Shown here in pieces: positions 1 through 64,000 of a stretch of DNA of 64,000 nucleotides. The translations under genes and the position numbers were made by a program. Where the stretch lies: NCBI GenBank assembly GCA_038087875.1, contig CM075990.1, forward strand, positions 16,432,001-16,496,000. Reading direction: 5' to 3'. This DNA comes from Malacoraja senta. Its lineage: Eukaryota. The number at the start of each line of letters is the position of its first letter. Position 1 is the stretch's first letter. The notes beneath the pieces are model-generated. The model searched no databases. It was not told where the DNA came from and saw only the letters and a program-made list of their open reading frames with translations.

Positions 1-216
1 AGTGCCCCCCCCCCCCCGGCCCATACACTTTAAGAAATCTCCACAGGGTGTCTCTATATACACTAGCTCACTCCAACAAATAATAAACATCTGCTTCCTA
101 TCTTCCTCTAACCCCAGCCCATCATTAAGTTTGTAACACCACAAATCTCACCTTGCATAAGACCAGGATACACTTGCACAGACTACAATTACAAAGAAAT
201 ACACATACTGCGTGTC

Positions 217-840
217 ATGTTTCCTTTCTACCCGCAACTGACACTATTTATTCTCCACCAAATTCACCTACTGCCTTGCTCTGCTGCCTCTAACATTTGC
301 TTTACAGCCCGACACAAAATCTGTCCACGAATTCCTAAGAATTCAAATAGCGACGTGATTGATCTCGCTATGAAACCTCTACACCCCAGCTCTACAGGAC
401 GTACACTTGCTCTCCATCCTCGCTGCTGAACTTCTGCTGCCAACTCTACATATCTAAACCTTTTCCTTTTCATAAGCCTTATCCACCAAGTTCTATAAAA
501 TACACTATCCGCTGACTAACTGACCATAACACTACATCAGGCCTCAAACTAATAGTAACAACAAGCTTTCCTCCTAAATCTACCCGCGTCTCCAAATCAT
601 TGGCACCCCATAACTGGCTTGACTCATACCTATATGCAAACTTCCCCCGTCCACCTTTCTCTCCCTCATGGACAAACTGCTCCTTCCGGACTTGTAATAG
701 AGCCCGCTCTATTACAAGTTCTCTTTTGGTTCAGAAGCGGTCAGGTAATTCCCCAGCTCCGAGCTTCGCTGTTCACCAATGTGACTGAAGACCTCCGGGC
801 TCAAAACGAAATCGCGGGCTCCAGTTGCACCACCGTTGTG
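217..840 (-). mobile_element. Degraded 3' part of an R2-group (Hero/NeSL-like) non-LTR retrotransposon with restriction-like endonuclease
   Basis: Minus strand reads SLRPDVVLWS...VYFIEL, then (frameshifted) KRKRFRYVELAAEVQQRGWRASVRPVELGCRGF...AAEQGS, the PD-(D/E)xK REL domain pattern of this group. Confidence 0.7.
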
Positions 841-1135
841 TTAATCATTGTTAATTCACCAGTAAATTCCTAGCACTTAGTAAGCGAATATGGCTCCGTA
901 AATCTCAGTGTCGACGTGTCACTATTACGATGCAAATGATGGACCGTTTATATTCAGCATGCCCATCTGCCCTGGACTTCAGTCCATACAGAGGTCCTTA
1001 CCAGAAATACATCTTACAGGTAAGAGTTGTTTCATTCACAATGGACTATTACATTGTCTTTGTTGGGCGCTGATTGCTAATATGTGTTATTGCTCTGCTT
1101 CCTCAGATCGTCACTTTCATCTGGCCTTCTAGAAC

Positions 1136-1267
1136 ATGAGTCTTCCTAGACTTTGGGGATGTTGGATTGTGTTGGTCCTGTTACCCAGGGCCCCGACTCT
1201 TGGCTGTGACGATTTAGGCCTATTTAACTGGATCACTAGAGAGATTCTGGACGATCTGTTTGCAATG
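1136..1267 (+). CDS. Type I interferon, coding exon 1 (signal peptide, Cys1, helix A)
   Basis: ATG at 1136; 132 nt encoding MSLPRLWGCWIVLVLLPRAPTLG-CDDLGLFNWITREILDDLFAM; phase-0 donor ATG|GTGACT at 1268. Hydrophobic leader followed by LG-CD, typical of type I IFN N-termini. Confidence 0.85.
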
Positions 1268-2015
1268 GTGACTTTAAAGTGACCTTGACCCATTCCTTTT
1301 TCAGATTTATGTGGGTTACCCCAGAGATCAATGCCTGGGCCTCAAAAACTTACAGCTAATATTGGCAACTTGGATGAAGGAGGGGATCAAGGGTGTTGTA
1401 GTCATGATATGGCAGAAAGGAAAGCAAGTTGTGAGAGGTCTGAAGAAGGATCTCAACCCAAAACATCACCTATTCCTTTTCTCCAGGGATGCTGCCTGAC
1501 TTGCTGGGTTACTCCAGATTTTTGTGTCTATCTTTGGTGTAATCCAACATCTGCAGTGCTTTCCTATACTTTATTAGGAGTGTACCTGAATGGAGGGATA
1601 TTGATAGGCTACCTGTGACATGAACTGGACAAATAGCATTAAATGTAGGCAGTGTGAGGTTATCTGCTCTGATATGAAGAAGAGAAATGCAGATGACTGG
1701 CCTGAGTCCTACTAGAGACAGCTGGTACTTTCAGCATCACAGTGCCAGTCCCAAGGTTGAACTTTCCTACTGTGGCCACTTCACTCCAAATGACTTTGAG
1801 GCCCCCTCATGTGTAGGGTATCCCATGGCGTGGAGTGGTTCACAGCCAAAGGAACTTGAGGCACCGTCCCCAATGACTGAACCCCATGAAACAGTCTGAA
1901 CTCTCTCGGCTGACTTAGACCGAGTCATATTAACACACAATTAACACATATTAACACATTTAACATTTAACACAATTAACACATATTAACACACCAATCT
2001 TAAAGAAACCTGGTC

Positions 2016-3485
2016 TTGATCCCTCCTCTCTCATTAACTAACGCCCCATCTCAAACCTCCCCTTTCTTTCAAAAACCCTGGAGCGTATCGTCGCGTCACA
2101 ACTTCATTCCCACCTCCTCGCGTATAACCTATTCGAACCCCTCCAATCTGGCTTTCGCCCCCTCCATAGCACAGAAACTGCTCTCCTCAAAGTCCTCAAT
2201 GACCTCCTTACCTCTGCTGACACTGGCTCCCTCAATATCCTCATCCTCCTCGACCTGAGTGCAGCCTTCGATACCGTCAACCACAACATCCTGCTCACCA
2301 GACTTAGGGACCTTGGCATTGAAGGTTCTGCACTCAGCCGTTCCTACCTTTCCAACCGATCCCACTTCATCTCTCTCCATAACCACACCTCTGCCACAGC
2401 CACTGTCACTCAAGGCGTTCCCCAAGGCTCCGTTCTTGGTCCCCTCCTCTTCATCATCTACATCCTCCCCCTTGGTCATATACTCCGTCACTTCAACCGG
2501 GACTTCCACTGCTATGCTGATGACACCCAGATCTATCTCAGCACCAAGTCCCCCCACCACCCCCCTCTCTCCCATATCAACTCCTGCCTATCAGCCATCA
2601 AATCTTGGATGCAACTCAACTTCCTTAAATTAAACAGTAGCAAAACAGAATTTCTCCTCATTGACTCCAAATCAACACTCACTAAAATTAACAACCCCTC
2701 TCACTATCGACGGCACCACTGTCTCCCCATCTCCTCAGGCACGCAACCTTGGCGTGATCTTTGACTCAACCCTCTCCCTTGAGCCTCACATCCGCCATGT
2801 TGTCAAAACATAATTTTTTCACCTCTGCAACATTGCAAAAATCAGATCCTCTCTCACACCCCCCGCTGCTGAAAGACTCATCCATGCCTTCATCTCCTCC
2901 CGACTGGACTACTGTAACTCTCTTCTTTTCGGAATCAATTCCAGCAGCATCAACCGACTCCAACTGGTCCAAAATGCAGCCGCTCGACTCATTACCCACA
3001 CCAAATCCTGGCACCACATCACCCCAGTTCTCAAAGAACTTCACTGGCTTCCCATTTCCCACCGGATCACCTACAAAATCCTGGTCCTCACCTACAAAGC
3101 CCTCAACAACCTCCCCCCCCCCCCATATCTCATTGACCTCCTCTCCCCCTACCAACCCTCACGGTCTCTCAGATCCACATCAGCTGGTCTCCTCTCCACA
3201 CCGAAATCAAACCTCTGCACTTTTGGAGGCAGAGCCTTCTCCAGGGCAGCTTCCAGGCTCTGGAATTCCCACCCACAACCGGTCGGAAATTCTGAGTCCC
3301 TCACCATCTTCCAGTCCCGCCTCAAGACCCATCTCTTCACCTCTGCATACCCTTAGTACCATGTTCCACTCCCTTCTGTCTTACTGCTCTATTTTGTTTT
3401 GTTTATTCCTGACTCTCAATTGTAAAGCGACTTTGAGTCCTGAAAAGCGCTATATAAATAAAATCTTTTATTACTATTATTATAT
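2016..3485 (+). mobile_element. 5'-truncated L2-clade LINE (RT and 3' end) in IFN intron 1
   Basis: QSGFRPLHSTETALLKV...LLDLSAAFDTV...GVPQGSVLGPLLF...YADDTQ...RLDYCN...LQLVQNAAARL, with frameshifts; ends in AATAAA plus (TAT)n. Confidence 0.9.
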
Positions 3486-4507
3486 GGCATTGAAATGTCC
3501 AAACAGCAGCATCTTTTTCTCACATTCAGCTGTGATGCCAATATACATCTGTAATTACTAAGCCTTTCACCTTGACCACTTCCGGTCTGCGTTGTAAGTA
3601 AATTTGCGCAAAAATGCTACCCTATATCGCTAGGATTTTTTCGCCAACTCCTCTGCTCCAAGACATCAAGTTTTGTTCCGATCGAAGAAATAATAAAAAA
3701 GTTATGAAGTGTTTCAGCTCGACGACCTCTCCCACAGCTGAGAAGGTTTGCAATGAAGCGAGACTCCAGCTGCAGAGAAAGGGGATATGATCAGAGAGTA
3801 GGGGCCGGACAGTAAATGCTGGAGTAACTCAGCGGGACAGGCAGCATCTCGGGAGAGAAGGAAAGGGTGATGTTTCGGGTCCAGACCTTTCTTCAGACTA
3901 AGAGTTAGGGGATAATGAAACTGATATGGAAGTGCAGATGCTGACCAAGGAAGTTTAGAATGGTTCATTGTTGGCTGAGGGAAAGGTGACAGCGAGGCAT
4001 ACAATCAGTAAAATTAATTAGGAGGACAGTGAAACTAGTTTGAGAACCAGGGCGGGACAGGATTGTGGAGGAGGCGTAGACAGAAGGAAAACTATTAAAG
4101 TCTGGCGCACTGGCACAGATAAAGTAAATGATCAATGTAGCGAGTGGGCGGGCGAGCCTCGCTGAAGAAGTGGGTAGATAGAGTAAGACGCCAGTCAGCT
4201 CCACTTCCCATTTGCCGACTGAACTGAAGGTTCAGCAGAGTGGTCACCCAAACTGTGTCTCGTTTCTCTACTGTAGCGGAGAGCACACGGTGTGTGGGAT
4301 ACGCGGTTAATAAACCGCATTCAGAGCTGTACCGCTTCACGTGGGATGAGAGGAGGGGAGGGGAGGGGGTAAAAGGACGGGTGCGTTCAAATAGTCAGTT
4401 GAAACCCATAAGGTTGCTCGAGAACAAACAATGTTGTTGGAGATAATGTTGCTGTGTGTGGGTGAATTGTGTGCTGGAGCCGGACTTGACCGCTTCCCCT
4501 GTTGTAG

Positions 4508-4597
4508 GGAGACGTCATGCCCCCGCGGTGCGCAGCTGAAAGGAGATCATTGAAAGTCAATAAATTGATCTTGTCCAAACTCACGGCGGGAGGACGG
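4508..4597 (+). CDS. Type I interferon, exon 2
   Basis: Acceptor cttcccctgttgtag|, 90 nt GDVMPPRCAAERRSLKVNKLILSKLTAGGR, donor CGG|GTGAGT. Phase 0 at both ends; contains the 'P..C' second cysteine. Confidence 0.85.
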
Positions 4598-5630
4598 GTG
4601 AGTGTGCATTTATAAGCGTCATTTAATGTATCTGCGAATGTTCCCAGGGACAATGAATGTACGGGTCGCATGTAAATTAAATCAGGGACGCGGTGTTTTA
4701 AGTATAATCACATTATTTTGCCAATTTTTAATAAATACCCACAACTACTGGGGTTTCAACGAATGCAGCAGTTCTGGGAAGAACTATTTCATATCATTTG
4801 ATTTATGTAGTTAGTCTGCTATGGTAGAACATGACACACAATGCTGGAGTATCTCAGTGGGTCAGGCAGCATCTCTGGACAAAAGGTAGATGGAGTAGAC
4901 GCCAATCAGCTGTCCAGAGCTGACTATTCTCCAGAGATGCTTCCCGACCCAGCATCTGCAGTTCTTTCCTACACAAAGTGAACCGTGAGTTGTGTAGGAA
5001 AGAACTGCAGATTCTGGTTTAAATTGAAGGTAGATCACAAAATGCTGGAGTAACTCAGCGGGACAGGCAGCATCTCTGGAGAGAAGGAATGGGTGACGTT
5101 TCGGGTCGATACCATTCTTCAGATAAAATCTGACCCGTCGGAAGAAGCTCTTCAAACTGATCTCACCGAAGTGTTGACGCCGGAAAGGTGCCAACAGAAA
5201 TGTTGATACAAGGTTCTCAAGAAAACTTTTGCAAACATGCATAATTTATTGATTATTCTCTAACCAAGTAAACCTTGCTTTCCCTCTCTCTCCGTCCCTC
5301 TCCCTTCCTAGATCTGCGACCACTTTGACTGTTCCCAGATTAGATTTTATCACTGTATGCTTCGTTGTCACCTTCTCCTAGCTAACAATGATCTTTTCTA
5401 CATTTTCCTTGAGCTTTATCCCCTTTGATGTCTCGTTTTCACACCTTACTCTTCCTTATCTTTGTATCTCCCTCTCCCCCGAGTCTCATTCTGAAGAAGG
5501 GTCTCGACCCGAAACGCCACCCATCCCTTCCATCCGGAGATGCTGCCTGGCCCGCTGAGTTACTCCAACTTTCTATCTTGGGAGTAAACGAGCACGTCGT
5601 TCCTACGTACATATCTGTATGCAGTTTCCT

Positions 5631-5768
5631 CTTCTTCTTGCGTATGGTGTGCACAGCCTAAAGTTGAAGGACAAATTGTTCTATTTGATCTTATTTGATT
5701 GGGCACGCCAGGTTGATTGCATTCGTTGAAACGGGGCGGACCACGTGAAGGTTGCAATCTCCCACCCC
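5631..5768 (-). mobile_element. ~140-bp SINE-like retroelement with 5' HDV-like ribozyme and (AAG)n tail, copy 1
   Basis: Highly similar to 61861-61998; imperfect TSD gcagtttcctc / gcagcttcttc; tail ...ACGCAAGAAGAAG. Confidence 0.8.
5715..5768 (-). ncRNA. Minimal HDV/CPEB3-like self-cleaving ribozyme (predicted)
   Basis: P1 GGGGUGG/CCGCCCC, P2 GAUUGCA/UGCAAUC, P3 ACC/GGU, L3 UUCACGU, J1/4 GU, vestigial P4, J4/2 CGAA (catalytic C equivalent at 5725). Confidence 0.75.
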
Positions 5769-5917
5769 GCAGCTTCTTCCACACTATCACACTATGGCTC
5801 TCTGCTCTATGACATCTATTGATCACTATTCGATTTGGAAATTAGTGTGATATTGTCCCGTCCCGGCCGTTCTCACGGGTCCATGGCCACACTGATGTCG
5901 TTCTGTGTTGTGTGCAG

Positions 5918-6156
5918 GACCCGGACATGCTCGGTGTTGTCTACCAAGTGGTGAGCCAATTCAACAGAATCTACCACATGGACCGGACCTTGGTCACATG
6001 GCCCCAGGACCCTATGGCGAGACTCGAGTATCAACTGGATGGGCAGAGCTCTCTTCTGGAAAAATGTGTGAGGGACACAGGTTCCGAGGCCCGGCCACGG
6101 AAAAGGCCACCATTCACAAGTACTTCAGGAGACTCGGCAAGTTTCTTAAACGGAAG
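5918..6156 (+). CDS. Type I interferon, exon 3 (1-nt frameshift at 6101-6104)
   Basis: Acceptor gttgtgtgcag|; DPDMLGVVYQVVSQFNRIYHMDRTLVTWPQDPMARLEYQLDGQSSLLEKCVRDTGSEARPRK, then in a shifted frame ATIHKYFRRLGKFLKRK; donor AAG|GTGAGA. The W-x21-C spacing and 'I.KYF.RL..FLK.K' helix match type I IFN. Length is 239 nt (240-1). Confidence 0.88.
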
Positions 6157-6262
6157 GTGAGACGGTTGAATCTTATCATCTAACGACCCGCGGACAATTA
6201 TTTCATTCAATCTAAATATATTCATTCTCTGATGCGTGATTCTGAACGTTTCTCTTTTGCAG

Positions 6263-6346
6263 AAATTCAGCGCCTGCGCCTGGGAAGTAATCCGCTACGA
6301 GCTCATTGATTGGTACCAACAGGTGATGCATGATAACAATGGATAA
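6263..6346 (+). CDS. Type I interferon, exon 4 (CAWE motif, stop)
   Basis: Acceptor tttctcttttgcag|, then KFSACAWEVIRYELIDWYQQVMHDNNG-TAA. S-x-CAWE-x-x-R is the type I IFN signature. Confidence 0.92.
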   Translation, partial: KFSACAWEVIRYELIDWYQQVMHDNNG

Positions 6347-6527
6347 TGTGCGAGCGCTGTCTGGTGCATTCAGAGCCTTATTTGGTGGAATGGGATGATT
6401 GGGGATCATTGTATACATTTTTTTAAATCAAGAATTGAAATTGTCCTTGTTTTAGTAATCAAGTTATACTGTTGTACTGTTGTAAAATGTTATGTAATAT
6501 GTTATAATGGAGCATGCAAAAACTGCA

Positions 6528-6533
6528 AATAAA
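6528..6533 (+). terminator. Probable polyadenylation signal of the interferon gene
   Basis: AATAAA about 180 nt after the stop codon in an AT-rich 3' UTR. Confidence 0.5.
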
Positions 6534-6649
6534 ATACTGTACGTTTTTGCAGTAAAGAAAACCTTTTGCACGAAAATTAACGAGTTATCTTAACCACCCC
6601 CAACTACTGCCCGCTGTCCCATTCACCTTCAGTTCCGTCAACACCATTT

Positions 6650-6821
6650 AGCCAGCGGTAGAGTTGCTGCCTGCCAGTGACCCGGGTTCGAGCCTGGGTA
6701 CGGGTGCTGTTTGTACGTTCCCTCGTGACCCATGTGGGTTTTCTCCGGGTGCTCCGGTTTCCTCCCACACTGCAAAGACGTAGGATAATTGGCTTGGTAT
6801 AATTGTAGATTGTCCCTAGTG
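6650..6821 (+). mobile_element. tRNA-derived SINE (HE1-like), truncated
   Basis: cagcggtagagttgctgcc...gggttcgagcc (A/B-box-like) and a core shared with many copies in the window. Confidence 0.7.
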
Positions 6822-7080
6822 CAGGCCCGTACGAAGCTTTTCAAAAAGGGGGGTGACAGGATTACAAAAAACTTATGTGAAGTGACCGGGGCCCTCGCGG
6901 CCGGGGTTTTAGATGATCTCTATTGCACTCTGAGCCTTATTCTGGAGCATTTTTGCACCAAATTTATGACCAATATTCAGAAATAATTTTGGTGGAGTCA
7001 AGATTAATAATTGCAGATCTGCCAAGTTTCACCGAGCATTTCCGTATTACGATGGCTAAAAATCAGTATTTTGTTAGGGA

Positions 7081-8020
7081 AGATTCAAGATTCAAGAGAG
7101 TTTATTGTCATGTGTCCCTGATAGGACAATGAAATTCTTGCTTTGCTTCAGCACAACAGAACATAGTAGACATGACTACAGAACAGTTCAGTGTGTCCAT
7201 ATAACATTGTATAAATATATACACACATGAATAAATAAACTGATGAAGTGCAAATAACAGATAATGGGCTATTAATGTTCAAAGATTTGTCCGAGCCAAG
7301 TTTAATAACCTGATGGCTGTGGGGAAGTAGCTATTACTGAACCTTGTCGTTGCAGTCTTCAGGCTCCTGTACCTTCTACCTGAAGGTAGCGGGGAGATGA
7401 GTGTGTGGCCAGGATGATGTGGGTCCTTGATGATGCTGCCAGCCTTTTTGAGGCAGCGATAGATCCCCTCGATGGAAGGGAGGTCAGAGCCGATGATGGA
7501 CTGGGCAGTGTTTACTACTTTTTGTAGTCTTTTCCTCTCCAGGGCGCTCAAGTTGCCGAACCAAGCAACGATGCAACCGGTCAGCATGTTCTCTACTGTG
7601 CACCTGTAGAAGTTAGAGAGAGTCCTGCTTGACAAACCGACTCTACGTAATCTTCTCAGGAAGTAGAGGCGCTGATGTGCTTGCTTAATAATAGCATCAG
7701 TGTTTTCGGACCAGGAAAGATCTTCAGAGATGTGCACGCCCTGGAATTTGAAGCTCTTGACCTTTCAACCATCGACCCGTTGATATAAGCAGGACTGTGG
7801 GTCCCCATCCTACTCCTTCCAAAGTCCACAATCAGTTCCTTGGTTTTGCTTGTGTTGAGGGCCAGGTTATTGTGCTGGCACCATATGGACAGTTGCTCGA
7901 TCTCTCTTCTATACTCTGACTCATCCCCATCAGTGATACGTCGCACAACAGTGGTGTCGTCAGCGAACTTGATGATGGAGTTCGCACTATGACCGGCTAC
8001 GCAGTCATGAGTATAGAGTG
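7081..8020 (-). mobile_element. Rex1/Babar-type LINE 3' fragment
   Basis: LYTHDC...IIKFADDTTVV...LNTSKTKELIVDF...KAHQRLYFLRRL-like...PSGRRYRS; 3' ATGACAATAAA and short tandem tail. Confidence 0.85.
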
Positions 8021-8039
8021 TTCCTCTCACAGACTTTGA

Positions 8040-8415
8040 CAACACTCTTGGCAGACCAGCCACTGCCATTTAGCCATAAATCACATTTTCCAGTTCCATT
8101 TTCCGAGAATGTAACTGTGCAAACCTAGTCACCACTTTGTCCAAGTCATGGGCAAAGTCATAGTGAATGTACATTAAGGCAAGTGCAGACAGCCTGTCAT
8201 TGCTCATGGAAGTCCTGGGTAGTGATGCAGGCGACGGACACTCGTGGCACGCCTGCATATATTGCCATTTAACCAGAATTCATGTTTTCCAGTTCCATTT
8301 TCCAAGAATGTAACTGCGCAAACCTAGTCACGACTTTGTCCAAGTTATGGGCAAAGTCATAGTGAATGTGGATTAAGCTGACTGCAGACAGCTGATTGCA
8401 TGGAAGTCCTGGTCT
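8040..8415 (-). mobile_element. hAT transposase C-terminal (dimerisation domain) remnant, tandemly duplicated
   Basis: RTSMSNDRLSALALMYIHYDFAHDLDKVVTRFAQLHSRKMEL at 8070-8230, with a second diverged copy at 8269-8410. Confidence 0.75.
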
Positions 8416-9009
8416 TTGCTTCTTCGTGGATGAGAAAACGTGTTTGTCCATGTGGCTGGATCAAAGTAAGATGCCGAGCGAGATCGCACCCACTGCAAGC
8501 ATGCCGCCCAAGGCCAGCGTCTCTCTACTGCTCAGGCTCATGACCAAAGGTCCCAGCTACCTCCGCAGTCAAATGGAGGGGGAAAGGCGGGGTCGGCAGA
8601 GTGCCGTGGTGAGACTGGCTGCTGACAAGGCCAAGTACTTGAAGAGCCAGATGGCGAGGGGGTGCAAAGTGCAGCCCAATGGTTTGGGCAGCTCTGCCCC
8701 CGTGGAAGGCAGCAGCAGCGGCAGCGGGGCCAGCAGCAACACAAAGACTTACCTGGCCTCCAGCTGAGCGGGCAGCTGGTGCTCCCGCCTGACATTGTGC
8801 ATCGCTCCAGCTCCAAGGGGCAGCTCAGGCCCGATTCGCTGGTCATGTACCTGCAGAAGTGCGAGTTCATGCGGGGAGCGGCGGCCACCAGCAGCGCCCG
8901 CAGTTTCAAGGGCAGTGGAAGTCTGGTCCTGCGGCTGCGGCCGGGGCGACAATCAGCAGGGGCTGGCAACGGGAGCAGCAACGTCGGAAGGGGGAGAATT
9001 AGCAGAGGG

Positions 9010-9212
9010 TACAGCACCCCAGGGTGCACAAGTAACCACACCAGCAGCACCCCAGGGAGAAACAGCAGCCTCGCCAGCAGCACCCCAGGGTGCATAAGTA
9101 ACTACACCAGCAGCACCCAAGGGTGCACAACTAACCACTCCAGCAGCACCCCAGGAAGCACCAGTCACCAAGCCAGCAGCATCCCAGGGTGCACAAGTAA
9201 CCACGCCAGCAG
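9010..9212 (+). repeat. 33-bp minisatellite (~6 units)
   Basis: Repeated CAGCACCCCAGGGTGCACAAGTAACCACACCAG variants; explains the STPG-repeat ORFs. Confidence 0.85.
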
Positions 9213-11086
9213 TTAACATAGAAAACATAGAAAATAGGTGCAGGAGTAGGCCATTCGGCCCTTCGACCATTCGATATGATCATGGCTGATCATCCAACTC
9301 AGTATCCCATCCCTGCCTTCTCTCCACGAGAATCTGCAACAGGTCATCCCAAGGAGCCGCTCAAGCTACGGAGCTCGCACTCCGACATCAGCAGCCACTT
9401 CTCCCGAGCCTGCTTGGGCTTGGACAGTATCTTCGAGCACTGCGGACTCGAGCCCGAGGTGATCGAGAACCTGGCCAGGGAGAAGTTTGCCGCCGACACT
9501 GCCTTCAAAAGCCATGCCCTCAAGTTTCGCAGAGTGAAAGGCCTGTCCCACTTGGGTGACATTTTCGGCGACAGCCTGAAAAGAAGTTCTCGCGTCGTGG
9601 TCGGGTCGTGACGTGGTGTGATGCGTAGTGACGCACGGTGACTCCCTGTCGCCCCTGGATTTTGGAATATTCAACTGAAATATCTCCTGACCAAGGAAGG
9701 TCAGCGCTCCTCGGACAACACTGCATCATCGCCCCGCTGCCTTGGCCGTCCATGTCTAAGTGCCGCCGCCAAAGGGGGAGGCAGTTGGGATCTCTTCGCC
9801 TTCGCCACCGCCTCCCCTCCGGAGTGGCACACCGCGACCACTATGGGGGCGGGCGGGGCCACTGGCATCGCTACTGCTGCTGTGCAAGGCCCGACATTCG
9901 CGAGGGGGGTGAGGTACCGGTGGGTGGGGGGGGGGGGCAAGGGACCGGCGGGGGGCAGCGGATGGCGTGGACCCAGCCGAAGTGGCGCCTAGTGTTGGGC
10001 CACGGCCGCTGCCAGCACTGTTCAGAGTCAGTCCTTCCCGCCCGGCGACGGGAGAATGATCTCCCCGGACCACCCGCCAGCAGCAGACCCGCTCCATGGC
10101 CACCAGGTTGACCGGCGGTGAGGCTCCGACGCCGCGGATGGAGGCGATGCACCATGCTGGGAGACACCGCAGCCCCGGGACCGGAGAAGCACGCACTCCT
10201 TTTTTCCCCAAATCATCCCGCGGGTCAGATTGGTAGTTGAACACCCCCGATAAAAAAAAAGCTTCCCTCTCCCGCAACGCAATATTTCACGGTCCCACTA
10301 ACCCAAACTAGGCCCGGGGCGTCGAGGCGATGCATTGAAAATGGCGGCGGCTAATTCCGCCCACTGCGCGCGCGCAGAGACGGAGTCATTTTATGTCGCT
10401 ACCGCGTCACCAGCTTCCCCCAACTGTGCAACTCGCAAATATTTTTTTTCTCTCAGGATTTGTTTTTATTCCGGAAAAAAAGGGGGGTGCGACCACACCC
10501 AACGCACCCCCCCCCCTTCAGACGGCCATGTGAGGTGGTCACAGAAGTGGGATCGAGTGGAATCTTAAAGGAATTTAAACACATGGACGAAAACTGTAAA
10601 TCAAACATGGGAGAAAATGGCAACCAATGACCAGAACAGACTAGCATACTAGGTGAGCAACAGTTGATATGGAAAGAGTATTATCAGAGGTTTCGAGAAG
10701 TTTAAGTTGGAAAACTACCATCTCCCGAAATAGATCTTGTGTCGGGAGCTTGCGGCAAAGCGGAAGGAAGATGCCTCCTCCACAGAAACATTTCAAAACA
10801 ACCTGAAGAGACGTCTTTGTGGGCAAGGAGTAATCCCAAGATTATGAAGCAAATGGTTCAGAACAAGGCTCACTGGCAGATCCTGACAAGATCAGTGTAA
10901 TACAGTTTCAAATGAAAGCAACAAAGATGTCTCTAGGCTTTATGTGAAAGGCACCAAAGGGCCACACTGTCAAGATTCACACCCTTAGTACAGCTAACTC
11001 TAAATCAGGGTTCAAACTTCAGAATTATGTGAGGAACCACAGATGACATTTGTGACAACGCCATCAACAACCAGTTTAAGAATAAG

Positions 11087-12123
11087 TAGGTATGTTACAA
11101 TACTTACCTTCAGCGGCGCTGCAATTCTGCCACTGGCCGTGTGCGCGATTTTGGCGCCTTTGAGGGGGGGGGCGGGGTTAAAACGCGGGTTTTTCCTACC
11201 TTGTCCTGAATTATATTTCGTTGGAGTGCAAGCTTTTGCTGAAGAATCGTTCCGACGGGCGTTTTGTGTATTTTTTATTTTTATTCGCCCGACAATTTCA
11301 GCGCTGGAATTATTTTAAAATCAGCTTCTAAAGCCGTCAACGGCAACAACGGGGACGGATTTCACGCACGGGACAGGTAAACGAAAGCAGTTTATTTTAT
11401 GTATAAAAGTGCTTCTTAAAGAGGCCTTTAATTCACATTTTAATTTGCGAAACGTTGATTTTTGTCCCCGAACGAACCGGCAGTATTTTTCATGCCGATA
11501 CGGGGTTAAATTCACCGCAAATGTAACGTTCCAATTGATCGCGTTCCAGAAAAACCCACTCGCAAGATGATTTAATGCCCATTAATTTACAGGTATTAAA
11601 CATTCAATTCCGTCCATTTGGCCTATAAATCCATGACAATGAGATTTAAAAATTATGTTATATTGTGAATTCTTGTGTGAATGTTATTTGGACACTTAGG
11701 CTATTTAAAAATGTTAATCTATTCTTAAGAAATTGATAGATGTTTAGATCTAGTAATTGAATTTTGTAATTAGCTACAATTAGGTAACTAACTAATTATA
11801 TGCTTTAATTTCATGTCATCTAAGTAAGATTGTTTCATATTTGTTTCAGAATGCTTCAATCTATAATAACTGAAAGTTTCTTTCAGTTCTCTTAATTTTT
11901 AAGAAAGTTATGGGCTTTTGACTGTCCTTGATCACAGCTTTTGTGTTAAGTCAATGGAAAAGCAATAGGGAACAAGATGCTAATTTCCGAGTATGAAAAT
12001 GGCCATAACTTTTTTAATACTGAAGATATGACAGTGGTGTCAAATTAAACATCTATTTATGCTTTATCTGATGGGATAAATTACAGACTTGATTTTTAAA
12101 ATCTCAAAATTGTAACATTGCTA
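11087..12123. mobile_element. Non-autonomous DNA transposon (~1.04 kb) with TIRs and TSD
   Basis: Ends TAGGTATGTTACAA ... TTGTAACATTGCTA (12/14 inverted match), flanked by direct repeat (A)GAATAAG at 11079-11086 and 12123-12130; no transposase ORF. Confidence 0.8.
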
Positions 12124-12570
12124 GAATAAGGAAGCTCGAAGGTAGTCATTCCAGAGATGTCTTATAGACGTTTTCTCTAATTCTGAGATCGTCCAATGTC
12201 ATTTTATGTTTCACTGCTTAAGATATGATTCAGCACACTAATCCACATTGCTCATAATGACCCAGACTGTATTGAAACTCATGTTATCTTACAGTCTCAT
12301 ATAATTAACAAAACTGATCAGCATAAAATATCAGCAACTGGGTTTAGGAAGGTTCAGTTACAACTTAATAGCTTAAATGTCAATAAGGATACTGTAAGGT
12401 GCCTCATTACATGGGTTTTCCCCAATATAAGTGAATTCTTCAGGTTTGTGTGAAACTAATTAATACAGCATTATATCAACACATCCCTCAAGTTACCTGA
12501 AATTTCTCAATTACAAATTCATTCAAGGAAATAGACTTTATTTACTCAGGATATCAACAACAAGTCTTAC

Positions 12571-12768
12571 CTTATGTACACTCTTTGGATTTTCAAGCCA
12601 GGCATAATACATTTCCTCAAGATAATTTGAATTACTTCCACTCAGGAAAGGTTCTGAAGTTCCAGGCATGCTGTAAAACCTATGCTGAAATACAGCTGCA
12701 TTATTCTGCGCAAATCTTTTGATAATCTGCGGTTTAAATTTTGCAACAAAAGTCGTCAGGCGAATCAT
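12571..12768 (-). CDS. OGDHL: 2-oxoglutarate dehydrogenase E1-like, first coding exon (mitochondrial transit peptide and N-terminal motif)
   Basis: [19 protein letters not shown]...[28 protein letters not shown] (66 codons); acceptor ttgatttattttag| at 12782; donor AAG|GTAAGA at 12570. The paralogue call rests on adjacency to PARG in the same orientation, as at human 10q11.23. Confidence 0.88.
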
Positions 12769-14699
12769 GATTAATTTCCTCCTAAAATAAATCAAAAGGT
12801 TTATAATTATAAAATTAACTTTAAATCTCACTCATTCAATAACAAGCTTACTTCTCCCCACCATGTTGTTTTCTATTCCATCCTCATAATTAATGGTAAT
12901 AAAGTCAGCAAAGGTTAGTGTTGGACATCTCATTTTTCTTCCAGTTATGGTATCACTCATACTTCTATGCACAGGAATGTGCAATGTTGGGGGCATTCAG
13001 AACGACAAGCTGAGATATGTAACCAATATGAATCTTCAATGCACAATATGAATTAACAATGAATTACAGCTTCCAGAGTGAAAATAGACCCAAACTTTTA
13101 TTTCCCTGGAGCCTGCAATCAATTTGCCTATTAATTCCAGATTACATAGGGCCTATTCACTCATAACAAACTTAATCTGTATTTGGATATTGATTCACTT
13201 GTGAGAACATTACCCAGTTTAGCACATGTGCAGTTGTGCATAAGAGGAAGCAGGTCATTTCACATTTTGAATATGAACAGCATAATTTCAAAAATACCGT
13301 TACACAATTTTCAATTGATTTATTTATGTTTATTTTGGTGGGAGAAAGAATAAACCTACATTATATGTTGTGTGCATCTGAAATCAGGAATGCCAACTTG
13401 AATTTTGCAGTGACTTCAAGGCAATGTTTGGTGCAAACAACACTTTAGCAGTTAATATGGTGTTTAAAAAATCCTGTGCTCCATGTAATGCATGTGTTGA
13501 GGTTTATTTGGGGAGTAATTAATTTAGACCACAAATCCATAAAGAGATCCTTTAACAAAATAAACAGGCACAAAAACCGTATCTAATAAGATCCATTCAA
13601 GGTAACTTTTATAACAAAGCACTTCACCATTGAGTTAGCAAAGAAAAAAACAAACACTGCGCCAGCTGAAGAAATATTGGAAATAAACACAAACTGCTTG
13701 AGTAACTCAGTGGGACAGGCAGCATCTCCGGAGAGAAGGAATGGGTGATGTTTTGGGTCGAGACCGTTCTTCAGAAATATTGGAGCAGATGACCCAAAAC
13801 AATCAAATAATTAGATTTTAAGTATCCTAAAGGAAAAGATAGGAGGTGTCAATGGTGGAACAATTACAATTAGAGATGAGCAAGATTAGAAGTGGGCACC
13901 ACAGAAGGTTGTAGATCATTGATAAAGGGAAGGAGATAAGCAACAGACATTGGAGGTGGTTACAGCATCTTGGTAGTTTGTTCATCACTGATACAGGGGA
14001 AAGGATGAGAACACAGAATTGGAGCTACACCATTTTTGGAAGGATGTAGACCACAAATATCAGTAAATGTTTGAGTAATGAATAGAATTAAAGGAAGACA
14101 ATATCCTGGAAAGTTATAGACCACACATTCCAGTAAAAGGAAAAGCAACAGATAGAATTGGAGGTAGACAAAAATGCTGGAGCAACTCAGCTGGGGTGGG
14201 GCAGCATCTATGGAGCGAAGGAAATAGGCAATGTTTCGAGCCGAAACTGGAGGGTTGCAAACCAAAGACGCAGAAAAAAGGATGAGTAATATATAAGATG
14301 CTGAAGAAGGATCCCAACCCAAACCATCGCCTGTGCTTGTTCTCCAGAAATGCTGCCTGACCAATGAGTCACTCCTACATTTTGGTCTATCTTAAGTAAC
14401 ACATAGATGTCACAAATATCTGGGATGGGTGGAGATGGGCTATAAAGGAAAGGGTGTAGTCGGGAAAGCACACAATAGTTTGCTTTTATAAATCTGAATG
14501 CGTCTGAAACCGAGTGGCCGAGCACAGGGGCGAGGGTTTTGGAGACCACTCGGGATGGGGGTAGCATCTGGGGGGATGGAGGTGATTGTATCTGATGGGA
14601 TAGAGAGGGACAGGGGGGGTGGGAATTGTGAATCAGGGATAGAGAGGGACAGAGGGAGCTGGGCGGGAGGTGCTTGTGTCTGGAGGATAGAGAGGGGCT

Positions 14700-15784
14700 G
14701 AGGGACCTATGTGGGGGTGGGGGTGGGGCACGAGGGGTAATAATGTCTAGGGGGTGTAGTGATGGTGTCTGGGGGGGATGAGGTTGGTGAGGTGGTATCT
14801 GGGGAGGTTGGGAAGGTGGTGTCTGAGGGGGGAGGATGAGGTTTGGGGGATGGGGTTTGGGGAGGGATGAGGTTGGTTGGGTGGGGTGAGGTTGGGGGGG
14901 GGGGTGGGGAGGTTTGGGGGGGGTAGGAGGATTGGGAGGTTTGGGGGGGGTAGGAGGATTGGGAGGTTTGGGGGGGGTAGGAGGATTGGGGGGGTGATGA
15001 GGTTGGGGGGGGATGAGGTTGGGGGGGGGTGAGGTTGGGGGTGGGATGAGGTTTGGGGGAGGGATGAGGTGGGGGGGGATGAGGTTTGGGGGGGGGATGA
15101 GGTTGGGGGGGTGATGGAGGTTGGGGGGGGGGGGATGAAGGTTGGGGGGGATGAGGTTTGGGGGGGGATGAGGTTTGGGGGAGGGATGAGGTTGGGGGGG
15201 ATGAGGTTTGGGGGGGGATGAGGTTTGGGGGGGGATGAGGTTTGGGGGGGGGATGAGGTTTGGGGGGGATGAGGTTGGGGGGATGAGGTTTGGGGGGATG
15301 AGGTTTGGGGGGGGGGATGAGGTATGGGGGGGGGATGAGGTATGGGGGGGGATGAGATTTGGGTGGGGGGTGAGTTTTGGGGGGGGGGTGAGATATGGGG
15401 GTGAGGTATGGGGGGTGAGTTGGGGGGGGGGTGAAGTTGGGGGGGAATGAGATTTCGGTGGGGGGTGTGATTGGGGGGGGGTATGAGGTTTGGGGGGGGG
15501 GATGGGGTGGGTGGGGGGTGAGGTTGGGTGGGGGGATGAGGTTGGGTGGGGGGGAGGTTGGGTGGGGGGGATGAGGTTGGGTGGGGGGGATGAGGTTGGG
15601 TGGGGGGGGAGAGGTTTGGGGGGGGGGGGATGAGGTTGGGTGGGGGGGGGGGATGAGGTTGGGTGGGGGGGGGGGGATGAGGTTGGTGGGGGGGGGATGG
15701 GGTTGGGTGGGGGGGGATGAGGTTGGGTGGGGGGGGGGGTGGGTTGGGTTGGGGGGGGGGGAGGTGGTTGGTGTGTGGGGGTGG
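14700..15784. repeat. G-rich low-complexity tandem array (GGGGGGATGAGGTT-like)
   Basis: Dozens of degenerate G-run/ATGAGGTT units running into an assembly gap. Confidence 0.9.
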
Positions 15785-15984
15785 NNNNNNNNNNNNNNNN
15801 NNNNNNNNNNNNNNNNNNNNNNNNNNNNNNNNNNNNNNNNNNNNNNNNNNNNNNNNNNNNNNNNNNNNNNNNNNNNNNNNNNNNNNNNNNNNNNNNNNNN
15901 NNNNNNNNNNNNNNNNNNNNNNNNNNNNNNNNNNNNNNNNNNNNNNNNNNNNNNNNNNNNNNNNNNNNNNNNNNNNNNNNNNNN
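15785..15984. other. Assembly gap (200 N)
   Basis: Run of N. Confidence 1.
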
Positions 15985-16029
15985 TCTGTTGTCCTCCCCG
16001 TCACGTGACGTTCCAACCGCCGGTCTGGT

Positions 16030-16740
16030 CACGTGGTCTCCCCGCCCCCACACCAGGTACACAGGTGAGTCTCTCTCCCCCCCCCACACACCTTACAGGT
16101 GGGTCTCTCTTACACCCACCCCCTCCAGGTACACAGGTGGGACTATCTTACCCCACCCCACACACACACACACACCCCCACACCAGGTACACAGGTGTCT
16201 CTCTTCCTCCCCCTCCCCCCTCCCCCTCCTCCCCCCCCCTCCCCCTCCTCCCCCCCCCCTCCCCCTCCTCCTCCTCCCCTCCTCCTCCTCCTCCCCTCCT
16301 CCTCCCCTCACCACCACCACCAGGTACACAGGTGTCTCTCTTCCCCCCCCTCCTCCTCCCCTCACCACCACCAGGTATACAGGTGGGTCTCTCTTTCCCC
16401 TTCCTCCCCACCACCAGGTATACAGGTGGGTCTCTCTTACACCCACCCCCTCCAGGTACACAGGTGGGACTATCTTACCCCACACACCCCACACCCACGG
16501 TACACAGGTGGGTCTCTCTCTCTTCTCTCCCCCCCCCCCCCACCAGGTATATAGGTGGGTCTCTCTTACCCCAACCCCTCCAGGTACACAGGTGGGACTT
16601 TCTTCCTGCCCCCACACACACCATGACGGGTATTCATGTGGGTCTCTCTTCCCCCCCGCACCAGGTACACAGGTGGGTCTCTCTCTCCCCCCCCTTACCA
16701 CAACAGGTATACATGTGGGTCTCTCTTCCCCCCCCCACCC
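16030..16740. repeat. C-rich tandem array with recurring CCAGGTACACAGGTGGGTCTCTCT unit
   Basis: More than 10 copies of the unit separated by C/CA/CCT-rich spacers. Confidence 0.9.
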
Positions 16741-19639
16741 CTAATGTACATTGTATAATAATGCACTGGAATATATTTGTACTGCTAGACCTTGTGCTAG
16801 ATGGTTTGGAATCCCAGATCCCAGATCATAAAGATGGGGCAATGACTTCTGATGTATCTGGAGCACTCGGGAACACTCGCTAAGGAGGTTCCAAAAATCG
16901 AGCAACCGGTTAGAGTCTTAGAGTCAAAGATGCGGTGTGGAAACAGGCCATTCGGCCCAACTTGCCCAACCGACCAACATGTCCCAGCTACACAAGTCCC
17001 ACCTGCCAGCATTTGGTCCATATCCCTTCAAACCTGTCCTATCGATGTACCTGTCTAACTGCTTCTTATATGCTGGGACAATCCCTGCCTCAACTACCTC
17101 TTCTGGCAGTTTGTTTTTTAATTAAAGCAATTTTTCTTAATTCTATGCATGTTCAGCACCAGGAAATATATGCTGCTAAAGGTGGTGCCTTATTCAATAC
17201 TTCACAGCAATGCCTGCGGATATCAAGTTCTGACTGGATATTTACATTGGTATCTTTTTCTGTAGAATCAAACAAAAACACTGCGTAGTATGGATATGGT
17301 AGCATAGTGATTAAGTAACTGAACAAATAACTTGGAGGCCTGAGTTCAAATTCCTTTATGGCATCAATTAAATACAAATGGAATGTGTGAAAGCTAGTAT
17401 CAGTAATGGTAACCAACAATTATTGGGAGAAATTGCAGATGCTGGTTTAAACTGAAGACAGACAAAGGAAGCTGGAGTAACTCAGCGGTTCAGGCAGCAT
17501 CGCTGGAGAAAAGGAATAGGTGATGTTTCAGATCAAGACCAAAGATCACAGCTCTGCTCTATGATCTTTGGTCAAGACCCTTCTTCTGACAGAGAGTTAG
17601 CTTTGTGCATATCTTCCATTCATTTGTCCTGAGTACTGTCTATATCTCTCTTTCCCCTTTCAGACTGTTAGTCTGAAGAAGGGTCTCCACCCGAAACGTC
17701 ACCTATTCCTTTTCTCCAGAGATGCTGCCTAACCTGCCGAGTTACTCTGTGTCTGTCTTTTGTTTTCTAGTAACCAAGCTTCTTTGTGAAAGGCCATCTT
17801 GTTTATTAATGTCCTTCAACTTCCCTGCAAGGAAGGAAATCTGCTCTCCTTATGCAGTCTGCTCTATATTTGCATCAAAACCCACCAATGTGGTTGAATC
17901 TCAGCTGCCCTAGGATATAGACTATTGATCCCAGTTCAGGGGCAATTGGAGATGGCTAATAAATACTGACCTTGCTGGTGATGTCCCAATGAATAAACTG
18001 CCAAGGACAAACATAAATCCTCATCCACTTTTCTTACTCGGATTGCAAATGGACTTATACAGATATAAATTCATGACACAATCTAATGAATTGGCATTCT
18101 GCCTTAAGGAAAATAAATCCATTATTTATCTTTGAAAATACAGCTCTATTATCTTGTAATTTGTCGAGTAAATAAAATGTATATTAGTTGCAATTAGATT
18201 TACTTCTGACTGTAGAGATTGTATCTCACACACCAGCTCTCTCTGAAGCATATTACAATTATACATTTTGCAATGTTTAATTTATTTTTTGCTTTTTCCA
18301 CTATTATGACACTTTCTTGAACACTTAAACCTGTCTGTTCAATCAAAAACTAAGCCTTATTTGGAGAAAATAATTGTCTGTCCCTTTCCTCCTTTTCTCA
18401 ATGCAAGTGGAATATTAAGTCTTCCAGATCTGAACTGTATTTGCTGTTAATTCACTAATTGATTCAAAAATGAGCCTAAATGTGTTCTCCACCAGCCTGG
18501 GATGTCCTGTGGGATTAAGTTTTTGAAGTTCTGACACAAATGGCTACATAATTGCTCAATGAGCAACAATAGGGGAAAAGAACTGCCAAGAAATTAGACT
18601 GGATTTAAGGAAAAATTGAGGTTGCAAAATTCAGTGAAACTGCCAATTAGAGTCTGTCAGCTGTCAACTGCAATGAACTCAGGAGCTGCTTGTTATACAC
18701 CAGACTAAAGCCAATCTGCCTGGTACTAAACTGAGGAACAATTAAGGTCCATGTGTGTTTGATAAATGCAGAAGCCTCCAATTCTCCAGTCTCCTTTTTT
18801 GTGCAAAAGTGGCAGCTTGTGGGAAATGTTCAATTTCTTGTAACATTACCAGCCTTTCATGCAAAGTATTAAAATTCAAAAACCTACCAATCTCTTATCT
18901 CCTTTGAATATATATATTTTTTTAAACCTACTGGGATGGAGAATTAAATGAAATGTAGAATTTTTCCCTCGTCTCGCTCCCTAATTTGAGACTACAACTC
19001 TTGGTTTTAATTTCGTCATTTGGAAGGAACATTTCCACAGTCTATCCCATTAAGGCCATTCCCATAGGATCACCTCTCATTTTTCTAAAATCCTGGGAAT
19101 TTAGGCCAAGTCTACTTGAACTCTCCACGAAGGACCGTCCCCTCAACCCAAAGTGGGCCTTTCTTATTGTTCTACATAAGCAAGTTCAATCTCCCTTGGG
19201 TGAGGTGACCAAGAGTGCACACATAACTCTGGGTGTGAGTAATACACAAAGTGCTGGAGTCACTCCGTGGGTCAGGCGGCATCTGGAGAGAATAGATGGG
19301 CAACATTTTGGATTGGGATACTTCAGAATCTGCGTGTGAACTCATTAGGGACAAAGCTCTAAAAGTATTACTTTCATCCAATATGCCAACACTTTTGTAA
19401 TTAAGGTTAATATCTTTTGACATAGAAGTGGAGGTTATTATGGTAAAATTATTTAATTCCATTCATAACTCCTTAGAAAATGAAACAGACCATGCCTGAA
19501 TGCACTAAGCCTTGCAGAAACAGGTCCGCCCACTCTCCATATTCATGCTGACCATCAAATACTCATCGGTACTAATCATACTGAATAAGGTCTGTGGCCA
19601 TCCATGCCTTACATCTTGGGCTGATATGTGGAAAGTAAA

Positions 19640-20380
19640 TATTAATCATAATCATAATCATACTTTATTAGCCAAATGTGTTTTGCAACATACAAGGGAT
19701 TTGATTTGATTTGCCATAGTCATACCAATAAAAAGTAACAAGACACACAAAATACATTTTAACATAAACATCCCCCACAGTGACTCCTCCACATTCCTCA
19801 CTGTGATGGAAGGTGGAAGAAAAATTCAATCTCTTCCCTTCTTTGTTCTCCTGCGGTCGAGGGCCTTGAGCCTTCTGTTGACGGGGCAATTTTGGCTCCC
19901 ATAGCCGGCGGTCGAGCTCTCCGCATCGAGCGATCAAGCTCCCCCGTGCCGGACGATCGGACCCCAGGTCAGGGCTGGTCGAACCTCCTGCGAATTTGGA
20001 GCTTAAGGACATCAGTCTCTACCCGAGACTGCGAGCTCCTCGATGGTGAAGTCCGCAGGCCGCAGTTGGAGCGTCAATCCCAGGCAAGGGATCGCAGGCT
20101 CCGATGGTAAGTCCACGGCCCTGTGGTGGGGCTCGTGGTCAGTCTCGAGCAGGGCTGCCAGCTCCATGATGTTAGCCCGCAGAGTGACTGGAGATATGAT
20201 CCGGAAAACAATCGCATCTCCGGCAAGGTAAGAGATTGAAAAAAAGTTTCCCCCAACCCCCTCTCCCACCCCCCACATAAAACAAACCAGAGAACATTAA
20301 CACAAACTTTTTAAAAACACACTAAAAATAACAAAAAAAAGGCAGACTGCCATTGGCGAGGCTGCCATCGCTTATGGCGC
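19640..20380 (-). mobile_element. Non-coding GC-rich retroelement (family also at 20425-21272, 32360-33203, 58975-59720)
   Basis: Shared head (GGCAGCCTCGCC...AGTCTG), T-rich tract, GC-rich interior, and a 3' end with AATAAA-like signal and short tandem tail. Confidence 0.6.
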
Positions 20381-20424
20381 CACCCACAGAAATGCCAGAC
20401 AATGATCACCTTCAATAAAGTCTA

Positions 20425-21272
20425 GGGGCGCTGCATGATGGCAGCCTCTGCCTACAGTCTGTTGTCTTTCTATCTTTTTATTTTTAGTTTGTTTAAAGTA
20501 TGTTTTGGAGGATTTTTGTTTGTATTTTATGTGGGGGAGGGGGGTTGGGTAAAGGGGAAACCGTTTTCCAGTCACTTCCTGGCGAGGATGCGACTATTCT
20601 CCGAGTCGCGTCCTCGCCCCCCTTCCTCGCGGCCTACCAACTGCATTGGCGCGGCCTTTCCTGCTGGGGACCAGACCAGAGCTTCAGCAGCAGCGGCGCA
20701 GCGCTGGCTACATCGCGGAACGGGCGATGCCTTACCTGGGATCGCCGTTTGAAGCTTCGAAGTGTTGGGCCTGCTGCTTCAACATCGGAGTTGTGGTTTG
20801 CAGAGCTCCCAGCGCGGGCGGCGCTGACCAACATCGCGGAGTCCTGGGACCCTTTGCCAATGGCTACCAGCGTTGAATCCCTGCCCAGCTCAGCCTGAGG
20901 ACTTCGGGATCCGCGGACTCCAGTAGGAAGTGGCCAATTCAGAGGTCCAAGCCGCTGAGGATGTTCTTCCGTTCCGACGACGGAGTTCCATCATCCCGGC
21001 GAGAGGGTCTTAACATCGGGCCGCCCGTAGCGGCGACTGCGGGGGGCTCGGGAGGCCCCGACCACGGGTGAACATCAAAGAGGAGGTTGACTGAACTTTG
21101 GTGCCTTCCCTCACAGTGGGAAACTTTGATGCTGCTGTGTAGGGATGTTTATGTTATAGACTATCGTGTTCTGTGTTCTTATTTTTTTTAATTCGTATGG
21201 CTGTATGGTGAAAAGCATTTCGTTGTCCTCTGCACAATGACAGTAAAGTTGAATCTAATCTAATCTAATCTA
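20425..21272 (+). mobile_element. Non-coding GC-rich retroelement, head-to-head with the preceding copy
   Basis: Same head as 19640-20380; ends atgacagtaaa...(AATCT)n. Confidence 0.6.
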
Positions 21273-24200
21273 AAAGGGAATCTTATCACCTACACTGACG
21301 TTCAATGATTCTACCTTCATAGGGTTCCCCGCTATCAGAGTCACCTTCAACCAGAAACCCAACTGGACTGCCACATTAATATTGTGCCATTAATACTGAA
21401 ACAACCAGATGTGGATACTCTACAGCAGAAGACTTCCCACCATCCACAAGACATAACTTGGGAGCATGAAGGGATACTTTCCATTTTCTTGGATGAACGT
21501 AGCTCCACCGACAGATAAGAATCAGGAGACCTTCCATGATAAAGCAGCCATTTGACTACCCCATCTGCCATCTTGTACATTCACTTCCTCCATTACCGAT
21601 GCACCATTACAGCGTATACCATCAACAAGTTACAATGGAGTTACTTGTTTCACTCTAACAACTTCCAAATCAGTAACTTCTATCCCTATAAGGACAAGTG
21701 AACAAGACATATGGACACAATTCTTGAAACCATACACCATCCTGAAGTGTAACTATATCACTATTCTCTCATTGTTGCTGGATCTATATCCTGGAACTCC
21801 CCACCTAACATAGTTGAACGCCTACAGTAGAAGGGCTAAAATCAGACTCGCAAGGGCAATTGAAGGTTGGTCAATAAATACTAGTCTTGTCAGTGACGTC
21901 CTTAGTGTGAGAAATGAATTCCAAGAAAAAGTGCTTGCTGTGACTGCTGATTAACTTTCTGTGATTCATATGCGAGGAACAAGCAGATCACTGCATACCA
22001 AATATTTCCCAGTCTCTCAACTAGTTAAAACTATTCTGTTCTTCTGATTTGTTCTCCAAAGTGAAACCTCTCCACATTCCTGCCCACTCATTTTATATTT
22101 CCTACTTCCATGTACATTTTCATTGTATTTTAATTTCCCGCCAGACTTATATTCTCAACATGCTTCATTATATTTCTTCTCTCTCTCCCCTCATCCGAGT
22201 CATTGTTATGCACAGCATTAGTTGAGGCCCACCGATCTATATGGTGCCCCCCATCCTGGATACAACCTGCATAACACATACAACACAAGTCCATTCTTGT
22301 GCAAAAAAAAAAGTCCTGCAGATGCTGGAAATCTGAAATAAAAGAACAGAAAATGCTGTGGATTCTCATTACACAAGATGGCATCTCTGCAGAGAGAATT
22401 ACAATTAACACTTCAGATCAATGACCATTCATCAGAGCTGACCATCATTCCTGATCAAGGGTCAATGTCCTGAAATATTAACACTTTTTTTCTTCCACAG
22501 ATATTGTCCAATCTCTTAAGTATCCTTAGCTCGTTCTGATTATTCCCATGCTGCATTTTCAGTCTGTTTACACGTCACACTCCACATTAACAGGTTAATG
22601 GACCCTAAGTCATAGGAGCAGAATTATGCCATTCGGCCCATTGAGTCTGTTCTGCCATGGCTGATCTATTCTTAATCCCTTGAGCTCCAATCATATGTAT
22701 TAATTTCTTATGTGACAATTTATTAAATGTTATTCTGTTCTATGTGAAACCCTAATAAGTACAGTCATCAGACACAAATAACACATTTATTCCTAAACAA
22801 AAAAAACTGCAGATGCTTGAAAGCTGAAATAAAAGCAGAAAACGCTGAGGATACTCAGCAGGCAAGGCAGCATCTGTGTGGAGAGAAACTGAGTTAATTT
22901 TCCAGGCCAGTGGCTTGAGAGCCATTTGTTTCTCCTTTATCAATCTTGTTGGTTTTATCCTAAAAAAAACACTAATACACTGCAAATATTAATTTGGGAA
23001 GAGATTCTACCAATTTGGCCTTTGTGTAATTCCCAACTGTAGCTATGGAATTGGCTCTGAAATGTTCAATTAATGCCATCTGGAGATAGTCAATGAATGT
23101 TTATCTTGACACTAAAGGTAAAAGATTTCAGTAAACAGAATTTGCTTTTAACAATCCCTGAATCTACTCATTGCTGTCTCAAAGTATAATGTCTTATACC
23201 AAACGTGTAGGAAGGAACTGCAGATGCAGTCTGAAGAAGGGTCTTGATCTGAAACATCACCCATTCCTTCTATCCAGAGATGCTGCCTGTCCCGCTGAGT
23301 TACTCCAGCAATTTGTGTCTATCTTCCTTATACCAAAGTCATTTTTACATACCTGTATTCCAAATTATTTTAGTTACTGTGGTCCTGATAGCTGATTCCA
23401 ACATTTCCCCCACTATCAGTCAGTGACTGGCCAATTGATCCATATTTTCTCCCTATTCTTTCTTGATTAGTAAGTTTTTTGGCTCATACTTTACAATCCA
23501 CAAGTATAATTTTAATATCAAAGGAATTCCTTGAAGTCAAAACTAATACATCCACCATCCCTGTTGCCACCTCTAAGATCTTTGAAATTTGTTGACTTTC
23601 CGTCCCATTAATTTCTCAACTGCTGCTCTTTATCAATGCTAAATGCTCTTAATTCTCCATTTCCATAAGATCCTGCATTCTCCAAAACCTTTTTTATTAA
23701 TCTTTGATCTCAAAGATTACAATGTTTTGTTTTAATATAGAGGTACTGTATATCTATCATTTCCTTGCTTATTTATAGTAATTTCTTATGTCTCTGAGAG
23801 AACCCAAATTGTTTCCTTTTTACATGGAGACTTTGTCCCTTTGTAGTTTATTTCTATAGCTCTTTCTTCTTCACCAATTTCTTCTTCATCCTTGACCGAA
23901 TTCTAATCCCCAGTCTTACCACTGTCTCTTGTGATAACATGGTCACAGATGTTGCTGGATTTTGCCAACAAGTTTGGAACATCACCTCGTGCATATCTAA
24001 ACACAAGCCCCAAACATACCCACAGATTCCTGCGGGCTAATTTGGCGCTGCTGCCTGGCACTAGACTCCACATCAGCAACAGAGCATGAACTTGCTGGAG
24101 TTCCCAGCAATTACACCGAGGAACCTACTTGCTCATCCTCCACCTTGCTAGATTTGGCATAGGATTGTGAGCCTATTGATCTGAATAGAAACCTTTGCAG

Positions 24201-24407
24201 TTGTGAGGAAGAGAGTAAACTAAAGTTAGTTACATTTTTTTCAACCATTAATGTTTTCATTAATTTAAAATTGCATTTAGGTATTTTAAGCGATTATTTA
24301 CAAATAATAGCGTTGAAATTGTTTACTTCTTTTAAAAAAATACAGCAATAGCAGGATGTGTGTAACAGACGGCAAGGCTGGAGTATTCCTTTACCATCTG
24401 TTTCAGC

Positions 24408-24650
24408 CATTTAGGACTGAGATGAGGAGAAACTTTTTCATCCAGAGAGTTGTGAATCTGTGGAGTTCTCTGCCACAGAAGGCAGTGGAGGCCAGTTCAC
24501 TGGATGTTTTCAAGAGAGAGTTAGATTTAGCTCTTAGGGCTAACGGAATCAAGGGATATGGGAAAAAGCAGGAACGGGGTACTGATTTTGGATGATCAGC
24601 CGTGATCATATTGAATGGCCTACTCCTGCACCTATTTTTCTATGTTTCTA
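24408..24650 (+). mobile_element. CR1 LINE 3' end
   Basis: FRTEMRRNFFIQRVVNLWSSLPQKAVEA...FKRELD and CR1-type 3' UTR. Confidence 0.85.
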
Positions 24651-24677
24651 TATTTACATTGCCCAGGCAGTTTGATG

Positions 24678-25277
24678 GCCTCTACTTCCTGAGAAGATTA
24701 CAGAGAGTCAGTATGTCAAGGAGGACTCTCTCGAACTTTTACAGGTGCACAGTAGGGAGCATACTGACTGGCTGCATCATGGCCTGGTACGGCAATTTGA
24801 ACGTCCAGGAGCAGAAAAGAATGCAGAAAGTTGTGACCACTGCCCAGTCCATCACCGGCTCTGACCTCCCCACCATCGAAGGGATCTATCGCAGTCGCTG
24901 CCTCAAAAAGCCTGCCAACATCATCAAAGACACACACCATCCTGGCCACACACTCATCTCTCCGTTGCCATCGGGAAGAAGGTACAGGAGCCTGAAATCT
25001 GTAACATCCAGGATCAGGAATAGCTACTTCCCCACAGCCATCAGGCTATTAAACACAACATCAAATAAGCTCTGAACAATAACAGTCTATTATTACTATT
25101 GCACTTTATCTGTTCATTTATTGTGTATATATATGGTCTATGGTCCATAGACACACTGAACGTTTATCTCCCGTTCTGTATTATGTTTACATATTCTGTT
25201 GCGCTGCAGCAAGTGAGAATTTCATTGTCCTATCTGGGACACATGACAATAAAACTCTCTTGACTCTTGACTTGACT
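24678..25277 (+). mobile_element. Rex1/Babar-type LINE 3' fragment
   Basis: LYFLRRL...FYRCTVGSILTGCI...PSGRRYRSL...YFPTAIRLLN; tail (CTTGA)n. Confidence 0.85.
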
Positions 25278-26919
25278 GGGCAGCTCTTCTGACTTGATAA
25301 GAACACCCTCTCTCGCTGCACCCCCTCTGTGCTTCCTCCTGCTCTCTGACTTTACTTTTTGCATATCTTTCATTCATTTGCTCTATATATCTTCTACATC
25401 TCTTGTTTCCGTTTTCCTCTGACCCTCAGTCTGAAGAATGGTCTCGACCTGAAATGTCACCTATTCCTTTTCTGCAGTTACTCCAGGTTTTTGTGTAACA
25501 TCATATGAGAGCCTGTTGCTACACAGAGCCAAGCCACGCACTCGTGTTTCCAGTTGTCACTGATACACATGCAGCAGAAGTCAGTCAACCACTCTCAGTA
25601 ATATCCAAACATCATAACTCCTCCCTTTATATAACTATCTAACCTCACTTGGAGAGCTGTTGCCTCACAGCACCAGAGATCCAGGTTTGTGCCTGTCCTC
25701 GGATGCTGTCTGCGTGGAGTTTGCTCGTTCTCCCTGTGACTGCATGGGATTCCTCTGGAAGCTCCAGTTTCCTCCCACATCCCAAAGACATGCGGCTTTG
25801 TTGATTAAGTGGCCTCTGTAATTTGCCCCGAGTGTCTAGGAACTGGATGAGAAAGTGTGACAACATAGAACTAGTGTTTTGGAGAATGCAGGGTCTTATG
25901 GAAATGGGGCATTAAGAGCATTTAGCCTCGGTAAAGAGCAGAAGTGGAGAAATTAACGGGATGGGTCGGCATGGTCTTAATGGGCCGAAGAGCCTGTTTC
26001 CATGCTGTATCTCTAATCTTAACTAAATGTAGCCTATAATCCCATTGAAATTTCCTCAAGGAAAGGAAATTTCAATGGGAAATATAAATTATTCCCTAAA
26101 GGAGAAGGCATTTGCAGTGTAAAATACGAATTTAAATCTTTCCCCCGACTTTAAAACTAGTTTTCCACTGTTTGTTCACCAGCTCTCCCATCCAATTTTC
26201 ACAGTTTGTTTCGTTCAGATTTCAGATCCTATTACAACATGTTAAAAGTAACAAATCTCGCAGAGAAAAGATATTAACACCACAAATAGCAAAATTACTT
26301 TTGAACATTGGATGTGGCCAGTTTGCTGACATGTATGAGGAATGACAAATCTCCCATTCCGTAATAATAAATTATGGAGGAAGGTGATGGACAGCACGCT
26401 TGACCCGTGGAATGATTTGTGGTGACTTCTATTCACATTATGGGTTCCATTGAAAGTAATTTGAAAAAAATTCTATAGTTTAGTTCTATTTCAGACAGGG
26501 ATATAAAAGAATTCATAAGTGATAGGAGCAGAATTAGGCCATTCGACCCATCTAGTCTACTCCGGCATTCAATCATGGCAGATCTATCTCTCCCTCCGAA
26601 CCCCATTCTCCTGCCTTCTCCCCATAATCCCTGACACCTGTACTAATCAACATATCTATTATTAGTTCCCATGAGCTGATTTAATATACTTGCCACATCA
26701 GCTCATTTACAAAAAAAAATTATGCTGCATTTAGCTAGTTATTATCAAACAAGCATTTATATAATGACATTAGCCTGTGAATAAAATTTCAACTCTACAC
26801 TGTTTTCAATGAAAACATCTTTCTAACAGGCTGAGGCATAACAATAGGCAATAGACAATTGTGCTGTCTGACCATCACTGTGACTTATAAGCAAAACCAC
26901 AGAGTTTTATATAACACCT

Positions 26920-27310
26920 CCGGTCAGTCCGCAATAACCAACCTGACCTCCCGGTGGCTCAACACTTCAACTCCCCCTCCCATTCTGTATCTGACCTCTC
27001 TGTCCTGGGTCTCCTCCATGGCCACAGCGAGCAACACTGGAAATTGGAGGAAATGCACCGCCAAGGCAGTCTACATCCTGGGGACATGAACATTGAATTC
27101 TCCCAATTCTGCTAGCCCTTGCTGTCCCCTCCCCTTCATCAGCCCTCTGGTTGTCTCCCAGCCCTCGGGCTCCTCCTCCGCCTTTTTTCCTTTCTTCTCC
27201 CCACCCCCTATCAGTCTGAAGAAGGGTTTCGGCCCGAAACGTTGCCTATTTCCTTCGCTCCATAGATGCTGCTGCACCCGCTGAGTTTCTCCAGCATTTT
27301 TGTGTACCTT
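26920..27310 (+). mobile_element. Penelope-like element 3' end and terminal repeat
   Basis: Degenerate VAQHFNSPSH...KLEE...GMNIEFS C-terminus followed by the CTGAAGAAGGG...CCCGAAACG repeat. Confidence 0.65.
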
Positions 27311-29454
27311 TGAGTTTTATTTAACTGTTGACTTTCAAAGAGAAGTCAACAAACTTTCAAAGACAATGCTCTGAACTGGTAGGGAAGACCAAAGTATAAA
27401 GTAGATCTCATAAAAATAATTCATTCACGGTTAGACATGTTGCTTGATACAGATAGGAATAATTCCACTGATAATCTATTTACATCAGCTATGCTCCGGG
27501 GTAATTGCTTTGGCCTGATGTACAGATTGAAGACTATTACATACAGATTGAGTGGACAAGTACTCAGGAAAAGCCATGGCCTGCATCAGCCGAGGATCAA
27601 TAGTTAAATCTCAGCAGAACACGCTAGTTCAACTTCATTACAGTGCTTTGGTATGTTGCCATCAAACAAATTCATTAGAAAAAAATCTCAAGACTTAGCT
27701 AGCTATCGCAAATAAATGTTCTTCCTCCAGGATGTACCTTCTGGTTCCGTTGTTGTAGCTGATGCACTACTTCCTGCCAAACTTAATAAATACATAAATA
27801 TTGGGAAATATTTTGAAAAGAACAAATATTACTAACATTAGTATTATTCTTGCTGTGGACGTTTCTAGTATTTTATTGGAGGAACCACAACATAAATAAA
27901 CGTGATAAGTCAATAAATTGTAGATTCTTGTGGGTGAAAACCAACCATGAAAATTCAGCGGTAACCACTCCCAACAACCTGTTGATCATCAGATATCATG
28001 CAAGGTAAAAAGCTACTTGGCTGTCTGATCATGTTTAATATTCCTTTCAGGCAGCCGGTGTCATCACCCTTGTTCCCTCGTTTATTTAGTCAGATTGTGT
28101 GAGGGTGGGGTGGGCGGGGAGTATGCATTGCTGTCAAGGCCAGCAGTGAGTGAACTTTGTGTTCTGATGGGTCATTTCACTGTTGTTTAAGAGCCAACAT
28201 TGGTGGGGTAATCCAGGCCTGACACATTTCTTCCCCTGAGGAAGAAGGTAGGAAAGTCTCAGTACAATCCTGTGGTTTTTGTGGTTACCAACAAGTTTCA
28301 GGTCTATAGTAACCATTATAAGCAACCCTCTCTATCTCCATCCCACCCCCTCCCAGTTCTCCAATCATTCTGACTGTCCCCTATTACATTTTATCTTTGC
28401 TTTGTTGTTACCTTCTCAGCTAACAATGATCTATTCTACATTTTCCTTGATCTCCACACCCTTTGATGTCTCGTTTTCACACCTTGCACTTTCTTATCTC
28501 TGTACGTCCCTCTCCCCTGACTCAGTCTGAAGAAATGTCTCGACCCGAAAGGTCACCCATTCCTTCTCTCCAGAGATGCTGCCTGTCCTGCTGAGTTACT
28601 CCAGCATTTTGTGTCTATCTTCGATTTAATTATCGGAAAATTAGAGAAATCAATATTCATACCGCTGGGCATACTCTATGACTCAGTATACAGAGCCTTC
28701 TGGAGCGGAGAATTCGCAAGCCTCCAAGAAAAGAAATCCTTCCTCATCCTTCATCTTAGGAAATATTGCAGTAGAATTAATATGTGATGTGTTCTAAGCA
28801 TCACACCCCACACCAACCAACATAGCTGCATGCCTTCATTCCAAATGTTAACTCCTCTCTCTCTCAGCTAATGCAGGTTTGACCTTAATCATTAAGTAAC
28901 CAGCTTGTAGTTAGTAACTGCAATAGAGGCTGAGTGAAATCCTATTAAATTACATTAATGTCTGGTTGTGTGAAATTAGTATTTGGTTAGACAACAAGAG
29001 TCTCCATTATCAAGCGTTGACAGACTTGATTGTAAAATCAATAATGGAACACCTATACCAGTAAATCAAATGTATTTCTAAAGCTGATATGTGTAAGAAA
29101 GAACTGCAGATGCTGGTTTAAATCGAAGGTTGACTCATAATGCTGGAGTAACTCAGCGGGAAGGAATGGGTGACATTTCGGGTCGAGACCCTTCTTCAGA
29201 CTGATTCTTTGGTGTTGATCAGAAGATTGCAAGATAATGTATTGCTGTTTCAAATTAATTTCATATTTCTAATTTTATAAATGACAATAGATTTTGAGCC
29301 ATGCATATGTTATCATTCTATATCATTGTATACTTTGTAAATAGACAGTCTTCCAGATAGAGTCAAAAGTGTTTAATTGTCATATGGACCAACACCAGAA
29401 CAATGAATGTGTTAGTTGGAGCAGCTTAACATGCTCATAAAAGCAATGCACACT

Positions 29455-29480
29455 GATATATGTAATATATTTATAATAGC

Positions 29481-29522
<42 letters not shown>

Positions 29523-29540
29523 ACATAATATATTTATAAT
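29455..29540. repeat. (TA)n microsatellite
   Basis: Direct observation. Confidence 0.9.
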
Positions 29541-30339
29541 GTAACTGAACTTCTATGGACTGTGTCCTTGGTTGCACTATGGAGTTAGTTTTATTTTTGC
29601 ACTAGTGTTATGGTTATTAATTATTCCATATTTTACAATAAAAATATTCAATAAATTCAATAAATGTGAAAAAGAAACTCTGTAGTGCAACCTAGGACAA
29701 AATCCAGAGACGTTCATAGTTGCTGAAGCAAGTGTTTTGTGTTCAAGAGCCTGATGGGAGCTGGGGAGAAGCTGTTCTTGAGCCTTTCGGGCTTCTTCCT
29801 GATGGTAGGAACAAAATGAGAGCATGACCAGGGCGGTGTGGGGTTTTGATGATATTGGCTGCCATTTTTGGACAGTAAAGTAACCCTATAAAAACATCTT
29901 TAAAGGTTTACATTATAAATTTTATCATTTATATTTGATTATTATTACAGAAAGTTCTGGGTGACTTTCTTCCATTCACCTGCCCACAAACAGTAGGTTG
30001 TTCAATCTAATGCTAATTGCTCTCAGATTGATAGAATTTTAGAAGGGTATGAGGTCGTGTAGGGCTGTACTACTGTGGTGAAAGATCAGTCATGATCTTA
30101 TTAAACAATGTAAAAGACACAAAGGAGTAGCAATCATTGTGCTTCATTTCTTATGCTTTTATATCCTCAGGAGATCTGCCTCCCCATTCATGATTTATGA
30201 AGATGTCTACCCAGTAAATGGAACAAATGGCCATTATTTACTCTGAATAGATGGCTCACAATGAGGAATAAATGAGCTAAATTGGGGTGGAAGAAAGAAA
30301 AGTTCATTCCACCCCTCGTGGTACTTCAAGGACCATATC

Positions 30340-30810
30340 AAGATTTATGTGGATGTTGCCAGGTCTCGAGGGTCTGAGCTCTTTGGGCAGAGGTTGAATA
30401 GACAGGGTCTCTATTGCTTGGAGCGCAGGAGGATGAGAGGTGATCTTATAGAGGTGTATAAAATAATGAGAGGAATAGATCGGGTAGATGCACAGAGTCT
30501 CTTGCCCAGAGTAGGGGAATCGATAACTAGAGGACATAGGTTTAAGGTGAAGGGGGAAAGATTTAATAGGAATCTAAGGGGTAGATTTTTTCACACAAAG
30601 GGTGGTGGGTGAATGGAAGGAACTGCCAGAGGAGGTAGTTGAGGCAGGGACTATTGCAGTGCTTCAGAAACAATTGGACAGGTACATGGAAAGGACAGGT
30701 TTGGAGGGATATGGGCCAAACGCTGGCAGGTGGGACAAGTGTAGATGGGACATGTTGGTCGGTTTGGGCAAGTTGGGCCGAAGGGCCTGTTTCCACGCTG
30801 TATGACTATA
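30340..30810 (+). mobile_element. CR1 LINE 3' fragment
   Basis: LYCLERRRMRGDLIEVYKIMRGIDRV...TRGHRFKVKG...W.ELPEEVVEAG. Confidence 0.85.
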
Positions 30811-32019
30811 TTAAGGCTAATGGCAAAGCTTAGCAGGTTAGATCGCTGGAAGTGTAAGGCTCTGTCCAGTGTAACCAGATGTAAATCAGACATAGAAGGA
30901 GACATTTGGATGGGTGAACTAGTGCTTAGTCAAACAGTTAGCTTCACGTACAGAACTAGAGGAAACTATAGCTTTATCACAGAAACTAAATTAACGTTTA
31001 CAAAGGTTCTAAAAGATTCCGCTCTCAACTAAATTGTGCTACACATCTTCATTCTATACGTGCACCACCCAATGTTTCCGGCCCAATTCACAAACAGGGC
31101 TTTCATCATAAATGACTTCAGGGGTTGCTGACTTCGGAGAAGATTGATATGAATATCTAAATGACGATTCAGCTTACAAAACCTGGGTACCTGGGCTGCC
31201 TTTAAAAAACTCCTGATCTCGATCCAGGGACAGGACAGGGTAGGTAAGGATTGGACTTATTCCTGTATCATTCCCACACGAGCTTAAGATAGTTAACATC
31301 CCCCAACGAGAGAATAATTCTTCCTCACCATCTGAAGTTGTTGAATGCCGGTTTATTGCAGATACTTCAGTTCAGATTATGATCTATATCATGAAATTTA
31401 AATTCTGGACAGTAATCAAAAATGCCAATGATGTCTAAAGAACAAAATGTGCTGCAGTAATTCAGCGGGTCAGGCAGCATCTCTGGAGAACATGGACAGG
31501 TGACGTTTTGGGTCGGAATTCTTCTTCAGACTGACGAAGGCTGATCCATCGACGTTCTCTAGAGATGCTGCCTGACCCGCTGAATTACTCCAGTAGTTTG
31601 TGTCCTTTTGAGTAACCAGTATCTGCAGTTCCTTGTTTCTACACGCTGAAAATCTATCTTATTCCACTTGTTTTTGTTCCTCTCGCCACAGGTACCATGT
31701 AATCCCGTGCTACCTGCTCCATGGTTGGATAGTCGACGACTAAACCGTCTCCCCCACCTGGTTTGCCAGGTGAGGAGGGGGCTGTGGACCCCCAGCAGGA
31801 CCAAAAACAAGACCTGTCAAAGGGCGGATGAGCACCTAGCGAGCCACAACTCAGTAGAAGTTGCAAACACTGTCGTACATTGCATTGTAGGGCACCGTGC
31901 CCATTGATATTTTCAACAATGATGATGATGATGATTTTGTTCACCATCCCACCAACAGCTGGTTATACCTGTGTTAATTCATAGATCACTCAGAGTTTTA
32001 GTGACCCTGCTGCAGAAAA

Positions 32020-32360
32020 GCTGCCATTGTGCTTGAAAGAGTGCAGAGATTTATCAGGATGTTACCAGGACTCAAGAGCTTTAGCTATAGGGAGAGGTTG
32101 GGCAGCCTAGTTCTTCTTTCTTTGGAGCGCAGGAGGCTGAGATGTCATCTTATAGCAGTGTACAAATTCATACGGAGAATAGATAGGGAATTGCATAGTC
32201 TTTTCCCAAGGTAGATGAATTCAGAACTAGAGAGGATAGGTGTAAGATGAGAGGGGAAGCATTTAATAAGAACGTGAGGGGCAACTTTGTCTCACAGATG
32301 GTGATGGGTGTAATGGAACAAGCTGCCAGAGGAACTAGTTGAGGCAGATACTATAACAGC
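32020..32360 (+). mobile_element. CR1 LINE 3' fragment (interrupted; resumes ~33205-33370)
   Basis: LERVQRFIRMLPGLKSFSYRERL...LERRRLR. Confidence 0.8.
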
Positions 32361-33171
32361 TGCGGTGTTAACAGCTGCGGCTCGCCTGCAGTCCGTCTGT
32401 CTTTACTTTTTTTCTGTTGTTTTTTTTGTCTTGTTTTGGTTAAGTTTTAGTTTGTTGGGTTGTGTTAGGGGGGGTGAAACATGTTCTCTGTCTCTTCCTT
32501 CGGGGGAATGCGACTTTTTCGTGTCGTATCCCCCTTCTCTGCCTCCGTCTGCGCTGAGGCCTAATGGCGGAGCTGGCGGCCTCCAACCTGCGACCGACCC
32601 CGAGGCTACGGAGGCAGAGCCAGCCAGGACTTACCAACGAGAGGCTGTCCGTCTTCGGGGCTGAGGCAGCGGTGGCCCGACTTGCTGGTGCGGCGTTCTG
32701 GCTTTCGGCGGCGGCCTGGAGTTGATACAGCGGGGTCCGGAGCGGAGACTGCGGGACCCGGAGCGGAGACCGGGACCCGGAGCTGGGGCGGCGGCCTGGA
32801 GCTGATACAGCGGGGTCCGGAGTGGAGACTGCAGGACCCGGAGCTGGGGCAGTGGCCTGGAGCTGGGGCAGCGGCCCGGAGCTGATGCTGTGGCGGGCTG
32901 TCTCGGAGCGGAGACATCACCACGGAGGTCCGCTGGACTGGAGGGCGGCATCTTCGGCCTGGATCGATCGCCTCAGCGCAGAGGGAGAACAAGGAGGGAA
33001 GTGACGGAGACTAAGACTTTGCCTCCATTACAGTGAGGGTGTGCTTGGTGAACTCACTGTGGTGGATGTTTTAATTTGTGTTTATTGTATGTTTTGTTAT
33101 TATTGGTTCTGTGTATGACTGCAGGCAACATAATTTCGTTCAGACCGAAAGGTCTGAATGACAATAAAGAA

Positions 33172-33203
<32 letters not shown>
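32360..33203 (+). mobile_element. GC-rich non-coding retroelement with internal tandem repeats and (CTAT)n tail
   Basis: Inserted in a CR1; ends ATGACAATAAA...(CTAT)n; internal GGAGC(T/G)GGGGC-type repeats at 32700-32885. Confidence 0.6.
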
Positions 33204-33204
<1 letters not shown>

Positions 33205-36200
33205 AACATGTAAAAGACATTCAGACAGGTACATGGATAGGAAAGGTTTAGTGATCAAGCAGTGATCACTAAACTTAGTTTAGTGACTAGCTTCGCTGGG
33301 CCAACTTGGTCAGTGTGGACGTTGGACTGAGGGGCCTATTTCCATGTTGTATGACTCGATGATTCTATAATATGGTGGCCTATAACTATGAATGCAAAAT
33401 AAAGGAATGGAATATATTATGAATTAAGTATCTATGCAACACCTGTGCGGCTGTGATATTTAAGGAATTTTAGCACAGTTTTGATACTGAAGAGTTTCTC
33501 AATGTTCTGAAAGTCAAGTTTATTTCTTGCTTTCTGGAGTTTTATAATAGTCAACTTGTTAAGCTGACAGTTGAAATTACTTGAATATATTACATGGAAC
33601 CAGAGCAATTTCTAAACAACTGGTGAATTACCTTTAGGCCAGGATAAGTAACGTTGAGATTATAATTACATAATTTATCATCTGAAGGACTAGTTTCATT
33701 AAACCTTTGATGTATGGCTGATAGACACAGTAAAATATGTGTTCTATTAAGGTTTGTCTGAAACTCTAAATTACAGTTAAGTATACCTTCATAAAGCAAA
33801 CCCAAATGTTTATTTTAAACCATATTAGCGTAGGTACAGAGAGAGATTATATACTTCATATTACATATTGAAGATATTGAACTGCTAGGTTTTAGTGACA
33901 TTCCAGAGGAACCTCTATTTTAAGTGATGAAGTTAAACCAGGATTTGCAAAGGTTTTCAAAAAGGCATTTACTAGTATGAAAATCCTAAAGTGAAAGATT
34001 TCATGTCTTTGTGCTTCCATAAAGGGTGCTATCTTCATTTGGAAAAATAATTTATGTATTTGATGTGACAAGGGACAGGAACATTTTGGATCATTTTGTC
34101 ATGATATTGTCACATGTCACCAGTGCACTGAGGTGTTTCAATGCAATTAAAGTCACCATGTCAAGCATTTGTAGGGAAAATAACTTTACGATATGATTTG
34201 AATGAAGATTGCAATCCTTTTATACAATGACACATTTTGAATTCCTATTCTGGTATTCTGCATTTTATTCATCTAGGTCCATTACGGGTAATAATTTCAA
34301 AACTTGTCGAGATCAAGATCACAACCATAACACAATCGAATTTGTGACCCATTCTGATCGAAATGGAGACTAATTTGAACTTGGGTGCCATAGAACATCG
34401 AACAACACAGCACAGGAAACAGGTCCTTCAGCCCACAATATCCGAGTCAAACACGACGACAAGTTTTGATGGATTGAAAGTAACAGCATGGAAATGGGCT
34501 CTTTGGCCCATTGAGACCACGCCAGCCATTGATCACCCGTTCACACGAGTTCTATGTTATCCCACTTTCTCATCCATTCCCTGAACTCTAGGAGCAATTT
34601 ACAAGAGGTCAATTAACTTCCAAACCTGCACGCCTTTGGGATGTCCCAGGAGCGGAGCAACCAGGGGGCACCGGGAGAAAGTGCAAACTCCACACAGACA
34701 GCACTCGAGGTGAGGATTGAACCCTCTGGCGCCGTGAGGCAGTGGCTCTACCAGCTGCACCTCTTTGTTGATTGTCAGAAAAGTTAATTTAATCTCTGCC
34801 AATTTTCACGTTGTAAATTAAAACAAAATCCCAGGCACAGATTATCCGTTACCATCTTTTCAACGTGGAATAATTAAAACTAGAAATTCTGGTCTTGTTT
34901 TGTGAGCAGGTGTAAGAAACATTCAAAGGCAGCTTTTGTATCTGTAGGGTGTCTGTGGCTGGCTGTTTTGTAAGCTTATGCTTCCTTCATGGGTTTGTCA
35001 GTGAAGATGTAGGAGTGCACGAGCTATCCCACAGGAGCAATGTCGGTGGCAGCAGAAGTCTGCATGATTGACGGCTCTTATGCAAACCTCTTCAAGCTCC
35101 AGACTACGAGCACAGGTTAACTGTCACCAATGTTATTATTGCAGGCGTGAGCTCAGCCTGTGGTGTCGACAACACCCCGGTTGGATTGTGACACCGTAGT
35201 GAACCAAGAACAAAGGCTGATGTATCGTTGGTTCAGGCTGGGTGAAGGGTTACAGTGCATGTTTCAATCTGCTGAGCTCTGAATGGACAGACCTTTAAAA
35301 AGGAGATGTGGAGAAATGTCTTTAGTCAGAGGGCAGTGAATCTGTGGAATTTATTGCCACAGACGGCTGTGGAGGCCAAGTCAATGAATATTTTTAAGGT
35401 GGAGCCTGATAGGTTCACCGGACAAACAGCTAACAATGGCCTGTTTCCTTTATCATGTTACTTTTTTGCATATCTTTCATTCATTGTTCTTTATCTCTCC
35501 ACATCACCGTCTATATCTCTCCTTTCCATTATCCCTAACCAGTCTGAAGAAGGGTCTCGACCCGAAACGTCAACCATTCCTTCTCTCCAGAGATGCTGCC
35601 TGTCCCGCTGAGTTACTCCAGCTTTTTGTGTCTATCTTCGGTTTAAACCAGCATCTGCAGTTCCTTCTTACACAGGTTCCTGATTAGTATGGGTGTCAGG
35701 GTTAGCAGGAGAGTGGGGTTGAGAGGGAAAGATAGATCACTTGTGAATTAATATCTCGGCAGACTTGATGGGCCAAATGGCTGAATTCTGCTCCTATGAC
35801 TAATGAGGAATGCCGGGTTAATTCCAAGGAGCAGAAGGTGGCACAGTAGTTAACGTGGCTTTTCACAGCTCCAGCCCGCTGGGTCAAACCTGACCTGACC
35901 TGTCGGTGCGGACTTTGCAAGCTCTCCTGGTGACCGTGTGGGTTTCTTCCGGTGACTTCCCACATGCCAAAGATGTGGTGACTTCTAGGTTTACTGGCCA
36001 CCTAGGTTTACTAGGTTTACTAGGTTTATTGCCCATAAAGGAAATGACTGGTAGGAGAATAAGGGGTGGCACAGCGGCAGGGTTGCTGCCTTGGAACGTC
36101 AGAGACCCGGGTTCGATCCTGGCTAAAGATGCTGTCAGTATGGTGTTTGTACGTTCTCCCTGTGACCGCGTGGGTTTTCTCCGGTTTCCTCTCATATTCC

Positions 36201-37170
36201 AAAGACGTGCAGGTTTGTAGATTAATTGGCTTTTCCCCAGTGAGTAGGGTAGAACTAATGTGTTTGTGTGATCACTGGTTGGCGTGGACTCGGTGGACCA
36301 AAGAACCGATAGAACTCTTAGGGCTGTCGGAATCAAGGGATATGGGGAGAAGGCAGGAACGGGGTACTGATTGTGGATGATGAGCCATGATCACATTGAA
36401 TGGCTCGAAGGGTCAAATGGCCTACTCCTGCACCGATTGTCTGTGTATCTATGTATAACCTGTTTCCATGTCGTATCTCTAAACTAAACTAAAGGGGTGA
36501 AGAGGTGAAGTTGATGGGGATGCAAAGGGGAAAACAGGTTTAGTGTCGAAAGGTGCCTGATGGTTTCCCATATTTTATAACAAAGGCCATTCAGTCCTTC
36601 AAACTTATGCTGACTCTCAGAACAATCCCATCACTCTCGTTCCTCCATTCAACTCCATGTAAAGATTGAATTGGAACCCGAGGGGCATCTTTTTCACAGA
36701 GGGTGGTGGGTATATGGAACAAGCTGCCAGAGGAGGTACTTGAGGCAGGTACTATAACAATATTTAAAAGGCATTTGGACAGATACATGGATAGGAAAGA
36801 TTTAGAGGCCAAACACAGGTTAATGGGACCAGCTTACATCAGGGAACTTTCTCAGTATGGATGAGTTGGACCATAGGGCTGTATGACTCTATGATTATTA
36901 ATAATTATTTAGCATATCCATTGACTCCCAGCTGAATTTCCCTCATATCCATGTCTACTAGGGGGCATCCACGTCCCCTAGGGGAGCACTTGTCCTCTGT
37001 GGACAATTAAAATACCAACATTTCTTTGGTATGTGGGAGAAAGCTGGAGCATCAGGGAGAAATCCACACAGCCACAGGGAGAATTCCTCATGGACAGCTT
37101 CCAAGGTTCCTGGAACTGTGAGGCAGTAACACTAATGTCTGCGCCATTGTGTCACTCAGGGTTATTGAAA

Positions 37171-37292
37171 GAAGGGTCTCGACCCGAAACGTCACCTGTT
37201 CCTTCGCTCCATAGATGCTGCCTCACCCGCTGAGTTTCTCCAGCATTTCTGTCAACCTTCGATTTTTCCAGCATCTGCAGTTCTTTCTTAAA
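37171..37292 (+). repeat. Penelope-derived short terminal-repeat unit (representative of about 20 or more copies in the window)
   Basis: GAAGGGTCTCGACCCGAAACGTCACC...GATGCTGCC...GCTGAG...CAGCATCTGCAG; flanked by 14-bp TSD CAGGGTTATTGAAA (37157-37170, 37293-37306). Confidence 0.75.
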
Positions 37293-37499
37293 CAGGGTTA
37301 TTGAAATGATTGCCCTTTGCTGCAATTGCTCTCTGAAGCCAACAGCAACTTGAAGACTTCCTCACTGATTAATTTGGACGTCTGTTCAGTGCCGTTCCAG
37401 CCGCTAACTGTTTGTAGTCATCACCACAGAAATCAACAGAAATCACTTAAATGGACAAGAAACTGTAAAATATTTTGCTTTAGTTCATGAGGCCTACAT

Positions 37500-37860
37500 A
37501 AAAAGTCTTCTCACCCACCACTCCACCTCCAGGCCCCTCAGATCGGCCGACTTGGGGTTGCTGAATATCCCACGGTCTAGGCATAAGCTCAGGGGCGACC
37601 GCGCCTTTGCGGTTGCAGCCCCTAGACTGTGGAACAGCATCCCCTTTCCCATCAGAACTGCCCCCTCCATCGACTCTTTTAAGTCAAGAATAAAAACTTA
37701 TCTATACTCCCAAGCCTTTCCTGACGTCCTCTGAGTGAGGGCTACATGTATATATGTATGTAGTTTGTTTTGTTTATGCTATTCTTATAACAAATGTAAA
37801 GCACTTTGGCCAACGAGAGTTGTTTTTTAAATGTGCTATATAAATAAATGTGACTTGACT
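37500..37860 (+). mobile_element. L2 LINE 3' end
   Basis: RSADLGLLNIPRSR...GDRAFAVAAPRLWNSIP...FKSRIKTYL; tgtaaagcacttt...tataaataaa tail. Confidence 0.8.
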
Positions 37861-40800
37861 AGTTGAGTTCACATTTCCATAATGTGTTCAAAATGTTACA
37901 GTTTGGTTTCTGCTCCTTTCCATATTTACCCATTCGCACTTGACCACATAATGGAAGATGGATTTCTGTTAAAGAAGGGAAGAGATGCCTTTTCTTTTCT
38001 GCACTTACGTATACTTGCGGAGTAGGCTTGATGGGCTGAATGGCCTACTTCTGCTCCCACGGCACATGAACTTACTCCACAAATGTGATAACAATTTAGC
38101 TCAGATTTTCCAAAAGAGCTTTGTCTCTCCTTCAGTTCTACATTTTGCAGCTGAAATAAATCCCTGCATGAAAACTCTTTGTACAAGGGTTTGCGTAATC
38201 TGGCCTTAGATCAGGTAATTCATTTCAAAGTCTGTGACTTACAGCCCTCCCCCTGTCCACACTGCACAGATTCTCTGAACAGGATGATGCTCCTTTCCCA
38301 TCCTGCCACGGATGCTCAAAGAGCTTGAATGAGACCCTCGGCTCTTTCATCTCTTCACACCACAGCTGCCTCCCTTGCCTCTGAGGATTAGAGCGACGAA
38401 ATGTCTTTGATGAAGTAACATCATTAGGAGAAGCTTGAAACTAAGTCAATTGACCTGGTTAATTTGGCTTGTGTTTCTCTGATCTTAATGTGCCCTCAAG
38501 GAATTTATGTGTGTGTGTGTTTTCCTTTTGTTTGTGTACACGTGCACATGCCTGTGTGCACATATACTTGTGTCTGTGCGAGCCAGTCTGTCTGTGTGTC
38601 AGTCGGTTTGGGTTTGTGTGTGTGGTTGCTTGTGCATGTGTGTGGTTGCTTGTGTATGTGTGTGTAGGAAGGAACTGCAGCTGCTGGTTTACACCGATGA
38701 TAGACACAAAATGCTGGAGTAACTCAGCGGGACAGGCAGTATCTCTGGATAGAAGGAATGGGTGATGTTTCGGGTCGAGATCCTTCTTCAGACTGAGGCC
38801 ATTTATTGTCCATTCCTAACTCACCCTGAACTCCGGAGCAAATCACGGACTTTGGAGATGCAAGAGATTGCAGATGCTGGAACGAGTGAAAAACAAAGTG
38901 CTGGAGGAATGTGGCAGGTCAGGCAGCATCTGCAAGGGAAATGGACAGGTAACAGTTCATGATGGAACCCTTCTTAACATGGATGGACTAGAGGGGTGTT
39001 TAGCTTTCTCCACTCCATTAGTCCGAAGAAGGGTCCCAACCAGACACGAGCTGATCCATTTACTTCCACAGAAGCTGCCTGACCCGCTGAGTTCCTTCAG
39101 CACTGTTTTTCCCACAATTATTCTTGTACCTTGCATCACCAACATTCACATTTCTCGAAGATAGACACAAAGTGCTGGATTTACTCAGCGGGACAGGCAG
39201 CATCTCTGGAAAGAAGGAATGGGTCACGTTTTGGGTCGAGACCCTTCTTCAGATGAAACGTCACCCATTCCTTCTCTCCAGAGATGCAGCTTGTCCCACT
39301 AAGTTACTCCAGCACTTTGTGTCTTTTTAATGTAAACGCAATATCTGCAGTTCCTTGTTTTTTACTTTCGACATACACTCTCACTTAAGAGCCAGCTAGC
39401 TATTCCAAGGGCTGGGGTTAACATTTTGGAACCCACCTCATGAAAGATTGGTACGTCTGATTGCCTGCTAAAAATATTAAATAATCTGTTTAGCTCATGT
39501 CAGGTTGAACAAATACACAATTAGAATGCAATTATAATTCTAACTATAAATCACAACATTATTATTCCATTAGATATAAAATATTAATAAGTCAGTTCCT
39601 TTGTTATTTCTGAAAATCCATGTCCACCAAAATAGTTAACCAGGGCCTCAGGTAAATATCCTTTATAAATGATTAAAGCAATATTAGTTCAATAACATTA
39701 TTTTACAATTTAGCCAAACCAATCCTGTTAGCTTATAGAAGAGGCAGATTTGCTCAACGGTTCAAAGCAAAGTGGTAAAATCATCGTGCCTCTTGTGTTC
39801 AAGCAGTGTTTTATTGCCATGGAATGGGAGTAATGTTCTGTTTAATACCTCCGATTTACCCTTCCACTTAAAGTCAATTTGGTCAAAAGCAGCTAAGTTC
39901 TATGCAAGATATATATGAACCACACGGCAAATTGTGATCAGATTTAACAAGGAGGCAACAGTCCAGCAGCGGTAGAGTTCACGCCTTACAGCGCTTACAG
40001 CGTTGGAGACCCGGGTTCGATCCCGACTACGGGTGCTTTCCTCCCACACTCCAAAGACGTGCAGGTTTGTAAGATAATTGGCTTGGTATAAGTGTAAATT
40101 GTCCCTAGTGTGTGTAGGTTAGTGTTAATGTGTGGGGATCGCTGGTCGGTGCAGACTCGGTGGGCCGAGGGGCCTGTTTCTGCTTTGTATCTCTAAACTA
40201 AAGGGCATTAATGCTGATGATCACCAAGTTATTGTGCCATTGCATAGCAGACTTTCTAACAGTGAAATGCAAAGATTTATTTCACCAGAGAGGAAGTCAC
40301 ACATGAAATAAAACACGATATTCTTAAATCTCTGATATAACCATTTATTCCAACCGTATCCATAAAGAAACTGCAGGAAGATTAAGAAATGGAAGAAGAA
40401 ATGTAGTAATCACTCTGTTTTATTGCATGGTTTGTTAGCTCAGCAAACAGTGCATTTATTTTTAACAGTCTCTGTGGACTGCAGTCAACATTGCTCAAGT
40501 TTACTTCAAAGCAAAGTTCCTCAATGAGAGCAATTATTTATTTAGAAAAATGCAGTTAGTGGAAAAAAGCGACTTGATAAAACTTGTTATAAAAACAGAA
40601 AATGATGGAAATACTAGGCCAGTCAGGCTGCATCTGTGGGAAGAGGAACAAAGTCAATGTTTCACGCTGAAGACCCTTGGGCAGAACTGGGGGAAAAAAC
40701 TTAGAAGAGATGACGCAAAGTGCTGGAGTAACTCTGCGAGTCAGGCAGCATCTCTGGAGAATATGGACAGGTCACGTTTTGGTTTGGGACTGTTCTTCAG

Positions 40801-43800
40801 ATTGATTGGGGGGGGGGGGGCAGGAAGCTGGAAGAGAGAAGAGGGGCAGGACAATGATACAGGTGAGGGAGGTTTTTGAAGGGCAAATGGTTGGACAAAG
40901 GCCAGAGATTAAAAAAGGTTGAAGAATTGAGAATTGTGAAGCTAGAGAAAGGAATGTAGGTGGAAGGGGAGGGGAGAAATATGTGCAAATCCTGGTGGGG
41001 CACAAGGAGGTGTGTGAAAGGTGGGGGAGTGTAAGGGAAGAACAGAGAGGGGGAGCTTTTGTAGTTACCTAAAATTGGAACATTCAATGTTTATACCGTT
41101 GAGTTATAAAATACCTGGGCAGTGGGCAGGTGCTATAGACCTGCACGGGAAGGTAGACGCTCCCGCGCCCACGAGTCTCGGGTAGATGGGGCTCCTCAGC
41201 CTGGGAAGGCAGTCCATCCAGGAGAGGGAAAACTCTGATTTAAAACCTCCACTGCCTTGTGGCCATATCCAGTCATGGAAAAGGCTCCAGGAGTAAACCT
41301 CAAGAAAACCCGGAGTCGGAGCCCCTAAGGCAGTTCGTCGTTGTCTACAACCTCGCTCTGGCCGCTCCTGCGATGGTGCTGGTGCCAAACTGTAACGGCC
41401 CTGCTGTTCCTTTGGATCGATCAGCGACGTGGAGCGGGGGGACGTGCTGCATGGGCAACAGCCTGTCCTCCATATGACAGCGCCCAGGCTTGCATCCGAC
41501 CACACATCAACTACAAACTAGGATGTATCACCCATGGTCAGTCAGGACCAAGGGGGGCCTACTATAAAATACCCGTGGAATATGAGGGTCTGTTCCACCA
41601 GCTTGTGTGTGGCCCCACTCTGGCAACGGAGGATGCCTAGGACAGATAGGTCAGTGTGGGGATGGGAAGAGGAGTTAAAAAAACTTGTTATTGATCAAAG
41701 TTCTAAACATGATAAAACTTACTTCAGTCTAGAAATTCATCTCTCGATCGATAGTTGGGTGAGTACATGAAGTCTGCCTCTGAAATAGATTCCATCAACT
41801 TCAGTGGAAACGAACGTCAGAGTCAGAGTACATTAAGTGATCATGACTATACAGTGTGTTTACTGCTAGTGATCAGGCATGAATTTCCACATTAGGGGTG
41901 TGAAATACGGACACTTAAAGTCAAGAGTTAAGAGTGTTTAATTGTCATATGTGCCGACAACAGAACAATCAAATTCTTTCTTGCAGCCGCATAACAAGGC
42001 CCATAAACGCAATACTCGTAAACAAAATTAATAACCACAATACTAGTGCAAAAAAATCCAATAGACAATAGACAATAGGTGCAGGAGTAGGCCATTCGGC
42101 CCTTCGAGCCAGCACCGCCATTCAATGTGATCATGGCTGATCATCCCCAATCAGTACCCCATTCCTGCCTTCTCCCTATATCCCCTGACTCCGCTATTTT
42201 TAAGAGCCCTATCTAGCTCTCTCTTGAAAGCATCCAGAGAACCCGCCTCCACCGCCCTCTGAGGCAGAGAATTCCACAGACAATTCAAAGTTCTTAGTGC
42301 AACTAAGGACATTCCATAGAAGTTCCTAGTTGAGGTTAGTGTTGTGCAGTGTGGAATCAGGGCTAAATGACAGACAAATGAACTTGCTTTCTGTTGGGTC
42401 ATTGACACAACCCAACAGAAATTGAGACTAGCATCACTCAGAGAGTGGTGGGTATGTGGGATGAGCTATCAAAGAAGGTAGTTAAGGTAGGTACTATAAG
42501 GATTTAAAATTCACTTGGACAGGTACATGGATAGGAAAGGTTTAGAGGGATATGGGTCAAATGCGGGCAAATGGGACTTAGCTTAGATGGGGCATCTTGG
42601 TCAACATGGATGAGTTGGGCTGAAGGGCCTGTTTCCATGCCATGTGACTCTATCTATGTCAAGCTTTAGACTTTAGAGATACAGCGCGGAAACACGCCCT
42701 TCGGCTCACTGAGGCCACGTCGACCAGCTCTCACCCCATACACCAGCACTATCCTACACACTAGTAACAATTTACAATTTACAGAATCCAATCAACCTAC
42801 AAACATGCACGTCTTTGGAGTGTGGGAGGAAACCAGAGCACCCGGAGAAAATCCACGTGGTCACAGGGAGAACGTATAAACCCCATACAGACAGCATCCT
42901 TAGTCAGGATCAAACCCGGGTCTCAGGCTCTGCAAGCTACCGTTATGGATGGCACAAGCTAAAAGGAGAAGGGGAGAAAATATCTACAGGAGATAAAAGA
43001 AAAAAAAAGACAAAGAATGAAATTCTACATAATTCCCTCCATTAATTACACAGTAGAAGGTGGCGAAACATAGAGGAAAATCTTCACCCTGAACCATGTT
43101 GAGATTGAAACTGTCAATGCCACAACTTCAGCCTTGCCGCTTTGACTTGACTTTGTAATTTTCCAAATTGTTCAATGTCATCAACAAAATAAAAACCATT
43201 CTCAAGTCGGTAATGAAGGATCATCATTTCATCATTGTAATTGGACTGCCGGAATAGATTGAGGCCCTACGATTGAATGCTGGCCCGTCTCTGATGAAGA
43301 CGGGTAATTTCTGCTGCCAACACATGATTGCCACAAGTCAAAAGAGCTACAATTAGGATCGGACGTGGTCTAATCAATATTGGATTGAGTCTCAAAGTGA
43401 AAAATTTCTCAGGCGTAGTTAATTCAACATGAAAGTGCTCTTGGTTCCAATCCTGTGGTTAAATTATGACCTTTCAACAAACTCCAGTTTTGGGGGTCAG
43501 AGCTCCTTACAGCAGTCACAAGCACTTCTTCAAGTTAGCACAATGGAACCTAACCAACAGAACATTACACTGTAAAACACAAGAACTATCACAGTGCAAC
43601 AGTCTTTCCACATCTGAAGTAATTAACTGCTTCTAAAGCATTCCAGGACAAATCCAAGTTGTAAAAGGGACTACGTAAATGCACATTTTCTTGTAAAAAG
43701 TAGCATTAATCAGTCCTGAAATAAAAGATTATGGGGAGAAGGCAAAGCTTCAATGATTTCATTGTCACCTTGTTGTCACGTGTACTGAGGTACAGTGAAC

Positions 43801-44269
43801 TGCTTTGTTCTGCGTACAACCTGGTAAACTCATACAGCAGACCTCACATCGGGAGTACACAAGTGTTGCTACGTTTCTGGTGCTGACAAAGTTACAAAAG
43901 TTCACCAAACAGACACGTCTACAGCCTACTGCTTATGGATCGGGAAAAGACACAAAGTGCTGGAGTAACTCAACGGGTCAGGCAGCATCTATGGATAGGT
44001 GACATGTTGGGTTGGAAGCCTACTTTCATATAGATCAGATATGGATCGGATCCTTATTTTTTTGCTGTTAGAAGGTACATAGAGAGTGCTCCATTTAAAT
44101 TTGCACATCCTTTCATTCCCCCAGTGTGGTCATAGATGCCAGGGCTTATCTCCTGATGCATAGCAGTTTCACCCCTGGCATTGTTTCCAGGGAGAGGAGG
44201 GGAGTTCTGTCTGTGCTCTTCTGCATAAAGTCACTGGACTTAAACTACACTCATTCTAGACATGGATTT

Positions 44270-44590
44270 AGTTTAGTTTATTTAGTTTATTTTATAGATA
44301 CAGAGCGGAAAAAGGCCCTTCGGCCCACGGAGTCCGCACCGACCAGTGATCCCCACGTATTAACACTATCCTACAAACACTAGGGACAATTTTTACATTT
44401 ACCAAGCCAATTTATCTACATACCTGTACGTCTCTGGAGTGTGGGAGGAAACTGAAGATCTCAGAGAAAACCCACGCAGGTCACGGGGAGAACGTACAAA
44501 CTCCGTACAGACAGCACCCGTAGTCGGGATCGAACCCGGGCCTCCGGCGCTGTAAGGCAGCAACTCTACCGCTGCGCCACCCTGCCGCCA
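44270..44590 (-). mobile_element. Full-length tRNA-derived SINE (HE1-like); further copies near 25655, 34480, 36065, 39960, 42665, 47780, 50335, 51830, 61370
   Basis: Reverse-strand head GGTGGCGCAGCGGTAGAG...GGTTCGATCC (A and B boxes), conserved core, (TAAAC)n tail. Confidence 0.85.
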
Positions 44591-45649
44591 TAATCACAAG
44601 CACTTGGAAAACTGGCCTTCAGTTCATGCTTTTGTGCACTGTAAAGTTTTCACAAGTAATGTCATTTCTCATTGGAGAAGTATATAGGTTGTTAAACTGC
44701 AAGGGTAATTACATCTCGACCCCAAACGTCACCCATTCCTTCTCTCCCGAGATGCTGCCTGTCCCGCTGAGTTAATCCAGCATTTTGTACCTACTTCTGA
44801 TTTAAACCAGCATCTGCAGTTCTTTCCTACACAGGGTAATTACATTCATACATATATAAATGATTAAAATATCCAACCAAAATAAAATTCAATCAGACTT
44901 CTCAAGATGGAACTTACTCCACTGAAATAGCACTGGCAGGGAACTAGCATAGGAAGACCATCAATGCCCAGAGAGCTTTTACAAATGAAGTTGCAATCAT
45001 GTCTCATTTTCGGTAACGATTTGCAGCAAAATAAATAATTGCAAGCAGACAAACCTGCACACATGTTTGATTTCGCAAAATAAAATGCAGAGTAAATGTT
45101 AACATCAGTGTGCAGGAGGATGGGAGAGGATAGATACTTTACTGCCGAGCAATCTACGTTGAAGAATTGGTATTGCCACTGATTTATTGTTATGTGTGCC
45201 AAGTCACAATGAAAATTTTTGTTTGCGTGCTATCCTGTCAAATCATACCATGCATCAGGTAATGCAAAAATAAAAATAAAGATAAAAATCCAGAAAATCA
45301 AAAGGGTTCGTACATACAGCGTTGCAGATATAAAGAAGGTGTAGTAAAAAAAAAAGTATAAATGGCTGCAACTCGGTAGATGAGAAGATTGGGAATTGAA
45401 CTTTAACACATGAGAGGTCTGTTCAACATTGGGGAAGAGGCTGTTTTTAAATCCGGTGGTAGGATCTCTCCATCTTTGACATCTGTTGCCCAACGGGAGA
45501 AGAGGGGACGATGGGATGTGAGAGGACTTGATTATACTGGCTGCTTTCCCAAGGCATGGGAGGGGAGGGGGCTAGGGGAAAGGGGTGGCTGGTTTGAATG
45601 ATGGACTGGGCTGTGTCAACACTCTGCAGTTTCTGCAGTATTTTTTCTT

Positions 45650-45960
45650 ATGCCAAACAAAAATAATGTAATCAATTATTTACAATAATATGTAGAGTAC
45701 AAAATAAATGAAAACAAAACCCACCACCATAATACAGGTCAAACAAATATACTAAATAAACTACTATACAACTATATCACCATCCTTATTGAGGTTGCAT
45801 TCCACCCCCCGCGGTGCCCAGCAATCCCGGAAATCTCCCAGGGTGCCCATGGACAGCGCGTAGTCCTTTTCTAGCACCACCCGGGCACGGACGTAACCCT
45901 GGAAAACAGTTTCTGCCGTCTTGAGCAAAGCAGCTGCTGGATAAACACAACCCCTGCTCA
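45650..45960 (-). mobile_element. Tx1/L1-like LINE 3' end
   Basis: FQGYVRARVVLEKDYALSMGTLGDFRDCW C-terminus followed by a T-rich 3' UTR. Confidence 0.55.
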
Positions 45961-46251
45961 GCAGCACCAGATGTGTTAAATAACCAGCTCGTCACATTGT
46001 GGTCTGCTTCTGTGATAAAGATGAGAACTTTGTGTGGGAACCAAGGACAACATTCCCCTCTTGGAATGGTATGCAACTTTATTTGACAAATGTACCGAGG
46101 TACAGTGAATGCTGGTTTAAATCGAAGATAGACACAAAATGCTGGAGAAACTCAGCGGGACAGGCAGCATCTCTGGAGAGAAGGAATGGGTGACGTTTCG
46201 GGGTCGAGACTTTCTTCAGCAGTACGTATCACTATGCATAAGCACTTAGAC

Positions 46252-46451
46252 NNNNNNNNNNNNNNNNNNNNNNNNNNNNNNNNNNNNNNNNNNNNNNNNN
46301 NNNNNNNNNNNNNNNNNNNNNNNNNNNNNNNNNNNNNNNNNNNNNNNNNNNNNNNNNNNNNNNNNNNNNNNNNNNNNNNNNNNNNNNNNNNNNNNNNNNN
46401 NNNNNNNNNNNNNNNNNNNNNNNNNNNNNNNNNNNNNNNNNNNNNNNNNNN
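46252..46451. other. Assembly gap (200 N)
   Basis: Run of N. Confidence 1.
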
Positions 46452-48249
46452 AGCTGATGAAGAAAGATGAATGATTCCATATTATGAGAAGTGGAAAGTA
46501 GAATAGACCAGCCACTGAAGTTCAACTCTCAGATGGCGAACTTCTCATCCAGTGAGCAGATGCCCAACCTGATCAGCCAACCCTCTTAAGCTGACCCTCT
46601 TATCACAGAAGACAATCTGGTGATCTTTTGTGAAACACCTTCAACAAAACTTTAGTTGTTCACAGCACAGTGGTACTGCGGGTAGTCATAAAATCATAGT
46701 GTGGAAACAGTCCCTTCGGCCCAATTTGCCCACACCGACCAACATGTCCCATCTATACCAGTCCCATCACGTAATGCAATACACACAACCATAGAGACTT
46801 GCCACGCAGAGCAATACACACAACGCTGCCGGTTTGGCGTGCAAAGTTTTAAATAAAGCCCTGTCGGCTGCAGTGCTATGGGTTCTAAATATAGCACTGC
46901 CAACAGCAGCACTATGGGCTTTAAACAATAGACTGTTCGGGCAAGATTCTCGTATAACACATGGTGTACGCTTTTCAACTCTTATTTTCCACCACACATA
47001 CCATATCTACGTCTTTCTACAACTTTGTGCGCAGTTCCAAATGTATTTGGACACCCTCTTCCCTTTCTGAACTTGTATCAAAGATCTGATCACAGTCCAT
47101 CACCATCTTGTTTACTGCCTGGTCCTGGTCCGATTACAAGTCTTTTCTCACTGCTGCCCTTCCCACTGTCTAGTTCTCATTTCCAGTCAGAATACAGCTT
47201 CTAATACTTACCTTGAAGCCCAAACAACCGAAAATCAGTCTCATGGATAGAGGAATTAGTTACTCTGGAAGGAATGTTGGAGTAAAATAAATTATCAAGG
47301 CAGTTTGGATGCTGCACGAAATATAACACTTAAAGGTACAATAAATGGAGAGGAACCTTGCTGATAAAATTGCCAGTTGCCTTATTCCTGAAGACATGCC
47401 CTCTGCTAACAGTCTGTCATATGTCATTAGCAGATCCCATTATATTTCACCTGCAGCCAGATGTCGTTCATCATGGACATGTCAAGAGTTCAAGTAATAT
47501 CCCAACAGCAAACTGGCGGCTCAATTAACTAGAAATCGGCAGCAAGCTAAAGTGATGAAGCAATCTGAAACAGGCCCCTGTCATCTGGGGTTCTCTCTTA
47601 TTCACCTAATGGTCCCTGCCTTCTCTCATTCCAGTCTTTCACATTTACTGATTTACTGCCCTGCACATCCTCAACAGCAGTGTGTCATTCTGCCTGATGC
47701 ACTCACTGGTGATTCTAGTTCAGTTGAAGGCGATTCCTCCAGCCCTCAGAAATCAGTGCTTTTCACCAGCATTCTTATTTTTAAGTTTAGTTTAGAGATA
47801 CAGATCGGAAACAGGCCCTTCAGAAAACACACTTGGTCTACATTATCCCACTTTCCCATCCACATCTACAAACCCGCACGTCTTTGGGATGTGGGAGAAA
47901 ACCGGAGCAGCCGGAGGAAACCCTCGGGGGTCGCAGGGAGAATGAGCAAACTCCACATACAGCAGCCGAGGTCAGGATCGAACCCAAGTCTCTGGCACTG
48001 TGGGGTAGCAGCTCTACCAGCTGTGTCACCCTGTTGGTTTGTAAATTCCCTGTCACTTTATAGTAGATATAGTAATTGAAACATTCTTCTGCTTAGACTA
48101 CTATATACAGTATATAAAAACTTTGCCATTAAATATTTAGCAACAATATACAACTGCAAGTTTAATAATAGGACAACTTTAGTAGCATTTACCTTGGCAG
48201 GTGGAGCAAGAAAGATTTCAGAACAAAGCAAATGTCTGCACAATAGTTA

Positions 48250-48950
48250 ACGTACTGCACTCAGCCACCTCCTCATACCAACCCCTTGACCATGACCCCA
48301 CAAACACCAGGCTGCCATCATCTCCCAGTCCATTACTGATCTGATTGCCTCTGGCAATCTCCCCTCCACAGCCTCGAACCTTATCCTTCCCCAGCCCCAC
48401 ACTGCCCACTTTTATCTCCTTCCCAAAATCCACAAAAAGGACCTCCCTGGCAGATTGTGTTGTTTAAGGAAGAACTGCAGATGAAGACAAAATACAAAGG
48501 TAGACAAAAATGCTGGAGAAACTCAGCGGGTGAGGCAGCATCTATGGAGCGAAGGAATAGGTGACGTATCGGGTAGATGCTGCCTCACCCGCTGAGTTTC
48601 TCCAGCATTTTTGCCTCCCTGGCAGATCCATTGTTTCTGCCTGCTTCTGCCCCACAGAACTCATCTCCATATGCCTTGATTCCATCCTATCCTCCCCTTA
48701 TCCTGTCCCTTCTGAACTACATCCAAGACACATCTCTCACTCTTCAACAACATTCAATTCAAGGCCCCCATTGCCTTATCTTTATCATGGATGTTCTGTC
48801 CATGTACACCTCCATCCCCCACCAGGAAGTTCTCAAGCCTCTCCAGTTCCACCTGACCCATCAGTCTGAAGAAGGGTCCCAACCCGAAATATCCGTGTTC
48901 CCCAGAGATGCTGCCTGACCTGCTGAAGTACTCAAGCACATTGTGCCTTT
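48250..48950 (+). mobile_element. Penelope-like RT fragments with nested terminal-repeat insertion
   Basis: FYLLPKIHKKDLPG / GRSIVSACFCPTELIS.CLDSIL / YIQDTS / LIFIMDVLSMYTSIPH; nested insert bounded by a ctccctggcagat direct repeat. Confidence 0.75.
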
Positions 48951-51259
48951 TTAATGTACTTCAAAATGGCTGTGTAGAGCTTTGACACTATTTTGAAAGA
49001 TAACTTAATCAATGAACACTTTTTTATATCAATGGTTGTTATTTTTCAGCTCATTCTTGTGAATGCCATCATTCTATATTTAACAGGCTGACTATAAAAA
49101 CTGTTTCCTTGCGTTTAGCCATACTGGCAGCTCTTGTTGATAAATTCCTATTTATCTACGCTGTGCACATTATACGCAGAGAATTATCACAACATAAACA
49201 GCACAGAACTAGAAGTGTTCGACTAATTGCTCCTTTGATCTCTAAATTCCCAGTCAATTTAATGTATGGAAAAGTAGAGTATTTTGCCCACAAATATGTA
49301 AAAAATATGTAACAGTAATATACAAGGCAACTGCATGTTTAATAAAACACCTTTAGCAGAGCAAGGAAGTCTTCAGAACAAAGCAAGCTCTACAATGGAC
49401 GTTCTCAGTCCACTTAGAACAGCTGGGAGCTTAATCTTTGAGCTGTGTAAGAAAGCTTCAAACTCTTTGAAAACGCTTGAGAATTGTGCTCACGATACCC
49501 AGATTTATAATGTAATAAACGACAGTACTAACAATCCCCGCAATGACTCAGTTGTACATTTCTTCGAAACAGGAGGACTTGAGGAGATTACTGCCCACTT
49601 TGTGAAGGTTCTCCTTGAGAAGGTTGGCACCAACAGGAGACAGTGACTCAGACACAGAATGTGATCCACAAATGTGATGCGTGTGCAATTTAATGCAGGT
49701 CGGAGATTAAATCCTTAGAACATGTCAAGGCTATCACAGATAGATGACGGATAGCAGGGAAAAAAGATCGGAGAAATATTGCAAAACTGCATTGGGGAAT
49801 ATTATGGAAAATGGTTCGATGGTTTGGAAATATTGAGCCTGCTATATTTAGGCAGTTTTCAATACCTGTGACTTAAATAGCAATTATTTTTGCTATTTAC
49901 CAGATTTACAAAAGCAGGCAGACTTCCCTAAAGGTCACAGCAAGCAAAGAGCTGCTCTCCCGTGCTCTCGTTCCTGATCACATGCTGCAATGCTCTGAAC
50001 ATAATTCATGGGATATGCCTTTGATGTCAGTTAACTTTAAAGAGTTGTTTTTACTTAGCTCTGCGGGAAGATCTGAATTCACCTATACTGCCCAAGCTTT
50101 AAAGTGTTCTAGTTACCAAGGGTGAATGGAAATCAAAGCAATTAAAGGCAGAATTATTTTCAGATCTGCAGGGGCTTTTGGATTTACTCAGCAATCAAAA
50201 CGTTGATCATATTGTAGAATAAATGACGATTTGATAGTATAGTCATAACTAAGGATTTTATATCGGAAAAGTTTATGGGGATAACTCAAGCAGAGCAACC
50301 AAAATAAAATGGAACATTGGAAAACGAACACACCAGTTTAGTTTAGAGAAAAAGCGTGAAAACAGACCCTTCGGCCCCTTCACCGAGTCCGCGCCGACCA
50401 GTGATTGCCGCACACTAACACTATCCTACACACACTATAATAATAATAATTCATTTTATTTACTGGCGCCTTTCTAAAACCCAAGGACACCTTACAAGGC
50501 ATAGAATCACAAAAATACAAAACACTAGGGACAATTTATAATTATACCAAGCCAATTAGCCTATAAATCTGTAAATCTTTGTAGTGTGGGAAGAAACCGG
50601 AGCACCCGGAGAAAACCCATGCAGGTCATGGGGAGAACGTACAAACTCCGGACAGATAAGCTCCCGTGATCAGGATCGAATCCGGGTCTCTGGCGCTGTA
50701 AGGCAGCAACTCTACCGCTGCACCACCGTGCTGCCCTAAGTTCTCAATGAAATGTCATATTTTGATGTGGTTTATCTGCAAATCCAGCGCACAAACGTGC
50801 GAGAATACAAGTTAATCAGCAAGACGTGCATCTGGCAAGCTTCCACAAGGAGAAAGGCAGGGGATCTTACAGTGAATGAGTGACCATGAATATTGTTGAA
50901 AGGACCATCACAGGGGCCGATGTTGTAGCTGTAGAAATGGAAACAGGAGTATTCCACTCCTCCTGCTTGTCAGCCCCACCTGCCCACCAAGTCTGCATGG
51001 AGCACAATGCTGGGGAAGAACTCAAGAACTGGTGAAGCCCATTCACTCTAATCCCAGTTTATTCTCCAAGCTGCCCATATATTCTCTCCAGATTCCACAA
51101 CTCACCTAGTCACAAGGGGCAATCTGCAGTGGCCAATTAACCTACCAACCTGCACATTTTTAGGATGTGGCGGAGGGGGGTACTCTGATCAGGAGTCAGG
51201 ATCGAATTGGGTCTCAAGGTACTCTGAAGCTTTAGTCCGCATCTTTTTCTGGTCCTTTT

Positions 51260-51745
51260 CACACGGTTCACAAGGTTAATTCCCGAGATGGCGGGACTGT
51301 CATATATTGATAGAATGGAGCGACTGGGCTTGTATACTCTGCAATTTAGAAGGATGAGAGGGGATCTTATTGACACATATAAGATTATTAAGGGATTGGA
51401 CACGCCAGAGGCAGGAAACATGTTCCCGATGTTGTGCGAGTCCAGAACCAGGGGCCAGTTAAAGAATAAGGGGTAGGCCATTTAGAACATAGATGAGGAA
51501 AAACTTTTTACCCAAAGAGTTGTGAATCTGTGGAATTCCCTGCCTCAGAAGGCAGTGGAGGCCAATTCTCTGGATGCTTTCAAGAGAGAGTTAGATAGAG
51601 CTCTTAAAGATAGCGGAGTCAAGGGATATGGTGAGGAGGCAGGAACGGGGTACTGATTGTGGATGATCAGCCATGATCACATGAATGGCAGTGCTGGCTC
51701 GAAGGGCCAAATGGCCTACTACTGCACCTGTTGTCTATTGACATT
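51260..51745 (+). mobile_element. CR1 LINE 3' fragment
   Basis: RFTRLIPEMAGLSYIDRMERLGLYTLQFRRMRGDLI... Confidence 0.85.
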
Positions 51746-53798
51746 TACCCAACAGCCTCAATGGTTTAATTTTTTCCTAATGGAGAATAACTGAATTTGT
51801 GACGAAGATAAATCTGCAACTTGATATTGATTTTACTTTAGACTTTAGCGATAGAGTGGAAACAGGGCAATCGGCTCATCAAGTCCGCGCCGACCAGCGA
51901 TCACCCCGTGCACTAGCACTATCCTACAGAATAGGGACAATTTTACAGAAGCCAAATTAACTCACAAACCCGCACGTCTTTGGAATGTGGGAGGAAACCG
52001 AAGTACCCAGGGAAAACCCACAGTCTCAGAGAGAACTTGCAAACTCTGTATAGACAGCACCCGTAGTCAGGATCGAATCAGGTTTCTGGCGCTGAAAGGC
52101 ATTAATTCTACCGATGTGCCATTGTGCCGCCCCTTTTGTTCATATCTTTTTGTTTAATAAATTTTATAAGTAGCTTCCAGCCGGGAAACTATTTAATTGT
52201 CGTTTAGAGTTGAGTAAGTCCATGTAATTAAACCAATAGGTGAAAAACAAAATGACATATTTCTGTTTGAACTCTTGAACTTCTGTTAGACCTGACCTGA
52301 AACTTCACATATCCATGTTCTCCAGAGAAGCTGACTGACCCGCTGAGTACTCCAGCACTTTGGGTCTGTTTTGGTAAGCAACATCCGCAGTTCCTTTGAC
52401 GAAATTTCACCAACACTACCCCGTGTCTAAGACAGCCAAGCTACTTTTGGAATCTAATTTCAAGTTGATGCTGGGATCGTGCCAGCATGGCTCCACATTT
52501 GGCAGATCAGCCCAATCGCTTTGGCAATGTTAGTCGTCTTAAGAGGCCCAGGAACAGAAGGAATTGAGCAGATGTAAGTTTTGATGTTTTTGTACTTTCC
52601 GTGCATCTCTGCTTGATGCAGATGCCAACCGCAAATTTTCCATAATGTCGGGCCCATCCATCGGTTTTTTTCCATTTTGGAAATGGACCTTTCCAATACC
52701 CACTCCATAAAAAATATATATATTTGCAAGTTCGGAGATGAGTCAACTTTTAACAAGTTAATTGACTGATTGAAATGTCACAAACAGGCACAAATTCTGG
52801 ATACATTTCATTCACTAACGGTATGAACATAGCAATATGAATAAACAATAGATATCAACCGTGTAATTGGGGCTAGCGTGAAATAGACAAATTCCTTTTA
52901 ATCTTTTGATCAGCACAAAATCATTAATTTCAACAAATTATCCTTTTATTATTTTATACTTTTCTTTGCTGCTGCTTGCATTATATAATACCTATGAAGG
53001 TAAAGAAATCCCCCAAATCTTGGACTCAACAGAAGACCTTTATTTGGACAAATTAAAAAAAAAATATTTCTTTACATGTCCGTACAGAATTCCCCCTCTA
53101 TGACTGACAGCAATCCATTAGACAGCAGCTAATATTCCTGAATATGTTCAGCATTGCGTACCACAGTCTAAAAGAATACACAATTGATATATGAAATTTT
53201 AGGTATTTTTAAACAAGGAAAATAAAACACCCATATTATTTTTTTGCTCACGATACAAGCCAAAGAGGATGATGTACTTCCTCCTGCAATGTACACTTGA
53301 CATACTTTCTTGCTAAAATTATCAAAGGCATGCCGTAAGCATGCTGGGATTTTGACTTTGATTTAAATCATTTAAGCAGAGATTATTCAAAAAATAATAG
53401 ATAACTGGTCTATTCCTTCAGAATATTTGCATTCCTCTTAATTTATATTGGTAACTATTCTTCAATAATAACAGCATAATATGTACTATATAGAATAGGT
53501 ATATATTGCCCTGGTTAACAGGTTCACACCATTACTCTCCCCTGAATTTCCACTTTAGGTTTGACTGCTCGCTTTGACAAGCATCTTACCATTCATACCC
53601 TCATTCTGATAAGCATGTTACTTCAGTCAATATTCACCGTCAGAATAATGGGCCATGTTATGCTGGATTTTTTACAGAAGTGTGGGGCTTATAGCATCAA
53701 GAACCCGTGGGAGGATTACAGTGGTGATGAGCCACAAAGCTCAGCCATCTCTCGAACTTAAAGACAGCCTTCACATTATCGTTGATCTTGAATTGTTA

Positions 53799-53941
53799 TC
53801 AATCATCATCTTCATCTGTTGAATCTAGGTACAAACCTACAGAATCGTGAATGAAGTTGTAGAGTTTAATGTTTGGTCTTGAAAAAGAACAGGTTCTGCA
53901 CACCTCACACCAATATCGTTCCAAAAGTTTGTATATTTGAC
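53799..53941 (-). CDS. PARG: Poly(ADP-ribose) glycohydrolase, last coding exon
   Basis: Acceptor ccttttcttttccag|; (G)QIYKLLERYWCEVCRTCSFSRPNIKLYNFIHDSVGLYLDSTDEDDD-TGA, matching the vertebrate PARG C-terminus (VYKLLLRY...CRNC..P.IKLY.FIY). Confidence 0.9.
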
Positions 53942-54397
53942 CTGGAAAAGAAAAGGTCAAGAAAAGTAGATTATTACTTGGTTCGGTTTTTTTTTAGATT
54001 TGAACAATTGTATCAGAATTTATTCTGCAAATTCCTTATAATATCTACTGCTCTAAATCGTCACGATGATTACAAGGCAGATATTTAAGGAGGCATAACA
54101 AAGAAGTTGCACTTTTACCATGTACTGAATTTAAACTCTTTATCACGGTGTTAAAGGGCCTGTTTGCATGCTGTATACCTTTGTTTGATTCATTGAAACA
54201 TACAGCATGAAAACAGGCCATTTGGCCCACTGAGTCTACGTCAACCACCAATCACCGATTCACATGTGTTCTATATTACCCCCCTTTCTCACCCACTCCC
54301 TACAACTAGGGGCAATTTACAGAGGCCAATTGACTGACAAACCCACATGTCTTTGGGACTATGACTTGACCTCTGAGTCCATGCAAAGGATCTATTA

Positions 54398-54649
<252 letters not shown>

Positions 54650-55339
54650 TCAGTGGCCCTGCTTCTGGTTGCTGAACAAAGAATCTAATCTTCAATGCAG
54701 ACTTCTCCAAATCATCACCCACTTGCTTTCAAATGCTGACTGACCCTTCTTGGACTTATATCAGACAGCATATTTAAATATACATTTTAAAGCTATTTTC
54801 TGTCTTGCATTTGACATTATCACTCAGGGTTTGCAGTAAATGTACTTTCAACACTTTCACTCTTTTTTAAAGTATAACAGCGCACCAGTTAATCCACGAG
54901 GTGTTTAAATATAACACTATCATTGTTCGGATCGGCAATTAAATAAATAGTGTCCCAAATATACTCATTATCAAGCAAAGTTTAGCACTATAATGAGTCC
55001 CCCGAGACCAGGGATGAACTCTGACATAACATTATTACTGTCAAACTGCACATACTGTATAATGAACATTGTATTTCCATTGATACTTCTAGGTGTTTGC
55101 TCCATGCGGGTATGACTTTGGCTTGACCTTCGGTTCCGAGCTTGCCAAACCTAAATGTCTTGCAAAGTGACGTGCTGCTGTTGTTTAATGAAAGTCAATG
55201 AACCAAAGACAATGTTCCTCTGCATGAATTTTCTGCATCTAAAAGTGAGCTATATTCATCTGTTATTTTAATGAATCTATTAATTCTTTACATAAGTCAT
55301 GGCTGTGACATTCGTTCTCACTAGGGGCGTGTGTGTGCA

Positions 55340-55632
55340 CGGTGGCGCAGCGGTAGAGTTGCTGCCTCACAGCGCCAGAGACCCAGGTTCGATCCCGACT
55401 ACATGTGCTGTCTGTACAGAGTTTGTACGTTCTCCCTGTGACCGCGTGGGTTTTCTCTGGGTGCCTCCCACATCTCCAAAGATGTACAGGTTTGTAGGTT
55501 AATTGGCTTCGGTAAAAATTGTAAATTGTCCCTAGTGTGTGTGTGTAAGATAGTGTTAGTGTACGAGGACCGCTGGTCGGCATGGTCACGATGGGCCAAA
55601 GGGCCTGTTTACACGTTGTATCTCTAAACTCC
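55340..55632 (+). mobile_element. Full-length tRNA-derived SINE (HE1-like) in PARG intron
   Basis: GGTGGCGCAGCGGTAGAG A box, GGTTCGATCC B box, tail tgtatctctaaact. Confidence 0.85.
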
Positions 55633-56036
55633 AAACACTGTGTAGGATTTATAAAGTAGATATTTTCAGGATGGCCTTAGAACATTGTAGTTCAAAAATA
55701 ACTCATGCAATGCTATTTTAGACAATAGACAATAAGTTCAGGAGTAGGCCCTTCGGGCCAGCACCGCCAATCAATGTGATCATGGCTGATCATCCACAAT
55801 CAGAACCCCATTCCTGCCTTCTCTCCATATCCCTTAACTCCGCTATCCCTAAGAGCTCTATCTAACACTCTCTTGAAAGCATCCAGAGAACCAGCCTCCA
55901 CCGCCCTCTGAGGCAAAAGAAAATAGACATTTTGTATGCAAGGTTTCCACAAAAAGAGGTGGGATGAATCACCAAAAGATCTTTGGATCATGGCACCTTA
56001 TATGAATGCATGTTTGTAAAAATGAACACTGGCTTA

Positions 56037-56147
<111 letters not shown>

Positions 56148-57502
56148 CTAGAAAACAGTTAAGAGCAAAGACAGAGGAAAATATTTAACCGGCAACATTA
56201 GCAAAGAAGAACATATGTTTTTAAACCGTTTTAATTTTGATAAGCCCAATGTAATGTTAAGAAAAATTCTGCAGTCTTTGTTTCGTATTTTGATAGTTTG
56301 CACATTTGTCGTAGATGTGGGGAGAACTTGGTTTGTAACATAGAGATTTCATTATATTATTAACAAGGACTGCTCTTTCTGCCTGCCACAGTGCAATCAA
56401 AATATTAATACATCGTTGGTGCTGGTTTCATTAGCCTTATATAGTGTTAATGTGCGGGGATCGCTGGTCGGCACGGACCCGGTGGGATGAAAGGGTCTGT
56501 TTCCGCGTTGTATCTCTAAACTAAACTACAGATGCCAACATTTGGCATACTTGGTTCCTGAATGGATTTTTATTCCAGAACCATTCATTTTCTTGTACTC
56601 TCAGGAAAGCACAGTAACTTTCTCATTTTACTTAGAGATTTTGTTGAGAGCATTGGGGATTATAGATTTTTGAGTAAACATTTACACAGCAGCACAGCTG
56701 CATTTCCAATGCTTGGAAGCACACTGGCTTTATGTGCAGATTTTACAACTCTCAAAGGGTTTCATCCTTACACTTCGTAAATTTGCTTTCTTTAGTTACA
56801 TTTTTAAATCCTCTTCTTGTAGTTTGTGATATTTTTCAACTTGTACTTCCACAACAACTTGGCTAATATATTGGCAATTCATCACCATGGGAGAAATAAC
56901 CCCAGCGTCCCAGTGGAAGGACATGGAGAAGAGTCACTGTCGGGAGATGCCTTTTTCACTTGCTTGCTGCATTATATATTCAGCATACAGGATGGACACA
57001 ACATACTGGAGTAACTCAGCGGGTCAGGCAGCTTCTCTGGAGAAAAGGAATAGGTGACGTTTCGGGTGGAAACCCTTCTTCAGACAGTCTTCAGGGGAGA
57101 GGGAAACTAGAGGTATTAAAAGGCTCAGAACAAATCACATGCTGGCACCAATGGCCAAGGAAAGATGGAGCCCACAATGGTCCATTGTTGGCTGTGGAAT
57201 AGGTGACAACGAAGGGATATATGGATGCAAACAGTGGAACTAACAAGATGACTAAGGTGGTGGAGGGGCAGAGAGAGAGATAATGCAAGGGTTACTTGAA
57301 ATGAGAGAAATCAATATTCATACTGCTGGGTTATATGCTGTCCAAGTGAAATATGAGGTGCTGTTCTTCCATTTGCATGTGGCTTCACTCTGACAGTGGA
57401 GGAGACCCAGGACAGAAAGGTCAGTATGGGAATGGGAGTTAAAATGTTTGGCAAACAAATGGATTGAAAAACCTGCTCTCCTTAGCATGTGGACATAATG
57501 TG

Positions 57503-58138
57503 AAACATAGAAACATAGAAATTAGGTGCAGGAGTAGGCCATTCGGCCCTTCGAGCCTGCACCGCCATTCAATATGATCATGGCTGATCATCCAACTCAG
57601 TATCCCGTACCTGCCTTCTCTCCATACCCTCTGATTCCTTTAGCCACAAGGGCCACATCTAGCTCCCTCTTAAATATAGCCAATGAACTGGCCTCGACTA
57701 CCCTCTGTGGCAGAGAGTTCCAGAGATTCACCACTCTCTGTGTGAAAAAAGTTCTTCTCATCTCGGTTTTAAAGGATTTCCCCCTTATCCTTAAGCTGTG
57801 ACCCCTTGTCTTGGACTTCCCCAATATCGGGAGCAATCTTCCTGCATCTAGCCTGTCCAACCCCTTAAGAATTTTGTAAGTTTCTATAAGATCCCCTCTC
57901 AATCTCCTAAATTCTAGAGAGTATAAACCAAGTCTATCCAGTCTTTCTTCATAAGACAGTCCTGACATCCCAGGAATCAGTCTGGTGAACCTTCTCTGCA
58001 CTCCCTCTAGGGCAATAATGTCCTTCCTCAGATTTGGAGACCAAAACTGTACGCAATACTCCAGGTGTGGTCTCACCAAGACCCTGTACAACTGCAGTAG
58101 AACCTCCCTGTTCCTATACTCAAATCCTTTTGCTATGA
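57503..58138 (-). mobile_element. CR1 LINE 3' portion, young (164-aa open frame)
   Basis: LYRVLVRPHLEYCVQFWSP...LEGVQRRFTRLIPG...FFTQRVVNLWNSLP; (TTTCTATG)n tail. Confidence 0.92.
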
Positions 58139-58607
58139 AGGTGGAGGTGGAGAAAGGTAATTAGATTCATAGAGTGAAATAGACGGAGCTCATTCAATCT
58201 CAAACAGTGCACTTTTTCTAAAAAATATATCAAAACAATCAACTCCTGGAGAATCTATACATTAGATAGTGAACAGCTCATTGATTTTTTTGTGATAGCT
58301 ATGTGGTTTTCCATGTTATTGTTTCCTCTGTACTATCATTAAACATTTAAACACGGCCTGATAGCCCCCATGTTAGAGCTTGCACCATTAAAAACACAAA
58401 TTTAATTCCACCTATCATTTTACTTCAACCTTATTGCGTAGCATGCATCACTGACATTTGATAAGAAATTGAATTACATAACATTGCAATATCACATATA
58501 TTGAAATTAAATTTATAAAGTGCCTTTCAAATCAGGTTGGACTTTCAAAGTGCAATCTTCACCCTTATGAGGGAAACCATGATGGTTAGTTACTATATAC
58601 TGAACAC

Positions 58608-58899
58608 CACAGCCCCACCCGGCTCGGACCTGCCCCGCAAAGAGTGGGTTGCCCTGAACCGGCTCCATACAGGGGTCGGCCGGTTCAGCCCCAACATGCA
58701 TCGCTGGGGGCTGCGTTCATCATCAGCCTGCATTTGTGGAGCAGAGCAGCAAACAGCGCAGCACGTCATTATCGACTGCGCTGTCCTCCGCCCCCCTGGT
58801 GGAGGGGTAGACCTCATGGCCCTCGACAACAGCACATTGAACTGGTTACAGCGCCTGGAGGGTGTTACATAACCTCTGCTGCCTCAAACGCAAGAAGAA
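58608..58899 (+). mobile_element. LINE 3' end with CCHC zinc knuckle and (AAG)n tail (possibly RTE-group)
   Basis: PPGSDLPRKEWVALNRLHTGVGRF...WG...SSACICGAEQQTAQHVIIDC; ends CAAACGCAAGAAGAA. Confidence 0.7.
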
Positions 58900-58974
58900 T
58901 ATACAGCATATAGTTAGTTAGTTTCTATAGCTATATATTGAGGTATATGTCAATGGAGATCTGTTTTAATGGTA

Positions 58975-59720
58975 GTAATGGCTGCCTCGCAACAGTCTGT
59001 CTGTCCCTTCCTTCTTTGTTTTTTTTTATTGTATGTGTTAAATGTATGTTTTTAGTGTTCTTTAGCTTGTTTTATGTGGGGTGTGGAGAACTTTAAAAAA
59101 ATCTCTTACCTACATGGAGATGCGATTTTTTTCCGTATCATATCTCCATCCGCACTACGGCCTAACATCGAAGAGTTGGCGGCCTTTGCTGGAGACCGAC
59201 TTTGGGAGCTCCAACCGCGGGAGCCTGCGGGACTTGCCATCACGGAGCTTGCGATCCCTGTCGGGGATCGACCTTGGAGCTCCAACTGCGGGAACTTGCG
59301 GACTTAACATCATGGGGCTTGCGACCCCTTTGCCAGGGATCGACCTCAGAACTCCAACCACGGGAGCCTGCGGGACTTATCATGGTGGAGCTCGCGGTCC
59401 CTGGTTAGAGACCGACTTCGGGAGCTCCAAGCCACAGGAGCTACGACCGCCCCGAGTCGGGAGCTTTGATCACCCCGACACGGGAGCTTCGATCTTCCTG
59501 ACTGCGGATGGTTCGACTGCCCCAACCGCGGGAGAAAAATGAGGGAAGAAGATTAGACTTCATTGCCTTCCATTCCATGAGGAATGTGGGGAATTCGCTG
59601 TGGTGGGTGTTTATGTTAACTTTTATGTAGTTGTGTGTCTTGTTGCTATTTTTTAGTATGGTAATACGAATATCACTGTGCCTTAATTGGTACACGTGAC
59701 TATAAAAGTCCTTTGAAACC
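58975..59720 (+). mobile_element. GC-rich non-coding retroelement (same family as 19640-20380)
   Basis: Shared head and internal GGAGCTCCAACCGCGGGAG repeats. Confidence 0.6.
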
Positions 59721-61860
59721 TAATTGAAGAATAAATATATACTGGGATACAGGGAAAGTCCCATTCTTAATCTAAAATCTGGCATCTTTAACAGTGCAGT
59801 ATCTCCTCTGTATTGCACTGAAGTGTCAACAATAGCAGTTTCAGTTGTTGGTTGTAAATAATATGTCTGAAGTTGACAGAAATTCTGTACGAAAACATAT
59901 TGTTCTTGAATTTTGTAACAGGAAAGCATTGCAAATATTTCAATTGGTACATTTTGATTGAGTTATTAATCAGAATTCTCATTCACTGTTAAAGTGAACA
60001 TAAAATAAGTCCCATATTTGATTAAGGATGAATAACAGAACAATATCTATTGCAAGCAGCAGAGATCCATTGGTTAGTTAACTTGTTTTTGTTTGTGGGA
60101 CCTCTCCATTGGCTCCTCTTTGTCCATATTTTATTCGTGGGCTATGCGGCACTTTGAACACTTCCCAGAAGCTCTCCAATATGTTGGTTTCTTTTTTTAA
60201 TTCTATATAATTTTTTAACCAAGTTTGCAAATGAAATGTACAGACAGAGAGGATCTTTGATGGGGGAAAACTCAGGAATCTAACTGATGGTGGAGAAAAG
60301 TGATAGACGCCAGGATGAGTAAGAGACCCTCACAGATGATCCATATTATCAGAGCCCCGAAATCAGATTTACTTACATTTTCTAAAAATAATTAATATCA
60401 ATGGTTTTCACTACATGATGCAAAGAACAGATTAAAAGTCGCAAAATTTAAAATTGGAGAATCTCATTATTTACAAAGAGAAAGCCTTGAAGATTACATT
60501 TACAGCAAAATAAGCAATATTTTATCACTGCATTGTCCAAAATTACACCTAAACAAGACTTCATTAACTCACATGCTTTTGATTTTTAGCATGTTCTTGA
60601 AACCTTTAGCAAGACAATCTGGACTGCTGGATTCATTCAGCTGAATTAAAGCATTTTCAAAATATTTTTTTCCATCACTGAAATAAACATACATTTTACT
60701 CACTTTGCATAATTTAAATATCATGCATTATTCAACGCTTGTGCAAAAACTGCATAGAAATCCAATAAACTACACAAGCAACAATAGATCATCTTGCAGT
60801 GGGAGTATCATTTTATTGTGATATGTAGGTGTAATGCAATCTATTTTATGCCAGGCTTATCTCTCGCTAAAATTAGTTGTCATATTTGTTCCACTGCATA
60901 TGTACAATGTTGTAATAGGTTAACATCAGTGTGTGCCCCAGTCTGACTCAATTACCAAAGAGATATGTGTGAGCTTAATAGCCAGCTGAACAGGGCGTTG
61001 TGTGCTGCGGCAATATCTCACAGGAGTAATTCAATCCAGGTAAGCTACATTGCCCTTTGGTTAGAGTAACAGCAGTCACTAAATCATAGCATTTTCTAAA
61101 CCTATGCAAAATTAGGGTTATAGGCAATACAAATAGCACATTGTTAAATACATTGTGCTAACATTAGCGCTAATTTTGGTGTTAACAAGATTATGGAAAT
61201 ACAAACTTCAAATGAATATTAAATATTAAAATAGAACAATACAATGAAATATATTTTTGGTGGCAGTAAAACACAGGAAACATTTAAGTTGGTTAGCCTA
61301 CAGTTGGTATTATCTGTGAACAAAAAAGACTGATTATGGTGAATACCAAAAGATTGAGAGTAAGGGGTGACTTTAGAGATATAGTGCAGAAACAAGACGT
61401 TCAGCCCACCGAGTCCGCGCCTACCAGCGGTCACCCGTACACTAGCATTATCCTACGCACTGGAGACAATTTTACAATATATAGCAGCTGATTAACCTAC
61501 AAACCTGTACATCTTTGGAGTGTGGGAGGAAATTGGAGTACCTGGAGAAAACCCAATCGGTCACAGGGAGAACATACAAACTCCATACTGACAGCACTCG
61601 TAGTCAGGATTGAACTCGGGCCACTGGCGCTGTGAGGCAGCAACTCTACCGCTGCAGCACTATGCCGCCCCTTTGCCGGGTGCTGAAGAGAGAGGTGAGG
61701 GGAGCATGAAAGAGAAGAGGAAGAGTGGGAGAGAGTATGATTTCTTCTGTGCAGAGAAGGAATAACAAGGAGTTGAAGCCAGCAAAGTTTAGCCATGTTC
61801 TTATTGAATAGCAGGGCAGGCTCTGGGCCGAGTGGCCTGTTCCTATATTCCTTTGTCCTT

Positions 61861-61998
61861 TTTCTTCTTGCATATGGCGTGCACAGCCTAAAGTTGAAGG
61901 ACAACTTGTTCTATTTGATCTTATTTGATCGTGCACACCAGGTTGATTGCATTCGTCGAAACAGGGCGGACCACATGGAGGTTGCAATCTCCCACCCC
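61861..61998 (-). mobile_element. ~140-bp SINE-like retroelement with 5' HDV-like ribozyme, copy 2
   Basis: Perfect 10-bp TSD CTTTGTCCTT at 61851-61860 and 61999-62008; (AAG)n tail. Confidence 0.85.
61945..61998 (-). ncRNA. Minimal HDV/CPEB3-like self-cleaving ribozyme (predicted)
   Basis: GGGGUGG-GA-GAUUGCA-ACC-UCCAUGU-GGU-CCGCCCU-GU-UUCGA-CGAA-UGCAAUC; canonical G1-U wobble; catalytic C equivalent at 61955. Confidence 0.78.
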
Positions 61999-64000
61999 CT
62001 TTGTCCTTCTAATGAAATCAAAACAATAACAATTACGGATATTTTGGAAATGATCACTTAAAATATGATGCATTTTGATGGTACTTAATCTGATGCTTAT
62101 TAGTTGATGATTGTTGTGTGGTATTTATATTAGTCAGTTGATGTGAGATCTGGAATATTGTTCATAGGTTTGCGCGTGTAAGGAGGCACAATATGCAGCC
62201 ATACCGGGTAAAACAGAATAATTTCACTGCCAAGGTATTCTCGTGCTATCACAAGCCCCATTGGATTCTCCTGTTCTATTTTTGCTAATAAATACAAAGA
62301 CATTAACTGATGACAGACTCATAAAGCTGTAGACATTAACTGATGCTGGTTTAAGCCTTTAAATATAGAATAAATGTTTTGCTAAGAGTTCTGTTTGCAG
62401 TAGCCATATCTTTCATTTACAACAGACATTTTTATTCTGCTCCTTCAAACTACCATCCCATTCTCTCTTTCCATTCTGAGCTTTTTGAACTGAAATTCTG
62501 TTGGATTTGATCATCTCCAGAATATCAGCGCCTGAGAAAGTATTTCATTTTAACAGGCACCTGATTACACTTCACGGAAGTGACTGCGTTTCAGAAAAAA
62601 AGTGTTAATCTAGTAATCTGTTGATCTAATGATATCTAGCCAACCTAACGTGGCAGACTTTTTGCACTAACCAAGTTTTCACTGCAATTAAAGTTGAACT
62701 TCTGTAGTGTACTTTGCAGGGTGACTGCTGCACCACACCAGCAAACCTGCAACACCTGAATGAAGAAATGGGTCTCAGTTTTAATGTCTTATCCGTAGAA
62801 CAGGAATTGTGCGAGGCAGTTTGACTGCTTTCTCAAAATATTTCTAAGTGGAGTAACTTTGGAGCATTGTGGATGTCGCCATATAAAAAGGAGCCATTTT
62901 AGATAAGAAAACCATCTTCCAGCAATAAAATTCAACTAATTTGTGCAGCAGTTAGAAAACCTAATATTTTATAAATGAGGTGATTGACAATTGTTGATCA
63001 GTTGAACATAAGAACATTCAGCTGTTGAGACAGTTATGGGTGCTTACGCATCATTTCTTGCTAATTCAAATTAAGGTATTAGCTGATGCGTTAAATTAGG
63101 TATGGTATTTCAGACAATGCACGTTTCATAATAATGCAGAATATAACGACATCTGAAGTTGTATCAGCCGCCGCAGCTGAAATTCAGCACTGCTGAGGGG
63201 GAGGTCAGAGCTTTACATCTATGATTTGTGCACAAGGGACATAACCTATTGCCAAACACACTATAAGAAATTAAAAACATTACTTTGACCAAACATTGGC
63301 CTTTTTGACTGGTAGAGTTACAGCTGAAATGAATTAATGGCTGCAGAGCAGCCAAACCGAGACTGCCGAGTTCCAATGTTCTGAAAAATTGTGATGATTT
63401 ACTAAACTCAGCTTTGCATTAATGGAATGCAAATTCTTCAGACTCAGCACTTTCCCGAACTTGATGAATTACTGACAAATAATTTATAAAATTGTGAACA
63501 AATCCGAGATACTAGAAGCATTCATCTATTTGCAAATGAAACTTCGTCATTCATAAACCTATCTTAATACAGATGAAAATACTCGTTATATGATTGAACA
63601 ATTTGTCAACAAAAAAAAGTGGTGGGGCTGCCAATACAGTTTTCCAATTAAACTGCCACTAAACTCTACTACATTCATTTATTGTGCATCTGGACCGTAG
63701 GCATTTTCACCAATAAGGAGTGTGATATTTCTCCTCGTTATTTGAACAAACTGCCAAGTCTCCAGAAATTACAACCTGAAATTAAAAAAAATATTTGGTA
63801 GGTCCCATGCACGTTGGAACTTTATTTATTTTTTACTAGATATTCAGTTTGGGACATTCAGCAATTTGTAATGGCAAAGATTTCTACTTCAGAGAAATAA
63901 ATGTTTTAGATATAATCTGAACAAAGGTAAAATTCCTTATGTATTAAACAAATGTACCCACTATTAACATCTAAGCTACCACACATGGTTAATTTAGCAG

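Follow-up and report, generated by a model that had tools for sequence, protein, structure and literature searches.

How did a type I interferon (IFN) gene come to lie inside an intron of OGDHL, on the strand opposite to its host? We examined this question in a 64,000-nucleotide stretch of Malacoraja senta DNA (the window, part of contig C14) and in the related regions of the same assembly, and we followed the gene from its exons to its probable source and present state.

The interferon gene and its host intron

The features that define the gene and its host are as follows.

12571-12768, minus strand: first coding exon of OGDHL (residues 1-66), with a PF16078 match and followed by a GT donor
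1-12570, minus strand: in-window part of the OGDHL host intron, which measures 41,117 bp in all
1136-1267 (132 nt), plus strand: IFN coding exon 1 (leader and first helix), aligning to homologues from residue 1
1931-3481, plus strand: LINE fragment in IFN intron 1, missing from the two closest paralogs on contig C10
4508-4597 (90 nt), plus strand: IFN coding exon 2 (Cys52)
5918-6156 (239 nt), plus strand: IFN coding exon 3, equal to teleost exons 3 and 4 in one, with one base missing at about 6104-6106
6263-6346 (84 nt including the stop), plus strand: IFN coding exon 4 (CAWE and stop), with AATAAA at 6528

All four IFN exons are in phase 0 with GT..AG splice sites. When the break in exon 3 is read as X, they encode a protein of 181 aa with cysteines at positions 24, 52, 124 and 159, a further cysteine (Cys9) in the leader, and the CAWE motif, which bears out the gene structure given in a preliminary description of this DNA. 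The leader, a putative signal peptide, is conserved and aligned with homologues from residue 1. In Pfam, PF00143 was the sole match for exon 3 (E 4.5e-4) and for exon 4 (E 5.8e-3), each below the whole-protein cut-off of 26.8 bits; two of the five pieces searched thus matched, and exon 1, exon 2 and the exon-3 tail had no Pfam match. A protein search with the window exon 3 alone gave four candidates, none of them scored, and counts for little. Searched with the X-read protein, a profile of 38 shark and ray interferons gave an E value of 5e-58, and type I IFN structures came out first in an exon-3 profile search. Together with the position of the gene within the skate clade of the tree (97/96), these results confirm that it is a type I interferon with four phase-0 exons.

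The preliminary description was also right that exon 3 looks like teleost exons 3 and 4 fused. The four exons are no surprise, however, since cartilaginous-fish type I IFN genes have four exons and have lost intron 3 (PMC5332411, excerpt). We therefore rejected the four-exon structure as a novelty; this exon structure was already known. A retrocopy was likewise rejected, as all three introns and kilobases of flank are retained. No tRNA genes were found in the window.

The nesting had earlier been inferred from one OGDHL exon. We found the next one (SWDTFF...IRAYQ, from residue 67, C14:16403453-16403280) starting 28.5 kb left of the window, preceded by the AG that ends the host intron, so OGDHL continues left of position 1. 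There is no N between the two flanking exons, and Amblyraja OGDHL can be placed on the assembly in the correct order over 1000 of 1000 residues. The IFN gene thus lies antisense inside the OGDHL intron between codons 66 and 67, as confirmed in this assembly. OGDHL (98% to the Amblyraja OGDH-like protein) has no frameshift in its exons, and because its frame and splice sites are intact it would splice over the whole inserted block. The gene order CHAT(+), OGDHL(-), PARG(-) confirms the location beside PARG and is also that of human.

Source cluster on contig C10 and the upstream region

The gene is part of a long tract of DNA that is matched elsewhere in the genome.

1-6821, plus strand: in-window part of the captured interferon-cluster DNA
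700-1135, plus strand: conserved upstream region, occurring just three times in the genome, with an octamer at 930 and a TATA-like box at 947

Of 24 exon-3 matches in the genome, 23 are located at C10:27.50-27.99 Mb. The GH linkage of this class is absent from the window copy, which lies in CHAT-OGDHL-PARG on C14, but the neighbours of its C10 source cluster include a sodium-channel gene (26.93 Mb) and a GH-family exon (27.31 Mb). The captured DNA spans 23.8 kb (C14:16415014-16438821) and is colinear with C10:27957759-27994943, the end of the cluster. It differs from C10 at 793 of 15,422 non-coding sites (5.1%) and has a 10.5-kb internal deletion at C14:16419277/16419278. A 5' breakpoint at C14:16419278 (-12722 from the window) was rejected, because the wider C10 comparison places this deletion there and the start of the captured DNA at C14:16415014. 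In the parts of the host intron tested outside the block, there was no match of at least 100 nt in the compared C10 DNA.

The captured DNA opens with a degenerate IFN exon 3-4 piece (C14:16415014-16415264). This piece is all that came of the suggestion that further IFN copies might lie in the adjacent DNA: no more intact copies were found in 184 kb of C14.

In the tree, the window gene is sister to C10:27990900 (100/100), then to C10:27842046 (100/99), and it has a long stem branch (0.59). Compared with 163 proteins, it reaches at most 58% identity over 100 aa, and 48.6% over 175 aa to protein P0009. By these sequence comparisons, the gene branched off recently from the canonical GH-linked cluster. 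OGDHL-PARG had been described as a different locus; with 5.1% non-coding divergence from C10 and a place among the skate C10 genes, it is not a separate ancestral one.

The gene shares with the cartilaginous-fish IFNs of the GH/CD79B cluster (PMC5332411 and PMC6640115, excerpts) a four-exon, phase-0 layout from which intron 3 is gone, along with CAWE and the four cysteines of the mature chain. It differs from them in lying on another scaffold inside OGDHL, in a shorter C-terminus, in its long stem and in being frameshifted. Its upstream DNA also stands apart: no IRF or NF-kB consensus was found in 600-1135, whereas one is present upstream of all four other paralogs checked. The upstream region itself is well conserved, with 10 differences in 425 (p 0.003), and the 300 nt upstream of the gene rank first in conservation among 100 windows, with 4 differences where 15.5 would be expected (corrected p about 0.02). 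A 5'-UTR intron at 1021-1107 is possible.

Transposon ends and the probable route into OGDHL

The right edge of the captured DNA coincides with a transposon.

6822-10530, plus strand: complete copy of a non-autonomous DNA transposon, with imperfect 15-bp terminal repeats and FAM110-like cargo
10531-10535, plus strand: right-hand target-site duplication (TGAGG), whose left-hand partner TGAGG falls outside the window, at C14:16408620-16408624

A sister copy of the element, 3.3% diverged and with its 3' part missing, occupies C14:16408625-16415013 at the other end of the block, left of the window. The outer ends of the block are thus an element 5' end at C14:16408625 and an element 3' end at window position 10530. 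Between them lie 33.9 kb, flanked on both outer sides by the perfect 5-bp duplication TGAGG, which would occur by chance in about 1 in 1000 cases. Target duplications of 5 bp were found in 8 of 8 other family copies with both ends examined. The homology to C10 stops at the first base of the element (6822), inside a SINE that runs on unbroken in C10, and there is G-run microhomology at the internal joint of the captured DNA and the left sister element. Several insertions also distinguish the two elements, and each is the best match of the other (97% versus at most 84% over the full 5' end, with 40 scored of 1597 candidates). A transposon-bounded block with a target duplication around the IFN gene, newly recognized here, would explain the location of the gene.

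The short terminal repeats (11 of 15 bp matching) and the 5-bp target duplication agree with the hAT5 group. A 48-aa remnant in the element has no Pfam match and presumably resembles a hAT C-terminus. The hAT5 transposons reported from fish likewise have 5-bp target duplications (PMC9004415; PMC12730594). However, no transposase was identified in the skate element, so the family name is a best guess.

On balance, we favour the reading that this four-exon skate type I IFN, antisense in the OGDHL intron, likely jumped from the GH-linked cluster as one 33.9-kb macrotransposon and is probably now a pseudogene. A tandem duplication on C10 would have made the donor, which then would have diverged from the nearest surviving paralog under positive selection. 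One element would have inserted upstream, and a daughter copy would have hopped into the SINE just downstream of the gene. Transposase would then have used the two outer ends and moved everything between them into a 7.2-kb OGDHL intron, and this whole-block move would explain the absence of a closer donor on C10. Deletions and LINE insertions would have followed, together with the one-base loss in exon 3 that removed the last cysteine and CAWE.

In its layout the block resembles the macrotransposons of maize, here in a vertebrate. The Ac/Ds macrotransposons and composite insertions of that plant (PMC9910405 and PMC4270019, excerpts) also have tens of kb of host DNA between outer transposon ends, an outer target duplication and an inner microhomology joint, and they measure 14-28 kb. 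Unlike them, the skate block is a natural vertebrate case, read from the sequence of one genome alone, with a 5-bp instead of an 8-bp duplication and a presumed interchromosomal move.

Some points speak against a single jump. The outer target duplication would also arise if the element was resident first and the IFN DNA came later, and the left element is without its 3' end, so that its original insertion site is uncheckable. No excision scar and no second long copy of the parent's 6.9-kb downstream flank were found in the compared C10 DNA (about 360 kb of the 520-kb cluster region), no 97%-identical element was present in it, and genome searches gave no second copy.

A lower but still appreciable probability goes to a composite insertion formed in place. 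Here the 5' end of an element resident in the OGDHL intron would have attacked the C10 cluster during replication (alternative transposition), and repair would have joined C10 DNA to the broken sister at microhomology. Such a course accounts for the target duplication outside the block, for a junction that falls exactly at 6822, for the truncation of the left copy and for the microhomology in a G-run. It also has precedents: maize composite insertions of 14-24 kb carry internal 3-4-bp microhomology joints (PMC4270019, excerpt), and capture into a resident element is the route of most animal Pack-TIRs (PMC8277862, excerpt). However, the age of the C10 donor would have to match that of the element pair. 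The pair is 2.5% apart at non-CpG sites, against 4.2% for the nearest C10 copy (p 1.6e-5), and no closer C10 donor was found in genome searches. Such a donor must since have disappeared or must fall within the gap at C10:28001803, and plain gap-filling is not expected to return exactly at the first base of the element.

It is unlikely that two C10 element copies recombined and looped out a circle with the gene, and that this circle then entered the OGDHL intron through homologous recombination with a third copy there. The same element-gene-element layout would result, with the target duplication of the resident copy outside, but close copies on two chromosomes are needed, and none near 97% was found in the compared C10 DNA or among the best-scored copies elsewhere.

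We regard a misassembly, in which a C10 cluster unit was threaded into the OGDHL intron via repeat copies, as very improbable. The assembly has 6182 contigs, with a C10 gap 7 kb downstream of the nearest paralog, and all 41 interferon proteins listed for three other skates are on contigs other than the OGDHL contig, which a young or unannotated insertion fits too. Nevertheless, the OGDHL intron is gap-free, the elements, short relative to long reads, are set apart by 3.3% divergence and several insertions, and the captured DNA, at 5% from any compared C10 sequence, does not represent a misplaced allele of those copies. The gene does not mark an ancient second type I IFN locus either, of the kind reported in elephant shark (the scaffold-86 locus grouping with amniote interferons; PMC6640115, excerpt): this reading is refuted by the 5% non-coding distance to its C10 paralog and by its place among the C10 genes of the skate.

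Selection, the exon-3 frameshift and the meaning of the locus

Comparison of the mature protein with the nearest paralog gave a dN of 0.185 and a dS of 0.049 (dN/dS about 3.7, Fisher p 0.003), and the window lineage carries 19 replacement versus 2 silent changes. At non-CpG sites there are 28 replacement changes in 239, compared with 10.1 expected, and fourfold sites changed in 1 of 39. Neutrality after the move predicts 13.3 replacements on the window lineage instead of 19 (likelihood ratio 2.4), a slight excess that speaks for continued function. Because about 40% of the time of this lineage predates the element pair, positive selection on the IFN may be partly older than the move.

Exon 3 has 240 nt in the paralogs, one more than in the window. 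The missing base shifts the frame, and as assembled the product has 162 aa, without Cys159 and CAWE, so the open reading frame expected of a functional IFN is not intact in the assembly. The one-base correction made in the preliminary description is needed to obtain 181 aa, but the missing base is probably no error: the alignment places it opposite a C, shared by 4 of 4 paralogs examined, and not in the A-run. The OGDHL exons, free of frameshifts, point the same way. About 1.1 neutral frameshifts are expected since the two elements split, and the chance of at least one is 0.65. Since the base aligns to a paralog C and one frameshift equals the expectation of neutral decay, the frameshift is probably real. 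This suggests that the window IFN is probably a recently broken copy, now a pseudogene.

It is possible, although we consider it doubtful, that the gene is intact and working, the missing base being an assembly error or one allele, with positive selection and an atypical promoter containing the octamer, and with expression from within OGDHL. This reading concerns status and is compatible with any transfer model. Upstream conservation, intact splice sites and the absence of a stop codon within the frame point to continued function, as do the four cysteines and CAWE retained, a dN/dS well above 1 on the window lineage, and the position of the break after four consecutive A. In ducks, the relocated interferon IFN-CL is functional (PMC13176653, excerpt). 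On the other side stand the C, rather than an extra A, in the paralogs, the perhaps older selection and the chance of a neutral frameshift given above. Less probable again is the full combination, in which a vertebrate DNA transposon carried a whole working intron-containing IFN to another chromosome in the form of a 34-kb macrotransposon and this copy remains functional inside OGDHL, positively selected, with a promoter without the usual IRF/NF-kB sites and a frameshift that is an error or polymorphism.

Four-cysteine fish interferons are secreted and signal through IFNAR-type receptors. While intact, the window IFN would have acted like them.

New interferon loci are usually credited to retrotransposition or left unexplained. 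Our literature search, with most subscription journals outside its scope, found no paper on an IFN in OGDHL or on a transposon-moved fish IFN. The IFN-CL of diving ducks and the tortoise IFN copies (PMC13176653, excerpt) are likewise type I IFNs that reached a non-canonical chromosome together with flank, which in ducks measures about 7 kb, but they are intronless and are described there by flanking genes without a transposon boundary, and IFN-CL is intact and demonstrably active. Animal Pack-TIRs, including Ssk-FB4 (PMC8277862, excerpt), resemble the skate block in a terminal-repeat transposon enclosing a duplicated gene, breakpoint microhomology and positive selection on the cargo. In contrast, the skate block has two element copies, not one split element, and its 23.8-kb cargo holds a whole intron-containing gene with its upstream region, about 100 times the Pack-TIR median of 224 bp. 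The size limit of that survey was 5 kb, with 10 kb tried in human, and the 5-kb limit would have missed such cargo.

Since the block keeps its two ends and its target duplication, and since its source cluster and the relative timing can still be read, a cut-and-paste route for the seeding of a vertebrate immune-gene locus is directly testable here. If the frameshift is real, the locus would be a clear case of interferon birth and death in progress.

The interferon gene and its host intron

The gene at 1136-6346 (+) had been described as a four-exon type I interferon (IFN) gene, and we recovered the same exons, exon 3 starting at 5918 and lacking one base. Its sole Pfam match was PF00143, in exons 3 and 4, each under the whole-protein cut-off. 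The spliced 181-aa protein (X at the break) matched a chondrichthyan IFN profile, built from 38 sequences of 170-200 aa out of 53 IFN protein hits, with E 5e-58. Type I interferon structures were the first matches of a ten-sequence exon-3 profile. The exon structure is ordinary, since four exons with intron 3 lost are published for cartilaginous fish, whose type I IFN genes lie by GH and CD79 (Secombes and Zou, PMC5332411, available sections).

The gene was also proposed to lie antisense within an OGDHL intron. We found the next OGDHL exon, with GT and AG sites present, left of the window (C14:16432001-16496000) at -28547 (C14 position = 16432000 + number). The 41,117-bp host intron contains no N bases and 1000/1000 OGDHL residues map in order on the assembly, confirming the nesting. 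The first OGDH-family exon shows 98% identity to an Amblyraja radiata OGDH-like protein, marking the source animal as a skate. PARG-family exons lie upstream of OGDHL on the same strand, and on its downstream side a choline/carnitine acyltransferase gene faces it; human has the same CHAT-OGDHL-PARG order.

Window features beside OGDHL exon 1
56040-56156, - strand: PARG-family exon, upstream of OGDHL exon 1
15785-15984 and 46252-46451: 200-N gaps, both located between PARG and the first OGDHL exon

We also observed a second OGDH paralog at C15:12617642-12645089, faced by its own PARG-family neighbour, and a partial copy of the end of one OGDHL exon, with 18/20 residues alike over 472-491, at C14:16386461-16386520 (-).

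Origin on C10 and the proposed carrier transposon

When the genome was searched with exon 3, 28 candidates were scored and 24 were matches, one being the window gene itself and 23 lying at C10:27.50-27.99 Mb. Because a GH-family exon (C10:27.31 Mb) and a sodium-channel gene (C10:26.93 Mb) lie near them, C10 carries the canonical IFN cluster. The 23.8 kb from -16986 to 6821 are colinear with C10:27957759-27994943 apart from an internal deletion of 10.5 kb; 793/15,422 non-coding sites differ. This captured DNA begins mid-exon in an IFN pseudogene, and its other end falls within a SINE located 3' of the window gene. In the matching gene, C10:27990900-27994359, the reading frame is open and encodes 179 aa. 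In a tree of 76 rows (the window gene, 19 C10 models, 43/53 IFN hits, the retrieved protein P0068 and 12/65 further rows; fused or partial hits excluded), the window gene fell within the skate clade as sister to C10:27990900 (100/100) and then to C10:27842046 (100/99). The 331 nt upstream occur genome-wide only at these three genes. The preliminary description was right about a separate location in OGDHL, but colinearity and the tree place the source in the canonical cluster.

The C10 cluster also contains large tandem duplications (27871987-27908117 and 27957759-27986101) with several pseudogenes, and an assembly gap lies by it at C10:28001803-28002002. A gag-like frame with a zinc knuckle (7974-8645 of retrieved piece L012) belongs to an LTR-element piece that is present in the captured DNA and on C10.

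C10 homology ends at 6821, and a repeated element starts at 6822 and ends at 10530. Its sister copy starts at -23375 and is truncated at -16987; a G-run there forms the joint with the piece of IFN pseudogene. The copies differ at 97/2954 sites, and their non-CpG divergence is 2.5%, versus 4.2% between captured DNA and C10 (p 1.6e-5). TGAGG stands before -23375 and after 10530, on both sides of the 33,906-bp block, which makes up 82% of the intron (7.2 kb without it); 5-bp target duplications were found in 8/8 other family copies with both ends retrieved.

FAM110-like cargo in the element
8465-8764, + strand: FAM110_N piece
9366-9608, + strand: FAM110_C piece

These pieces recur in other copies, so that the family by itself constitutes a Pack-type element present in many copies. 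A 48-aa remnant in the element has at least 150 genome matches and no match in a Pfam search. Since 5-bp duplications define hAT5 elements (PMC9004415, PMC12730594, available sections), hAT5 is a candidate family name. An 80%-identical copy at C10:27845575 disrupts exon 4 of C10:27842046, an IFN gene whose frame reads into the element, showing that the family inserted into the cluster. Separately, a 1-kb element with apparent terminal inverted repeats (11087-12123) has a 90%-alike copy inside the left transposon copy (C14:16412501-16413543).

Gene status and other skates

The 300 nt upstream of the window gene are the best conserved among 100 windows and hold a TATA-like box as well as an octamer. 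A consensus for IRF or NF-kB, present in 4/4 other paralogs, is absent there. A GT..AG stretch directly before the start codon (1021-1107), possibly a 5'-UTR intron, carries a 320-bp insertion in the C10 paralog. The base missing from exon 3 is C in 4/4 aligned paralogs. Neutral evolution would be expected to yield 1.1 frameshifts after the two element copies diverged, the OGDHL exons examined have none, and the frameshift is probably real. As assembled, the product has 162 aa and lacks the fourth cysteine and CAWE.

Against the C10 paralog, the mature codons gave dN 0.185 and dS 0.049 (ratio 3.75, p 0.003; 146 unambiguous codons, with codons 26-36 omitted for an alignment gap), and the leader gave 0.70. 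The replacement excess persists after CpG correction. With four outgroups to polarise the changes, the window lineage has 19 replacement and 2 silent ones, the C10 lineage has 22 and 1, and 4 are ambiguous. Because about 40% of the window lineage is older than the element pair, these data weakly support function at the new site (likelihood ratio 2.4).

Among annotated proteins of three other skates, 41/41 listed IFNs (11, 13 and 17; 15/17 members of one cluster among those listed) lie on contigs of other lengths than the OGDHL contigs, and none is closer to the window protein than 58% over 100 aa. Among these annotated proteins, the absence fits a young insertion. Elephant shark has a second type I IFN locus (PMC6640115, available parts including Table S2 rows). 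The Hypanus sabinus IFN P0046 lies on a 69.7-Mb contig and the species' other IFNs on a 192.5-Mb contig; it may be a further case of a dispersed IFN, this time in a ray. Three skate IFN models (P0011, P0013, P0047), one derived from a Logan contig, open with a different exon, spliced to exon 2, and have no signal peptide; these models possibly represent intracellular isoforms of the kind found in salmonids.

Route of transfer

The exact junction at the internal element end, with 1 bp shared, points to a transposase acting on C10 DNA. In the simplest history, the element would have hopped locally on C10, bracketing a tandem IFN duplicate, and the outer ends would then have moved the whole block to the OGDHL intron in a single jump. 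Such a jump would remove the donor and so account for the greater age of the nearest C10 copy compared with the element pair. Circle integration would give the same layout as the single jump, as would capture in place by alternative transposition; the C10 DNA examined showed no excision scar.

The available sections of one maize study describe Ac macrotransposons, with excision of a 28-kb example and reinsertion of a 10.3-kb example (PMC9910405); those of another describe composite insertions, 14-24 kb in length, with microhomology joints inside (PMC4270019). Compared with the 23.8 kb captured here, an animal Pack-TIR survey gave a median cargo of 224 bp under a 5-kb limit (PMC8277862, available sections). 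Relocated type I IFNs, one proven functional, are described for tortoises and diving ducks (PMC13176653, available sections). The literature searched reported no IFN in OGDHL and no fish IFN moved by a DNA transposon, and the available part of PMC12232857 holds nothing on this locus. The window gene is a real, nested skate type I IFN of ordinary structure, and its interest lies in its route of arrival.
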